Assembly (NCBI RefSeq): GCF_021028975.2
Contig: NC_059431.1
Span: 81,344,001-81,408,000, forward strand
Length of the DNA stretch: 64,000 bases
Direction: 5' to 3'
Source: Sphaerodactylus townsendi
Taxonomy: Eukaryota
Shown: in pieces, positions 1 to 64,000 of the stretch
How the letters are laid out: each line of letters begins with the position of its first letter
Numbering within the stretch: the first letter of the stretch is position 1
Made by a program: the position numbers and the translations under genes
The notes under the pieces: model-generated
Seen by the model: the letters and a program-made list of their open reading frames with translations, nothing else
What the model was told of the DNA's origin: nothing
Databases searched by the model: none

Positions 1-600
1 CTGTGGGAAGGGAAGACATTTAGTCTTGCTAGGGAGAATGCTCTGCAATGTATTGGATTGTTTAGTGTAATCAGATATTTGGCACTTGCATCTACTGGGG
101 AAGCTATTCCTAATATTTCTGGGGAGCATGTTCTGGGTTTGTGAGGGTACAGTAGATGCCTATCATGATCTATTAGTCTTTGTTTGATTATTTGGTAAAT
201 ATATTTTTCATCACACATTTGCAGGGTGTCCAGTGTAATTCCAATTTTGGCTATTTTGTTGTAAATGGTTTAAGTTTAAGAATTTTGGGTCCCTGAGCAG
301 AAATGAAATAAGGTTATCTTCATTAACGTTGAAGTGAATTTTCAACCAGTATTGGATCACAAGTAGCCATCCTTTGGACTCCTTTGTAGCCATCCTTTGA
401 ATTGTTGACCTGTTTCAGCACAAAGAGTCATGTAGCTGACAACATTTGGGAATGCCAAGAATTTGTCTAAGAAAGTTGGCTTGTACCTGTTTGATGTCTT
501 TGTGGAAGAAATTTATCCAAATTGGAATGCCATAGAGTAATTGTGAAACAGCTTTAGCCTGAAAAATCTGGGTGGCAGCAGGCATGTACTCCCCCCTCCC
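1..600 (-). mobile_element. Degraded non-LTR retrotransposon (RTE-X-like LINE) fragment, post-RT C-terminal region; runs off the window start
   Basis: Minus-strand peptides YMPAATQIFQAKAVSQLLYGIPIW..QVQANFLRQILGIPKC and GWLLVIQYWLKIHF match, by eye, the region after the RT domain in the copy at 34265-35225 (QLLYG..EQVQSRFLYRLLGVPHC..VWLVTFKFWL). Frameshifted. Confidence 0.75.
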
Positions 601-889
601 CCAATGGTCTCCCCTCCCCCCCAACAGTCTCCCCCTCTCCCCCTGACACCTGTTATATTTGTCCTGTGCAGAATCCACCAAAGACAGAGACTGGGTGATT
701 TCTGGGCTGTTCTAAAATCTTGTTCAGAAATCAAGCTAAAAGTCTATAACATTACAAAGAGAAGTTTTAGCTAGACAGGATATAGTGTACTCAGCTATAA
801 CAAGTCATCATTAGTGACCAAGACTTCATGAAATTTCTAATCAAATTTGATTGCATAGCTATCCAAGAAATGTGGACCCAAGACCGTTG

Positions 890-1522
890 GGGGAGACTTT
901 GCACAGGTCCCATCCTCAACATGAGTTTGGCTGTTTTATTTTTCTCAACCCAGGATTTTCAAAAATCGCTAAACCAGTGATTCTTTTGCAAGATCCCAGG
1001 TTACAGCTGCTCCTGCATGAATGGCCAGGCAGGAGACACTGTATTTCCCCCCTTCTACCTGTTCACTGTAAGTTTCATGTCATCCACCATCAGGGAGAAT
1101 CTGCCTGCCTGTCATTCTGTGCAGGTCACCCAACAGGTTGTGGGCAGATTCTCTGTGGGATTCTCTGAGGGTGCAAAGCACATTTTCTCCCCGTGGTAGT
1201 GAAACTGATCTACAGCAAGACATTCATTATTGCTCTGTCATTGCAGGGAGATCACTTTTTCTTTTCTTTTTAAAATTTTGCATGTTGCACATGAGATTAT
1301 CAGCCTGGCTGTGGGGATTCATTTCTGTATGCCCGCACAGCTACATGTGCTGCAGGAAATAAAGAAAAAGAGAAGCATTTATGTCTGAAGGCATGCAAGC
1401 AACCCAGATTGTTTTTGTGGGTTCCAATTGCTGCATGCATGGCACACATGTGAATGGGAAAAAGGAAAACAGGTTCCTTTATAACAACTGCAACCCATTA
1501 TACATTTGCTGTGCAGAATCCA
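890..1522. mobile_element. Old PIF/Harbinger-like non-autonomous element (degraded)
   Basis: Ends ..ttgcacagg and ctgtgcagaatcca resemble inverted termini. 930-1000 is similar to the reverse complement of 23810-23885. A further gtcctgtgcagaatccacc end lies at about 661-679. Confidence 0.4.
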
Positions 1523-2779
1523 CCAATCTCTCTCTCCCCCAAAACATTACCTGATACCCACCCATACAATTTACATCTGGTCAAGTTGTTGCATGCATTC
1601 CTTGGATGCAATTTCTTCAGCATTCAGGAGGAAGATTGTATGCTTATGTTCTCTCAACTCTTCTGCCCATAGAAGAGAGGAGGAGAGAAAAAGCTTTTTG
1701 TTAAATTCTATTGTGATGATTTTTCTGTCTTAGCCATTGCTGCAGTCAATGGATCTATTGCTAGGATTTTGTTCAAAGTGGCACCTTTGAGAAAAGAATG
1801 TTTATCTGCTTAAACAGCTGTTGATGTTTGTTCAAAAGGAGCTAATTGTCAGGAGCTGGGTATTTGACAGATCCCTGTTCTTGACTAAGATATTTATCAG
1901 AGCAGGAGGATAAGGTGTCATTTCTTCAGTTGAGGGGACTGAAGAAACAACGCTTTGCAGTTTAGAAGAGACAGTAGAGAAGAAACAGTTCTTTGAAATT
2001 TGAAAGAAACATAAAAGAAACAGCCAAAACCATAAGACATGTATAACCTTTCAGTAAGAACAACTAAAGTGAAACAAAATCTAGCACTCTTCCAAGTTCT
2101 CTGAAATTCTGTCAGGTTGGATTTTTTCAAAAAAAGATGTTTCAGCCCATGATCTTAAGACCTTTTGTAAGTAATCTAAGTATTATGCCAAGTAAGTTTT
2201 CATAGACAAAATGGTGCTGGCCATAGTCAGTGCCAGGTTACATCTTTAGGAGAAAGAAACCAAAATGCCAGCATCCAACTGAAAATAGTTCTTTTTTTAA
2301 TTTAAAAAAGCAGTTGTTCAAATAGCTCCCTAATTCCAAACAAAATGTACAGATCCCTTAAAGGCCTGAGGGCATAAGGAAAAAAACAATAATGATTTCT
2401 TAACAGTGCTGGAGATGAATTGTAGTTGCTGAATTGAGTAATATTACTTAGTCATAGTGCTGACCTCAGGAGCAAAGTTCGTCCCAAATTCTTTGTCCTC
2501 CACTTATAGAGAGAGCTAACAGCAGGTTGAAGGACACTTGAGATGCAGGATTTCTCTCTCTTTTTCTTACACCCTAGAGATTTGATGGGGAAAATACTGA
2601 GATACTACCCTGTCAGAATACCTTTTGACTTTCACCTGTGCTCGCTCGCTTTCTCTCTCTCTCTCCCCCTCCTTCCCATATATATTGGATTTCCCATCCT
2701 AAGGAAACTGTAGTTTCAAACTTGCAACTTCTCATGGCTTGGATAAATGCTAGGCACATAACGTGTTTAGAACAGGAGT

Positions 2780-2900
2780 GAAGCCTCCCACCAATAGCAT
2801 GGTACATCTCCAACCCAAAGGATGTTGAAACTTGGGCAAACACATAGCCAAAGATGTTCTCATTGCTTGAAATGTCTGATATGGGTATCATGGTGGCCAG
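2780..2900 (+). mobile_element. Possible ancient L1 ORF2 C-terminal (Cys-rich) remnant
   Basis: WY followed, after a frameshift, by RMLKLGQTHSQRCSHCLKCLIWVSWWP, resembling the L1 pattern WY.TP....K.....C..C.......WW. Confidence 0.3.
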
Positions 2901-5831
2901 TCTCCCCGTCCAAACCAAGACACACGTAAGATAAAAGACACGTAAGACACATGTAAAATAAAAAGAAGGTAGGCCAGTCTTTGGATTGGTCCTGAAGTCT
3001 GCAGTTGGAATGGAATTTGAAAAAGTGTAGAGTAGGGGATTTCTATCTATGTCCTTGGAACTGTGCTTGTGTTGTGGCAAAAGAACATTTTAGTAATAGC
3101 CAGAAATGCATCTATGTTTGAAGTATATATGTGTGTGTGCTGGGAAAACCTCCCTCACCCTAATCTACAAAGAAATTAATATAATTCCAAGTAACATGAA
3201 TGACGTACCAGAAAGGCACTAGCTACAAGGACACAAAACTCTAGCGATGGATTGCCTGTTATTCAAAACTCCCATTGTCTGATTTTCTTCTTTGTACCTT
3301 GTTGATCTGTAATTCAAACAACATCTATTATCTAAATGGATCATGCTTCTATTTCCATATGAAATTATGCTATGATTTGTTTGTTTCCCTTCTGAGACAA
3401 TTAACTTGAGCTTTGAAGTATTCACATTTCAAAGTGCAAAAGTGAAAATCTCCTACCAATATTCAGAAGTTCCAGATAGCAAAAGGCATGTATGTACTGA
3501 GGGGCACCCCCTGGAAATTATAATCAGGCACTGCCCTGCATTTTTCAGTACAGCATTCAGCTAATGATACTTGTGATACGATCATATTATGTTACACAAT
3601 CTACAAGTCCTAGTCTTTGAATAATTAGAGGAAAATTTTGGAAATGCAGCCTGGATACCAGTGAGGGATTATGTAAGGATTTCTTTTAATCTTCAAAAGA
3701 TCAGATAGAAAAAAAATTAATCTTTGGGCTGCTTGCAGTTAACCTTACATAAAATATTAAACTGACTTTTATTTTCCTGGCTTTTACTAAAAATAGAAAA
3801 GGATCTTAATAAAAGCAAGTGTTTCAAAACATGCTATGGCCCACATTCCTGCAACAATCAAAAGGAAGCTTGTAAAAGAAAATGTTCTGCTGCTGAGCTG
3901 AATCGGCAGCTTTCAAATGGTAGGGCTAGATTCTTCTCTGCAGGAACAGTATCCAATACAGATTAAAACATCATTGATTTCCCTGCAGGATATCACGGAA
4001 TCCGCAACGATTCTTCCTACAGGGAATTTCACTCATCAGTGGTCACCATGCTACATCAGAATGAAGTTCTCATTCTATGCCCTTTAATTAAGCCTAATTT
4101 TATATGTTAAGAAACATACTTTAATGGTTCTTTTTTTTAATCAGCCCTTTGCTGTACCTTTTAACCATTATTAGACTCACTTAATGGTGTGCTTGTAGAA
4201 GAGCCAAAGATAACACCGATGGGTCAGCAAAAGGAAATGGAAAGGAAATGCACATTATTATATACTGCAAATGAAATGATCAGGTCTTAGTGAAAGACTT
4301 TCAGAAGGTGGTTCTTAAGATAGCAACCCCCCCCCCCTTTAAGCATATGGAGATTAAACAAATGAAAACCTGCTGCAGCTGCTGTTTCTTCCTCTCCACC
4401 TCTCATTCTGCTAGAACATTTTCTTATTTAACCACATACTTATTTAACCGCACACTTGGGAATCCACCAAGAAAAGCTTAACACTCTCAGGGAGTGATGT
4501 AATCTTGGAAGCCACCACATAGACAAACAGGTAATATGTTCTTATAGCAACATCAAACAAGAGTCCTCTGCTGCTTCTGCCACCTAGGAATAGTCAGATG
4601 GCCATCCACTGAATTCACAAGCTCAGCTACAAGTTGATAGCACAAGGTTGATGGTACATATTTGCCTTGGGATGCCTCTGCATTGCATCCACACTTATCT
4701 GGAACTACATTGTTCATGGGATAACTGAGGTGGCTTTCCCAACAGTCTGTTCTTTAAGATAACTTCTTGGAACAAATAAGCTACTGGCCATTCACATCAT
4801 ATTGGTCTGTGGACAACTCATGCTATAAATTTAACATTTCTGGAAGAAGCACCAATACATTAAAAATTAGATGGAAAATAGATTCATCTGAAGAACCTAC
4901 CATGTCTTGTAAATAGAAGATAAAGCAAAGGGTTTCAGGATTACAAGTTTCAAATCCATTGTCAATAAATATCTGTTCAGAAAATAATCCCCATAACTGT
5001 TCTTTTACATGTAGATGGATGAGGAACAGATTTTAACTTCACACACACTTTTTTCTATACCCTTCCCATCCCACTTCCCACCCCAGGCTGGCTGTGTGCA
5101 GTAAACAATGCCCAGTGGGCACGTGGGAAATGGAAATATTCCAGAAAAAAAGTTGCCCTTTTCCCCAGAGGTCATAAATGAAAACCTTGCTAAGTTTTGG
5201 AGCAATAGACTCAGAACTCTCTTTCAGAAAGATGAAGGACATCGATTGTAAAACAGTATTCTAATAATATTGCTACAGCTAATTCAGGCTGCTGCAAACC
5301 TCCTAACTCCAAGATTTTAGAGTAGCATTAGCAGTGATGCTAGCAAGGCTACAGTGACTGGATAACTAAACAAAAAAACACATTTAAGATTTGCTGGTTT
5401 TAAAGTATTTTGCAAAGGTTTGGTTTTAAAGCATGTCGCAAAATGCCTCTGTAGGTGTTTGGGCCAATCTGAAAGTTTGCCAACAATATGGTTCTTGCAG
5501 CATGGTACAAAAGTCCTGACTAAAATATCACTTTTCCTCTTACTTATCTGTGATGTCTTCATATTATGTGTCAAGTAATTTGAGTTGAGAAGCTGTAGGC
5601 ATGGTAAGGGGGAACCAATAAAAGTTCTTGTTCTAGCAGGGGTCTGCTGAACTGAAATCTCAGTTCACATTGTCTTATTGATTTGACTGAAATCATTGCT
5701 GTTGTTGGCTGGCTCACTTGTCATTGGTGAGTAAACTTCAGGATCCACTTTACCTTATAGATCTCCTGTGATTTGTCTGGAACAACATTTCTATTCTTCA
5801 GGATGATGTAGGATTTTTGATCTGTAATTTA

Positions 5832-6346
5832 GGCCCTTTCCACATGGGCGGACTACGGCACCCTGGGGATGGCAAAAATGCCGTCCCCAGGGAGCTGTTC
5901 ACACAGGGGGTGCAGCTGCTTCGCAGCCACGCAGCCTGAGCAGCGCGAAGCTGCCGTTTTCCAACCTCGCTTCCCCAGCGAGGTTTTTGGAAAACGGCGG
6001 CTTGGAGCCGCTGCCGTGCGAACGGCAGCATCTCCAAGGCGCCTTCCCTCCCCCCATGTCCGGGTGACCTACCTGTCCTGCGGCCCTCCAGCACGTCGCC
6101 GAGGCCTGGGGACACGCCCCCTCTGCCCTGTGACTCTGGAGTGGTCGCGCAGGGCAGGGGGCCGTGTCCCCTGGCCTCAGCAACGTGCCGGAGGGCCACA
6201 GGACAGGTAGGTCGGCCTGATGACGGCGCAACTCTGCGCCGTCATCCCAGGAGGTTCTGGGACCGTTCATGCAAACGGTCCCAGAAGGGTTGGGTCGGCG
6301 TCATCTACACCGACCCGACCCCTTCTGCCGCCGTGCGGAAACGGCC
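5832..6346. mobile_element. GC/CpG-rich PIF/Harbinger-like MITE (copy 1)
   Basis: Termini ggccctttccacatgg ... ccgtgcggaaacggcc. Collinear with the copy at 17115-17631. Internal palindrome gacctacctgtcc(6066)...ggacaggtaggtc(6213). TSD not intact (tta/tgc). Confidence 0.8.
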
Positions 6347-7156
6347 TGCGATTGAATGACAGGGTCATCTCTGTACCAAGATATTTTGGTTTTGGAGTAT
6401 TTTGAACTTAGTCTATCTTGGGAATATTATTTCAATTTATGTTGTCTCTTCTATTAGCTACATAAATATATTTGTTTTACATTGAGCAACATATGCAAGT
6501 GGAAAATAACTCTGCACACACTTAAACGAAAGGCTTGGTAGGGACTTAAAGGGGCAAAAGGTAATCCTAGATACCTGAATCCTAGATACCTTGGTTCTAA
6601 CACAAGAGTTACATTTGTGGTTGGTTTCCATTTGATATTTGGATCTTGCTGGTGTGAGGGTGATCAGAGAGAATGTTTGCCTGGGAATCTATGGGAGGTG
6701 GGGGGGGGGACTCTCTACAGCCCTGATGCTTATTATTGCACTTTCTACTTAGATTTTCCAGCAATTTGGAGACTAACAGAGAGATGAGGGATGGGGAACT
6801 TTCACTGGAGTTCTTGGTCACATTATTGATCAATGAAAACCTGCCACATTGCTATAAAATCTCAATATTTTCTTCTTTGGACTGTTTGTTTCCCTCTTTT
6901 GCCCTCCCTCCAGAGGCAGGTAGATGAGACACTTTAACTAGTAAATAAAAGGATTGAGATGCATACTGTGTGCATATGTGAATGTATGCCCAAACAGCAT
7001 CTCCCATCTTCTGTTCTGCTTGTTGTCAGGAGAAGCAGACCAAGTAGATTATCTGCACACATTCCTAATTAGTTTACCCAGGATTCTTCTGTTTCCCAGC
7101 ATCCCACTGCCAGTAAGAAGTTCTCTAATTTTAGCTGTGGCATCCCATGAATTCTC

Positions 7157-7177
7157 CCCCCCCCCCCCCCCCCCCCC
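7157..7177. repeat. poly(C) tract
   Basis: About 21 consecutive C. Confidence 0.95.
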
Positions 7178-8204
7178 GCACACACTTAATACTCACAAGC
7201 GTATCTAACTGTCCAATGAAAAATAACACTCAAATCTTTGGCTGTAGTCTGCTAGATTATAATAGTTTGAATAAAATTAAGGCATTTCATATATTTAAAT
7301 TTTAGAAATTATACCGTTGTGAGCTCGCTGATTACTGTGAATGGGTTTATCACTATGATTTTGCCTCAAAGTGATGTCTGATTAGAGTCCAGAATTTGAC
7401 AAAAGAATGTTAAATGGTTTTTAATAGCTATGGACACCCTGAATAGACAATCTACCTGTAGGACTGGGGTCTAAAACAATGATTGGCAGATGGCAAGAAA
7501 CAGTCATTTCCCCCAACTGGATTGGGCAGAAAGTGTGGGAAAGTTTGAGCAAAAGCCCCCCTGAAAGTTTGTAGTTTGAGTTAGTGGAAACTAGAAATCT
7601 GTCTTTAGAGGCTGCACAAATTGCTGTCTAGAGGATTGTCTGTCTGTAATGAGAGAGCCTATTTTGCCTCCAGTTCTGCTCTGTAGATCTAGCAGACACT
7701 TTAGGTGGCATAAGAGATGTTCTCGCTTCTAAAGGAAGGGAAAGCTGGTAGTGCTCCATGGAAATGGAGATCATGTCATAGTACTAAACAGAATAACTTG
7801 TGCTAACCAACAGAGAAATCGTAAGCAAGTTTACTCAGAATCTTACCTGGCTCTATTCAATAGAGTTTACTCCTAGCCATATAACTTTAGGGCTTGTACA
7901 GTAAATTATATAAATCCAACTCAGGTTCTTAAGTAGAAAAGTAAGTTTAGGCATGAGAGAAATGTAAGATTTTCAAATATTTCAATTTTTCCCCAAATTT
8001 TCTATCTTTTCCCACATATGCTTAAGAGAAAAGGCATATTTTCCTATGTCTTCCAAGTATTCTGAAATTATATATCCCCATGTGGTATGAATGGAAAAAA
8101 CATGATATTAGAGGTTCTCCCTGATCCTTTAATACAGCCACTGCTTTCCAATGGAGGCTAAATTGAAGACAGATCCATCTTGCAAATTGACATGTTCAGG
8201 AATG

Positions 8205-8206
<2 letters not shown>

Positions 8207-8274
<68 letters not shown>
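8207..8274. repeat. Compound microsatellite (CT)n(GT)n(AT)n
   Basis: Read directly from the sequence. Confidence 0.95.
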
Positions 8275-9876
8275 ATAAAACAGTAAAAACAGCCATTACA
8301 ATAATACAATATAAACAATAATAGCTGCAACAGATGGCAAAAACCCACCCCCTTTTGTACCCATATGCACTACAAGTGGTGCTAGAAGGTATAAATGAGC
8401 CTAATTTTCCTACATGGTGAAGCTGGGCTGAAGGCACATCTAAATGGTGTCAAGTCAGGAGTTGGCTTAAGATGGCTATCCATTTACATTTCTATGTTGA
8501 TGAAACTGTAGCAGTAAAATATGATCCTCTTTAATGAAGTACATATGTTTTTGCCAACATGGAGGCATTTCTATTTGTCTTACAGCCCTCCCCTCTTCTA
8601 CTGGATATTGTTTTTGCAATTTGTTATTTAGGGAACTTGGCAAATGGAAAACCATTTCCATCTCCCCCCTTCCTTTTATTTAGATATGCCTGTTACAGGG
8701 CTTGTTCTAGTATCCTGTTACATGTGTTTGTCTAACAAGAAAAGTCACATTACTATAAATAAACGACAGAGAAATGTATTATGCAACCACTGATCAGTTA
8801 TATTACTTTACTTTCTAAGAAGGCAAAAGTGTATCCAAAACCCCTATTTAATGTACCCATGACACACTTCACTCTGAACATTTCTCTAGTCTAGGGGTAT
8901 CACCTAGGACCATTTGAACTGTACTAACCTGATTACCAATGTGCCTTCACTAATTCCCAGATGTCTTCAGAGCAAGATACTATGGGTCAACTGCACATTA
9001 AACTTTTTTTAGCAATGACCCACAGTAAACTAGCAGTGTAGACAAGTGACAGAAAGGCCAGATAAATAAGGTTCAGTGCACAGGAAATATCTGCAATATG
9101 GAGACGACTTAGTTGCCCTCTGAGAAAGTCTGATGGCCATTTACACAAACCACTATGGTGCAATGGCTCACTGAGCAATTCTGGAAACTTTTCATACATC
9201 CACGAACCATCTTAAAAATAGCAAGGGATTATAAATAATATGAAACAATTTATTTGATATACCTGCTATTTGAAGTTGGAGGACATTTAGGGAGCAGAAA
9301 AGAATGAACAAAACCAACGGGGAAAGGGAGTGTTTAAAAAAGGCTAAGCATAAGCAATATCTTACAAAAGAACAGACAAAAATGGTTAAAATATACAAAA
9401 TAATCATACAGAAAGAGAAAACTGGCAAGGAGGAGTTTAATTCCATCATATTATTTTTGGGAATCTGCAGGTATAGAATTTACAAGTTCCCCAAATCTGT
9501 CAGTAAAGACTGCTCATCAGCATCTGTGCCTCCAATTTGCATAAGTAATTGGCAAGTGATTAGGAACACACACTGACAAAAACAAGCCCAGCGTGTAACA
9601 GAAGAGGGATAATTTTCATGGTTCAAATGATCCTGAAACTGAAAAAAATATGCAAGAAAACAAGAATGCACATTAAAAGATAACAAAGAATCCTGTGGCT
9701 ACTTAGGAACTAATGATTTCTTTGTGGCAAAGTTTCTATGGACTAGAGCCTTGTTCATGAGAATCATGATGCATGAGCTGTCATATAATTAAATATATGT
9801 ATGCACAGACATACCTACCAGCTTCACTCTTGTATATATGGCTCAAACAATAAATACTACTTGACTTGACTACAAG

Positions 9877-9879
<3 letters not shown>

Positions 9880-9910
<31 letters not shown>

Positions 9911-9940
9911 ATGCGTGTATGCGTGTGTGTGCGAGCGCGA
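9880..9940. repeat. (TG)n microsatellite with degenerate extension
   Basis: Read directly from the sequence. Confidence 0.95.
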
Positions 9941-10194
9941 GCTAAATCCTGAGGCCATGAGACTGTGGAAAAGAAAGGAGCCTAGGTGAAAGATAGATGG
10001 GAATAGAAGAGGGCATTGAGGGAGGTCTGAAGAAGCGAGGTCCAGCACCAGCACAGATTGCAGGAAAACGATGTCAAGCACAGTGGAGCAAAGTCCAAGG
10101 GTGGAACAAGATCCAAGGGTAAGTCACCTTTGATTCGGGTCAGTGGGAGAGAGAGTTCAGAGAGAGAGTTCAGAGATAACTCAGCCAGCAGGTT

Positions 10195-10899
10195 TCATGT
10201 GCAGGAGTGGGGAAACTTTTGGGGCCCCTAAAATTGAACTCCCAGAAGCAAAGTTCACCAAGCCTGGATGCTATTGCCAGGAGGGCCTCTTGGATCCACC
10301 TTGAAAGTCTGGTGCCTCTATCTTCAAAAATGTGCAGCCTGCTTACTCACTCAGAAATTCCCCATTGGCTACAATGGAGCCAAGGGACTGCAAAGCAGAG
10401 AATCTGGGCAAATTTCTTGGGGTGCCTGTCAGAAGTTCATTTTTAAAGCTAGTGGCACCAAACTTTTAGGGTATCACCCAGAGACTGTTTTGATGGTACC
10501 ACCCAAGTTTGGTGAAGTTAGGTTCAGTGGGGCCAGAGTTATGGACCCTCAAAAAGGTAGCTCCCATCTTCTGTTAGCTCCCATTGGAAACAATGGGGAA
10601 TGAGGTCACCCCCTTTGAGGGTCCATAATTTTGGGCCCCCTGGGCCAAACTCTAGTGGATTTATCAAGACAGTCTCCGGATAATTCCCTGATATTCTGGT
10701 GTTGCTAGCTTTAAAAATGCACCCCCTGCCGGCCAAAACGTGAAAACACCAAAAATACAAAGAAAGGCCGAATACCTTGCATTTGGACTCGTTCATATTC
10801 AGGCAGGACATATTCAGATGATTTTTGCCTGAATATGCCCAAACTCATGCAGATTTGGTCCAAATCTGGTATCTGTTTTACCTGAATCTCCAAGCCTAG
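10195..10899. mobile_element. Non-autonomous DNA transposon fragment (hAT-like modular repeat family)
   Basis: Shares the modules ccaagtttggtgaagttaggttcag..gttatggaccctcaaaa and ttagctcccattggaaacaatgggg with 39341-40427. Right end ...gaatctccaagcctag. Confidence 0.7.
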
Positions 10900-11221
10900 A
10901 AATGAGTAGATTGATGTCATTGATAGCAGTAGGCAACAAACCTCAGAAATCACATCTGTTTACTTACTCATTTTCACAGATTTCCAGAAAGCAATTGCTA
11001 CTTCATGCAATGACAAAATATGATTTCACTTAGGATGAATAGGAAGCCCAGTAATAATTCTTTACAAAACACCTTTCTTTAAAATGTGAAGGGATCCTGG
11101 CACATCGAAAAATCTTCTCCATGCCCCAGCTACAGATCAATTTATTCCAACTATTCTCTCCCAAAATCATTTGGGCCTTCTATGTGTATTGAAGGCATTT
11201 ACAGTTTTGCAGAAACAATGA

Positions 11222-11297
11222 ATTTTCAAAGGCTTTCATGGCTGAAATCAACTGGCTGTTGTGGATTTGCTTGGCTGTGTGGCCCTGGCCTAGTAGT
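11222..11297 (-). mobile_element. Penelope-like element terminal fragment
   Basis: tcaaaggctttcatggctgaaatcaactgg...ggctgtgtggcc is the reverse complement of the tail of the 18106-18311 element (ccagtgattccggccatgaaagcctttga). Confidence 0.6.
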
Positions 11298-12059
11298 TGT
11301 TGTCATCTTGTAATTATTATCAGAAATCTAGGATTGATATGAATGCTCCATTTCTGAATAAGGAATCAGTGAGCTCAAAAGTACAGCTAGTTATCCTTCT
11401 TGCTGAGAAAAATGTAGCAATGAAGCCATCATTGCATTGTCCTGGATGGGAAAATAGCTGTTCGTCAGAGTTCTAAGATTTGCTGTTCTGTTCTAAAAAT
11501 GTGTTGTAAAGGTACAATAAAGATTCTTATTCAAAAATATGTCTTGATGATTTGAATAAGAGATATATTTTAAGCTGCTTCTAGATTTATTTTGTTTTAT
11601 TCTGTGCTGTTTTGAACTCTAGGTTTTAATATGTTTTGTGATGTTTTATGTTTTAATTATTATTTATTTTGCAATATGTCTCAGACATGTTCCCTGGAGA
11701 GGCAATTTAGACATTTTCCAACAAAATATATACTCAGGACTACAGTCATTAAAAATTGTTTCATTGAATATGTTTAATGGCAAATAGTTGATATCTGTTT
11801 GTTTGTTTGTTTGTTTTGGGCTGTTTGGTGCATCTTGACCAGTATTTCAATTTTCAGCACATCTTAAAAATGCACAATATGGTGCACCAGCATTGGAGCT
11901 TCAAGTGCCACTGGTTTACAGATCCAAATAATCCTTTCAGTAGGATCATAAGTTCACTTCTTTCTATAAACCCTTATAGTTAGGGATGACTTAAATATAT
12001 TGAGCAAGAATTTGCAAAATGTAGTGTAGTTTTTACATGAAATGCAGAACTAATATGGT

Positions 12060-12520
12060 ATGTGTGAAAGCGGTCATATTCACTAACTAGGAACATACTG
12101 ATTTACAACCCTTTTCACATTATCTAGAATGAATGAACATGGGAGGAGAATGGGAACATGGCAGATTACTCCATCCATACCAACAAATTCTACTGAAGAT
12201 TGATACAGAACATATGAATATTCTACTGTATATGTTATGGATAGAACTTTCTCTAGCCAGGAGCTCTGAAAACCAGAGTTCACAGTAAAATGGAGGAGAA
12301 AACCTAAGAAAGCATATAATCCTACAATTCAGTTCTGATCTCCAAAAGAATGTGCATAGTTCAAAGGTGAAGTATGCTACTAGGATCCAGCTCCTCACTC
12401 TGCTTTGCACTCTCGATAAACAGGGTCTACAAATGACTTGCATCTTCTTCCATTGGGATAGGAAGTTTACATTGGTGGAGGTGTCAGTATGCCAGTATCT
12501 GATTAGTCCAACCAATACAG
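12060..12520 (+). mobile_element. Possible ancient L1 ORF2 C-terminal remnant
   Basis: GIGSLHWWRC resembles L1 GTL.H.WW.C. A-rich plus strand with many stops and frameshifts. Confidence 0.3.
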
Positions 12521-12992
12521 TCAAATTCTATTCAGTAACAAATGCTAGGGTATGAAAAGTTAGTAAATGCAGCAAGGCTTTGCCCACATCCCACTTTATT
12601 GTGCCCATGAGTCAACTGGTTTTCTGCTTAATCTATCCTTCCAGCTCCACTTCTGAGTGTTATTTTCTTCATTGTCATTTGTGCTTGACAAGGGGTGGAG
12701 GGGATATTCTTTTAAAAAATTAATTAAAAATAATTGGTAGTCTTTTGGCTGTGATTAGACTGAGATTTTCTGCCACAGACATGAATGCACTGTTTGTCAT
12801 GCCTACACACTCCCCTTGCTCACCTCTATCTTTTCTCCTTTTATGCAGAACACAAAGTTTTCAGGTTTGATAAGCCTCAGAAGTTTGCTCATTCTAGACA
12901 AGATAGGATTTTAAACCTGAGATTAAAGGAAGATTGAGAATACTGATTTGTGAGAGCAAACAAACTCCAGTTCATGTAAATGCCTGTTGTTG

Positions 12993-13280
12993 GAAGAAGA
13001 AGAAGAAGAAGAAGAAGGAGGAGGAGGAGGAGGAGGAGGAGGAGGAGGAGGTTGGATTTATACCTAGTTTCTTTCCTGCAAGGAGTCTCAAAGTTGCTTG
13101 CAAACTCCTTCCCTTCTTCTGCTCACAACTGACACCTCATGAAGTAAGTGGGGCTGAGAGAATTCTCAGAGAACTGTGACTAGCTCAAGGTCACCCAGCA
13201 GGTTTCATATGGAGGAGTAAAGAATCAAACATGGCTCTCCAAATTAGAGTCCACCTGCTCTTAACCACTATACCACACTG
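12993..13280 (-). mobile_element. tRNA-derived CORE-SINE, Squam3-like, with (CTT)n/(CCT)n tail
   Basis: The minus strand starts cagtgtggtatagtggttaagagc (A box) and contains gggtgaccttgagctagtcacag and ctcagccccacttac. The tail appears as (GAA)n(GGA)n on plus, 12993-13051. Collinear with 42913-43215. Confidence 0.85.
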
Positions 13281-13434
13281 ATCAGCTATTTGCTTCAAGA
13301 AAGGTGGTAAGGATGTTTTATTTAACTTAATTGTATACCTAATATCCTTCGATTCTCCCCAAATAAAATAAAAGGAGCTCAGTTTGGGCAAAAAGCAGGG
13401 GTGGAGGAGAAAATAAGGGGAAGAAAATCTCAAG

Positions 13435-13933
13435 GGCCGTTTCCGCACGGCCCATAAACGACGGCCTGGGGGCAGTAAAAACACCGCCCCCAGGCCGCCG
13501 TTCGCACAGGCGCCGCTGCTGCAACGCAGCAGCGGCGACCTGACTCCGCTTCCCTCCCCCCAGGGCGGCGTCAGGCCGCCCTAAACAACAACCCTTTAAA
13601 GGGTTGTTGTTGGGGAGGAAGCGTCTTCCTCCTCCGTCCGACTCACGATGTCCTCGTCGTCGCCTGCTGGCCGTCGTAGCCCCGCCCACACTGTCCACCG
13701 ACCTCCAGGGGACGGAGGGCGGAGTGGGCGGGGCTTAGACGGCCAGCAGGCGACGACGAGGACATCGTGAGTCGGACGGAGGAGCGGGAAGAGGCGGCTC
13801 CGTGCGGAGCCGCCTCTCCTGTGGCGGCCTCTGCTTGGCCTGCTCGCACGCTTGCGTGCGAGCGGGCTTCTGCCCCCACGCCGCCAGAACTCTTGCCGGC
13901 GTGGGGGCGCGAGGTGGCCGTGCGGAAACGGCC
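13435..13933. mobile_element. Young CpG-rich PIF/Harbinger-like MITE (copy 2, different internal sequence)
   Basis: Perfect TIR ggccgtttccgcacggcc / ggccgtgcggaaacggcc. 3-bp TSD aag (13432-13434, 13934-13936). Perfect 47-bp internal inverted arms at 13629-13675 and 13738-13784. Confidence 0.9.
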
Positions 13934-14461
13934 AAGGAGACTGGGGAGGGGATGAGAGTCAATGAGGGGAACAAGAGAAGTATAAGGTGGTGAAGGAGGC
14001 ATCTGAGGAAGAAAGGCAGGCAGTTGGGCATAAAAAAGATCAATCAGGAGGTGGCCAGAAAAGGGAAAGAAAAGAGCAAGTGAATTGGTTAGTGTGGAGG
14101 GGTGGAGATGTGGAGAGAGAGAAGGATGGCAGAGCAAGAGGAACAAGGCAGAGGGGTTAGCAAATAGGATGGGCTGTCCTCACCCCCATGAGCAGGATTG
14201 CAGGGCAGTGCTTGCCAACCAGCAGGAAGGTTGTGGGCATGACACTGGCTGCTACGTCATTTCTGACAAAACTGCAGAAATAGCATAAGATAGCTCTAGA
14301 AGGTAGCTACTCTATGTCACATCTGAATTTTTACCCGAAGGGATGTATCATCATATGCTTGGCAGCTCTACCTAGTCTTCCTTTTGTTAAATTCTAGAGC
14401 ATCAGTCTTAAAGAACTTAGAACAGTATAAGTGCATTGCTAAATACTTCAACTTCAGTGGC

Positions 14462-14825
14462 TGTGACAGGCAGATTATGTTCTGACTCTCCCTGGGAATG
14501 AATGACCAGTAGGAGCTGACAGAATGTTGGTGGGTGCACAGTAGGAGAACTGCAGTTGGGAATTGGCAGCTAGGGAGCTGAGGGGGAAAAGAAGTTGTCC
14601 AAGTTAGTGAAGCTATACTGAAGCTAGCTGACTGAAAAGAGTCAATTTGTAACACAAGATACTGAAATTGGGAAACTCCTCTGGAAATGAAACATAACAT
14701 CTACCTTTACTTTCGTCAGTGTTATGTTTATTCAGTAAATAAAAATGTTTTATTTAACCCTGTGAGCTTTGTGTCTCAGGGAAAGAGACTTACATACACA
14801 CGAGATCAGATTCTCTCTCTCTCAC

Positions 14826-14861
<36 letters not shown>

Positions 14862-15146
14862 ATAGGACTGGAATAAATGGTGGCAGCATGTGAATGAAAC
14901 AATGTTTGAACCCCAAACCCAATCACTGTGAGAGAGCCTGTTATTAAAGGGGGTTGGACTACCCTGTCTCCTGATGTCTCTGTGAGTGAAACAGAAGACT
15001 TGAGATGTGAACATGGCTTTTGCCATATTTTAAAAGAGACAAGAAGGGTAGCAAATGTGATGAACTGAGTGACTTGTAACACATAACTTGTGTGAGAGAG
15101 GTTTTAGTGGGTGGTAGGCACTTTGTTTGAGTGAAGGGATGTCACA
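14462..15146 (+). mobile_element. Solo LTR (Gypsy/ERV type), 685 bp
   Basis: Starts TGTGAC, ends GTCACA (inverted termini). 5-bp near-TSD gtggc/atggc. Internal AATAAA at about 14738 followed by a T/GT-rich tract. Internal (CT)n at 14812-14857. Confidence 0.7.
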
Positions 15147-16495
15147 ATGGCCTTAAAAGGATATAGAGTCTGCTTAGCACTGTACTATACATGGTGTAAT
15201 GAAACTTGGTACAAAAAGCCCTGTTACTCTTCATTTATACCATGGTTAGAATGAACTATTTTGTTAAGGATCAAAACCATCCTCATGAAACCTATTAGGA
15301 GCAGAGTGTGCCAGCACTTCTCTTAGATGCTGAAGAAAAAAACTGGCCCTTCATTGTTTCTTCTGAGGCAAAAGAATTACATTCTGGTGGCTAGTTGTGC
15401 TGAGATGAAAAAGCAGCACAAATTTTTTTCCAGTTAACCCAGCATGTTGGTGTTACGGCTTCCTGTCACAGTAGCCCAAACAGGCAGTTTGACAGGGATC
15501 ATTGGGGTCAAAACAATTTCTTGACCTCTTCAGTGTAGGTGTACACCTTTTTTCTGTGTTCAGTATGCAACCATTTCCAGGTATTAGGTACTTGGAAGAA
15601 AGAGAAGAGATATAAGTCAGCAGGAAATGGCTTCATTGAGCATCTGCTGTAAGCTGTCTGTAGAGCATTAGATGAATGTGAACTCTTGAAATTAATCAAC
15701 CAGGCCATGACCTTACTGAAACATTTATGGAAAAACAGTTACAAACCATGGCAACATAACTTCTCTAACTTGCCATCACACAGGCTGGCCCCAGCGCCCA
15801 CACTCTTCTCAGGCACAAAAGGGCTAAGAAGTATGATGGTGACAATTAATAGCGTGAACTCTGGGAAAGGTCACACTTTAGATTAAATTCTGTGAAAGTG
15901 TGGGGCTTTTATCAATTATCGTCAGACAGCATTGTATTTTGCAGGCTCTTCTCACTGGAGAGGTGTTGTACAATTCTACCTTCTCCCAGACTCTTTCATG
16001 CATGACTGTTCTATGCAGAGACAATTTCCAAATAGAAAGAAGCATATATACTGTTATATCATATATACTGTCACTGGTATCAGTCAGTATGACATAGCAG
16101 TTTGCAAGTGGGACTAAAGCAACGCAGATCCAGTTGTAATTTTTACTCTGTGATAAATATGTGAGCCAAGCATTCTTGCATTGTAACCTAACTCATGGGA
16201 TTATTGTTGAATTAAAAAATGGGGGAGAGAGCATGTGAGCTGCTCTGAGCTTTTTAGAAGAAATCCAAGGGAAAATGTGATCAATAGATGGGTAAAGTAA
16301 CTGGCAAATGTTGGCTTCCCAACAGAGATAGTAATGGCAAAAGGGAGTGTTCCATGCCTCACATACTTTTCTCTTGTGTCCAGACTACAGAGCCTATGGC
16401 TCTTTAAGCCAAACATGCTCCTCAATAAGGTATGGTGACCTATTTCATGCTCAATGAACCTCCTAGAACTGCACATACTGGTACTGTCAAGGTCA

Positions 16496-16686
16496 TAGAG
16501 TTGCCATCAATGAGCTGAGAAATTCCTGGAGGTTTGGGAGCAGAGGCAGGGAAGGGGAGAGTGCTCAGGAGCGATGGGATTCCATGGAGCCCACTCTCCA
16601 AATCTGCCACTTTCTCCCGGGGAACAGGTTTCTGTAGTCTGCAGATCAAGTGTACTTTCAGCTCTACCTACATGTGGGCAACCCTA
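16496..16686. mobile_element. hAT (Tip100-type) MITE
   Basis: Termini tagagttgcca ... gggcaacccta match the TAGGGTTGCCA terminal motif. TSD eroded. Confidence 0.7.
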
Positions 16687-17114
16687 GGACTTGGTGGGAT
16701 ACAATATGTGGCTGGTGCTCTGTTCAGCATGGTGCAGGTGAGTTATGCAGATGTGTCTCTCACTGAAGTTATTCTGCATCATTTTCTGATCCAACCATCC
16801 TCCAAGCAAACAGCCTTCACTGTAAGAAGCCTTCCTCCAACTTCAGTGGCTCTTGCTCCAGTGGAAGAGAATTTCCAAAAAGGCTTCAAACTTGAGCCAA
16901 AACAAAAGGTGAGATATAAATGTTTAAATTTTAAATAAAAAAACAAATAAACTTTGTTTAGTGTCAGAGTAGGATAGGGGTAGGATCAATAACACTGTGA
17001 TTATCTTTTTAAAATATGATACCTTTCTATCTAGTTTTTAAAATTAAAAGCAATGCTTCCTAAAGCAACATCTCTCAATATCAGGAACTTTTGACTTGCT
17101 TTTTTAAAATGTAG

Positions 17115-17631
17115 GGCCGTTTCCGCACCGGCAAATCATGGCGGCCTGGAGACGGTAAAAACACCGTCTCCAGGCCGCCATTCGCATGGGGGGTGCAGCT
17201 GCAATGCAGCCGCGCCGCCCTCGCGCCGCCCGGCTGGCCTGAAGCTGGCGTTTCCCCAGAGCGCTTCCCAGCGCTCTTTTGGGGGAAACGCCGGCAAGAA
17301 GCCGCTGCCGAGCGAACGGCAGCAGCTTCATGCCGCCTCCCCCCACCCGGCACTCACCTTGTCCCCGGGCCTCCGGCGCGTCGCCAAGGCCTGGGGACAC
17401 GCCCCCCTGCCCTGCGCCGCTCGAGCAGGCGCGCAGGGCCAGGGGAGCGTGTCCCCAGGCCTCGGCGACGCGCCGGAGGCCCAGGGACAAGCCGGGTCAT
17501 GCGAGCATCGGCGCTCCACAGCGCCGGCTGCCCGCCTCTTCCTGGGACCGTCCGTGCGGATGGTCCCAGCGTCTTCGGGTCAGCGCGAGAAGCGCCGACC
17601 CAGCCGTTTCCGCTGCCGTGCGGAAACGGAC
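17115..17631. mobile_element. Young CpG-rich PIF/Harbinger-like MITE (copy 3)
   Basis: TIR ggccgtttccgcac / gtgcggaaacggac. 3-bp TSD tag (17112-17114, 17632-17634). Internal inverted arms at about 17358-17402 and 17447-17491. Confidence 0.9.
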
Positions 17632-17909
17632 TAGGTTTTTGACAGCTGTGATCATTCCCTTCCCAAAAGCAGAGTCCTAAATTAGAATAGGATATAATGT
17701 ACCTGATTGTGGAAGGAAGCTAGCATGACTGTTACACAAACAAAAGAAAAAAATCCAGGGAAACATTTGCCAGAATTAGGTATTTGATACCTCAAATAAT
17801 AATATCCTGGAGAAAGCAAATGGTCTAGCTGTGGTAGAGCAATGTTACTATGATTTTTTAAACAGAAACATGTAAGAGAACATATAGTAGAACAATATAG
17901 TAAGAATAG

Positions 17910-18055
17910 TGTTCAGCCAGCATAATGTAGCCACCAAGATCTTAGCCTAACCTACCCTACAAGGCTGTTGCTTTGATAAATCAAAATCAAAGAGAGAAGG
18001 ATGCTGTAAGCCACTTTGGCTCCCTGTTGGAGAGAAAAGCACACCTTAAATATAT
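17910..18055 (+). mobile_element. CORE-SINE (Squam3/MIR-like) 3' fragment
   Basis: cttagcctaacctaccctacaaggctgttg...tgtaagccactttggctccctgttggagagaaaagc resembles the CORE domain plus an L2-type tail. Confidence 0.6.
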
Positions 18056-18143
18056 ATGCCACATTGAGTAGAATGACACCTATGCTGTTAGTGGCATTCA
18101 TGTGACTTCCGGGCTGTATGGCCGTGTTCTAGTAGCATTTTCT

Positions 18144-18184
18144 CCTGACGTTTCACCTGCATCTGTGGCTGGCATCTTCAGAGG
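18144..18184 (-). ncRNA. Minimal type I hammerhead ribozyme motif (Penelope-associated), core intact
   Basis: The minus strand reads CCU-CUGAAGA-ugccagccacagaugcaggu-GAAAC-GUC-AGG: CUGANGA box, GAAA box, palindromic minimal stem III, GUC cleavage triplet and a CCU/AGG stem I. Confidence 0.7.
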
Positions 18185-18186
18185 AT

Positions 18187-18227
18187 CCTCTGAAGATGCC
18201 AGCCACAAATGCAGGTGAAACATCAGG
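18187..18227 (+). ncRNA. Minimal hammerhead ribozyme motif, mutated partner copy
   Basis: CCU-CUGAAGA-ugccagccacaaaugcaggu-GAAAC-AUC-AGG. The GUC to AUC change is consistent with CpG decay and breaks the stem III palindrome. Confidence 0.55.
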
Positions 18228-19131
18228 AGAAAATGCTGCTAGAGCACAGCCATACAGCCCGGAAACCACATGAAACTCCAGTGATTCCGGCCATGAAAGC
18301 CTTTGACAATACATTCATGTGATTACTTCTATGCTTTTTCCTAGCTTTGTATGGTACAGGGTCATAGGAAAGCTATATTGGTAACTTATGTATTTCAGCT
18401 GGTGCTAGCTCTTAGCTTGCATAGTTGGTGGACAAATTTTCTATATCATCAATGAAGGCACCGGTTTCCTGAATCATGCAGTTTGCCCCTCTTTGTGCCA
18501 GCACAGTCAGGATAAATGGTTTAAATGATTCATAGTGTACTTGCTGCTTTGGGGGATGACAGGGTGGAGTGGGAAGCAGAAACTACAATTCCCATAAGAC
18601 TGTATTGAAAACATGCATGCATGACTTATTCTAAAGCTAGGCTGTTCTTCTGCTTTTGCCATTAATGAAGAATGAATCTGGCAGCTCTAAGAGATGGAGT
18701 GACACTCTGCATCACTAACCATGAAACTGAAATATTTTATGTCCAGGAAGAATGTGGCTAACAGCAGAGGAAGATGCAGCAGTGGCAAACAGGGAGCACG
18801 GTAAGCCATGGGAAAGCAGCAGAAGAAAGCCATGGAAAAGCAGTGGCACATGAACCACTGACTTTTTTGCACTGATTTTTGCACTGACTTTTTTGCATAA
18901 ATATGTGGTACAAATAAAAACAAAAAGCTTTCGCAACATTTGACTGTATAAATTGCAATTTGCAATGAAATTGTAAGTTGAACCAGCAGGTTATCATACA
19001 TCATGAATTATGGTAACTTCTCCATGATACAAAACATATGTTAGCAACTGCAGTGTGTGTGGACTGGCAGGCTCTACATGTGTGAGTATGTGTATTCAGC
19101 CCATAGAGTATTCATGGCAACAAACTAACAC

Positions 19132-19280
19132 AGGTTGTTTGCCATTGTTTTTCTCTGCCTTCCTCTGAATAGTGGTCCTGGAATTCTTTGGTGGTCTCCC
19201 ATCCAAATATAAATCAGGTCTGACCCTGCTTAGCTTCCAAGATCTGATGTGATCAGGCTAGTTTGGGCCATCCAGATCTG
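19132..19280 (-). mobile_element. 5S rRNA-derived SINE fragment (5S-Sauria/SINE3-like)
   Basis: Minus strand gcctgatcacatcagatcttggaagctaagcagggtcagacctgatttatatttggatgggagacc resembles the 5S rRNA internal promoter region, followed by caatggcaaacaacc. Confidence 0.75.
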
Positions 19281-19460
19281 ATATGCCTTAATGGTCATCA
19301 CTGATCCACATATGTGTTCTGGAGAGAAGATGCACATCTCTCCACCCAGAGATGTGTGTTTTAGAAGCCTGGTGGGAGGAGATACACTGAAGAATGACAA
19401 CCCCAGCAAATTACCTTAACAGAACATTACCAAGGCATCTCCAAAAGACAAATATATTGA

Positions 19461-19491
19461 CAACACACATACACACACACACACACACACA
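19461..19491. repeat. (CA)n microsatellite
   Basis: Read directly from the sequence. Confidence 0.9.
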
Positions 19492-21399
19492 GACAGAGCA
19501 TAATCACATCATTGTAGCTTAGCCAAGTACTTCAGCATGCTATATCAAAAATTCCTCTTGTTTCTATAAAAGGCTTCTCATATGCTGGTGAGGATAAAAG
19601 AATAGAGGAAAAATAAATTTGTTTCCCTCCTATGCTGCCTGTCTTGTTCTCCCAACTGGCATGAAATCAAGCAACTGGCTTGTGTTGTCTTCCACAAATG
19701 ACTCAGCAGTGGCACTCCCACAGCTGTGCCCAGCTGCTACATGGTGGTTTCATCTGCTTCTTCCCTCTGAATGTTTATAAAAACACTTCTGAAACAGAAC
19801 AAGAAGCTTAAAAAGACAACAGAGATGCTACAATGTATAGTAATATCAAACTTTCCTTCTTCGTTCCTATAGCTTCATCTTTGTCTCTTTGTAAAAGTGA
19901 AAAAAACTCTAGGTTCTATTTACCAATTTATGTTGCTGCATTTCCCTAAAAAATGGGTAAAATTCTGCATATCCCATCATTCCTTTCTTTTCAATTACCA
20001 CTTCCTACCTTGCCTGTTGCCAGCTACTTGCCATTTCTTGTCCTGCAGTATCATTTCTATTGTCCATGGTCTTTCTGCTCCTGCATATCTTCATTTTTTT
20101 TAAAAAAATAATAACCATATTGATAGCTTGATAAATAAATACTAACATAAAAAATGTAAAAAATAATAACACTAGTTGATCAATCCAAACCCTCGATTTG
20201 CTCCTGAATTTGATCAACAAACTGGGATTTCTCCAGATGCATAGTTTTATACACAAGCCATCAGAGATTCCAGACCACACCAGGAAAAGCCCATCAGTCT
20301 CAACACTTGCATTTACATCACATCAACAGAGAGACAATCGTGAACCTGGGGAGCTTAGCAAACAGCAGTTCACATTGTCCTTTTGCAGTTTTTCAGTTTG
20401 CATGCCACCACCATTACTTCCCCTTCATTTCCTACTGCAAAAGACAATCAGAATTCAGGAAAAGTGTGCAGATTCCGCAGTCAAAACTTTTCTTTAATAG
20501 TTCACCTTTTTAGTGTTGATATATAGATCTATAGATTGATATATCGATCCATTGATAACATTAAATATAAATGTTAAAGATTATATTAAAAATTAAAACA
20601 GGCATGTGCAACAGAGAACCTGTGAAGCATCCCCCTCTCCCAGATGCAAGGAAAAAGTGAGCTGATGGGTAACACCTGCACTGCTGCAAACAGGGTGGTG
20701 AGTAACAAAGCCGAACATATCTCAAAACAAAGACTCCTCAGCCAATTCTCTTAAAAATTAAAGGAACTTCACCATGCTTCATCAGCCAATGGGAACTTTC
20801 TGCAATGAATATTTTCTCTGTTTGAGAGGTATCACAGACCACATGATGGAAGTCGAGTAGGTACCTAGTCCTGCCTCTTGGGCAACAGACTTTTTACTGA
20901 CTTTCAGCTCTGTGGTAGGGTTTGGAAATAATGACACTACAGCTTGCCATCATTATATGACTGATCAGCCTGGAACTGTGCACTCCCTTTTCACTTCTCC
21001 CTTTAACTGCACCTCAAAAACTAAGCTCCTCCACTTTCCACATCCTGAGAGAGATGTGGGAAAAGGAGCAGGATTGGCAGCAGTAGAAGGGGAGCCAGCT
21101 TACCTTGATGCAGCCAACCTTACATACAGTGTCAAGGGAGGATGGAAAAATAGGGGACTAGTGATCACCCCACCCACCTCCTTTTGCCAGTGACAAGTGA
21201 GACAGAGCACAGCAAGAAGCATTGGAGCAAGGCACCATGTGGAGATTCCCAATAGGAATCCAAAATAAGACTGCCAAACAAGCTCAAGCACCAGCTCCCT
21301 CATTGGCATCACTTTGCATGTAGTAGACTCCAAATTTGAATGGGAACCATTACTGGGGAAGAGAGTCAATGCTCTACCACTAGAAGACCTTTTTTTTCA

Positions 21400-22300
21400 G
21401 AGAAATTGTTTGGGGCATCTGCATCTGTTTTCTAATGAGCTCAAAGGGAACCACTCAGGGAGATAGAGCTTCTCACCTGCAGCAACTGAGGCAGGCAAAA
21501 GGGTATTCAACAAGAACCAGCACCCAAGAGGAGCTTAGAGTCACCCAAGGACAAAAACCAATCAGGCCACTTCAGTACATTAGGCAACATGGGCATCTGA
21601 CGGGGCTGGAGCTGCCAAAGAAGAGAAAAAAAGTAGCTGGGCAGAATAGACTATTGGCGGTCATTGATCTTACGGAGGTGCTAGAAAGCAAGCACAGAGA
21701 AGGCTGTTTGGATCTTATGGCACATTGAAGATGGAACTCAACACATTGAAGATGGAACTCAACTCAACAGGCTACACAGTAGCAGATGAGTACTTTGCCC
21801 AGTAGATGGTGCATCACGGACATACTGCTTACCTACACACCAAGAAAGCCTGTAGGCTGTGGGATGAAAAAGAAGTTTATTCAGCATCCACAGGGCATCA
21901 AGTAGGACAGGTACTGCTGGCAGAAGACATGGCCCCAGTGCAATCACAACCCACCATTCATTTTCACATGGGACAAGTCCCATTGCAACCGATGAGAATT
22001 GTTGTCCAAATGACAAGCATAGCACAATCACTGACATCACATGGCAATGCAACAGTCAATGGTCTCAGGACCATGGGAGGAAAGAAACCAGAAATTTTAT
22101 GCTGTGTGAAAAAATTCATATGTTCTAACTTTGTTTGCAATGCCACTACAGTTGAAGAGGGTTTATACACAGAATGTTGCAAAATACATAATTGAACAAG
22201 ACACTGCTGGGCAAAAACAAGCACTCTACAAAGTACATATTTGAAAACTACAAATGCAGCACTATCAACAAGGCAGAAGACAAACACACATGACCTTCAG
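21400..22300 (+). mobile_element. Probable ancient R2/RLE-clade non-LTR retrotransposon remnant (linker, zinc knuckle, restriction-like endonuclease)
   Basis: Ordered degenerate motifs across frames: KKKFIQ..(IK)RTGT..RR; FHMGQVPLQPMRI...SIAQSLTSHG; NGLRTMGGKKPEIL; LKRVYTQNVAKY. These parallel R2-type FI.A.K.R...PTR, HI.GQCP....RI.RHN, LRT..G.RKPDI and K..KY. Confidence 0.45.
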
Positions 22301-23169
22301 AAAACATGGACACAGGTCAGAACACCCATAGATTCACCCCAGTGAAGAAATGCTCTCTAGCTCACATTGGCACACATGCTAATATTTTATTTAATGGTTT
22401 CTATCATGTGGCTTTCTCTAGCTTAGATGGACAGACTGCCTGTGATAACTCTCTTGCTGCAGGACTGATAACTCTGTGTCATTATAGCTTCCCAGATAAT
22501 GGCAAAAGGGATTAAAGTGAGGAGAGCAAAGGACATCAGAAGAGGGTTATATAAATCTTGGATGTCACCTTTTTGCAAATGGCTGAACAGCCATTCTAAC
22601 AAAAGTGAGTAAATTTAGGGTATATCCAAAGGGCAGCTTGCCCTATTTTTTTTGTTTGGTTTGGAAAAATGAGAAACAGAGCAAGGGTGATTTGTTCTAA
22701 AAAAAACAAAATATCTCTTACTCAATGGTTGATTCCTCACAGCACAATTGTATTGGGTTACATTCCATATTTAAAAATCTGGGTCTATTTTTTCCTGATT
22801 TCTCCCTTTGTATGGGTGCCTGTTTCCATGAAAGAGTCAAGCTAAGACTGGGAGGAAATACTTCAATTTCTTTTGTACGAGCCCAGCTTTTTTGTTTTTA
22901 TAACACAGATGCAGCATGCATGCTCAAACATCCTTGGTGTGCTGCATTCTGATTGGCTCTCCCCACCAAAGCCAATGCTTCTGATTGGCAGATCCACAGC
23001 AAAGGCAGGAAAACCAAGCAGGATACACACCTTACTTTTCTCTAGTTTTGGAAAGGAGCCGGTGCAGTGAGCAACACAACAAGCATGTTGTGCTATACAA
23101 AGTAAAAACTTTTGACCAATACTGGACAGAGCACTATGTCCCATCCACATTTAAAGGTGTGCAAGAAAC

Positions 23170-23620
23170 TACAGCATGAGACCCCCCCCCCCCCGCCCCG
23201 ATATACCAAATAGCATTTGATTATTCTTGGGGGCTGTCATGGGGTGAAAGCATCCTCCCAGGCAGGTGCTTCTCCATCCCTCCCCCCAGGATCCTATTGG
23301 GAATGTAAACTGTGGGCCTGGGCTCTCCAGACTGTGGCTTGGCTAATGAGCAGCGCTTAGCAAGAGTAAGTGGAAACAGGGCAAGCGCTCACACTTTCCC
23401 ACACAGGCTTGCTTGCCTGGCTCCCGTAAGAGCTTCCTGGCCCATCCCAGGATCCTGTTGGGAATGTGAGCATGGAGCTGCAGGACTGGGCTGACTGAGC
23501 TGCGGCTCAGCTAGTGAGTGGTGCTTGGCAAGATCAAGTGGGAATGGGGCTTTCCTGCGCAGGCTCACTTGCCTGGCTCCTGGAAGTGCTGTCAAAGGGC
23601 AGAAAACTTGCTTGGGAAAC
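23170..23620. repeat. GC-rich repeat fragment with a diverged internal direct duplication of about 160 bp
   Basis: ccaggatcctattgggaatgt(23287) and ccaggatcctgttgggaatgt(23447); cttgcctggctcc occurs twice (about 23412 and 23568). Confidence 0.55.
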
Positions 23621-23671
23621 ATTTTGGAAAGGTTGGGTTGCAACTCAGCAGAAATGAAACTGACATTTGGG

Positions 23672-23732
23672 GAGGGCGGTATATAAATATAAATAATAAA
23701 TAAATATAAATAATAAATAATAAATAAATATA
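23672..23732 (+). repeat. L2/CORE-SINE type 3' end with (TAAA/TAA)n tail
   Basis: gagggcggtatataaatataaataataaataaat... Confidence 0.65.
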
Positions 23733-23744
23733 AGGCAAGGAGAT

Positions 23745-23960
23745 CAGGCAGTGGGGTCAGAAAAATACATCGGTTTTGCTCCCATGGCATTTGCGCAAAA
23801 GCAGATTCAATGCTGGATTTTGGAAAAAGATCACGATGTTCACGGTTTTTGAAAAGCCCAGGATGAGGAAAATATCATGGGATAAACCTACTTTAGGATT
23901 GGGAACTGTGTGAACCTCTTGGCCAAACAGGGATATTTGGACCATGTGGAATTGGTCAAT
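23745..23960. mobile_element. Harbinger-like non-autonomous element fragment
   Basis: Reverse-complement similarity to 930-1000 (cccaggattttcaaaaatcgctaaaccagtgattcttttgcaa). Confidence 0.45.
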
Positions 23961-24084
23961 GTTGGAGGGTTGCAGTAAATTATAATTGTAAGGAGGGTTA
24001 CACTAAAAACAGAAACAATGAAACTGAACACTGTGAAAAGTCCCCCTTCAACCAACAATAAAAAGCACACCCAGGACTTACCCG

Positions 24085-24760
24085 AGGCACCATTGCTGCA
24101 GGGGAGGAAGGAGCAGTTGGCTCACCTGCCTCTCGGCCGGCTGAAGGTGTCACGTGATGGGGTTGGGAACCGTCATATGATGAGGGAGCTGGGCAGGCTA
24201 TTTAAGCCAATGCCCGGCTCAGCCCAGCCTCCTCACAAGGCTGCCAGCGATCGGAGCTCACCCTCCCTCCCTAAGTTTTGGTCTGTTGATTTGTTGAATG
24301 TTATTTATGGCTAATCATTTGTCGCAGTCTGGGCGGATTCAGGGCATAGGGGCACATCCTTTGGGGGAGGCAAGCTTGCATGCCAGACCTTCCCTTGTGG
24401 GGACCTCAATAAGAGGCCTGGGGGTAGTGGAGGGTTTGAGGATACAGGCCTGGAAGCCCTGTTTCAAGCTCGCTACCCCAGGCAGGAGGGGGTGTCACAA
24501 ATGGGTAGGTGCCCAAGTGGCATCTAGTAACCTCCTGTCCCGATCCCCATTGGGGGACAGCGCTGCCCGAAGGGCCAGGGGTCAGCTGTTGAGCTGACAG
24601 TGACCAGGTTCAGCAGTTCGCTGCCTGGTGGCCAGGATGTGCCCCGATATGCCTGCCCAGCTTCCAAAGAGTTATGCATTATTTGTTAATAAACCGGGCT
24701 GCAGCCGTTTTTCTATTCCAACGAATTTAAGTGTGTGTGTGTGTGGTCTATGAGGGAAGC
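24085..24760 (+). mobile_element. Ngaro/DIRS-like (tyrosine recombinase retrotransposon) terminal repeat fragment
   Basis: TATA-like tatttaagcc, then ctcaccctccctccctaagttttgg, a GC-rich body, and aataaaccgggctgcagccg..ttccaa..gtgtgtg. This is the architecture I associate with vertebrate Ngaro repeats. No ORF remains. Confidence 0.45.
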
Positions 24761-25389
24761 AGAATCTGCACATCTGCAAGCAATAAAACTACATAAGAAT
24801 TTAAACAACTATTCAAAGCAGCATTAAAATCTGAAAGCCCATTAAAAATCCATATTAAGTCCTCCAAAAGACTTCCCAGCCAGATATGTCTTCACATCTG
24901 ATGGCCAGAAGTGACAGGGCCTGCTGGACCACCCTAGGGATGGCAGGTAAAATAATGGGTGCCACCACTGAAAAAAGGCCTAGTCCTCTCAGTTTCCATC
25001 TTTGTATTTCCCACAGGGACTCAGAAAATGATTGAAGCACATATTGTTACCAGACAGATCCATGGTGGGTGGAGGATGCCTATTTTCTTATGGAAGCAGG
25101 GTCTCTTCCTAACCTGCCAACCTTAGAGGTAGCCTAGCAATCCAGTGCCAAGATGGATGTTGTAATCTGAATTCCACCACTTAACCATATTTACATCAGG
25201 TGGAATGCTACACACAAGAAGTTAAGGGAGGACTGCTTGTGATTGACTGGCTTCTAGAAGCAGAGTTCTTTAGTCCGTATGAAAAGATTTTGAGGGAAGT
25301 TCAATTCAGAATGTCCTAGTGAACAGGTGTGTGGAATGAGCTCCATTATATGGTGGTTTTAAAACTACTGATCGAAGGACTGAAGAGTC

Positions 25390-26170
25390 AGATTGAAAAA
25401 AAGGAATCTGTACTGAGTTCCTGGTATAACAAAATAGTCACATTAAAGAAACACACAGGTTGCTATTTTGATTTTGGTGAAGGGAATCCACACTCAGATA
25501 CTAAGCAGAAAAACTTAGGAGAGTTTTGGGATTCTAATTGAGAAAAAGTTTTCCATAGATGGTACTTAACTCCCCTTCAATTGGCTAAAATTGTTAAAAA
25601 TTCCACCCCAATTTGTTGGATGTGCAAGAGACATATAGGTACATAACTCAACTAAGAATCTTAATTTATTTCTATACTTAATTAAGGATGCAAGAGTGCT
25701 GATAGCAATAAAATGGAAAAATGATAAATTACCACGATACGAAGATTGGATTGGATTGATCTTAGGTTACATGAAAATAGACTATCCAGTTATCTGAAGA
25801 ATCTCCAAATTAACAAATTTGAAAAAACTTGGAATTGAGTGAAGATATTCCTACAAAGACAACATAACAAACAATTATTTGGTAAAATATAAAAATAGAT
25901 ACTACTAGTTTTAGACTATAGATAGTGGGGTTTTCCCCTCTTTTCCCACTTTCTCCTCCCCTTTTCTTCTTATATACGTACATATATTTGACTACTTCTT
26001 GACATACAGTGGAAGTCATTTATTTTATTATTCTACATCTAATGTTTAATCACTCAAAGTATCAATGATTGATATTCAAATTTACCCAACACCATAGATT
26101 TGCATTCAATTATTTCTTTGTTTTGTTAAGAAATTTATTGTTTTACATTCAATAAAGAGTTAAAAGAAGG
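25390..26170 (+). mobile_element. L1-clade LINE 3' fragment (ORF2 C-terminus and 3' UTR)
   Basis: KVFHRWYLTPLQLAKIVKNSTPICWMCKRHIGT and NLFLYLIKDARVLIAIKWKNDKLPRYEDW. Ends in aataaagagttaaaagaa (about 26151-26168). Confidence 0.8.
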
Positions 26171-27877
26171 TGTTCAATATTTTCCTGGACTACTCTCTGT
26201 TTGGTTTATATTGTTACTAGCACTGCTTTCTACCCCACTTCTCTATCGAAGCTCAACTTGGGTCATTGAACTCTCCTCATTGGACCAGTTCTCTTCTAGA
26301 AGTTGTAATTATTTCCCCAAATCCCAATCTATTCCAGGCCTATTCCTTCAATTCTGTCTATATCCTAGGACTGCATTAATTATTTCTGTGTTTTATCATT
26401 TGTGTGACTGAACACTTATTATTTTTACTTTTTCTAATAAAATTGTTAAACTTTTATTCTGCATTCTTGCAGATTTCCTTTGTAAACACTGGTGGAAAGG
26501 ATCTCATAATAGTTATCCAGCCACTGGACAATCCAGTGAGAGATCTGCCCAGTCTAATTCCCCACTCTGAAATGCGTAGACCCCAGCATTCTGGGTAACA
26601 ATGGAGAGGCTCATATGCAAGAAGACATTCCTTGATGAAACCAGTTCTGAGACTACTTAGAGCTTTAAAATAAGAATCAGCATCTTTAAGTGCTGGCAAC
26701 TAGTAATAGCATTTTAATACTGGAGTGATATGAGCCTACATCTTGTTCCAGACAGAAGCTGGGCTGACACATTTGAAGCAATCTGAAGCCTCCAAAAAGT
26801 TTTGTGGGGACAGCCTTTGAAAAGCACACTGCAACATGCAACAGTCCAGACATAAAGTTACCAGAACATGCATCACGGCTTGTTGCTGGAGGGAGGAAGC
26901 ACCCAAAATATTTGCTGATTTTTATAAAGTTGGTCACACAGGAGTTTAGCCGTAGGGCTGTGAAGTTGCATTAGTTTAACTTCATGGAATTAAAAAAATA
27001 ATCCGATGATCAAAGTCACAGAGTGTAGGGGAAAATGCAAGGAATCACAATCATCTGCAGAGAGTGATTGATGCTCCACCACAGATTCAGGAAAAAGGCA
27101 AGAGGGAAGTAGGAAATAGAGAAGTGAGTAATTGATCTGAGATGCTCTGAGTGGGGTGGGAGAGCTCCAGAATGTACGATGCAAAACTCAGATCATAAGT
27201 GCATAACAGCATAGTGGCTATTACCTAGCATCCAGATATAATGGTTGTGTCAAGATGAAGTAATTGACTTACAGGCTGCTTATTCTATAATGGTTCTGCT
27301 CCCTCTGAAATAAAAGGGGATGAGAGCAGAGCAGGTGGGTTTGGACTAAATGAGTCCACAAAACTTGTTTCCCATTCAAATCAATCATAGAGACTTTGGA
27401 ATTCTAGTGGGTTTTTAAACCAGTAGATAGTCAAAGCTGCATGATAGCAACTGAAAATGAGATTATTATAAATTCCCTCCAGAAGATATAAGAACTCAAA
27501 AGATACCTAGTAGTTCTACTACAGATCAACATAGCTACCCTCTGAACTAGCTTTCTCTAGGAATCTTTTAATTTGATTTTATTTATTTATTTATTTATAC
27601 TTTAGGCTTCTATACCGCCCCGTCCCCGGAGGGCTCTGGGCGGTGTACAGCATATAATAAATACAGTCATAAAACCAGTATAATCGACTAAAACTTATAA
27701 AAGCAGCGAGACTAAACTAAACAGTAGCATTTAGTACAAGCACAAATATACACATAGGTGTACACGTAGGTGGCGCCCGATAACCTAATATCAAATTCTT
27801 CTCCTAAGGGAGGAACAGCAGGTCTCGCAGATGTTATAGGCCCAGATGGAAGAGCCAAAGCAGGGGGGGGGGTGCTA

Positions 27878-28780
27878 TCAGCGGCTGGTCCCTCCAAAGG
27901 CCCGGCGGAACAGCTCCGTCTTGCAGGCCCTGCGGAACTCACCAAGGTCCCGCAGGGCCCGAACAGCTGGTGGAAGAGCGTTCCACCAGGCTGGGGCCAG
28001 AGCTGTAAAGGCCCTGGCCCGTGTGGAGGCCAGCCGCATCATCGAGGGGCCGGGGACCACTAGTAAATTGGCCTCTGCTGAACGAAGAGGCTGTGTGGGA
28101 ACATATGGGGTGATGCGGTCTCGAAGATACGAGGGTCCCAGGCCGCGCAAGGCCTTGAAGGTCAACACCAGCACCTTGAAAACGATCCGGAACTCTACTG
28201 GGAGCCAATGCAGTTGGCGCAACACAGGCTGAATATGATCCCAACTGGCGCTGCCTGTGAGCAGGCGCACCGCCGCATGTTGGACCAGTTTCAGTCTCCG
28301 GATCGAGCGCAAGAGAAGGCCAGCGTAGAGCGAGTTACAATAGTCTAGCCTGGAGGTGACCGTTGCATGGATCACAGTGGCTAGGTCCGCTTGGGAGACG
28401 AAAGGGGCCAGCCGCCGGGCCTGGCGAAGATGGAAAAAAGTAACCCGGGTTATATGGGCCACCTGGGTCTCCATGGAGAGAGACGAAACCAGGTGGACCC
28501 CCAGGTTGCGCACGGAGGGGGTCGGCGCCAATGTGACCCCCTCCCACACCAGTGGCTGAAAAGCCCCCCCTTCGCAGCCAAGCCAGATGATCTCCGTCTT
28601 CGATGGATTCAGCTTTAACCTGCTCTGTCGCAACCAACCAGCTACCACATCCAAACAATGCTGTAGAGCCGCAGGGGCGGCGGCTGCTCCCCCCTCCATC
28701 GACAGAATGAGCTGTGTGTCATCCGCATACTGATGACAAATCAGCCCAAAACTCTGTACCAGCTGAGCAAGGGGTCGTAT
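27878..28780 (-). pseudogene. L2 ORF2, RT C-terminal half and downstream domain (open frame)
   Basis: QYADD (YADD at 28718-28729), LKLNPSKTE, VRNLGV, VTSRLDYCNSLYAGL, LHWLPVEFRIVFK, LGPSYL, APAWWNALP. Confidence 0.92.
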
Positions 28781-29006
28781 TACAAGCTAGGGATGTGCGC
28801 TAAATAATAGCCCGGGGATAATAACGCTCTCTGGGTACAACACCGCAGGAAAGCTGGCAGCTTTCCGGGAAGGCTTGATCCCCGCGCCCACTTGCTGGAT
28901 TCCGCCCCTCGAGAAATGAGACAATGCCCCGCGACTCCGGAGGCTGACCCAGAAGCGGTGGAGTCAAAAGGTCATGGTCGAATCATATCAAACGCTGCGG
29001 TAAGAT

Positions 29007-29738
29007 CTAACAGAAATAATACCAACAGCGCCGATCCGGGCCTAGGTCCAAGCTGTATACGGAGTGCGTAATCTGTGGACGGGCGAGTGAGAACAGTCTG
29101 GCCCGGTCCACATGCCCAGCACGGAAGCCGGACTGGAAGGGGTCAAAAGCCGATGTGTCATCCAGAAAGCCTTGAAGCTGCTCCAGCACCACTCTCTCAA
29201 TTACCTTCCCCAGAAACGAAAGATTCGAGACGGGGCGGTAATTGGCCAGATCCCTCGGATCTAACGGTGGTCTTTTTAAGAGTGGGTGGACCACTGCCTC
29301 CTTCAACCCATCCGGAAAGACCCCTTGCTCAAGGGAGTCATCCGCAAAAAAGCTCATGAATGCCTCACAGCTGATACTCAATTGAGAATTTGAAGAACCC
29401 TCCGATAGGGAGGTTAAGGACTGAATTATACAGAACAATTGTGCCGGGCGGGAGCTAGCGGATGCGAGAGAGGAGGAGGAGAAGGTTCTCTTCGCCTCCT
29501 TCGTCACCATCTCATAGGCTTTCATAAACGTCCTGTAAGATGTTCGCGCAGCTTTGTCACGAGATTTCCTCCATACTCGCTCTAGGGATAGAGCATTTCT
29601 TGGGATAGGTCGGAGGTCAGAAGGCGAACGAGCAACCCCATGTCTCATGCGCCTTCTATCATATGGCCGCCGCCTACCACAATATCTACCCCGTCCCATC
29701 AACACAGGGATCCCCAGCCCCAAAATTGGTGCCCCCAT
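29007..29738 (-). pseudogene. L2 ORF2 N-terminal fusion with internal deletions (endonuclease absent)
   Basis: MGAPILGLGIPVLMGRGRY...PIPRNALS is joined directly to LERVWRK.., then FFAD|DSLEQGVFPDGLKEAVVHPLLKRPPLDP...NYRPVSNLSFLGKVIERVV...DPFQSGFRAGH. Confidence 0.85.
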
Positions 29739-32531
29739 AACTCTGCCGATCTCTCTTTACCCAACAGCCTAACTAATGTCCCACTAAAGTGGGTCCAATT
29801 CAACAGGCAGTAAGTGATCCCAGCTTAACCTAAACCTTATAAATACAATAAATACAGGCTAGGCAGAACTGACTGTACTATACAATAATTAATTTCTACT
29901 AACCTACAACTAATGCTAAAACTAATACACTTCAGCTATTGCCAGCTGAAATTATACAATATCTATCAAAAGATTGAAAAAATAGAAAGTGTAACCAAGG
30001 GGGGGGGGGTATTAAGCGGCGGCAAGGAAAAAAACTGCCACCCAAGCCCTCAGGTCTCTAATGGGGCGATGACACTATGTAAACCCCTCAGAAGACTGTA
30101 GGGATAATGATGGTAATACAGCTGCGCAGATGACGGGTATGGGGCTCACACCACCCAGGCCAGTCAATTACGTGCAGAATATCCAGGCCAAAGGAAGCTT
30201 CATCACATCGACAATCCAGCGTTATGATCAGGACGGCAATCGAAGGGCTGCTGCCACCAGTCACCTTGGCCAGCCCTGAGATCAGAAGCTCTGCGTCCAG
30301 AAATTGCCCCTTGCAGCGTGATCTATACAGCCCTCTCACGACTGGTCCATACGTTGCAAGAAAGGCAGTGATGTCATCAGATGCCTGAACTCCCTCATCC
30401 TTCCATGATAACACAAATAGTAACGCAAATGGTCTTAATAAGCTCCACACTTCGTTCCTCCAAGGGGATCCAATCCCTTGGCTTTTTGCTGAAGCTCCTC
30501 TCCCTTGATCATGGGAGCGAGAGAGCAGCCTGTCCTGCAGCGGAGCTGGTCTCCAAGGCAACAAGGGGAACGTCGAAGGTTGTGAGCATAGAACAAGCGA
30601 TCGCGTCGTCAGCACGGCCCCTGCAATACCAGAGGCGTCCACGGGGCCGGCTGCTTCTCCACGTCCTATACTGGGCCTCAATTGCTGTTGCTAGGTTCAA
30701 ATATGCCAGTATTAGATTTTTAAAAACACTGTTTAGTTATCTATAGTTCACTAGTTCCCTGAATTTAGTGTTTTATATTGTTCTGTGCACCTACCTGCAT
30801 TTTTCAGCTTTTCCTTCTGTTATTTGTATGTAGTAAAGATTTAAAATGTTCTCCCTCACTGTCTGCCAATTCCCTTCCTCCCAAAGTAGTGCTTAACTTT
30901 GTGCTTGTTTCAGGCATACGCAAAAAAATCCTGAACCAGAGATGTAGAAGTGCTGCATGCATACTGTGAGAATTTTTAATAACAGCTTGGAAACTGCACT
31001 TTGATCCTAACACAGATGACAGAACTATTTATTAAGTTCCTGAATCCACAACAACTATTATTTAGTAAAGAAACAGGTAGCAATCATGTTTGTCCAGCAG
31101 TTTTAAAGAAGGGAGTTTTCTATACATTTGAGAATAATCCTCTTTTTATAGCATACTTAAACATATGCAAGGGCTACTCCACTGAGCACTGGTCTAATCT
31201 CATCTTGTAACATTTCAATATTTGGCTTTAATCTGAGTGATCTTTCTCAGAGACTACCTACTGTTCTGATCACACATACTGCTGATTTGCATGTGGCATT
31301 TTCTTGATGTGGTTATGTATATGTGAAAACAGCATAAGTGTGCCCTTTACCACATTTAGTTTCCACTTATGGTGAGTCAACTGGTAGTTTTCATTCATGG
31401 TGTGTAGGAAAGTATGTTTTCCCTCTATACTTTCAACCTATTACTAAATATCACACAGAAGTTTCTCACTGTTAGATAAAGGTCACTTTGACACAGGTCA
31501 TTTGGCCCAGTTTAAAATTCTTTTCCCTGCTTCCTCACAGCACTATGGTGCTTCCATGCACTTCCCAGATTTTCCCTGCCTTCCCGATGATCTTTCCCAA
31601 ACCTGCTTTGCTGCAATGTTGCTACTTCAAGATCACAACAAAGCTGAAGTAGTATCCATGTGGTTGGGAACGTCCAAATCTTCCCCCATCCCAGCCCCTA
31701 CAGCAACCATTTCATACTTTTAAAATTAGTAATTGACATATTGATATGGGTTGTCTGGATTCCAAACTTTGATTTAAAAATAAAAGCAAGTATCAAGCCC
31801 CAATTTTTTGCCCCAAAGTGCTCCAGCTGCTTCAGCGTGGCAGCTGCCCTGTGGGTAACGGGCTCCAATCATTTCCTTCACATTAAGAAACAACAATAGT
31901 AAAGATGTTCTGGAGAGAAGATTTGAAGCCTTCTAATTTTCCTGGCATCTAAACTAACATGGAAAAGGAACTGCCCAGACAAATTATGCAGCTAATATGA
32001 TAGTTTTAATGTTATTAAATCTAATTTAATAAATTGATCATTGGTATCAGAATATGTAGATCATTATAATCTCCCCCTTTTTACAGGCTGAACTGCCACA
32101 GGAAGACAGGTGTTATTATCATCTTCTGGGTAATATGGATGAATTGGGGGTGTTTGAGGGCTGAGACATGAGTCCTCCGCATGCATAGTGGACAGCATGA
32201 GTGCATGTATATCTCCACCATGTATATTGTGTAATGTATGGCACCATCACGGCCATCCTGCCATTCTTTGCAAGAAAATGTGCACATAACACGTTGACAT
32301 TGCCATTGTTTTATAGACAAACTCTCAAAATGTGCTAGCTTACATCTCAATGATATCACTGTAGTATTTTTAAAGAAATTTTTCCTGCTTGGGCTCTTGG
32401 AGACAATTATATAGTTGCCACAAGTGATTAAGTGAGTAGCAACTTACAGCATGAATATCATCATATGTTCTATTAAGTGGTAAGGTTATAAAATAAGTTT
32501 ATGCAGTGATTATGGAATATATATTCTAGTG

Positions 32532-32670
32532 CCGTGGTGGCGAACCTATGGCGCTCCAGATGTTCATGGACTACAATTCCCATCAGCTCCTGCCAGCATG
32601 GCCAATAGGCAGGGGCTGATGGGAATTGTAGTCCATGAACATCTGGAGTGCCATAGGTTCACCACCACGG
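32532..32670. mobile_element. hAT (Charlie-type) palindromic MITE, 139 bp
   Basis: Near-perfect fold-back ccgtggtggcgaacctatggc...gccataggttcaccaccacgg. 8-bp TSD ttctagtg/ttctagta. Confidence 0.9.
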
Positions 32671-32674
32671 TTCT

Positions 32675-32825
32675 AGTAAGGTAGCCCTGCTCGTCTGCTG
32701 CAGTAAGACCAACAGAAGAGTCCTTAAAGACTAAAAAATTCATTGCAGCATAAGCTTTCAGGGAATCCCACAAAAGGTTATGCTACAATAAACTTATCTA
32801 TCTTTAAGATATTACTGGGCTCCTA
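32675..32825. mobile_element. Degraded Penelope-derived inverted repeat
   Basis: ttaaagactaaaaaattcattgcagcataagctttc ... aaaaggttatgctacaataaacttatctatctttaag. Related to 9685-9770 and 38856-38994. Confidence 0.55.
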
Positions 32826-33562
32826 TGGTCTATAGACAATAACCAGAGCCTCAAGACCCAGCTGAGGTCCACAAGACCATTGTCAGGACAGCTTCTTTGA
32901 AACATTAAAACCAACCCTGAATATTGGCAATACATCTTACCACAACCTTAAAACTCTACATGTGTGGGAATGCATAATGTAAAATAAAACAGCTGCATTT
33001 CCAAGAGGTTATGATTTTATGAAATGCAGCAATTGTTATTACAAGGACAAAGTCAGTAAACAGAACTACACAATGAACAACAAAGCAAATATTTTCATAT
33101 TAAGAAAATTGCCACATGGCTTACTAAAACAGAATGAAAATGAAACGACTTCTATGCCTGTATTTCAGTCTTTTTTAGCATTCTGAATAGATTTTCCCTT
33201 GCATCCCTGAGTTGGATTGTATATTATTGCACAAGAATTCAGCTTTGCTTTGCTATAGGGCTAATATAGTCTTGCTACACCAATGTCTACTGCAGTGCAA
33301 GTGTGTGTGACTGTGCAAGAGGCCGTGATCTATTAGCTGATAATCTACTTTCAAAATAGCCATTGGATTACAATAAGCAGACGTAGTGTTTTTGAAGGAA
33401 TGGGCTATTTATTTCCTAGATTTATCAGCGTCCCTTCCCCTGCCCTAGTCAGCTAACAAGGTTTGGTTTATCTGTTATTCTAATAGATGGTCCTGTTTTA
33501 CTTGAATTTTCTCCAGTATCTCCTGGAAAGGTGTAAGTGTTCAAAGATCAATTGCCTAACAA

Positions 33563-33730
33563 AGGGTGCAATCCCAAAAATGCTTACTTGGAAATAAGTT
33601 CCATTGAATAAACGGGTACTTTCAAGTAGATTTGCTTAGACATTTTCCAGCTATTGAGACTCCTAGTGCAGTTCTAAATGCATAAATGGCAATGGGCTTG
33701 ATGGGCATGACTCGGTTTAGGATTGCACTG
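33563..33730. repeat. Short hairpin-type MITE remnants (CAGTGCAATCCTAA-type ends)
   Basis: gggtgcaatcccaaa... and ...ttaggattgcactg. Related copies at about 7811-7890 and 47063-47150. Confidence 0.5.
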
Positions 33731-34071
33731 CAAATTACCTATGCCAAGTAAACCTGCTAGAGTTAGCAGTGGGAAAGAGTAATGAGGGAATAGAGTCAAG
33801 CAGTGTGGCCTTCCCAGAGCAACAACAATGGTCACATTCAGAATGCATCCTCATACTAACTGGCATGCATGAAATTCCTGTGACCTTATTGAAAACACAA
33901 ATATACCTATCTCAGCAAGTCTAGAACTGTTCCAAATGCTTCCACTCCTGCCTTGTACATATCACAAGCTTAATAAAACATACAAATACCAAGGATTTGT
34001 CTGCCACATTATTAAAATCTCAACTCCCCACACTTGTATGGCATCTGCTTTGAATGACTGAACCTCAAAGC

Positions 34072-34264
34072 CAGAGGCGTAGCTGGGCCAAACTGGGCCT
34101 GGGGTGAACTCTGTGTTTTCCACCCATTTCTCACCGAACCACCCCCCACAGCGCCCCGCCCCCACTTACCTTAGTTCAGCCTGAAAAAGTTCAGGCTGAG
34201 AAACCAGCCTATTCAGTTCAGGCTGCAAAAAGTGCCCTGGAGGGAACTACACTTTCCAGGGGAC
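34072..34264. mobile_element. hAT-like MITE, left part only
   Basis: Starts cagaggcgtagc. Contains cacttaccttag and gggaactacactttcc, as in the 59969-60544 element. Truncated at the LINE fragment. Confidence 0.65.
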
Positions 34265-35225
34265 CTTAAGAATTTTGGATTCGATATGGCCCCACCATTC
34301 AGATTAATGGAAAAGTTGTAGTGACTTATTAATCAGAGTGGTGGCTTCACAACTGAAACACAGACACAACCAGAATTTAAAGGTGACAAGCCAGACCCTT
34401 GTCTCCAGTAGATGTTGTCTGGTTTCAAGGCACAGAGCAGCATAGGGCACACAGTGGGGCACACCCAGGAGCCTATACAGGAATCGTGATTGTACCTGCT
34501 CAACTGAGTTAGACCAGGAGCCTATTCAAAATGAGACTCCGTACAGAAGCTGCTGGGATACCTTATCATTAAACACTTTAATTGCCACAGGTACATATTG
34601 TTTGCCCTTGTTGTAAAAAAAAATATGATGGCCGCAACGCTGGCCCCACAGTTTGTGATCATGTGGCCTCTATGGCTAACCAAGCCTCCTCTATAACGAA
34701 GGTGCAGACCCAGATATTTGAAACATTTGATCTGTTCTAGCTGATGGCCTCCTAATAGCCATCGTGATGGCTTCCAGGATCTTGAGAACATTACGATCTT
34801 AGATTTTTGAATATTTAATGTTAGGCCATTGTTAAGACAATATTCATTACAGGTCACTAATAATCACTTCAAACCAATATTAGTAAGTGATAAGAGGATT
34901 GCATCATCTGCATATAATAATAGAGGGGTTTGAAGACCAGCTAGGTTTGGGCAGTGTGAATTAACTGATTTAAGTACTGGTGCTAAGTCATTTAGATATA
35001 AATTAAAGAGGGCAAGGACACAGCCTTGTTTAACTCCCCTGGAGACTGATAGTTTAGATGTGAGCAGTCCCTCTTGATTACATTTGACTTGACACTCGGT
35101 GTTATGGTGAAGGGCCTTAATAAGCAGAATCAGTCTGTCCTCAACACCCATTTTGGCCAACTTGGCCCATAGTTTGTCTCTGGGGACAGAGTCAAAGGCC
35201 TCCTTGATGTCCAACCCATTCATTC
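34265..35225 (-). mobile_element. RTE-X-like LINE reverse transcriptase fragment (pseudogenised)
   Basis: LDIKEAFDSVPRDKLW, RGVKQGCVLA, LFNLYLNDL, LLYADDAILLS, LNIQKSKIVMF, FKYLG. Stops and frameshifts present; clade assignment tentative. Confidence 0.88.
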
Positions 35226-38200
35226 AATCTAGTGAGCAGAAATTTGTCATATAGTTTCCCAGGTATTGATAAGAGGTTGATCGGCCTGTGGTTTGCTGGT
35301 GAGGCATGATCACCTTTTTAAAAAATATAGGGACACCATCTCAGTTTTGCAGGGCCTGCAAGATAGAGTTATTCTGTCAGATTTATGGTTGAGGGTAGCA
35401 ATGGCATAGGTGGCCTCCCTATACCTCTTCCCTATCTTTCCCCACTCTTTCCTTTTCCTTTTTCTTTCCCCCTTCACTTTTCTTCCTTAATTCCTTTTAA
35501 TTAGAGCTGATGTTATGGTGCCATTGGGAAATTTAGTAAGAACTGATCATGAATTTTCACTATGATTTTGTTGTTGTAAGATACCCTAAGCCCATCATAG
35601 GAAAGGGTGGCCTATAAATCAAAACAAATAAATAAACAAGCAAAGATACCTGCATTTCCTTACAGCGAGATGCTTTTTTCCAGCTCCTTTTTGAGTCACA
35701 GTGCAGCAGCAAGATTTATGGTGCGCTGTCAATGAAAGCAGCCATCCTGCATCCATGCACATGTTACACTCTAGTCTGCACTGACTGCGAGTATGCCTCA
35801 GCCAAAATGCAGCACAGAGAATTCTAATCTATAGATGTAATCAAAAAGTGACTGAAATTGATTGGAAAAATTGCTACTATCCTGATACCACATATACTAA
35901 AAAAACAACCCTCAAATAAAACCAGCAGACAAATAACTCATTTAAATGTATTTTGATTGTTTCTCTGAAGCAGCACAGAGAACTGATTACAAAGAAGGAA
36001 ATAGTCACCCATCAATGGCAATCATGCAATTTTTGTTGGAAATAGAAGAGTCAGTAAATGGAGAATTCAGTGATGCTACTGGAATATACAACGCTTCCTG
36101 TAGGCAAAATATGGTAAAATGAAAAATGGGCCACTCAGCAAAGAACAAAATGTGTTTGCAGCAATGAATCTAAGCATGAAGTTGGGTTTTGAGCCTGTAG
36201 CAAGAATGAAGGAATGCTTGTTCACAACAATCCCTATTATTTGCTTTTGAGGTTGAACTCTTCCTTTCCACCACACAAACAATTCCTGATAGTGCACATT
36301 AGTGTGTAGTAAGAAATGAGTTGCATGAGATTCTTTTAATAAGGAAATTATTTCAACCACTGTTTTTAACATCCCTTGCCCTGTTCATCTTCAGTGAGCT
36401 TAATATTCTCAGTCTGAAGACAAAACATGGACTTCGAGAAAATTGAAGCCCATTGAGGCTATACTCTTTACACATGAATGTTCACTACTTGATTTCTCCT
36501 CAGCTGAATGAATCTGCATATGTGAATGGACAAAAATGCATTATAACTCCAAAAAAGCTCTGTCTTGGTCTTTAGTCTGTGATGATTCATTCAGGCTGTC
36601 ACAAAGTGGAAACCCAGTGAATACACAAAACAGGATTTAGGACTTACACAATTACCATATTATCATGTTATTAAAATAATACTAAATATAATTTATGGAA
36701 TGTGACCTGCAGCCCTAATGGAAAGAGGGTTATGAGGTTCAATAGGCCTTTAATCAGTTTTATACGTTTATGTTCCATTTCCCCTGCAGGGACCCAGGCA
36801 GAAGCCCGGTTGCCTTCCCTCCATCTCTTACCTGGGCATTGTTAACCCCAGCCTCACCCCTGGTCTCAGGGTAGTGGTCCACACCCACCAGGAGTTTGAG
36901 CCACAGGGTGACAAAGAAGGTGCTGCTTCTGGGCTACCTTCTTCCCCCACACTCTCCGCAGCTGAGCCAATAGCCCCACAAGTCCACTCTGCCTCGGTTT
37001 GCAGGCCTGGCCCTCCTTGATTCCCTCCAACAACTTTTCCTATCTCTCCCTCCTCTTCCACACTCTGTTTTCTTACACTCTGTTCCTCCACCACTCCCAC
37101 TGCCTCCTTCTCCCAAACACCAACCACCTTGTGCTCCATATCTCCTCCTCTTTTATCCCCTTGGCCCCTTCCAGTCACCCCACCTCCCAGCCAAAAGAGT
37201 CCATGGCCATGCCCCCCTTTCCAAAGCTGGGCTCTCCTTCCATTCATGCTGGGCCAGTCAGAGTTGGCCCTTCCTGGGCCGTCTTCTGTGCTCCTGGCAC
37301 CGCAGCCTAGCCTCCAGGCAAGCCCCATTCCAGCTCACTCCTCCCTGCTGGGGCCTTTGGCTGGCTTGTCCGGCTGCTGGGAGAATGGGTCCTCCCCACC
37401 AGCTGCCACTGCCTGGGCAGTCTTGTGCCGGCCTCCAGGCCTCCATCTCCCTTGTTGGGATTCCCGGGCATCTCTGCCAACTCCTGCTGCCCAGGTGGTC
37501 CATGGGGCAATGGCTCATCGTCCCCCTCTCCCTCCAAGGCGATGAGTGTGGGGGTGGTACACTGGGGGTTGCAGGAGTCTGGGGAGGGGGCTGCCCCCAT
37601 TCCTGGAGAGTTTAAAATCTGGTGCCCCAATTTTTTTTAAAAAAAGAATAATTCTTACAAACACTTCAGATGTGAAAGATTAACAAATTCATTACGGCAG
37701 AGAACTCTTTCAAAAAGTAAACTTGAATGAAAGAGCTCTTTTGAATTTTCCACCAGTGCCATAGATTTACTGAAAGTCCTCAGGCAAGATGATTTTTATC
37801 AATATTGCCACCCCATTTGTAAAATAATTACTATGTCCATAATAAGGTAGGACACTAGAGATAAAAACAGCAAAATATAAAGTATGTTTAAAGAGCTACA
37901 TAAATAATTAAAATGGATTATCCTCATTGAATTGCACATGAATACAAAGCTCTGTAAGTCATGGGGTGCCACAGTACTTTGTATCCTGCAGAGGCATTGG
38001 AATATCTCAGCCAAAGTCACACTCGTCCTTATTTGCTAATGCACTGCATTTGTATTTTTCTAGGTCAGTTGCTAGAGAAGTTTGTCCCATTTGACCATAA
38101 TTTTCAGAATAATTATATGAATACTTACGCATCTGAAAACAACTATTGATAAGCCACTATTTAACTCCATAACTGAACCTTGCTCCAGGAGCACGGGTAA

Positions 38201-38855
38201 CAAAGCAACAATATCCACTTCCATTAGGGCAGGATTTTGAACTAAGAAGTGACAGAAGTTTTTTAACTCTTTGTTATTTTGGCACTTTTAGGTTGCCTTT
38301 CACCACTTTTCCCCCTCTCCCATCTTCTAAATGTGTGTTTGCACACATAAACATATGTCAGAAATCCCACAAATGGGATTTGTGGAAGGTGGAAGAAACT
38401 GCAGCAAATTGCCCCCTTCCAAGGTTGCTTTTCTAGACACTCTGGGTATCTTCCTAACAGGCACAACTGCTCAGTCCACTTTTTTTCCTAACTCTAGGTC
38501 AGAGTTAAACAAATTTTGGTGCCCTTTACCTCAGCTAAGAGGCAGGCTGATTGATCTGGAATTGCAAGCGTAACTCACTGCAAGTACTTTAGTTATCCAG
38601 CAGCTTTACAGCTTAATGTTTTCACTTTACTCAGTCAATGCAGGGGTGGAAAGGAAGAGCAATGTAGTCCTGTGACTCTTTCCTATGACAACAACTTCCA
38701 GCATAGTGACATTGCTCTTATCGCAATGTGAACTACCCAGTATGTTTGTGTGGGAAAATTAGAACATATACAACACAGAAAAGATGACATTCTTTAGCTT
38801 TGAAATGTATGCTGCAATCAACATGACCTTTCTTCAGTGGCAGGGTAATATCAGA

Positions 38856-38994
38856 AAGAAGTCTTGTGGCACCTAAAAGGCTTATCCCTATTAAAGCATA
38901 AGTTTTCATGCACTGGAACCCACTATATTGGATGAATGAAGCAAATGTATACATTCATGTAATGAAGTGGGTTCTAGTCCACAAAAGCTTATCC
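38856..38994. mobile_element. Degraded Penelope-derived inverted repeat with a decayed hammerhead-like motif
   Basis: gcataagttttcatgcactggaacccact ... aatgaagtgggttctagtccacaaaagcttatc. Confidence 0.55.
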
Positions 38995-38997
38995 TTT

Positions 38998-40823
38998 GGC
39001 CCTTTCTGCACAGGCCATGTGGGTGAGGGTGCACTGGCATAGCCTATGCCAGTGCACTCCTGGGGCGGTTCTCATCAACGGCCCCGCTGGCCCAGCAGCC
39101 AGCAGCATGGCCTCCATACAGGCTGCACTGCTCCCAGTGCCTTTTTATCTCCTGCTTGCTCTCATCGCTCTGTGGAGGCCAAGGGTCATTCCCCCACAGC
39201 CATAGCAACACCTCCAGCAGGGGCGTAATGAGGCAGCCCTGGGCAAACTGTAGCCCCGGGCAAAACCTGAGTTGGATGCCCCCCCCCCCATGGGCAGCCA
39301 CTCCACCACAACCAAATTTTTTTTGCACCAGGACATTGGTGCCTGCAGGGGTGCACTTTTAGACATATTAGCACCAAAATTTCAGCATATCATCAGGAGA
39401 CTGTCCTTATGCTACTCCCCAAGTTTGGTGAGGTTTGGTTCAAGGAGTCCAAAGTTATGGACTCCCAAAGGGGGTGCCCCATCCCCCATTGTTTCCAATG
39501 GGAGCTAACAGATGGGGGCTACAGTTTTGAGGGTCCATAACTTTGGCCCCCCTGAACCAAACTGCACCAAACCTGGGGGGTATCATTAGGGAAGTCTCCT
39601 GATGAGACCCCGAAAGTTTTGAGACTGTGCCTTCAGAATGTGCCCCCCCCCCAGCTTGCAACACCCATTGACAGCAATGCAGAAAACTCAATGCAGAACA
39701 AAGATTCTTGGGCAAATATATAGGATGTTCCTGAAGGGGGTGCATTTTTGGATGTATCAGCACCAAAATGTCAGGGTATCATCTGGAAACTATCCTAATG
39801 GGACCCACCAAGTTTGGTGCAGTTTGGTTTTGGGAGTCCAAAGTTATGGACCCTCAAATGGGGTACACCATCCCACATTCTTTGCTAAGGAGATGGGGGC
39901 TACCCTTTTGAAGGTCCATAACTTTGGACCCCCTGAACCAAACTGCACCAAACATTGGGGGTGCCATCATGACAGTCTCCAGATGATACCCTGAAATTTT
40001 GGTGCTGATACGTCCAAGAATGCCCTCCCTGCAAGAACATCCCGAAATTTGCCCAAGAATCTTTGTTCTGCATTGAGTTTTCTGCATTGCTGTCAATGGG
40101 TGTTGCAAGCTGGGGGGGGCACATTTCTGAAGGCACAGTCTCAAAACTTTCAGGATCTCATCAGGAGTCTGCCCTAATGATACTCCCCAGGTTTGGTGCA
40201 GTTTGGTTCAGGGGGGCCAAAGTTATAGACCCTCAAAACTGTAGCCCCCATCTCCTATTAGCTCCCATTGAAAACAATGGGGGATGGGGCACCCCCTTTG
40301 GGAGTCCATAACTTTGGACTCCCTGAACCAAACCTCACCAAACCTGTGAGGTAGCATAAGGACAGTCCCCTGATGATACGCTGAAATTCTGGTGCCGCTA
40401 GCCTAAAAACCGCGCCCCCTGCAGGCCGAAAATGGAAAACCACTAAAATACCCAAAAACGAACCGAGCATTTTGATGCCCCCCACAAGGTGATGCCCTGG
40501 GCAGCTGCCCACCTTGCCCAATGGGCATTATGCCAGTGACCTCCAGGGTCAGAGGCTTGTCTCCTGGCTCCACAGAGTGACCGGAGTGACAGGAGGTAAA
40601 AGGGGACCAGGAGCAGTGCGGGGAAAACACTGGCTTCCACCTGATGCCGTTCGCTTGGCACCGGGTGGAAGCCAGTGTTTTCAAAAAGACTCGCTCAATG
40701 AGCAAGTTGAGAAAATGCCGTTGTGCGGGGGGAAACACCGGTACCATTGCTGTGTGATCTTCTCCCCCACAATAGCATTTTTACCAGTCCCACACTGGTC
40801 TAAATGGCCTGTGAGAAAGGGCT
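38998..40823. mobile_element. Older PIF/Harbinger-like MITE interrupted by a hAT insertion
   Basis: Termini ggccctttctgcacaggccat / atggcctgtgagaaagggct, with ttt on both flanks. About 500 bp once the insertion is removed. Confidence 0.75.
39218..40538. mobile_element. Non-autonomous hAT element, 1321 bp, nested insertion
   Basis: TIR caggggcgtaatg / cattatgccagtg. Exact 8-bp TSD acctccag (39210-39217, 40539-40546). Large internal palindrome. Confidence 0.9.
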
Positions 40824-42653
40824 TTTGATCCATCTGTTAATTGTTAAGTTCCCACAAGATTCCATTTTTAAGTTTTGCTGTAGCAGATAAACATGGTTAC
40901 CACATTAGAATCTGTTATATCAGAGTGACAGACTTGCACCACAGTAGACAATGGTGCAGTCAAACTCAAGCAAAGAAGCTGGTAAGTTATGTTTTATATG
41001 AATTTTCCTCCTTCAGTTGCTGTTGAGAACCAACATATATGTATCACATGATGGGTTAGTTTGAGAGGGGTGAAGGTAGTGAGACTGCTCTTGGTTTCAC
41101 TCAAAGCAGCCAGACTTCATTCCCCAAAACTAGAATTTAGCAAGCTTTTCATAGGCAGTGTTCATAGGTTATGATGATTTATAAGCTAGTGTTCTTCTAA
41201 GCCTATGGTCTGTAGAACTTTGTACACTTGAAAGTGGAATGAAGCAAAACAGCCATTCTGTAGCATATAAACAAGGCTAGTGATTAAGAATGTATGTGGC
41301 ACATCTTTCACCACATGTTAACCATGGTCAAACCCATCCTGTTTGGGATCCAAGAAAAGAACCCCAGACCAAATGGTATGACTTCCAGGAAGTCTCAGAC
41401 ACCAACAGTTAAGTTAGTTGATCTCAGGAGATCTCAGAATAAAATGGGATTTTTTTTCTTGCAAGAGAGGTAAGATGGAGAGGCAGGTATGCATTTGAAG
41501 AAGGGCTAGAGGAAAAACAATCTAATGTAGTATTTTGTCACCTTGCTGTGAAAGTGAGGTGTGCATGCAGTACCTTAGGTAATCTGTGCCAACAAGGGCA
41601 TTAAAGACCTCACACCTCATTCTGTCTGAAGATCTGCAATTGTATGTAACTTAATGAAAACATAAAGAAAAGTAGGTACTCATTAGGTGGCCTCCAAACA
41701 AATGCAAAGAGGCACTTAAACCAGTCCTGCTGGGCTCTTTTCCTACATTAACTGGAAGATTTCCAAACCTGTTCACTTCATCTTTAATTGAAACTCTGAA
41801 ATGAGCTATTTGGCTGTGGTGAAAAACTCTCTGACTCTAGTCTCCCTCATGAATTAGCACAGCTGACCCTGCTCTACTCAGCTGCCTGCATACTAACTGG
41901 GTGATCAATGTTTTTTTTTTAATGCTGAAAATGTGTCGGCATGCTGTACTGTGAAAGTCCCGTTGTTCTTCTTTCTTTGAGTAATTAGCAATCAAAATGG
42001 GAGTTGGTGTGTGTGCACGGGTTTTAAAGAGCAACTTCCCAGTTCTCATTAATCATCAGCGATCGGCTGCTAAATCTCCAAGGATACCATCTTCCTGCAC
42101 AGGCGCACTGTGTTGGTTTTCTAAGGCTACCTACTGAAAAGTGGCTGGCTGTGCCAACAATAGGGCCTCTGCTGAAGCCACTTATTTGGCTTTAGTACTC
42201 TGCAATTTCCTTCACAGGACTGATGCAAACAAAGTCTGATTTTCATTTCTGGAATTTAAATTTCAAGGACTCATTGATAAAAGGCAGTTTTAGTATCAGA
42301 ATAATTAGTACTTCGACAGCATTTTACGTGTTCAGAGTGCAGTACAAAAATTAACTAATTGATCTACACAGTCCCATAGAATGAGAGCGGGGAAATGAAG
42401 AATGGCACACACACACACTGTGCATAATGAAATAATTTGAGCATGCCTAAAGGTATCAATGTAAGGCTTGTTAATTAAACCAATTCCTTAAATTTGTTTT
42501 CCATTTTTCAGTTTTTTCAGTTTTCTCTTAATGTGGCATCATGGACAATGTCTATGACTGGTCACTGATTATTTCCCATGTAAGGCTGACTTCCATAGTA
42601 TAATGACATAATTGTGTCATTTTAACATACCTCTCTAGAACTTAAGGAACTCT

Positions 42654-42837
42654 AGAGTGGTAAGCTGCAGAACTCCAGTCAAAGCTCTGCTCATGACCTG
42701 AGTTTGCCGTTGCCTGTCCCAGTGTAGAAAACCTAGACCTCCTTATTGGTCTCCCACCTGAGTCCTAACCAACACTAATGCTGCTTAGCTTTTGAGATCT
42801 GACAAGATTGGGCTACCCTGGACTATCCAGATCAGGT
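42654..42837. mobile_element. Sauria SINE head (plus) fused to a 5S-derived SINE fragment (minus)
   Basis: agagtggtaagctgcagaactccagtcaaagctctgctcatgacctgagtt is immediately followed by gtttgccgttgcc..ggtctccca..ctgcttagcttttgagatctgacaagattgggcta. Confidence 0.65.
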
Positions 42838-42912
42838 CAGTCACTGGTGCCTCTCCATAATTGTTAGAGGTAGCAGTTATACTTACTGAAAATATTGATC
42901 TCCCTTTCAATT

Positions 42913-43215
42913 GAAGAAGAAGAAGAGTTGGATTTATATCACCCCTTTCTCTCCTGTAAGGAAACTCAAAGGGGCTTAAAAACTCCTTTCCCTTTCCCCA
43001 CTCACAACAAACACCCTGTGAGGTAGGTGGGGCTGAGAGAGCTCCAAAGAACTGCGACTAGCCCAAGGTCACCCAGCTGGCATGTGTTGGGAGTGCACAA
43101 GCTAACCTAGTTCACCAGATAAGCCTCCACAGCTCAGGTGGCAGAGCCGGGAATCAAACCCGATTCTTCAGATTAGAGTGCACCTGCTCTTAATCACTAT
43201 ACCATGCTAGCTCTC
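42913..43215 (-). mobile_element. Squam3-like CORE-SINE, near full length
   Basis: Minus-strand A box tagcatggtatagtgattaagagc, B-box-like gggtttgattccc, CORE domain, (CTT)n tail. Confidence 0.88.
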
Positions 43216-43644
43216 ATATCAAAGAGACTGGGAATCCTTCAGGCATCTTAGACTTGCTGCCTTAAAAAGCCTCCATTCTCAGCCTGCTGTGCTGTTTCTA
43301 CCATTCTCAAGGAGTGACAAGAGACAGGACAGGGACATGAACAGTGCAGCAGACTCAGGACAAAAAATTCCTCCCATCTGTTCCCCTCCCTTTCAGTAAG
43401 AAGGAAACCCCAGAAATATCATTGGGAAACCCTCCAAATAGAAAAAATTTGCTTAAGAGATCAAAGTCTTTCCTGATTAGGATCAAACAAAGGAAGGAAG
43501 AAGTGCCACCCCTTCATCATAGTGCCACAAGGGGCTGCTTGCTCTCTGCTAAGAGCTGACCTGCCAGCACCCTTCACTGTCCATAACTGTGTGTCAGGCA
43601 ACATTCTGAATTAACAACTTCCAAAGCATCCTGCTGTTAACAGC

Positions 43645-43724
43645 CATGCTCAGGTCTTGCAAACTGAAGTCTGTGGCTGTCTTTGTTGAGTCAATCCATC
43701 TCATGTTGGGGCTTCCACTTTTTT
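43645..43724 (-). mobile_element. RTE/BovB LINE 3' fragment
   Basis: The minus strand encodes GSPNMRWIDSTKTATDFSLQDLS, typical of the RTE ORF end (GRP..RW.D). Confidence 0.65.
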
Positions 43725-46539
43725 AAACAAATACTCTAAAATACTCCATTTTAGAAATGGTATTTATCACCACATTAAACTGCTTAGCTGATGGATATGA
43801 CAAATATTGTGAATTGTTGCTCACCCTTACATATTTACAGCTGAATCAATTCATAAGCCAATCCATACTATGTGTGTAGTGTGTAAGAATTCAGTTCATC
43901 TTAGAGGTGCTGACAGAGTGCATAACTTGCTACATTAACTCTCTTCTGTGAGACTTTAATTCCATCCTTTTCCTCTCTCCCAACTGCAAGTGCTTTAAGG
44001 TTTTGATTTTTCCACAGTTAACATCACAAACACGAACAGATCCATTTTCAGCTTAGGAGAAACCACCCTGAATTGATGTTTCAGCTGTCTTTATAACAAT
44101 GTTAAATGGTTGGAAACTGTCGAAGTGAGAGACTTTTACTTCACGTTGTTAGTGAATGGTGTAAACAGTATTGATCTTCTATGAAGTACAGAAACAGTCA
44201 CCACATGATTTAAAGTGTAAATACCTATTTGGTTTCATTTGGGGCCTTTATATAAACTTTCAAAAGGTGTGTGGTGGATGGGAGTGGAGGAGTTTCCTGT
44301 TTCACAGAGATCCTTTTAAAGTCCACATCGTTCCCTCACTTGTCATACAGGCAGAACCATTTCTCTTTCATCATTAAAGACTAGAATTCTCTGGAAGAAG
44401 AAAAAGGGCAGGGATGGACCTCTTGTAAAAGTCAAAACGCAGAGCTGAGCAAGAAGCAGAAAAAGAGGCTTCAAAGTTACAGCCAAATGCTACTAGGAAA
44501 ACCCAGAGACACCTGAAGGCAAAGCTTGATGTCTTCAAAGCTTGCCACATCCTTGTCTTTGAGGCTCTTTTTTATGGTATATATTGAGATCACAAAGCCA
44601 GCACAATGAGTGATGAGACAAAAAAACTTTCCAAGTCTCTGAAAAACTAAAAAAAATGGTCCCAGGGTGGTGGAAGGAAAAAATAACAACTTGTAAAGAC
44701 CCAATGATGAGAGATAAAGAAAATCCCTTCAGTCATGTTTTTTTTTAAAAAACTCAGGTGAGGATGAGGATAATAAATGAATTAAGCCTTCTACCTATTA
44801 TCTAAGGATATATTTATCATTAAAAAAATCTATAGGTATGCCCAAGAAAGAACAGCTCTTAGCTATGGTGTCGACAACTTTATGAAGAATGAAATCTTTG
44901 ATTGTCTATATTTGGAACAAGTCTATGGCTCGACTAGGAAACTGATTCATCGGGGATAAAAGCAATATCTTTGAAACAGCAGCTTTTGGGAGTGCAAGGT
45001 TTAAAACATTTGAAAATGCTACCAAACTGTGAGGCTTAGTTGTTTTGAAAAAGTAAAGGACACTGTTCATTTCTAAGAGAAAAAACATGTCTTGGTGTAC
45101 CTTATTTAGGGGACCTGTGCAAGATTGCAATGTAAACTGACAATAAAAGAGATGAATTAGAATAACTGGCTGTTTAGTTATGAAGATTAAATAGCCTTTT
45201 ATTGTAGATGTTTGCCAATGAAAATGCTCCCCAGTGGAAGACTCAAAGAAGGTAAGATAGATTTGATGAGGATTTTAATTGCTGCTATGCAACTCGTAAT
45301 GGAAAATTCTTATTAAATGTTATGCAGGAGCCAATCAATAATTTGAAGGAAGAAAGAGCCTTTGTTGCCAATATCTCAGGCAGTTTTGTAACTATATTTA
45401 GCCACCAGGAAAAATAATTCTTCATTTCTCCCTTTTCATATTCCCACCTCATTGTGGATTGCTTTATTTTTTGTGAGGGCCCATTTGTTTAATATGGCCA
45501 AATAGCTTGTTGCTTTGGTAAGGAGAAACAAAAGAGCAGCGAAGATTAGAGAGACAGAGAACACATCCTGAGTGCTTATGAAATAAACTAATGGAGCCTT
45601 GTTTACATCTCTGGGCTCCCACAAATTATTCTGCTAATTGCTTGGAATTGTTTTACATCTCTCTGAAAAATACACCTGAATTTAAACACCACTCTAATCA
45701 CATTTGTAAGTATTCACCAACTTGCCCCTTCATGTGAATAGTGGAAGATACATGACAACTCTGTGTGAGAAAATTCTCATACAGGGACCCTCCCAGCTAT
45801 GATGGTTTCTTAATAGAAGCTGTGATCAATGGAAAGGGTTAGGAGACACTGTATTTGTCAAAGTATGTTATCTGAGGTAAGGCTTAGGCCAGTGAAATTA
45901 TTTGACTAGAATAGAATAGGGAACATATTGGGGTTTTTTACCTGACATTTATATTCCTTGTCCCCTGAGGGGCCAGGAGGGAGGACTTTTGGAAAGGCTC
46001 CCTTCATGGTATGAGTCCTCATGACAGTCATTAATTATTATTTTTCAGTCTCCCCTTTTACTTGTAATTAGTGTAGTACTAGTTTTAATGGCTTCTCCAA
46101 ATCCTATAATTTTCCTCATCAGCCTTGTTTTACTGATGTTTGAGTCACATTGCCTAGCTCTGATTCTCTGCTCAAACCACTCCTTTCTGCCTCATAATAC
46201 ACTCCTCAGTACAAACTTTTAGATAAGCCTGTTCTCTTGATGCATATCCATGACAAAAGCCAGCTTGGATTATAGATGCGTTTTGATGTCACTGAACATG
46301 CCTACATGTCTCCTGCCTTGAGGGAGGGAAAATTACAATTTTGAAAACATGGAAACATGTGGGAATTGTAATAAACAACACAATGATGCTCCTTTGAAGG
46401 TGGACAGCTCCCTAGCAGGCAGTCCTAATTGTTGCAATAGCTTTTAGGTGTTCTAATGCATTCAAGTGAATTAGGCATCACACTGCTTCTGAATGACAAC
46501 AGCCATTTCTGACTCCATTAATATGGAAGATTTCAGTCA

Positions 46540-46727
46540 NNNNNNNNNNNNNNNNNNNNNNNNNNNNNNNNNNNNNNNNNNNNNNNNNNNNNNNNNNNNN
46601 NNNNNNNNNNNNNNNNNNNNNNNNNNNNNNNNNNNNNNNNNNNNNNNNNNNNNNNNNNNNNNNNNNNNNNNNNNNNNNNNNNNNNNNNNNNNNNNNNNNN
46701 NNNNNNNNNNNNNNNNNNNNNNNNNNN
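46540..46727. other. Assembly gap (188 N)
   Basis: Run of N. Confidence 1.
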
Positions 46728-48129
46728 CAAGAACCTGTCATTAAGGGTACACTTACATTTTACTTTAAGTGACTACCTGCTTTTTTGAGAAGGCCCCTGT
46801 TAGGGATTCTGCTGCTATGAGGGACTATAGTAGAAATTAGCTACAATTTCTATGACTCGTAAGGTTAAAAGTTCCATAAAACCCAAAGGGATAGGCATTT
46901 TAGTTTTGAATGGCTCCCTCCCTTCCACCAAACACCTCTGCCTATTACTGAAACAGAGATCTAATTGGAATAGTTTCCCTTCACAAATGGACAGCACGCT
47001 CCCGCTACTCCCATATTTGTGCGCTATCAAGTGTGATAATTTATTTTTATTTCCTGTATTTACAGAGTAATCCTAAATAAAGTTACATCCTTCTAAGCTC
47101 ACTGACTTCAATAGACTGAAAAGGGTGTGATTCTGTTCAATATGGTGCTGCTATATTGTGTGTGTGTATGGGAGGGGTTTTTTCCATAAGTTTGCATAAG
47201 CTAAAAAACAAGCGCCGTAACACAAAATACAAATAGAATCCATGGGCCGCAATAATAAACAGATCAAAGAGCTTAATGAAGACACCATTCAACAAAAAAG
47301 AGTTTTAGCATAACCACCACCAACTAACAGCAGCAGCTAACTAAATTTCAAACACCATCTGAAATAACATTTTGCTTACCAGATGCAACAAGGAAATGTA
47401 ATGTGGAGGGGGGCAAAAAGAAGTTACCTGTGCAAGCTTGCATGCACCCAGCATGAGCAGTCCCACTATAGCTGCATACCAATATAATGCCCTCCTAGCT
47501 ATGGATCTCTGCCTTGTACATACAGTGTTTGAGGACTTTGTGTAAATCAAATGCTTGTGTGCACGCAACATCTCATAGCTCAGTTTTTCTGTCCTGCTGC
47601 ACGATCACATTTGAATCAGGCCTAGGGATAGAGGGATTGAGACAGATCTCCTTGAGGCTAAATTTCACAATCTTAGTCCTACATACATACCAACACACAC
47701 ATACCCCACCACCACCTTGTGTAGCCATTCATTGGATTTTCACCAGTGCAGATACTTGGTGTTGGGCCTTGGGAAAGAATTTCAGGTGTTCCTATGGGAA
47801 GTGCTTTAACGTAAAAATCAGCACTTTGGACTGGGCCTTAAATTCAGCTTGAAATCTGTTAAGTGGCTTCCATTTTCTATGCAACCCCAGTTAACAATGT
47901 GGCAACTGTGATCTTCTGGGAAAGCTGTAGTTTCTAAGCATTTTTCAAAGTCATGGAACAGAAACTACTGTGGCAGCCATGTCACATGATCTTAGCAGGT
48001 CAAAATGGGGTGGGGGGAAGAGACCTGTTTGGTTTTCTATCAATCAAAATATTATTCCGGACTGCCTGGACTGATTAGGGTAGGTTATAACTCGAAGCTC
48101 AGAGGCTGAATCCAGGCAATTCCATCGTT

Positions 48130-48320
48130 TACGGCCAATTGGCCATGCTGGTGGCTGATGGGAATTGTGTTCCTGCGGCATCTCCAGAGTCAGCAGGTTC
48201 CTCACCCCCGGAACTACAACTCCTACCACTCTATCAGCATAGCCTGTCTGGCCATGCTGGGGCTGATGGGAACCCAGAAGCCCTGAACATCTGGAGAGCC
48301 GCAGGTTCCCTACCCCTGGC
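48130..48320. mobile_element. hAT Charlie-type MITE fragments
   Basis: ggccatgctggtggctgatgggaattgt and gaacatctggagagccgcaggttccctacccctg resemble 32532-32670. Confidence 0.7.
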
Positions 48321-51300
48321 CTAGGAGGATTACTATTGTGGTTTTGCTCTTTACTTATGGATGGGTTGCAGATAATGATGCTGAGGTGTTACCAACCAGA
48401 CCTGAGATGAGATTGGGGGGCTTTTGGGGGGGAAGCATTGGCCATTTTTGCATGGCAAAATTGCACCTGGATGGACCCGGGATCTCACAGACCTGGTCAT
48501 TTTTGCCCCAGTCTGTACTTCTGCACAGATTCCTGCCTCTGTCCCTGGGCTGCTCCAGTTGTTTCTGCACAGGCACAGGGCTTTTTTCATTTGCCCCACA
48601 ATCTATTCCATGCATGCATGGACAACCTCTGTTTCCTGCATTTTGATTGGCTGCTGGTTGTGTCACACAAATGGCGTTATTCTCCCCCATTGCCCCCTTC
48701 ACTTTCATGGAGGGAGAGACCATGGATTTAGAAAGAAAAAGTGGGAGAGCAAAAGGGGGGGATGAAGAGCAGCAAAGTCTGCCTTTTCTAGGCAGGATGG
48801 AAGGAAAGTGTTTGACGGGGGGGTGGCAGCCCTTCTGCAACAGCTTCAATGAAAGACTCCATTTAGGAGAGGAGGAGGAGGGAACCCTTTTGTGCAGATG
48901 ATGGCTTCCTCTTGATTTTGAGTAGCTGGGTTGCTGTCTCTGATTTTTAAATGGATTTTAGAAGAAATGTTCTATGCCTTTTATGAGGGGAAGGTTATAT
49001 CTTTACAATTCTTTGAGCATCAGTTTGGTGACAAAGCAGTTAACAAGCAAACTAAAAAAACCCAAGGTTTTTTAACTGGTCAAGGGGTTGTAGAAACAAG
49101 AATGGTGGAAGCATGAATAGGGACCAGCAATTATAAATCTAAGGAATTTGGGAGCAGGGGGTGGGGTGTGTGGAAGGGAAGATATTTTTTAAGTATGGGA
49201 GGAGGTTTAAGAGAAATTTATATGAATGGCCATCCATTTATGAGAGCAAATTGATACTGTAGTCCTTTATACTGAAGACAATGTAGCTTCAAATCTTTTT
49301 GCAACAGAAGTAACAGGAATTCTCTCTCTGTTCAACCCTGTACTATACTGACACCACCGTGATGCTGCCAGCCTGCTACTAGATCCAAGTCATAAATTGT
49401 TTCTGTTCTGAATGCCCATTTGCTTTCTTTGGAAAGTAGCTCTGCCAAGATTTCCCATTCATTTTCTCAACTGACCTTTGGTTCACTCTTTTCAGCTTTT
49501 TACAGGAATGTCTGTGTTCTTTTGGCTTTCTAAAAGGATTAAAATTGCTCTAAGTCACCTCACAAAACCTGGCAAGAAAAAAAGAGTGTTTTTTAATGTG
49601 CACTTTACAAATGTAATGTACAACAGCACCAAGAGAAGCTGTACCATTCGGTGAACTCAGGTGGTTGCCAAGGATAATACACTGCAGGGGACACAATTTG
49701 GTCTGATATTGATGGATAAAAAGCCCATTGAGGCCAAAATGGATTGTGACCTGGTTCTTGCTGAGAGGCTAAGATGACTCCAACAGATAAAAGCAGCCTC
49801 ATTGTTGAATGACACTAAGGAGAAATGATTCAGACAGTGGGAGATCTGGCTTGCTTAAGTGGCATTTTTTGAAGTGATTCCCAGTGAAAACCAGTGAAAA
49901 TGTAGATTTGGGAAATAGCTAGAGAGAACATAAGTCTTCGTGGAAGATGATGAGCTGCTGCTCATACCTTAAGCTGATACAAACCTTAGCAAGAAGATGC
50001 CTGTGTCTTTAAAAAGTCTCATGGGACAGGAACCAACCAAAGATTTAAAGAATAATCTGGCAAAATTAATAAGATATCTAATAAAATGTCAATTGAAATT
50101 TAGTAGCACTTACTACATTGAAGTTTACACTGGAAAAAAGTAACATTAATTATGGAGATATGATGTTGGCATAAGTAATATTATCAATTCTAATTGGATT
50201 CTAATTTAACTGCTACAGCTCCAAAAACCCCATAGAAACTATGAATACAGACCACAGGTGAACATAAGCTCAATAGGTTGAAGTACATAAAAAGAACAGT
50301 ATTTATTTATTTTAAAAATGATTAGAAAAAATGGAAAAAGTACCTTCACTATGCATTTATGATGCATCCATCATACCTGGGCTTCATGTTATTTAAAGCT
50401 TCTCACCACCTCTCAAAGGAACCCAGCACTGAAAAGATATTGATGAAAAAAAACAAAAATGATTAGTAGTGTGCAATGACTCCCATATGAAAAGTGACAT
50501 ACAATGCTACAGCTCTCCAATTTGGAGTCATGTGGGAGAGAAAAAATCACCCTGTGGGAGTCATGTGGGGGAGAAAAAATCATACACACCCCACTTCCAG
50601 GAAGGAGGAGGGGCATGGCTGGGCCTTGGAGTGATTTTCTAGATTTTTTTAAATGTAAAACAACAGGTACAGAAAGGAGTGACATTTGACCTGAACCCAT
50701 GGCATGAGGGAAAGGGCAGGTAGGTTAACTCTTCTTTTAGTGTTAACAGAAACGAGGAACCTAACTTTTTGCCATTGGGGTTAAATGTAGCTTGTTTTTT
50801 TATGAGAAAAATGAAGAATATGCTGAAAGGAGCCTTAATGTTCTGCTTCCCCCTGTTATGGCCCATCTTTACAGCTATTTTTTACATTGAAAAAGTGCAT
50901 CAAAAGGAGCAACTACTGTTCTTTTTAGTTTATGCCTTAATCATTTAACCCTTAATCATAAGCATAGTTCTGTGACCTCAAACCTGAGTGCCCACATTTC
51001 ACAGCAAAGAAAAGCTTGCAGACTAACTCCATTTGCAGGTCAGGAGAATGTGTCAACAAGCATTTTGATGAGACATTATTCTCAACTTTGAGATCCAGCT
51101 TGTCGAGGATAGACCTTAATTTACACAAGGCTGCTGAAACACTGTATCTGTTACCACTACTCTTCCTTTCAGTGGAATAAATGGGGTACTGTAAATTAAC
51201 AGCTCCTTTCCTTTGTGAAATACCCAAGTGGAGATCTTACAGTGTTCAATCCCAATCGAAATCCTACATTCAGGTCTGCTAAAATTTACCTGCTTTAAAC

Positions 51301-54300
51301 CAATAGGAATTTCTGGATTTTTAGCTACAGAAGAATCAGGCCCTTCACAACTGCCTAACAAGAAATGTTCCAAGGAGAATAGACATCAAAAGCTCTTCTT
51401 TCTTACAGCTATTTTCCCCCAGAAGATAAAGCCAGAGTAATTAAAAAAATAATTAAAGGGTTGAAAGCTGCCATATGAGTTGTGACAACGGATCAGCTTT
51501 TGTTTGCTCCAGCTGCTTTTCACCTCTAGCAACATGACAGTTCACATGGCAGCTCCGCTTATCTCACAAGGGCTCCGGCATTTTCAAATTGTGAGCTTCC
51601 TCTGAACAGAAAAATTGGCTGTGCTGTCATGTTATATTTTGTGAGGGAGGATTTCACGAATGCAGACAGCAGGTTGTCATTGGTGACCAGGAATGTCTTT
51701 CTGGTAATAGCATTTGTGGACAAACAAAGTATAAGAGACCTTCTCCCCAGTATATACTGGAGAACAGAGGCAACCTCTGAGCTAAGAGTTATACAGTAGA
51801 TATGAGATTCTTTATGTTACTACTTCCAAGTATCTCAAAAATTACAGCACATATGCTCATTTATAACATTATTAATGACGTGTATCACAAACCTACTAAC
51901 CACAATACCTACAGTGGTCTTGATACATGCAATTGTCATGTTGCTTGAACAGAGGAAAGTGTATTTATCATACCAGTACAGCCTCAGCATGCTTGAACAA
52001 ATATCCTGCTAAATCCAACTGTGAGTTTGAATGCAATGAGACTATACATATATGGTAAACATGCACTTTGCTTCTGTCCTCACAACAAGGTCTCCTTGTG
52101 TATTGGAAGAGTCTAGGCATGACTGATATGCTTTTGGTTTGTACAGCTGTAATATCTGAAAAGAGCTGATGTGAGTGCCTAAACCTACCTTACTCCAAGT
52201 TCCAGGTAAGAGTCATGTCCTCACCTCACATTGGATTTTGAGGAAGATCAGAAACACTGAGAGTCCTTGCTGCTTTTGACTGCCTCCAGAGCATGGCATG
52301 GTTAGAGAATGGCCTCTCTCATAAACACTCTGCTTACCTGGAAAGAATAGATGAAGGAAGTAGTAACAGCTGGCTATCAAAGGTAGTCAAAATTAGTTGA
52401 TCCTTTGATGCCTGTGCCCTCTGCTCTTCTAAAATCAATGATAACTCAGTTTCAATCAGCTTTCTAGACTTCAGGAACTTCTACTCACTTTCTTCTACCA
52501 GAATTATGCTATAGCAGTGGAACAAAGATGAAAAACATAGCCTTGCTCCAGCAGTTTTTACGAACATACAAATTTTGATTGGCGCATGGGTCTCTCCCGT
52601 TTGCAAGCATGCCTCCATTTATCTCACCATGAAAAGCAAATATATGTGCTTATGAAACTCAGCTGCTTCCATTGGAATGAACAGGCCAGACTGTGAGCAT
52701 GAAAACTCTGAGCTGGATCCTACAGTGTGTGCAAGGGTGACTGTTGGTGTTACGGGGAATGAGTCAACTTAGCCAAAATCATGTTGGACCATGTGGTTCA
52801 GTTTAAAAAGATACAGATGGATATAGCTGTCTATATCTATTTATCTGTAAAGAGAACATGAGAGGATTTTGCACCCTTACTTGGCAGGAGAAAAAACAGC
52901 ATACATTAAAGATAAATGGAAAAAGAAATGGTCTCCAACAAGAATTTTTAAAACTTTTTTTGCAGTTAATAAAAGAAAAATGGACCTTGCCATGAGAGTG
53001 ATATGCTACAAAACTTGTCCGAAAAGGCATTGTTGTATTAAAACATAAGCAGTTCATTCTTGATTTATGCAGCTTTTCTGTCCCAACTCAAGGGCTTCTG
53101 CCAATTAATAGCCTCCACTTAAGCCTTGCCTTCTGCTGAATTTCTGAATAAATTCTTTTCATATATTGTAATAACACTTCAGAACAATAGTATTGTGGCC
53201 CAATGCTAGTGGGGAATTTTGTGGCAACACATGTATTTCATAGTCTACTATACAACTAATGGAGAACTATTCTAACTTAACTTTTTAATGCCTTTACAGT
53301 TTCAGTTGCAAAAACATTGAAGACTTTTTGTCCTACAGGTGCTGTCCACACCAAAACGCAACAAAGCTTGTTGCGACGCTGGCTTACCAAGGCTATTAAT
53401 AAATTCTACTTAGAGGAAAAAACATTATAGCACGTTAATAATTTCTTGCATAATAAATGCATATCTTGGGTACAGTGAAACTTTTATAGCTTTACTGGCA
53501 CTATTATGATTAATAAAGCATAAGTGAAGCTGTACAGCAACACATATTGGTATACAACAGTTTACTGAATGATATACGGAACAGCACTTTTAATACACTC
53601 AAACATTTTGTTCTTCCAGATTGCTTTTGCAAAAGCCACAAATGAACAGGCTTTTAGCACCTGGATCCTGCAAAAACAAATACCGCAGATTAACTTCAGA
53701 TGTTCTGGAAGGAAAAAAGTACAGTGCAGCCTTCCTCAGATTGCCACTTTAGAATGCAAGTCAAGTTATCTTGTGATGGAATACTTCCCACATTGAGAAT
53801 CCCTTGCATGTGAAAAGTTAGCATGTCATTCTTCCTAACATGTTTAAACTCACTCATGAGAACACACAATTTCCTCTCCTGAAGTGATACACTTCTAAGA
53901 ATTGAGCTTTTTCTGAACATATAACTTTTAAAATAGGATTTTCATAATGTCCTTGTGTAATGTTTCTGTCTGTTTATTATCATAGCTACTGTCTGAGACA
54001 CTTACCCTAACTATCAGTGTCCAACTCCTGCCCAAACCCAGCTTCATGGGTAGGCAAGGAGTCTGAATGGAGTCTTCTACATTCACAACCAAGAGTATTC
54101 TAGAGTTAAACATGGTGAGAACATAAACTTAGTCTGATTGAACTCTCTCAGGTATATATGACCTAAGCTTCTTACATTGACCAGCTGTGTTTATAGACAG
54201 ACACTGAAGGCACATAGAAACATATACGTAGTGAAAATCAACTGAAACACCTCAAAAAGGATCCGCTTTTAGTACATGCCTTTTAAAAATTGGAGCAGGT

Positions 54301-55000
54301 GGCAGCTGCAATAGTGAGGGAGAGTAACGGCTGCAAGGGAGTCTAATTATGTAAGACTGAACCATAGTTGTGCCAACTACGCACATATAAGTCAGCCATC
54401 TTCAAACAACTTAAATCTGTAACAGTGTACTTCAAGGACAGTTGATATCATTGCCTAGTGTGCACAAACAGGCTCAGTGATGTTGCATGCTTACAAGAGC
54501 AAGAAGTAGCCATCCTTCCTGTTGTACTGTGTTCAAAGTCAGCCAGATATGCAGACTTGTTTCCCTTCAAGGCACCTGATGTCCATGAAATCTGACTTTT
54601 GGTTCTGAGCTTGAATGCCCTCATAAAAGAGGAAGAAGACATAATAGCGATGAAAATTACATTACTCTTTATACTACTCGTTTGGATCCATCTGGGCACA
54701 TATGTTACCAAGTATAACAAATTGTCTGATTGTCATGCACTATATCCTATACAGTGTTTGTGCACACAGTATGTTTGTGGCATTTACCCTGGGGTATTGC
54801 CATCTGTCTCTATATTATGCTAAAAATGGACTTCCTTGCTTACTTACTGCCATTACTCAAAAAGTCTGCAGAAAGTCTGGGCTGTTTTGCTTAGTAAGAA
54901 TTAAAGCTCTACCACCACAGGCATTATGCTTTTCCTTCAAATCACCTTTCCCTAGATTATTTTATTTCTACTTTCTTATTAAAAACTCAAGACAGCATAC

Positions 55001-55003
<3 letters not shown>

Positions 55004-55052
<49 letters not shown>

Positions 55053-55081
55053 CACATATATATATAAAGAGAGAGAGAGAG
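55004..55081. repeat. Compound microsatellite (CA)n(TA)n(GA)n
   Basis: Read directly from the sequence. Confidence 0.95.
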
Positions 55082-55204
55082 GGCTCCTATCAAGGCACTG
55101 ATTATCAGACTTCTAAGTTTCAGCAAAGATGCTGAATCATTTGCCTTCCAAACAGGTTCTGTTTACCTGTGTAAAGTCAATATCCTCCCACTATCAGGAA
55201 TTTC

Positions 55205-55684
55205 TGTCATTTGGTTCTAGAGAAACACCAAGGCTTAGAGGATGATGGAACTTTAAGAGGACATTACTGCCTTTAGTTTAGGTCCACTATGCTGTCCCAC
55301 ACACCCCTCTCTCTCTGCATCCAATATGAGTGTTGGATTCTGCTTCCTTAGACCTTTCTTCTGAAACTGGTAAATATCACCCTTCCCACAACAACCTCTA
55401 CTATTCCTGTCCATCCATCCTTCACCATTATCTATTCAGAAACTTTGTATGTGTGAGTGTGTGTTTTGCCACACTGCATGTGTACCTTTTATTATTTTAG
55501 TTCTGAAATAAAATTATTCAACTTCACTTAAATTCTGGTTTCCTGCAGCATTCTAAAGGGAAAGCCCCTTGTAAAACAAAGGTGGATAAGATCCCCATTG
55601 CCCCTCCTCTCGCAGTGCAAGGTCTGTCCCCCCCTAATTGCCCAATCTAAAATTAATAGACCCCTCTAATTCAGGTAGCAACAC
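55205..55684 (+). mobile_element. Possible degraded solo LTR
   Basis: AATAAA at about 55507 in an LTR-like context; ends ggtagcaaca. No TSD found. Confidence 0.3.
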
Positions 55685-57411
55685 TGCCATTATTAGTGGA
55701 GGTACCCAGGAGAACCAATTTTAGGAGGTCCTACCATGAAAGTATGTGTCTATAACTTGCAGAGTGTATTAACATCCATACCTCAAAATAAAGACCATTG
55801 ACAAAACATTTGGATTATTAAAATTTCTGCCTTTCATTTGGTTCTCAACCCATTAATGTGAGATCCCTGATTAAAGAGGCCTGCAAACAATCCTAGCAGT
55901 GTGGCCTACAGCCACACCTTACTTACTTTCTTCCTTTTGACTGCACCAAACTTGTGCAGAGAGGTGACACAGAGATAACAAGAGGGGCTCATTTGACTAC
56001 CTCCCCCATCCTTATATCTAAAAACAACAACACACATCTAATCCTGCTAGCCTTTGTAAGGTCTATTCCCTCATCCTACATGTCTGTCTTCAAATCTTCT
56101 AAAGGGATGCTGACAAAGTCACTTCCTGCTCCTAATTAGAGCAGGAATCATGCTTTCATGTGCATCTCCCTCCACTAGCACATTCACTTTTTTTCCTTTG
56201 GTTATCTTTGAAATGACAACTCAAGGAATTGCTTGTCAAATATCACTAAAAATTGAAGAGGACCTTTCCTGGGAAATAAGCTATTACAGGGCTGACAGCC
56301 AATGAAACTTCAAAAGGAAGAGAAATATCGACCACAGCCAGAACAGCAGCTAAGGACAGGGCTCCATTTTCAGTTCAAAATAAACACAAAGTTCTGAGGG
56401 GAATGTAAGTTGAATTGTGCTTTGTACAAGACACAGGAGGATATTTAGTTACCAATTTTGGAGTCTGACTCAGGAACAATTCTGTGTTTGCCAATAGTAA
56501 CAAGCATAAATGTAGTGTCAATATTGTAAAGTAAATGCTGACATGTTTACAGCATACCACCAGAATGTATTTGAAGGGTTTGGGTTCTTTCCAGGAAAAC
56601 AAACCATAAAAATGTACTCAAGTGTTATATTAGTGAAGCTAAAATTGAGGAAGGGAATGGCAACATTAAAGGCACCATGAAAAAGATGCTAAAGCACACA
56701 GGAAGATTTTGAAAGACAGAAAACATTCTAGAACTGATATGTTGAGTAAACTCGTTGTTAATAGCAGGAAGGAAGAAATATCCTTGTAGAACTTAGAGGC
56801 ATGGCAGTCACTATCAGGCGTGATAGTGGACGACAAATTCCTTTTCCTGCTTCATTCCCATCTGAGCTCAATCCAACTTGCCCCTTCCATCCTAGTCTGG
56901 CCTCTGTTAGCCTAAATCAAGCACTGAACTTACTTTGTTCCAGCAAACTGCATGCTGAAGTTCAAGCTGGGTTGTTGCTCAATGAAATAATACAACAGTT
57001 GGCTCAGTGAATGGTTCTTTCATCTCTAGCAAAGCAGCTTATAGTTTCCTCAAGGAATATCGTCAATGAAGGATGAAACTGTCTTCTACCTATGTACTGC
57101 AGACACTTAGCTATCCATTCATAGTCCTTGCCCATCTCTTCTTCCAATAATTACCAAAGCTGTAAACACTCCTGGACAAATACACCCTGCAAAGTCCTTA
57201 TTTTGTGGCCTCTTGCCCTTGACATAAATCATCATTGCTCCACTATTGACCTTTGGACTCAGGACTCTCATACCCTGTCTTTAATGCTGGTTGCCAAGTT
57301 TGTTTGCAAAAAAGATGCCAACTTAAGGTCAGAGATGAAAAGACAGATGTGATAGTGCTGACATGTCTGCTATCCTATTGTTCTGATTGCCAGAACTTGG
57401 ATACACATTCA

Positions 57412-57586
57412 CAGTTGCTTAGCGCCCACAGGACATGGGGGTGATGCCCTGGGTGCGCCCTGAGTGGGGGCATGACCAGGGCATGGATGGGGTGTTCCAA
57501 GGCAGGGTGGGGGTGGGCACCGTGGTGGCAGGGGCACAGGATGTTCCCCCTTGCCCCACACGCAGTTCCCCCTCGCTCTGCCCCTG
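57412..57586. mobile_element. Short GC-rich hAT MITE
   Basis: Termini cagttgcttagcg / cgctctgcccctg. Eroded 8-bp TSD cacattca/catatcca. Confidence 0.7.
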
Positions 57587-57677
57587 CATATCCATGAAAC
57601 TTTGACCCATTTGACAAATATTCATATTTGACATAACTATGGAACATAAATTGTTCTGGATGAAATATTTGTGAGAT

Positions 57678-57890
57678 CATAATTCAATGGCAGAGCACAT
57701 GGACTATCTGCAAAAGATTCCAAGTTCAGCTCTTAGAATGTACATTCACAGAAAAAAACCATAAAAATCCTCAGATGGCATGGCTAGAATTCCTGCCTGT
57801 GGACATAGAATGCTACTCTCAGTCAGAGTGAACAGGACTGGGCTTGATGAGTAAATGCTTTTGATAAAACCACTGAAAATGTTCCTATGA
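57678..57890 (+). mobile_element. Old tRNA-derived SINE (Squam2-like)
   Basis: Head aattcaatggcagagcacatgg..ccaagttca; body cagtcagagtgaacaggactgggcttgatg; tail atgttcctatg. Confidence 0.5.
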
Positions 57891-59968
57891 ATCTTGTGAT
57901 ACCACATTCAAGATGTAATTTCAAATCCATCAAGATGCTTAACAGTTAAAGGCAAATAGGTTTCTGTCCGCATCTACAGCCTAACAACATCCAACTAACT
58001 TTTAAGAGGATGACGGCTTGTCTTGTTATGTATCCAGGTAGACCAGCAAAACTTTTTCTCTATGGAAGCACACAATATACACAAGCTAACAATAGTTGGC
58101 TGTACATCTGTGAAAAGGGTTGAGTGGAGAAACAGATTATAATTCGCTGGGGGCTATTTTTTTCAAAAAAACTCTGATAAGCAGAACTCTTCTAAGAATT
58201 CAGGGGAGGAAGTTTATTATTAGCAATTCCAAAATACCAAGTGGAAGTTAGACACAAGCCATGTAGGATTTTTTTAAAAAACTTTTCAAGAAGAAGATGT
58301 TGGGCATGGATGGAATTGGTGCTGTAGTAAGAGTCAAAGTTGTATAAGTATCATTCTGACCCTTTTCTTCCACAGATCTTGCAGATGAAGAGGAAATGAA
58401 GATCTATTGAAAAAATGTCTATACTCTAATTTGACTCTACTTTGAGAACACTGGAAAAAGAAAATATGGCTACCAAAGTTTTAAAATAAGATATTAGTCA
58501 AGTGAAAAATTCTCAGTATATAGCTCTTCTTCTCAATAAAAGATCTTTAATATTGTTATTTTATCTAGCATTCATTGTACTTAAAATTTGTTTATTTTTA
58601 ATATATATGTATTCCTGATTAAATACAATTCTTCTGAGTTGTACCATTGACAGCACAAGAAACTCAATAGCTGTTTCAAGTATACTGGAAAGCAGTTCTC
58701 TAAATTAGCTTTGGATGACTTTGACTATTTTGCTTAATGTACCAAATAGTCATCAGGTGATACTATTGTGTCTCTACCTGTTGTGCCTGGATTAGAAACA
58801 ATATCCTGAATGTGAAACCCATTGTATTACATTTCCCCTTGCCAGCTTGATTGTGTGACATTAATAGCAAGAACCAATTTAACGCTTTGAGTTTATTTAG
58901 GTACTTTCCTTTTCAGTTGTCTTGTACATTTCTTTTAAGCCCTTGAAGGCTCTGACATGCATGCTGAAGGAAGGGCATTAGAGCAGTCAGATGTGGGCAC
59001 CTTAAGATCAAGTATTCTGGAGACTAACCAGTTCAGATCCCTCTTTTTATGGCAGAAGGGCAGTGGAATATTTAGATTTTGGTTTGATAACCAGTGAGAC
59101 ATAGCAATTACTTGTGCAGATATGGAGCCAGCATGGTAGTTCATGTGTTACAATCACTATGCTATTCTCCATGCCTTTGTTGTTGTCATTATAAAGTGGG
59201 GCACAGGATGCTAGTTGCAATCATTCCAAGCAGAGTCCTCATATGCTCAGGAGATATTGTTAGTCTATCAACTCTTGACGGGATATCCACAGTCTGTGTG
59301 GTAAAGTGCTCTGAATGTTGCAGCCCAATGCAGAGTCCACAGGACAGCTGCTTCCGGCATCACCCACATAAAAGACTGGAGCCCACCATGCATCAGTAGA
59401 AGAGTTTTCTTTAATGTCATTCAGTTTTCACAAGTCAATGCTACTCTAAGATCAAGCACTGACTTTTTATTTCTGATCTGTGTTGCTGTATCTGAAAATT
59501 TAAAGATAAAAGGGAATTTGATTCAGTCATTACAAGCCATTTTCACACGAGTTGTTTATAACATAACTTGGTGCCAAAAGCTATAGTTTTTTTTCCTTTT
59601 AATTCTATATATTTTTTCCTCAATTTGGTTCTGGAAACATTTTCCCTTCATTTTTCTTCCATTGTTTTCCCAAGCACTTTTACTCAATTTTTCTTTAATA
59701 TCCATTTTTAAGCCAGCTTCCTTTTATGTGGAAGTGGTCTTTATTTCTCTGTAACACCAAACACCTGGCCCTTATCCACACCCCCATATAGTTTCTCAAC
59801 CTTTCCTTCAGTCATTTACTCTTCCCCCTCATCCTCCATTTTTGAAAGGAATCCCCCCCCTTTTTTGTCATATTGCGTTAGCGATATAACATCAGAGGAT
59901 AGACACAAGCCAGGTCAATTGTATCAACTTCATCAATTTCATCTCATGTTAGTGATGTAATGTTAAGG

Positions 59969-60544
59969 CAGCGGCGAAACTCCCAGGGGATGGGGGTGTG
60001 TGCGACGCACCAGGCGCACGAATTTGGGTCATGTGGGGGGGTACAAAATTCCCCCGGCCCCTCCCCCTTTCCCCCATTTGCTGTGATGCCCCCCCCACAC
60101 ACACTTACTTTAGAAAATTGAGCAGGCTGGAGAACAGGCCTTCCTGTTCTGGTGGGAACTACATTTCCCAGGGTCTCCTGGGAAATGTAGTTCCCACCAG
60201 AACACAAGCCCTGTTCTGCAGCCTGTTCAGTTTTCTAGGCGAGTGTGTGGGGGGTGCCATGGGGGGCAGCATGATTCCCCCCATAGCGGCCCCCCTGTGG
60301 TGCCCCCCACACTTATTTTAGGAAACCAAGCAGGGTGGAGAACAGGCCTTACTGTTCCAGTGGGAACTACATTTCCCAGGAGACCCTGGGAAAATGCGAA
60401 GTTCCTGGAAGGCCTGTCTCAACCTGCTCAAGTTTCCTAAAGTGAGTGGGAAGTGAAGGTGCTGCCGCGGGGAACCAACATGGTTTTCACCACAGCGGAC
60501 CCTAGCGGCTAATCTGGTGCACTCCCTGTTATCCACGCCCTCTG
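59969..60544. mobile_element. Non-autonomous hAT element, 576 bp, with two internal hairpin modules
   Basis: Termini cagcggcg / cgccctctg. Exact 8-bp TSD tgttaagg (59961-59968, 60545-60552). Palindrome gttctggtgggaactacatttcccagg..cctgggaaatgtagttcccaccagaac. Confidence 0.9.
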
Positions 60545-60957
60545 TGTTAAGGCACTGTGCATGCAATTAGGAACAAGGGAAATTGACAAGGGACTGCCTT
60601 TTTTTTGCAGCATGACATTGACAAGGGACTGCCGCAGTAACAATTGTCACTGTTCCTTCAGATAATAGTGCCTGCTCCAGTAGTTGGAATTTTTTTGTTT
60701 TTGTTTTGTTTTTTGCTTCTATTTTGCGTGGGTAGTTCTCAGTGGTAGAAATGAAGGCTGAAGCTTTCTTTCTTCTTTCTCTATTTTAAATTGCTGCTTC
60801 AATGTAACTACACAGTAATACTAGAGCACCTTCTGCATCATGGATATCCCACTACCATTAGGAATATGTTTTCAGCAATGCAATCTATCTGGTGTAAGTT
60901 CCAACAGCACTTGATTTTGTTTTTGATATGAGCAGAAGCTGCAATGACTCAGTGGCT

Positions 60958-61025
60958 GGGTTGAAGTCTTATATATGCGTGTATGGCCCATGGCTAATAA
61001 ACGTGAATTTGAATTGAATTTGAAT
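60958..61025 (+). mobile_element. Extremely 5'-truncated retroposon insertion (68 bp) with (TGAATT)n-type tail
   Basis: aataaacgtgaatttgaattgaatttgaat tail. Exact 13-bp TSD tgactcagtggct (60945-60957, 61026-61038). Confidence 0.85.
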
Positions 61026-62243
61026 TGACTCAGTGGCTACTGTACAAATGCAAAGCTACTCAGTCTGCACTTCCCATACCTCCATTTCTGTTTAAAAAGA
61101 AGCCAGTGGGAGATCCAGTTCCCATTTAACATGTTGTTTGACCACAGAATCACAGCATATCAATGGTTGTAGAAACCAAGCACCCATAAACTGTCTCCCA
61201 TTCAGCTGCTGAAGGCCTGTGGTTTCCAATTTGGGCCAGAAATTAATGCGGGACACTGTTAGTTCAGAAAACAAATGAGCTGATATTCAACATTTTTCTC
61301 CTAAAATTTTACATTTCAGGGTCAAGTTAATGACTTTTAACTTCCTATTGATTACAACAAGAGAGTTTTAAGTACATGCCCCACTTTGTCTGGATCATAT
61401 ATTGTATTCATCACAAAAGGACTGCTGCTCACATTTATACAAAGGTTCAATATGCAAATTGGAATATGCAAATTATTGTGTTAGGATATATTTCCAATGT
61501 GCTGAAAAGGTTCCTAGCCATGCATTTAGAGAGTCTCCCTGTGTTCCAAAGAAGGAAGCATTTCTCTAACTCTGTTGAAAGCTGTACATTCATTATATTC
61601 TCAATTTCTTCCTCCAAGTGCCAAGAGCAAAGAATTTCAGAACAATAGCCTTAGCTTTATTTGAGACAGGAGAGGAGACTTCCTGAATCAGTTTTGATGG
61701 TTATTTAGTTCTAATATGTACCTTCCCATCCAAGCTGATAAAACAGCCTGACACCTGCTACTCACATTCTTTTTTGTGAGCAAAATATCATGAATAAAGA
61801 ATAAAAGTGCTGAAATTACTATGAAGTAATTGGGGTTTTGAATGTTTTTTTTAAAAAAGCTGGCTGTTGTGTCTTTTAAAAATCTTCATGTCTTAAAAGG
61901 TTAAAAATGTCATGCTGTAACCAGGGAGAGAGAGATTGTATCAATATTAATAAGCTTGGAGAAGTGCTACCAACCCAAGCTCAGTTTTGACACTGCACAA
62001 TTTGACTAATAAAATCAAGTCTATTTTTTTAATTCCCCCATGGAGTCATTTAAATTGGATTTCCCTAATGACCACATAATGTGCATTTTTCTCATTGAGT
62101 AAATCAAATAAGAATAAAACAACTTTAGAAATGGACAGACTGATGTTCTCCAGTAAGAGAGGTGGCTTTTCCCATTTCCTCCACCCACTCCCATTCACTC
62201 CACCCAGTTCCTTTGGGCACCATGGATACTGCACATTCCCCAT

Positions 62244-62512
62244 CCAGAGTTTTTAAAAAGTAGGTGGGGCCAAGTGGCACTTTTGCCCACTAAGGCTTCT
62301 GATTGACCAGTGGAAACTTAATGGGTTGTGCAGATTGTTAAAAACATTGTTTTACCAGCAGCTGCAACTCCAGTACAATGATCTCTACTTTGTAACTGAA
62401 GGTAAACTGTGGCAGCCATTTTGTGACTGGCTATGCTCCTGCAGCAGCCATTTTGAGCTGAGCTCTCTGGGCTGTGCCAGAATTTCCAAGGTGCCCAGAG
62501 GAAGGGAACCCT
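62244..62512. mobile_element. Degraded hAT-like MITE
   Basis: ggtggggcca..ggcttctgattgaccagtgg..gcagcagccattttg..aaggtgcccag..aagggaaccct resembles a common squamate hAT derivative. Confidence 0.45.
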
Positions 62513-64000
62513 TTTTGCAATAAACTATCAATGAAAAGTCCATGATCTGAAGTCAATTAGATCAAGATGTCTCCTATTGTGGTGGCTCTTGATTAAAAGT
62601 TAAAAGAAACTTGCACCATCCATCAGTATTGCTTGGAATTACCCATTCACTCTGGGATGCTTTTTATTGTTATGAGTCCCACATTAGGCCTAAGACAGCA
62701 TAACATGATGTCTATAACATACAGTCACATCAGGGTACAAGAGCACTTTTAACTTTACAGGGCTTTATAAGTAACAATGGGAAAAAAGGAGGAATGTGGC
62801 TGCAGCATAGAAAATTTGCAGTCACTATTTGATACTGGAAAAGGCAACATGGACAAGAGTAAAGTTATGATGACAAAAACTGGAAGATCAGAATAGGCAA
62901 AGGGAAAACTGTGCCTATGATAGGCTGCTGGAGTGTACATGAGGCTTTTATTGAAGTTTAACAGTTTTTTCACTGAAGAAGGAATAGGGGGGGAAAAGTG
63001 TCTTCTACAGCAATGACTGAATTTCTTTCCCACTAGAAATTAGCAGTGGTTCTGCTCTCAAAAGGAAGCGGGTGGACACATTTTTGTAAAGGTGTCCTTT
63101 TAAGATGTTCTGTGTCATTGGCAAAAACATAGAAAAAGACTGAGGTCAGTGATCTGCGACTTTAGAAATGCTATTTAAAAACCAGATGCAATGTGGTCAT
63201 CCTCAAATGTTTCCCACAGTTCATATCACTGTATTGTCTAGAAAAATTCTGGTGCAAAAGGGCTACAGGACAGCTCTCTTTAAATACCCAACCATAAACA
63301 ATACTGGCTAGCAGTCTAGCTCTTCTCTGTCTTCCAGAGTGATGTACCTGGAGATAAAATTCTTCTTTTAAAGTCCAGAAATGTAAAATGATGATTGAGT
63401 CTCTTGCCTTAACCCAGCCAAAACTTCAGCAAGGCACAACAGTTCTGGTATTTTGATGTCAACAACATTATTAGAGATAATTTCCACAAAATTGATTTTG
63501 TTGCTGTTCCTTGTCCAGATTTGATTGTGCTGTGCCCATAAGAAGAAGATTCAAATTTCCTCCTCTCATGCGCTGTTACTACAAAAAGAATGGTTGGAGG
63601 AAAGAGCTCTTCAACCTACTGCAGAAGACCATGTGGTATGTTTGAATATGCTGGAGCTATAAGCTGGGCCTGCTGAACCCCATCTCATGGAAATCAATTA
63701 GGCCTAAGTTGATCTCTCTCTTCAAAAATGTATATTTGTAGCTAGCACTTATCTAGCTGCTTATTTGATTTTTTTAATTTTTTATTTTTGTATCCCACCT
63801 TTCAGGCTATGTGAGATTTTCACAGAATTATAAGTTGGCTGTGTTATTAATAAACTTCTCTTCTCATTCAATTCTAATCCAGCCCCCTGTGGAGGTACCA
63901 TGTACTATAATTCCATGATCAATGGATACTGATTATTTTGTATGGTGTGTGCTCAACTGTTTGATTTCCCAAATGGAGTTTCATCTCTCCCAGTATGTCC

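What the first reader, a model, noticed from the sequence alone, without database searches (positions are those of the whole stretch)
18095..18322. Back-to-back hammerhead ribozyme pair in a TSD-flanked 206-bp Penelope mini-element
Seen: a fold-back whose two arms each carry CUGAAGA...GAAAC(G/A)UC bracketed by CCU/AGG, one per strand and pointing outward from a central GGATCC, with an 11-bp direct repeat on both sides. Known: Penelope-like retroelements carry minimal hammerheads with a palindromic stem III that are thought to cleave mainly as dimers. Inference: this ORF-less unit places a potential self-cleavage site on whichever strand is transcribed. The minus-strand copy keeps GUC; the plus copy has decayed to AUC. 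The long hairpin would compete with ribozyme folding, so it could act as a conformational switch.
Basis: partly seen in the sequence, partly recalled or inferred. Interest (0 to 1): 0.7.

Follow-up and report, generated by a model that had tools for sequence, protein, structure and literature searches.

The report
Head-to-head Penelope retrotransposon insertion stub
This 206-base hairpin is one of more than a thousand similar head-to-head stubs of a known kind of jumping gene (Penelope/Poseidon); it was likely made in one insertion event rather than being a self-copying element, and its two ribozyme motifs are predicted to be locked in the hairpin and unable to cut.

Summary
The anatomy is real: a 92% fold-back centred on GGATCC, a minimal hammerhead motif on each strand, and an 11-bp direct repeat. 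The sequence is the 5' start of a Penelope/Poseidon ORF, related to anole PAc. The genome holds 27,025 exact arm motifs, 1,219 centres with this same zero-spacer junction and 1,520 with 1-30 nt spacers. It is not a 206-bp family: sampled zero-spacer units span 197-270 bp, come from several subfamilies and share no arm-specific changes. Outer ends sit at the two published reverse-transcription start sites. Inner ends pile up at a predicted transcription start (67 of 99 arms). In 20 of 41 insertions each arm holds sequence the other lacks, which points to two priming events per insertion. A ribozyme switch is unlikely: the antisense arm is transcribed first on either strand, and the ribozyme fold costs 68-73 kcal/mol. 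Both cores have also lost the G10.1-C11.1 pair. There is no Rfam hammerhead hit. The layout is known for this class, and this scan reported it before in this and other genomes. One local oddity: three private bases in the right arm mirror the target-site duplication.

The parts
18095..18105 (.). Left copy of the target-site duplication (11 bp as written; 7-11 bp once the CATT overlap with the element is allowed for)
   Evidence: family TSDs are 10-16 bp, mostly 12-14
18106..18185 (-). Tail-less inverted arm (80 bp). It ends about 13 nt short of the family's usual tail-less end, next to a TGTG match between target and element.
18143..18185 (-). Minimal type I hammerhead motif, GUC triplet, palindromic CG kept, G10.1-U11.1 wobble; predicted cut between 18147 and 18146
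   Evidence: features from PMC4209133
18183..18188 (.). GGATCC junction: both arms end in the GATC palindrome, at the family's predicted transcription start (TATA at -27 to -35, initiator-like TCAGATC); the TATA box itself is not in this unit
   Evidence: transcription start inferred from motif geometry and arm ends, not measured
18186..18311 (+). Tailed arm (126 bp, up to 130 with CATT): 5' leader plus the first codons of the Penelope ORF
   Evidence: (89% identity to the start of an 819-codon RT ORF in L223)
18186..18228 (+). Minimal hammerhead motif, AUC triplet; the C15.2/G16.2 palindrome needed for dimer helix III is broken; G10.1-U11.1 wobble
18196..18315 (+). Remnant of the ORF start (ATG at 18196, 40 codons, two stops)
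18267..18274 (+). Eight bases that mirror the left TSD copy; three private changes at 18271, 18272 and 18274 extend the inverted repeat to 89 bp, likely by templated rewriting
18279..18311 (+). One-sided Penelope 'tail' (about 33 bp) between the two RT start sites
   Evidence: PMC11167929
18312..18322 (.). Right copy of the target-site duplication

Best explanation
This is a single, likely dead insertion product of a Penelope/Poseidon retrotransposon, likely built by two reverse-transcription events, one from each nicked target strand. Inferred steps: (1) the GIY-YIG endonuclease makes a staggered cut, giving the TSD; (2) one strand primes at the downstream RT start site (ORF +115 to +120, the tailed arm) and the other at or near the upstream site (ORF +83 to +88, the tail-less arm; here about 13 nt further in); (3) both cDNAs run off the RNA 5' end, which lies just upstream of the hammerhead; (4) the two cDNA ends are joined through the GATC palindrome by end joining. 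The hammerheads are passengers because they lie between the RNA start and the RT start sites. In any read-through transcript the antisense arm comes first and is predicted to zip up the ribozyme as it emerges, so the RNA would be a long duplex and not a self-cleaving switch. Shown: the anatomy, the family, the end positions and the copy statistics. Inferred: the transcription start, twin priming, end joining and ribozyme inactivity.
For: [quoted passage not shown] By hand it matches 71 of 91 bases, ungapped, to the PAc RNA printed in Fig. S1 of PMC11167929. Outer ends: among 48 zero-spacer units, 37 long arms end at arm position 125-130 and 36 short arms at 93-98, matching the PAc start sites and tail. 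Inner ends: 67 of 99 census arms stop within 8 nt upstream of the ribozyme stem and 27 exactly at GATC. A TATA motif lies 27-35 nt upstream of an initiator-like A in the 39 upstream sequences listed, which were selected for carrying a TATA motif. The 12-bp palindrome further upstream forms only 3 exact centres against 1,219 at GATC, so palindromy alone does not set the joint. Two templating events: among 41 TSD-flanked insertions with one tailed and one tail-less arm (duplicate rows removed by hand from 48), the tail-less arm reaches at least 6 nt further 5' in 20, the tailed arm in 6, and 15 are equal. In the 20, each arm has sequence that the other lacks. Made afresh: the two arms of one copy share 56 derived states against 17.2 +/- 5.1 in shuffles (0 of 2,000; 39 copies). 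Across copies, short-short, long-long and short-long identities are all 0.90, and several subfamilies are represented. Ribozyme: the enforced fold costs 67.5 and 72.8 kcal/mol, and 39-41 of 43 core bases pair with the upstream arm when the core is complete. Ribozyme CpGs are intact in 54 of 89 and 61 of 89 arms against 61 of 85 and 59 of 83 for non-ribozyme CpGs.
Against: The transcription start is inferred only. The same spot also looks like a 3' splice acceptor (pyrimidine tract plus CAG), and the D. virilis Penelope promoter is TATA-less (PMC2377424). Shared states within a copy could also come from gene conversion between arms. One 20-nt spacer occurs at three loci with different flanks within 1.6 Mb, two of them complete with their own TSDs and with the tail on opposite arms, so junctions are sometimes copied. 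Zero-spacer centres carry no mark that would reveal such copying. The samples come from contig C1 only: 47 of 1,219 zero-spacer loci and the first 5.6 Mb for the census. Pfam did not detect the GIY-YIG domain.
Confidence: 0.75

Rival explanations
1. Self-priming (snap-back): one cDNA or an antisense template folds back at the GATC palindrome and copies itself, giving the second arm. A self-priming origin was proposed for palindromic head-to-head junctions of rotifer Penelopes.
For: Palindrome at the joint. The arms of one copy resemble each other more than chance. Published proposal in PMC3846280 (passages). For this single copy, with equal arms, snap-back and twin priming give the same sequence.
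Against: In 20 of 41 insertions the tail-less arm reaches further 5' than the tailed arm, so neither arm can be a plain copy of the other. Snap-back does not explain why the short arm ends at the upstream RT start site.
Confidence: 0.13
2. A non-autonomous fold-back mini-element that is itself transcribed and re-inserted by the Penelope protein.
For: 1,219 exact zero-spacer centres. 19 of 30 TSD-flanked units are 214-224 bp. One complex spacer is shared by three loci with different flanks.
Against: No arm-specific shared changes. Several subfamilies. A continuum of spacers. The unit lacks the TATA box. The shared spacer has only 3 copies, clustered within 1.6 Mb, with the tail on opposite arms, which fits local gene conversion better. 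The right-arm variant of this copy has no other Penelope copy: the 2 other exact hits are unrelated DNA.
Confidence: 0.07
3. The insertion was kept as a functional RNA element of a host transcript: a ribozyme switch, or a long duplex for editing or small-RNA production.
For: Very stable hairpin. The left junction is shared with a related organism whose flank differs at 10-11 of 486 bases, so the insertion is old enough to be shared. The arms have been partly homogenised.
Against: The complement always precedes the ribozyme, and the ribozyme fold costs 68-73 kcal/mol. Both cores have lost G10.1-C11.1. Family CpGs decay as fast inside the ribozyme as outside it. All microRNA matches lie below their gathering scores. 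No host exon was found: 58 of 123 long frames were scanned and only RT fragments matched.
Confidence: 0.05

Closest known systems
PAc / Poseidon from Anolis carolinensis, Penelope/Poseidon clade (Frangieh et al. 2024, PMC11167929; parts 1-2 of 4 and the text of Figs S1, S2 read)
   Same: ORF starts inside the hammerhead; cut site 26 nt after the start codon; RT start at ORF +111 to +118; tail between two start sites; both target strands nicked and extended in vitro; 71 of 91 bases match by hand; ORF of similar length (819 codons).
   Different: A different species and family. In the parts read, the paper does not explain fold-back units or a strong stop at the RNA 5' end. Its ribozyme cleaves only with protein and is not needed for insertion.
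Canonical EN+ Penelope-like insertion architecture: inverted 5'-truncated copy, 30-40 bp tail at one end, TSD (Craig et al. 2021, PMC8557442; Arkhipova et al. 2013, PMC3846280; passages read)
   Same: Head-to-head inverted copy, one-sided tail, TSD of about 10 bp, palindrome at the junction, TATA plus initiator-like motif in the pLTR, first ORF codons in the pLTR.
   Different: This is the minimal case with nothing between the arms. The published explanation is self-priming or endonuclease resolution, while the copy data here favour two primings.
Minimal type I hammerheads of metazoan PLEs (Cervera and de la Pena 2014, PMC4209133; parts 1-2 of 4 read)
   Same: CUGANGA and GAAA boxes, one extra base before helix II, 4-bp helix I, no monomeric helix III, palindromic 15.2-16.2. 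Pairs on opposite strands 100-700 bp apart were already noted in Schistosoma.
   Different: Here the two motifs abut. Both lack G10.1-C11.1, and the plus copy lacks the palindrome. They lie on opposite strands and so cannot form the tandem dimer.
Non-LTR retrozymes (bioRxiv 10.64898/2026.07.22.740005; part 1 of 5 read)
   Same: Short, non-coding, PLE-derived, hammerhead-bearing.
   Different: Retrozymes are head-to-tail tandem repeats with same-strand ribozymes; this unit is head-to-head.
L1 twin priming
   Same: Both target strands prime cDNA, giving an inverted 5' part within one TSD.
   Different: In L1 the two cDNAs cover different parts of the RNA. Here they usually overlap fully and start at two fixed sites.

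Membership tests
EN+ Penelope-like element (Penelope/Poseidon) | Parent has a single ORF with RT | tested here: met
   819-codon ORF in L223 starting in the arm; RVT_1 E 1.1e-12
EN+ Penelope-like element (Penelope/Poseidon) | C-terminal GIY-YIG endonuclease | tested here: inconclusive
   GVY...YIG...R...EH motif visible near the C-terminus (motif recognised from recall); no Pfam hit; the atlas look-up returned nothing
EN+ Penelope-like element (Penelope/Poseidon) | Inverted 5'-truncated copy, one-sided 30-40 bp tail, TSD | tested here: met
   76 of 99 census arms have an inverted partner within 1.4 kb
EN+ Penelope-like element (Penelope/Poseidon) | RT phylogeny in the Penelope/Poseidon clade | not tested
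   no tree built; assignment rests on a 71 of 91 base match to PAc and on shared geometry
Minimal PLE hammerhead ribozyme | CUGANGA and GAAA boxes, UH cut site, extra base before helix II, helix I of 4-5 bp | tested here: met
   both arms
Minimal PLE hammerhead ribozyme | G10.1-C11.1 pair | tested here: not met
   G-U in both arms of this copy; CG is the family majority at this site
Minimal PLE hammerhead ribozyme | Palindromic 15.2-16.2 for dimer helix III | tested here: inconclusive
   met on the minus arm (CG), not on the plus arm (CA)
Minimal PLE hammerhead ribozyme | Self-cleavage | not testable with these tools
   needs an assay; junctions near the cut site number 75 against 28 in a control window, mostly explainable by microhomology
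Rfam hammerhead families | Covariance-model match | tested here: not met
   a family copy with intact catalytic boxes also failed
Non-autonomous mini-element, MITE or retrozyme | Copies of one length descending from a master, with shared diagnostic changes | tested here: not met
Non-autonomous mini-element, MITE or retrozyme | Terminal inverted repeats (MITE) or same-strand tandem ribozymes (retrozyme) | tested here: not met
   the tail lies outside the inverted repeat, and the ribozymes are on opposite strands

The most novel reading that the evidence does not exclude
These stubs record the full Penelope insertion reaction: the two RT start sites found in vitro are both used in one event, one per nicked strand, likely on one RNA with the tail-primed enzyme trailing (tail-less arm longer in 20, tailed arm in 6). 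Both cDNAs run off the transcription start and are joined by microhomology, and the target overhang can even rewrite the opposite arm. That would explain the long-known but unexplained inverted-plus-tail layout of the class.
Probability: 0.6. Interest if true: 0.45.

Novelty: new member of a known kind. Interest (0 to 1): 0.2.

Why it matters
As a locus it is ordinary: one stub among thousands, with no sign of function. Its value is as a sample of how Penelope elements insert. The papers read call the inverted-plus-tail structure undefined mechanistically, and the copy ends here give a testable model for the existing PAc in vitro system. It also warns that paired hammerhead motifs in reptile genomes are mostly such passengers.

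Tried and rejected
Rfam hammerhead search: no hit on the locus, the isolated minus arm or a family copy; the microRNA hits are generic hairpin matches below their gathering scores. Expression: no RNA holder listed, so the transcription start, transcription and cut ends could not be tested; only contigs were laid. Empty site: not found; the runs laid carry the left junction, and the right junction was not resolved in the related organism. Host gene: none found in the 58 of 123 long frames scanned. Palindrome-only joining: rejected, 3 against 1,219. Spliced template at the CAG/ATCC site: no recurrent upstream exon was seen by eye in the short-stop arms displayed (output partly cut); not excluded. 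In vivo cleavage mark: 75 junctions near the cut site against 28 in a control window; 25 and 17 of these are explained by 2-nt microhomology, so inconclusive and at most a small minority. Arms from two different subfamilies in one copy: several apparent cases (L038, L039, L043, L053, L058, L069) look like read errors in the second arm of a hairpin, so they were not used. The right-arm variant as a subfamily: rejected. Literature: searches found no paper describing twin priming or 5' run-off for these stubs; most subscription journals are not in the library. The GenBank supplement of PMC11167929 could not be read, and its figure PDFs gave text only. Sequence look-up in earlier findings returned nothing.

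Full report
Observation. The fold-back is real: arms 18097-18185 and 18186-18274, 89 nt, 92% complementary, no gap, with folding z-scores near -20 and -23 on the two strands. An 11-bp direct repeat at 18095-18105 and 18312-18322 encloses 206 bp. Each arm carries a minimal hammerhead pattern pointing outward from GGATCC at 18183-18188. Rfam has no hammerhead hit here, but it also misses a family copy with intact catalytic boxes, so that test is insensitive.

Identity. The right arm is 89% identical to the start of an 819-codon ORF elsewhere in the genome (L223). That ORF has an RT domain (E 1.1e-12) and a GIY-YIG-type motif near its end, which I recognised by eye and Pfam did not score. Window 18196-18315 translates as the same N-terminus with two stops. 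By hand, 18225-18315 matches 71 of 91 bases of the anole PAc RNA printed in a supplementary figure of PMC11167929. That paper puts the start codon inside the hammerhead, the cut 26 nt after it, and RT initiation at ORF +111 to +118, with the tail between two start sites. In the window the cut is 26 nt after the ATG codon and +111 to +118 is 18306-18313. The unit is therefore two head-to-head copies of the 5' end of a Penelope/Poseidon ORF. Inverted truncated copies with a one-sided tail are described for the class (PMC8557442; PMC3846280), and opposite-strand pairs of minimal hammerheads were noted in PMC4209133.

Is it a mini-element family? The 1.81-Gb genome holds 27,025 exact copies of a 14-base arm motif, 1,219 exact zero-spacer centres and 1,520 centres with 1-30 nt spacers. 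The 50 spacers listed are nearly all different, and many are short copies of neighbouring sequence. I fetched 47 of the 50 zero-spacer places listed, all on contig C1. With the window copy, 30 of 48 have a TSD of at least 10 bp; their lengths run from 197 to 270 bp, 19 of 30 lie at 214-224, and only the window copy is 206. In the 39 copies with enough aligned columns, the two arms of a copy share 56 derived states against 17.2 +/- 5.1 in shuffles (0 of 2,000). Across copies, short arms resemble short arms no more than they resemble long arms (0.899, 0.898, 0.899). Several subfamilies occur, usually with both arms of the same type. No master fold-back is visible. Against this reading, one 20-nt spacer occurs three times within 1.6 Mb with different flanks. 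Two of these are complete with their own TSDs and carry the tail on opposite arms. Local gene conversion is the simplest account, but it shows that junctions can be copied.

What fixes the ends. Outer ends: 37 of 48 long arms end at arm position 125-130 and 36 of 48 short arms at 93-98, which fits the two RT start sites. Inner ends: in a census of the first 100 motif hits on C1 (99 after removing duplicates), 67 arms stop within 8 nt upstream of the ribozyme stem and 27 exactly at GATC; the other 32 are spread over hundreds of bases. Of the 99, 76 have an inverted partner within 1.4 kb. In longer copies selected for a TATA motif, it lies 27-35 nt before an initiator-like A just upstream of GATC, so the strong stop is likely the RNA 5' end. 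This is inferred, since no RNA run was listed. A better palindrome about 35 nt upstream forms only 3 exact centres, so a palindrome alone does not set the joint.

One priming or two. One search found 133 candidate pairs, 53 with a TSD of at least 9 bp; 5 rows with two like ends were set aside, and removing duplicate rows by hand from the other 48 left 41 insertions. The tail-less arm reaches at least 6 nt further 5' in 20, the tailed arm in 6, and 15 are equal (two-sided binomial p about 0.009, my arithmetic; 0.0014 on the raw rows). In the 20, each arm has sequence the other lacks, which a snap-back copy cannot give. PAc nicks and extends both strands in vitro. The best model is twin priming, run-off and end joining at GATC. 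The window copy has equal arms and cannot by itself tell the two models apart.

Ribozyme. In a head-to-head unit the antisense arm is transcribed first on either strand. When the core is complete, 39 of 43 (plus) and 41 of 43 (minus) of its bases are predicted to pair with that arm, and forcing the ribozyme fold costs 67.5 and 72.8 kcal/mol. Both arms have G-U in place of G10.1-C11.1, and the plus arm has lost the CG palindrome. Across zero-spacer copies, ribozyme CpGs are intact in 54 of 89 and 61 of 89 arms and other CpGs in 61 of 85 and 59 of 83, so there is no sign of protection; 6 of 48 units keep both cores intact by a fixed-offset count that undercounts arms with indels. Minimal hammerheads are inactive as monomers and weak as dimers, and the PAc ribozyme needs protein and is not needed for insertion. 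Junctions near the cut site number 75 against 28 in a control window, largely microhomology-driven, which is inconclusive.

What is particular to this copy. The short arm stops about 13 nt early, beside a TGTG match with the target. The right arm has four consecutive departures from the family majority at 18271-18274. One is a common subfamily state; the other three are seen in 1 of 81, 0 of 82 and 2 of 80 other arms. All four match the mirrored TSD in register, and none of the other 29 TSD-flanked units shows more than two such matches. The variant has no other Penelope copy in the genome. This is likely a templated rewrite in the quasi-palindrome, during or after insertion. The left junction is also present in a related organism whose flank differs at 10-11 of 486 bases, so the insertion predates that split.

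Earlier notes. My reading was fixed before the look-ups. Searches then showed that this scan reached similar readings on other DNA, in this genome and in others. These are unchecked notes and were not counted as support.

Verdict. Observation confirmed. Penelope origin supported; mini-element and switch not supported. A known kind of structure, interest 0.2, with a testable insertion model as the only wider value.

Noticed in passing
L219, L220, L221 (G000:C1:21.6-23.2 Mb): An identical 20-nt junction spacer at three loci with different flanks and nowhere else in the genome; two are complete units with their own TSDs, share a private arm variant and carry the tail on opposite arms. Likely ectopic gene conversion, possibly re-mobilisation.
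   Followed up: partly
window 18271-18274: Three private bases in the right arm mirror the target-site duplication; unique among 30 TSD-flanked units.
   Followed up: yes
L129, L136, L139, L189: Units whose tailed arm covers almost only the tail and stops near where the other arm starts, like classic non-overlapping twin-priming products.
   Followed up: partly
L038, L039, L043, L053, L058, L069: One arm of the hairpin is heavily garbled with indels while the other is clean; this looks like long-read error in hairpins, so such loci in this assembly need care.
   Followed up: no
L036, L038, L148: A recurrent 24-nt duplication at the arm start, probably a template jump between two CAGAT words; seen in copies that differ at a subfamily site.
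   Followed up: no
G000:C4:158576350-158576736, C7:17909894-17910395, C3:148008910-148009094: Short same-strand tandem arrays (period about 160-180 bp) of the ORF-start region of this family; if each unit holds the hammerhead, these are the copies that could form dimers.
   Followed up: no
window 19164-19275 (-): Rfam 5S rRNA match at 38.2 bits (gathering 38); probably a 5S-derived SINE or pseudogene.
   Followed up: no
window 17115-17632, 5832-6347, 13433-13549: GC-rich repeat with several internal hairpins, two long copies 71% alike and a third fragment; family not identified.
   Followed up: no
window 39341-40426, 60093-60448, 13629-13784, 32526-32676: Other fold-back repeats, the largest about 1.1 kb at 88% with internal repeats; unrelated to this Penelope arm by BLAST.
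   Followed up: no
window 11222-11255 (-): A 34-bp fragment of a Penelope tail (88% alike).
   Followed up: no
window 27878-29756 (-), 34864-35223 (-): Reverse transcriptase fragments (RVT_1) of broken LINE-like copies.
   Followed up: partly
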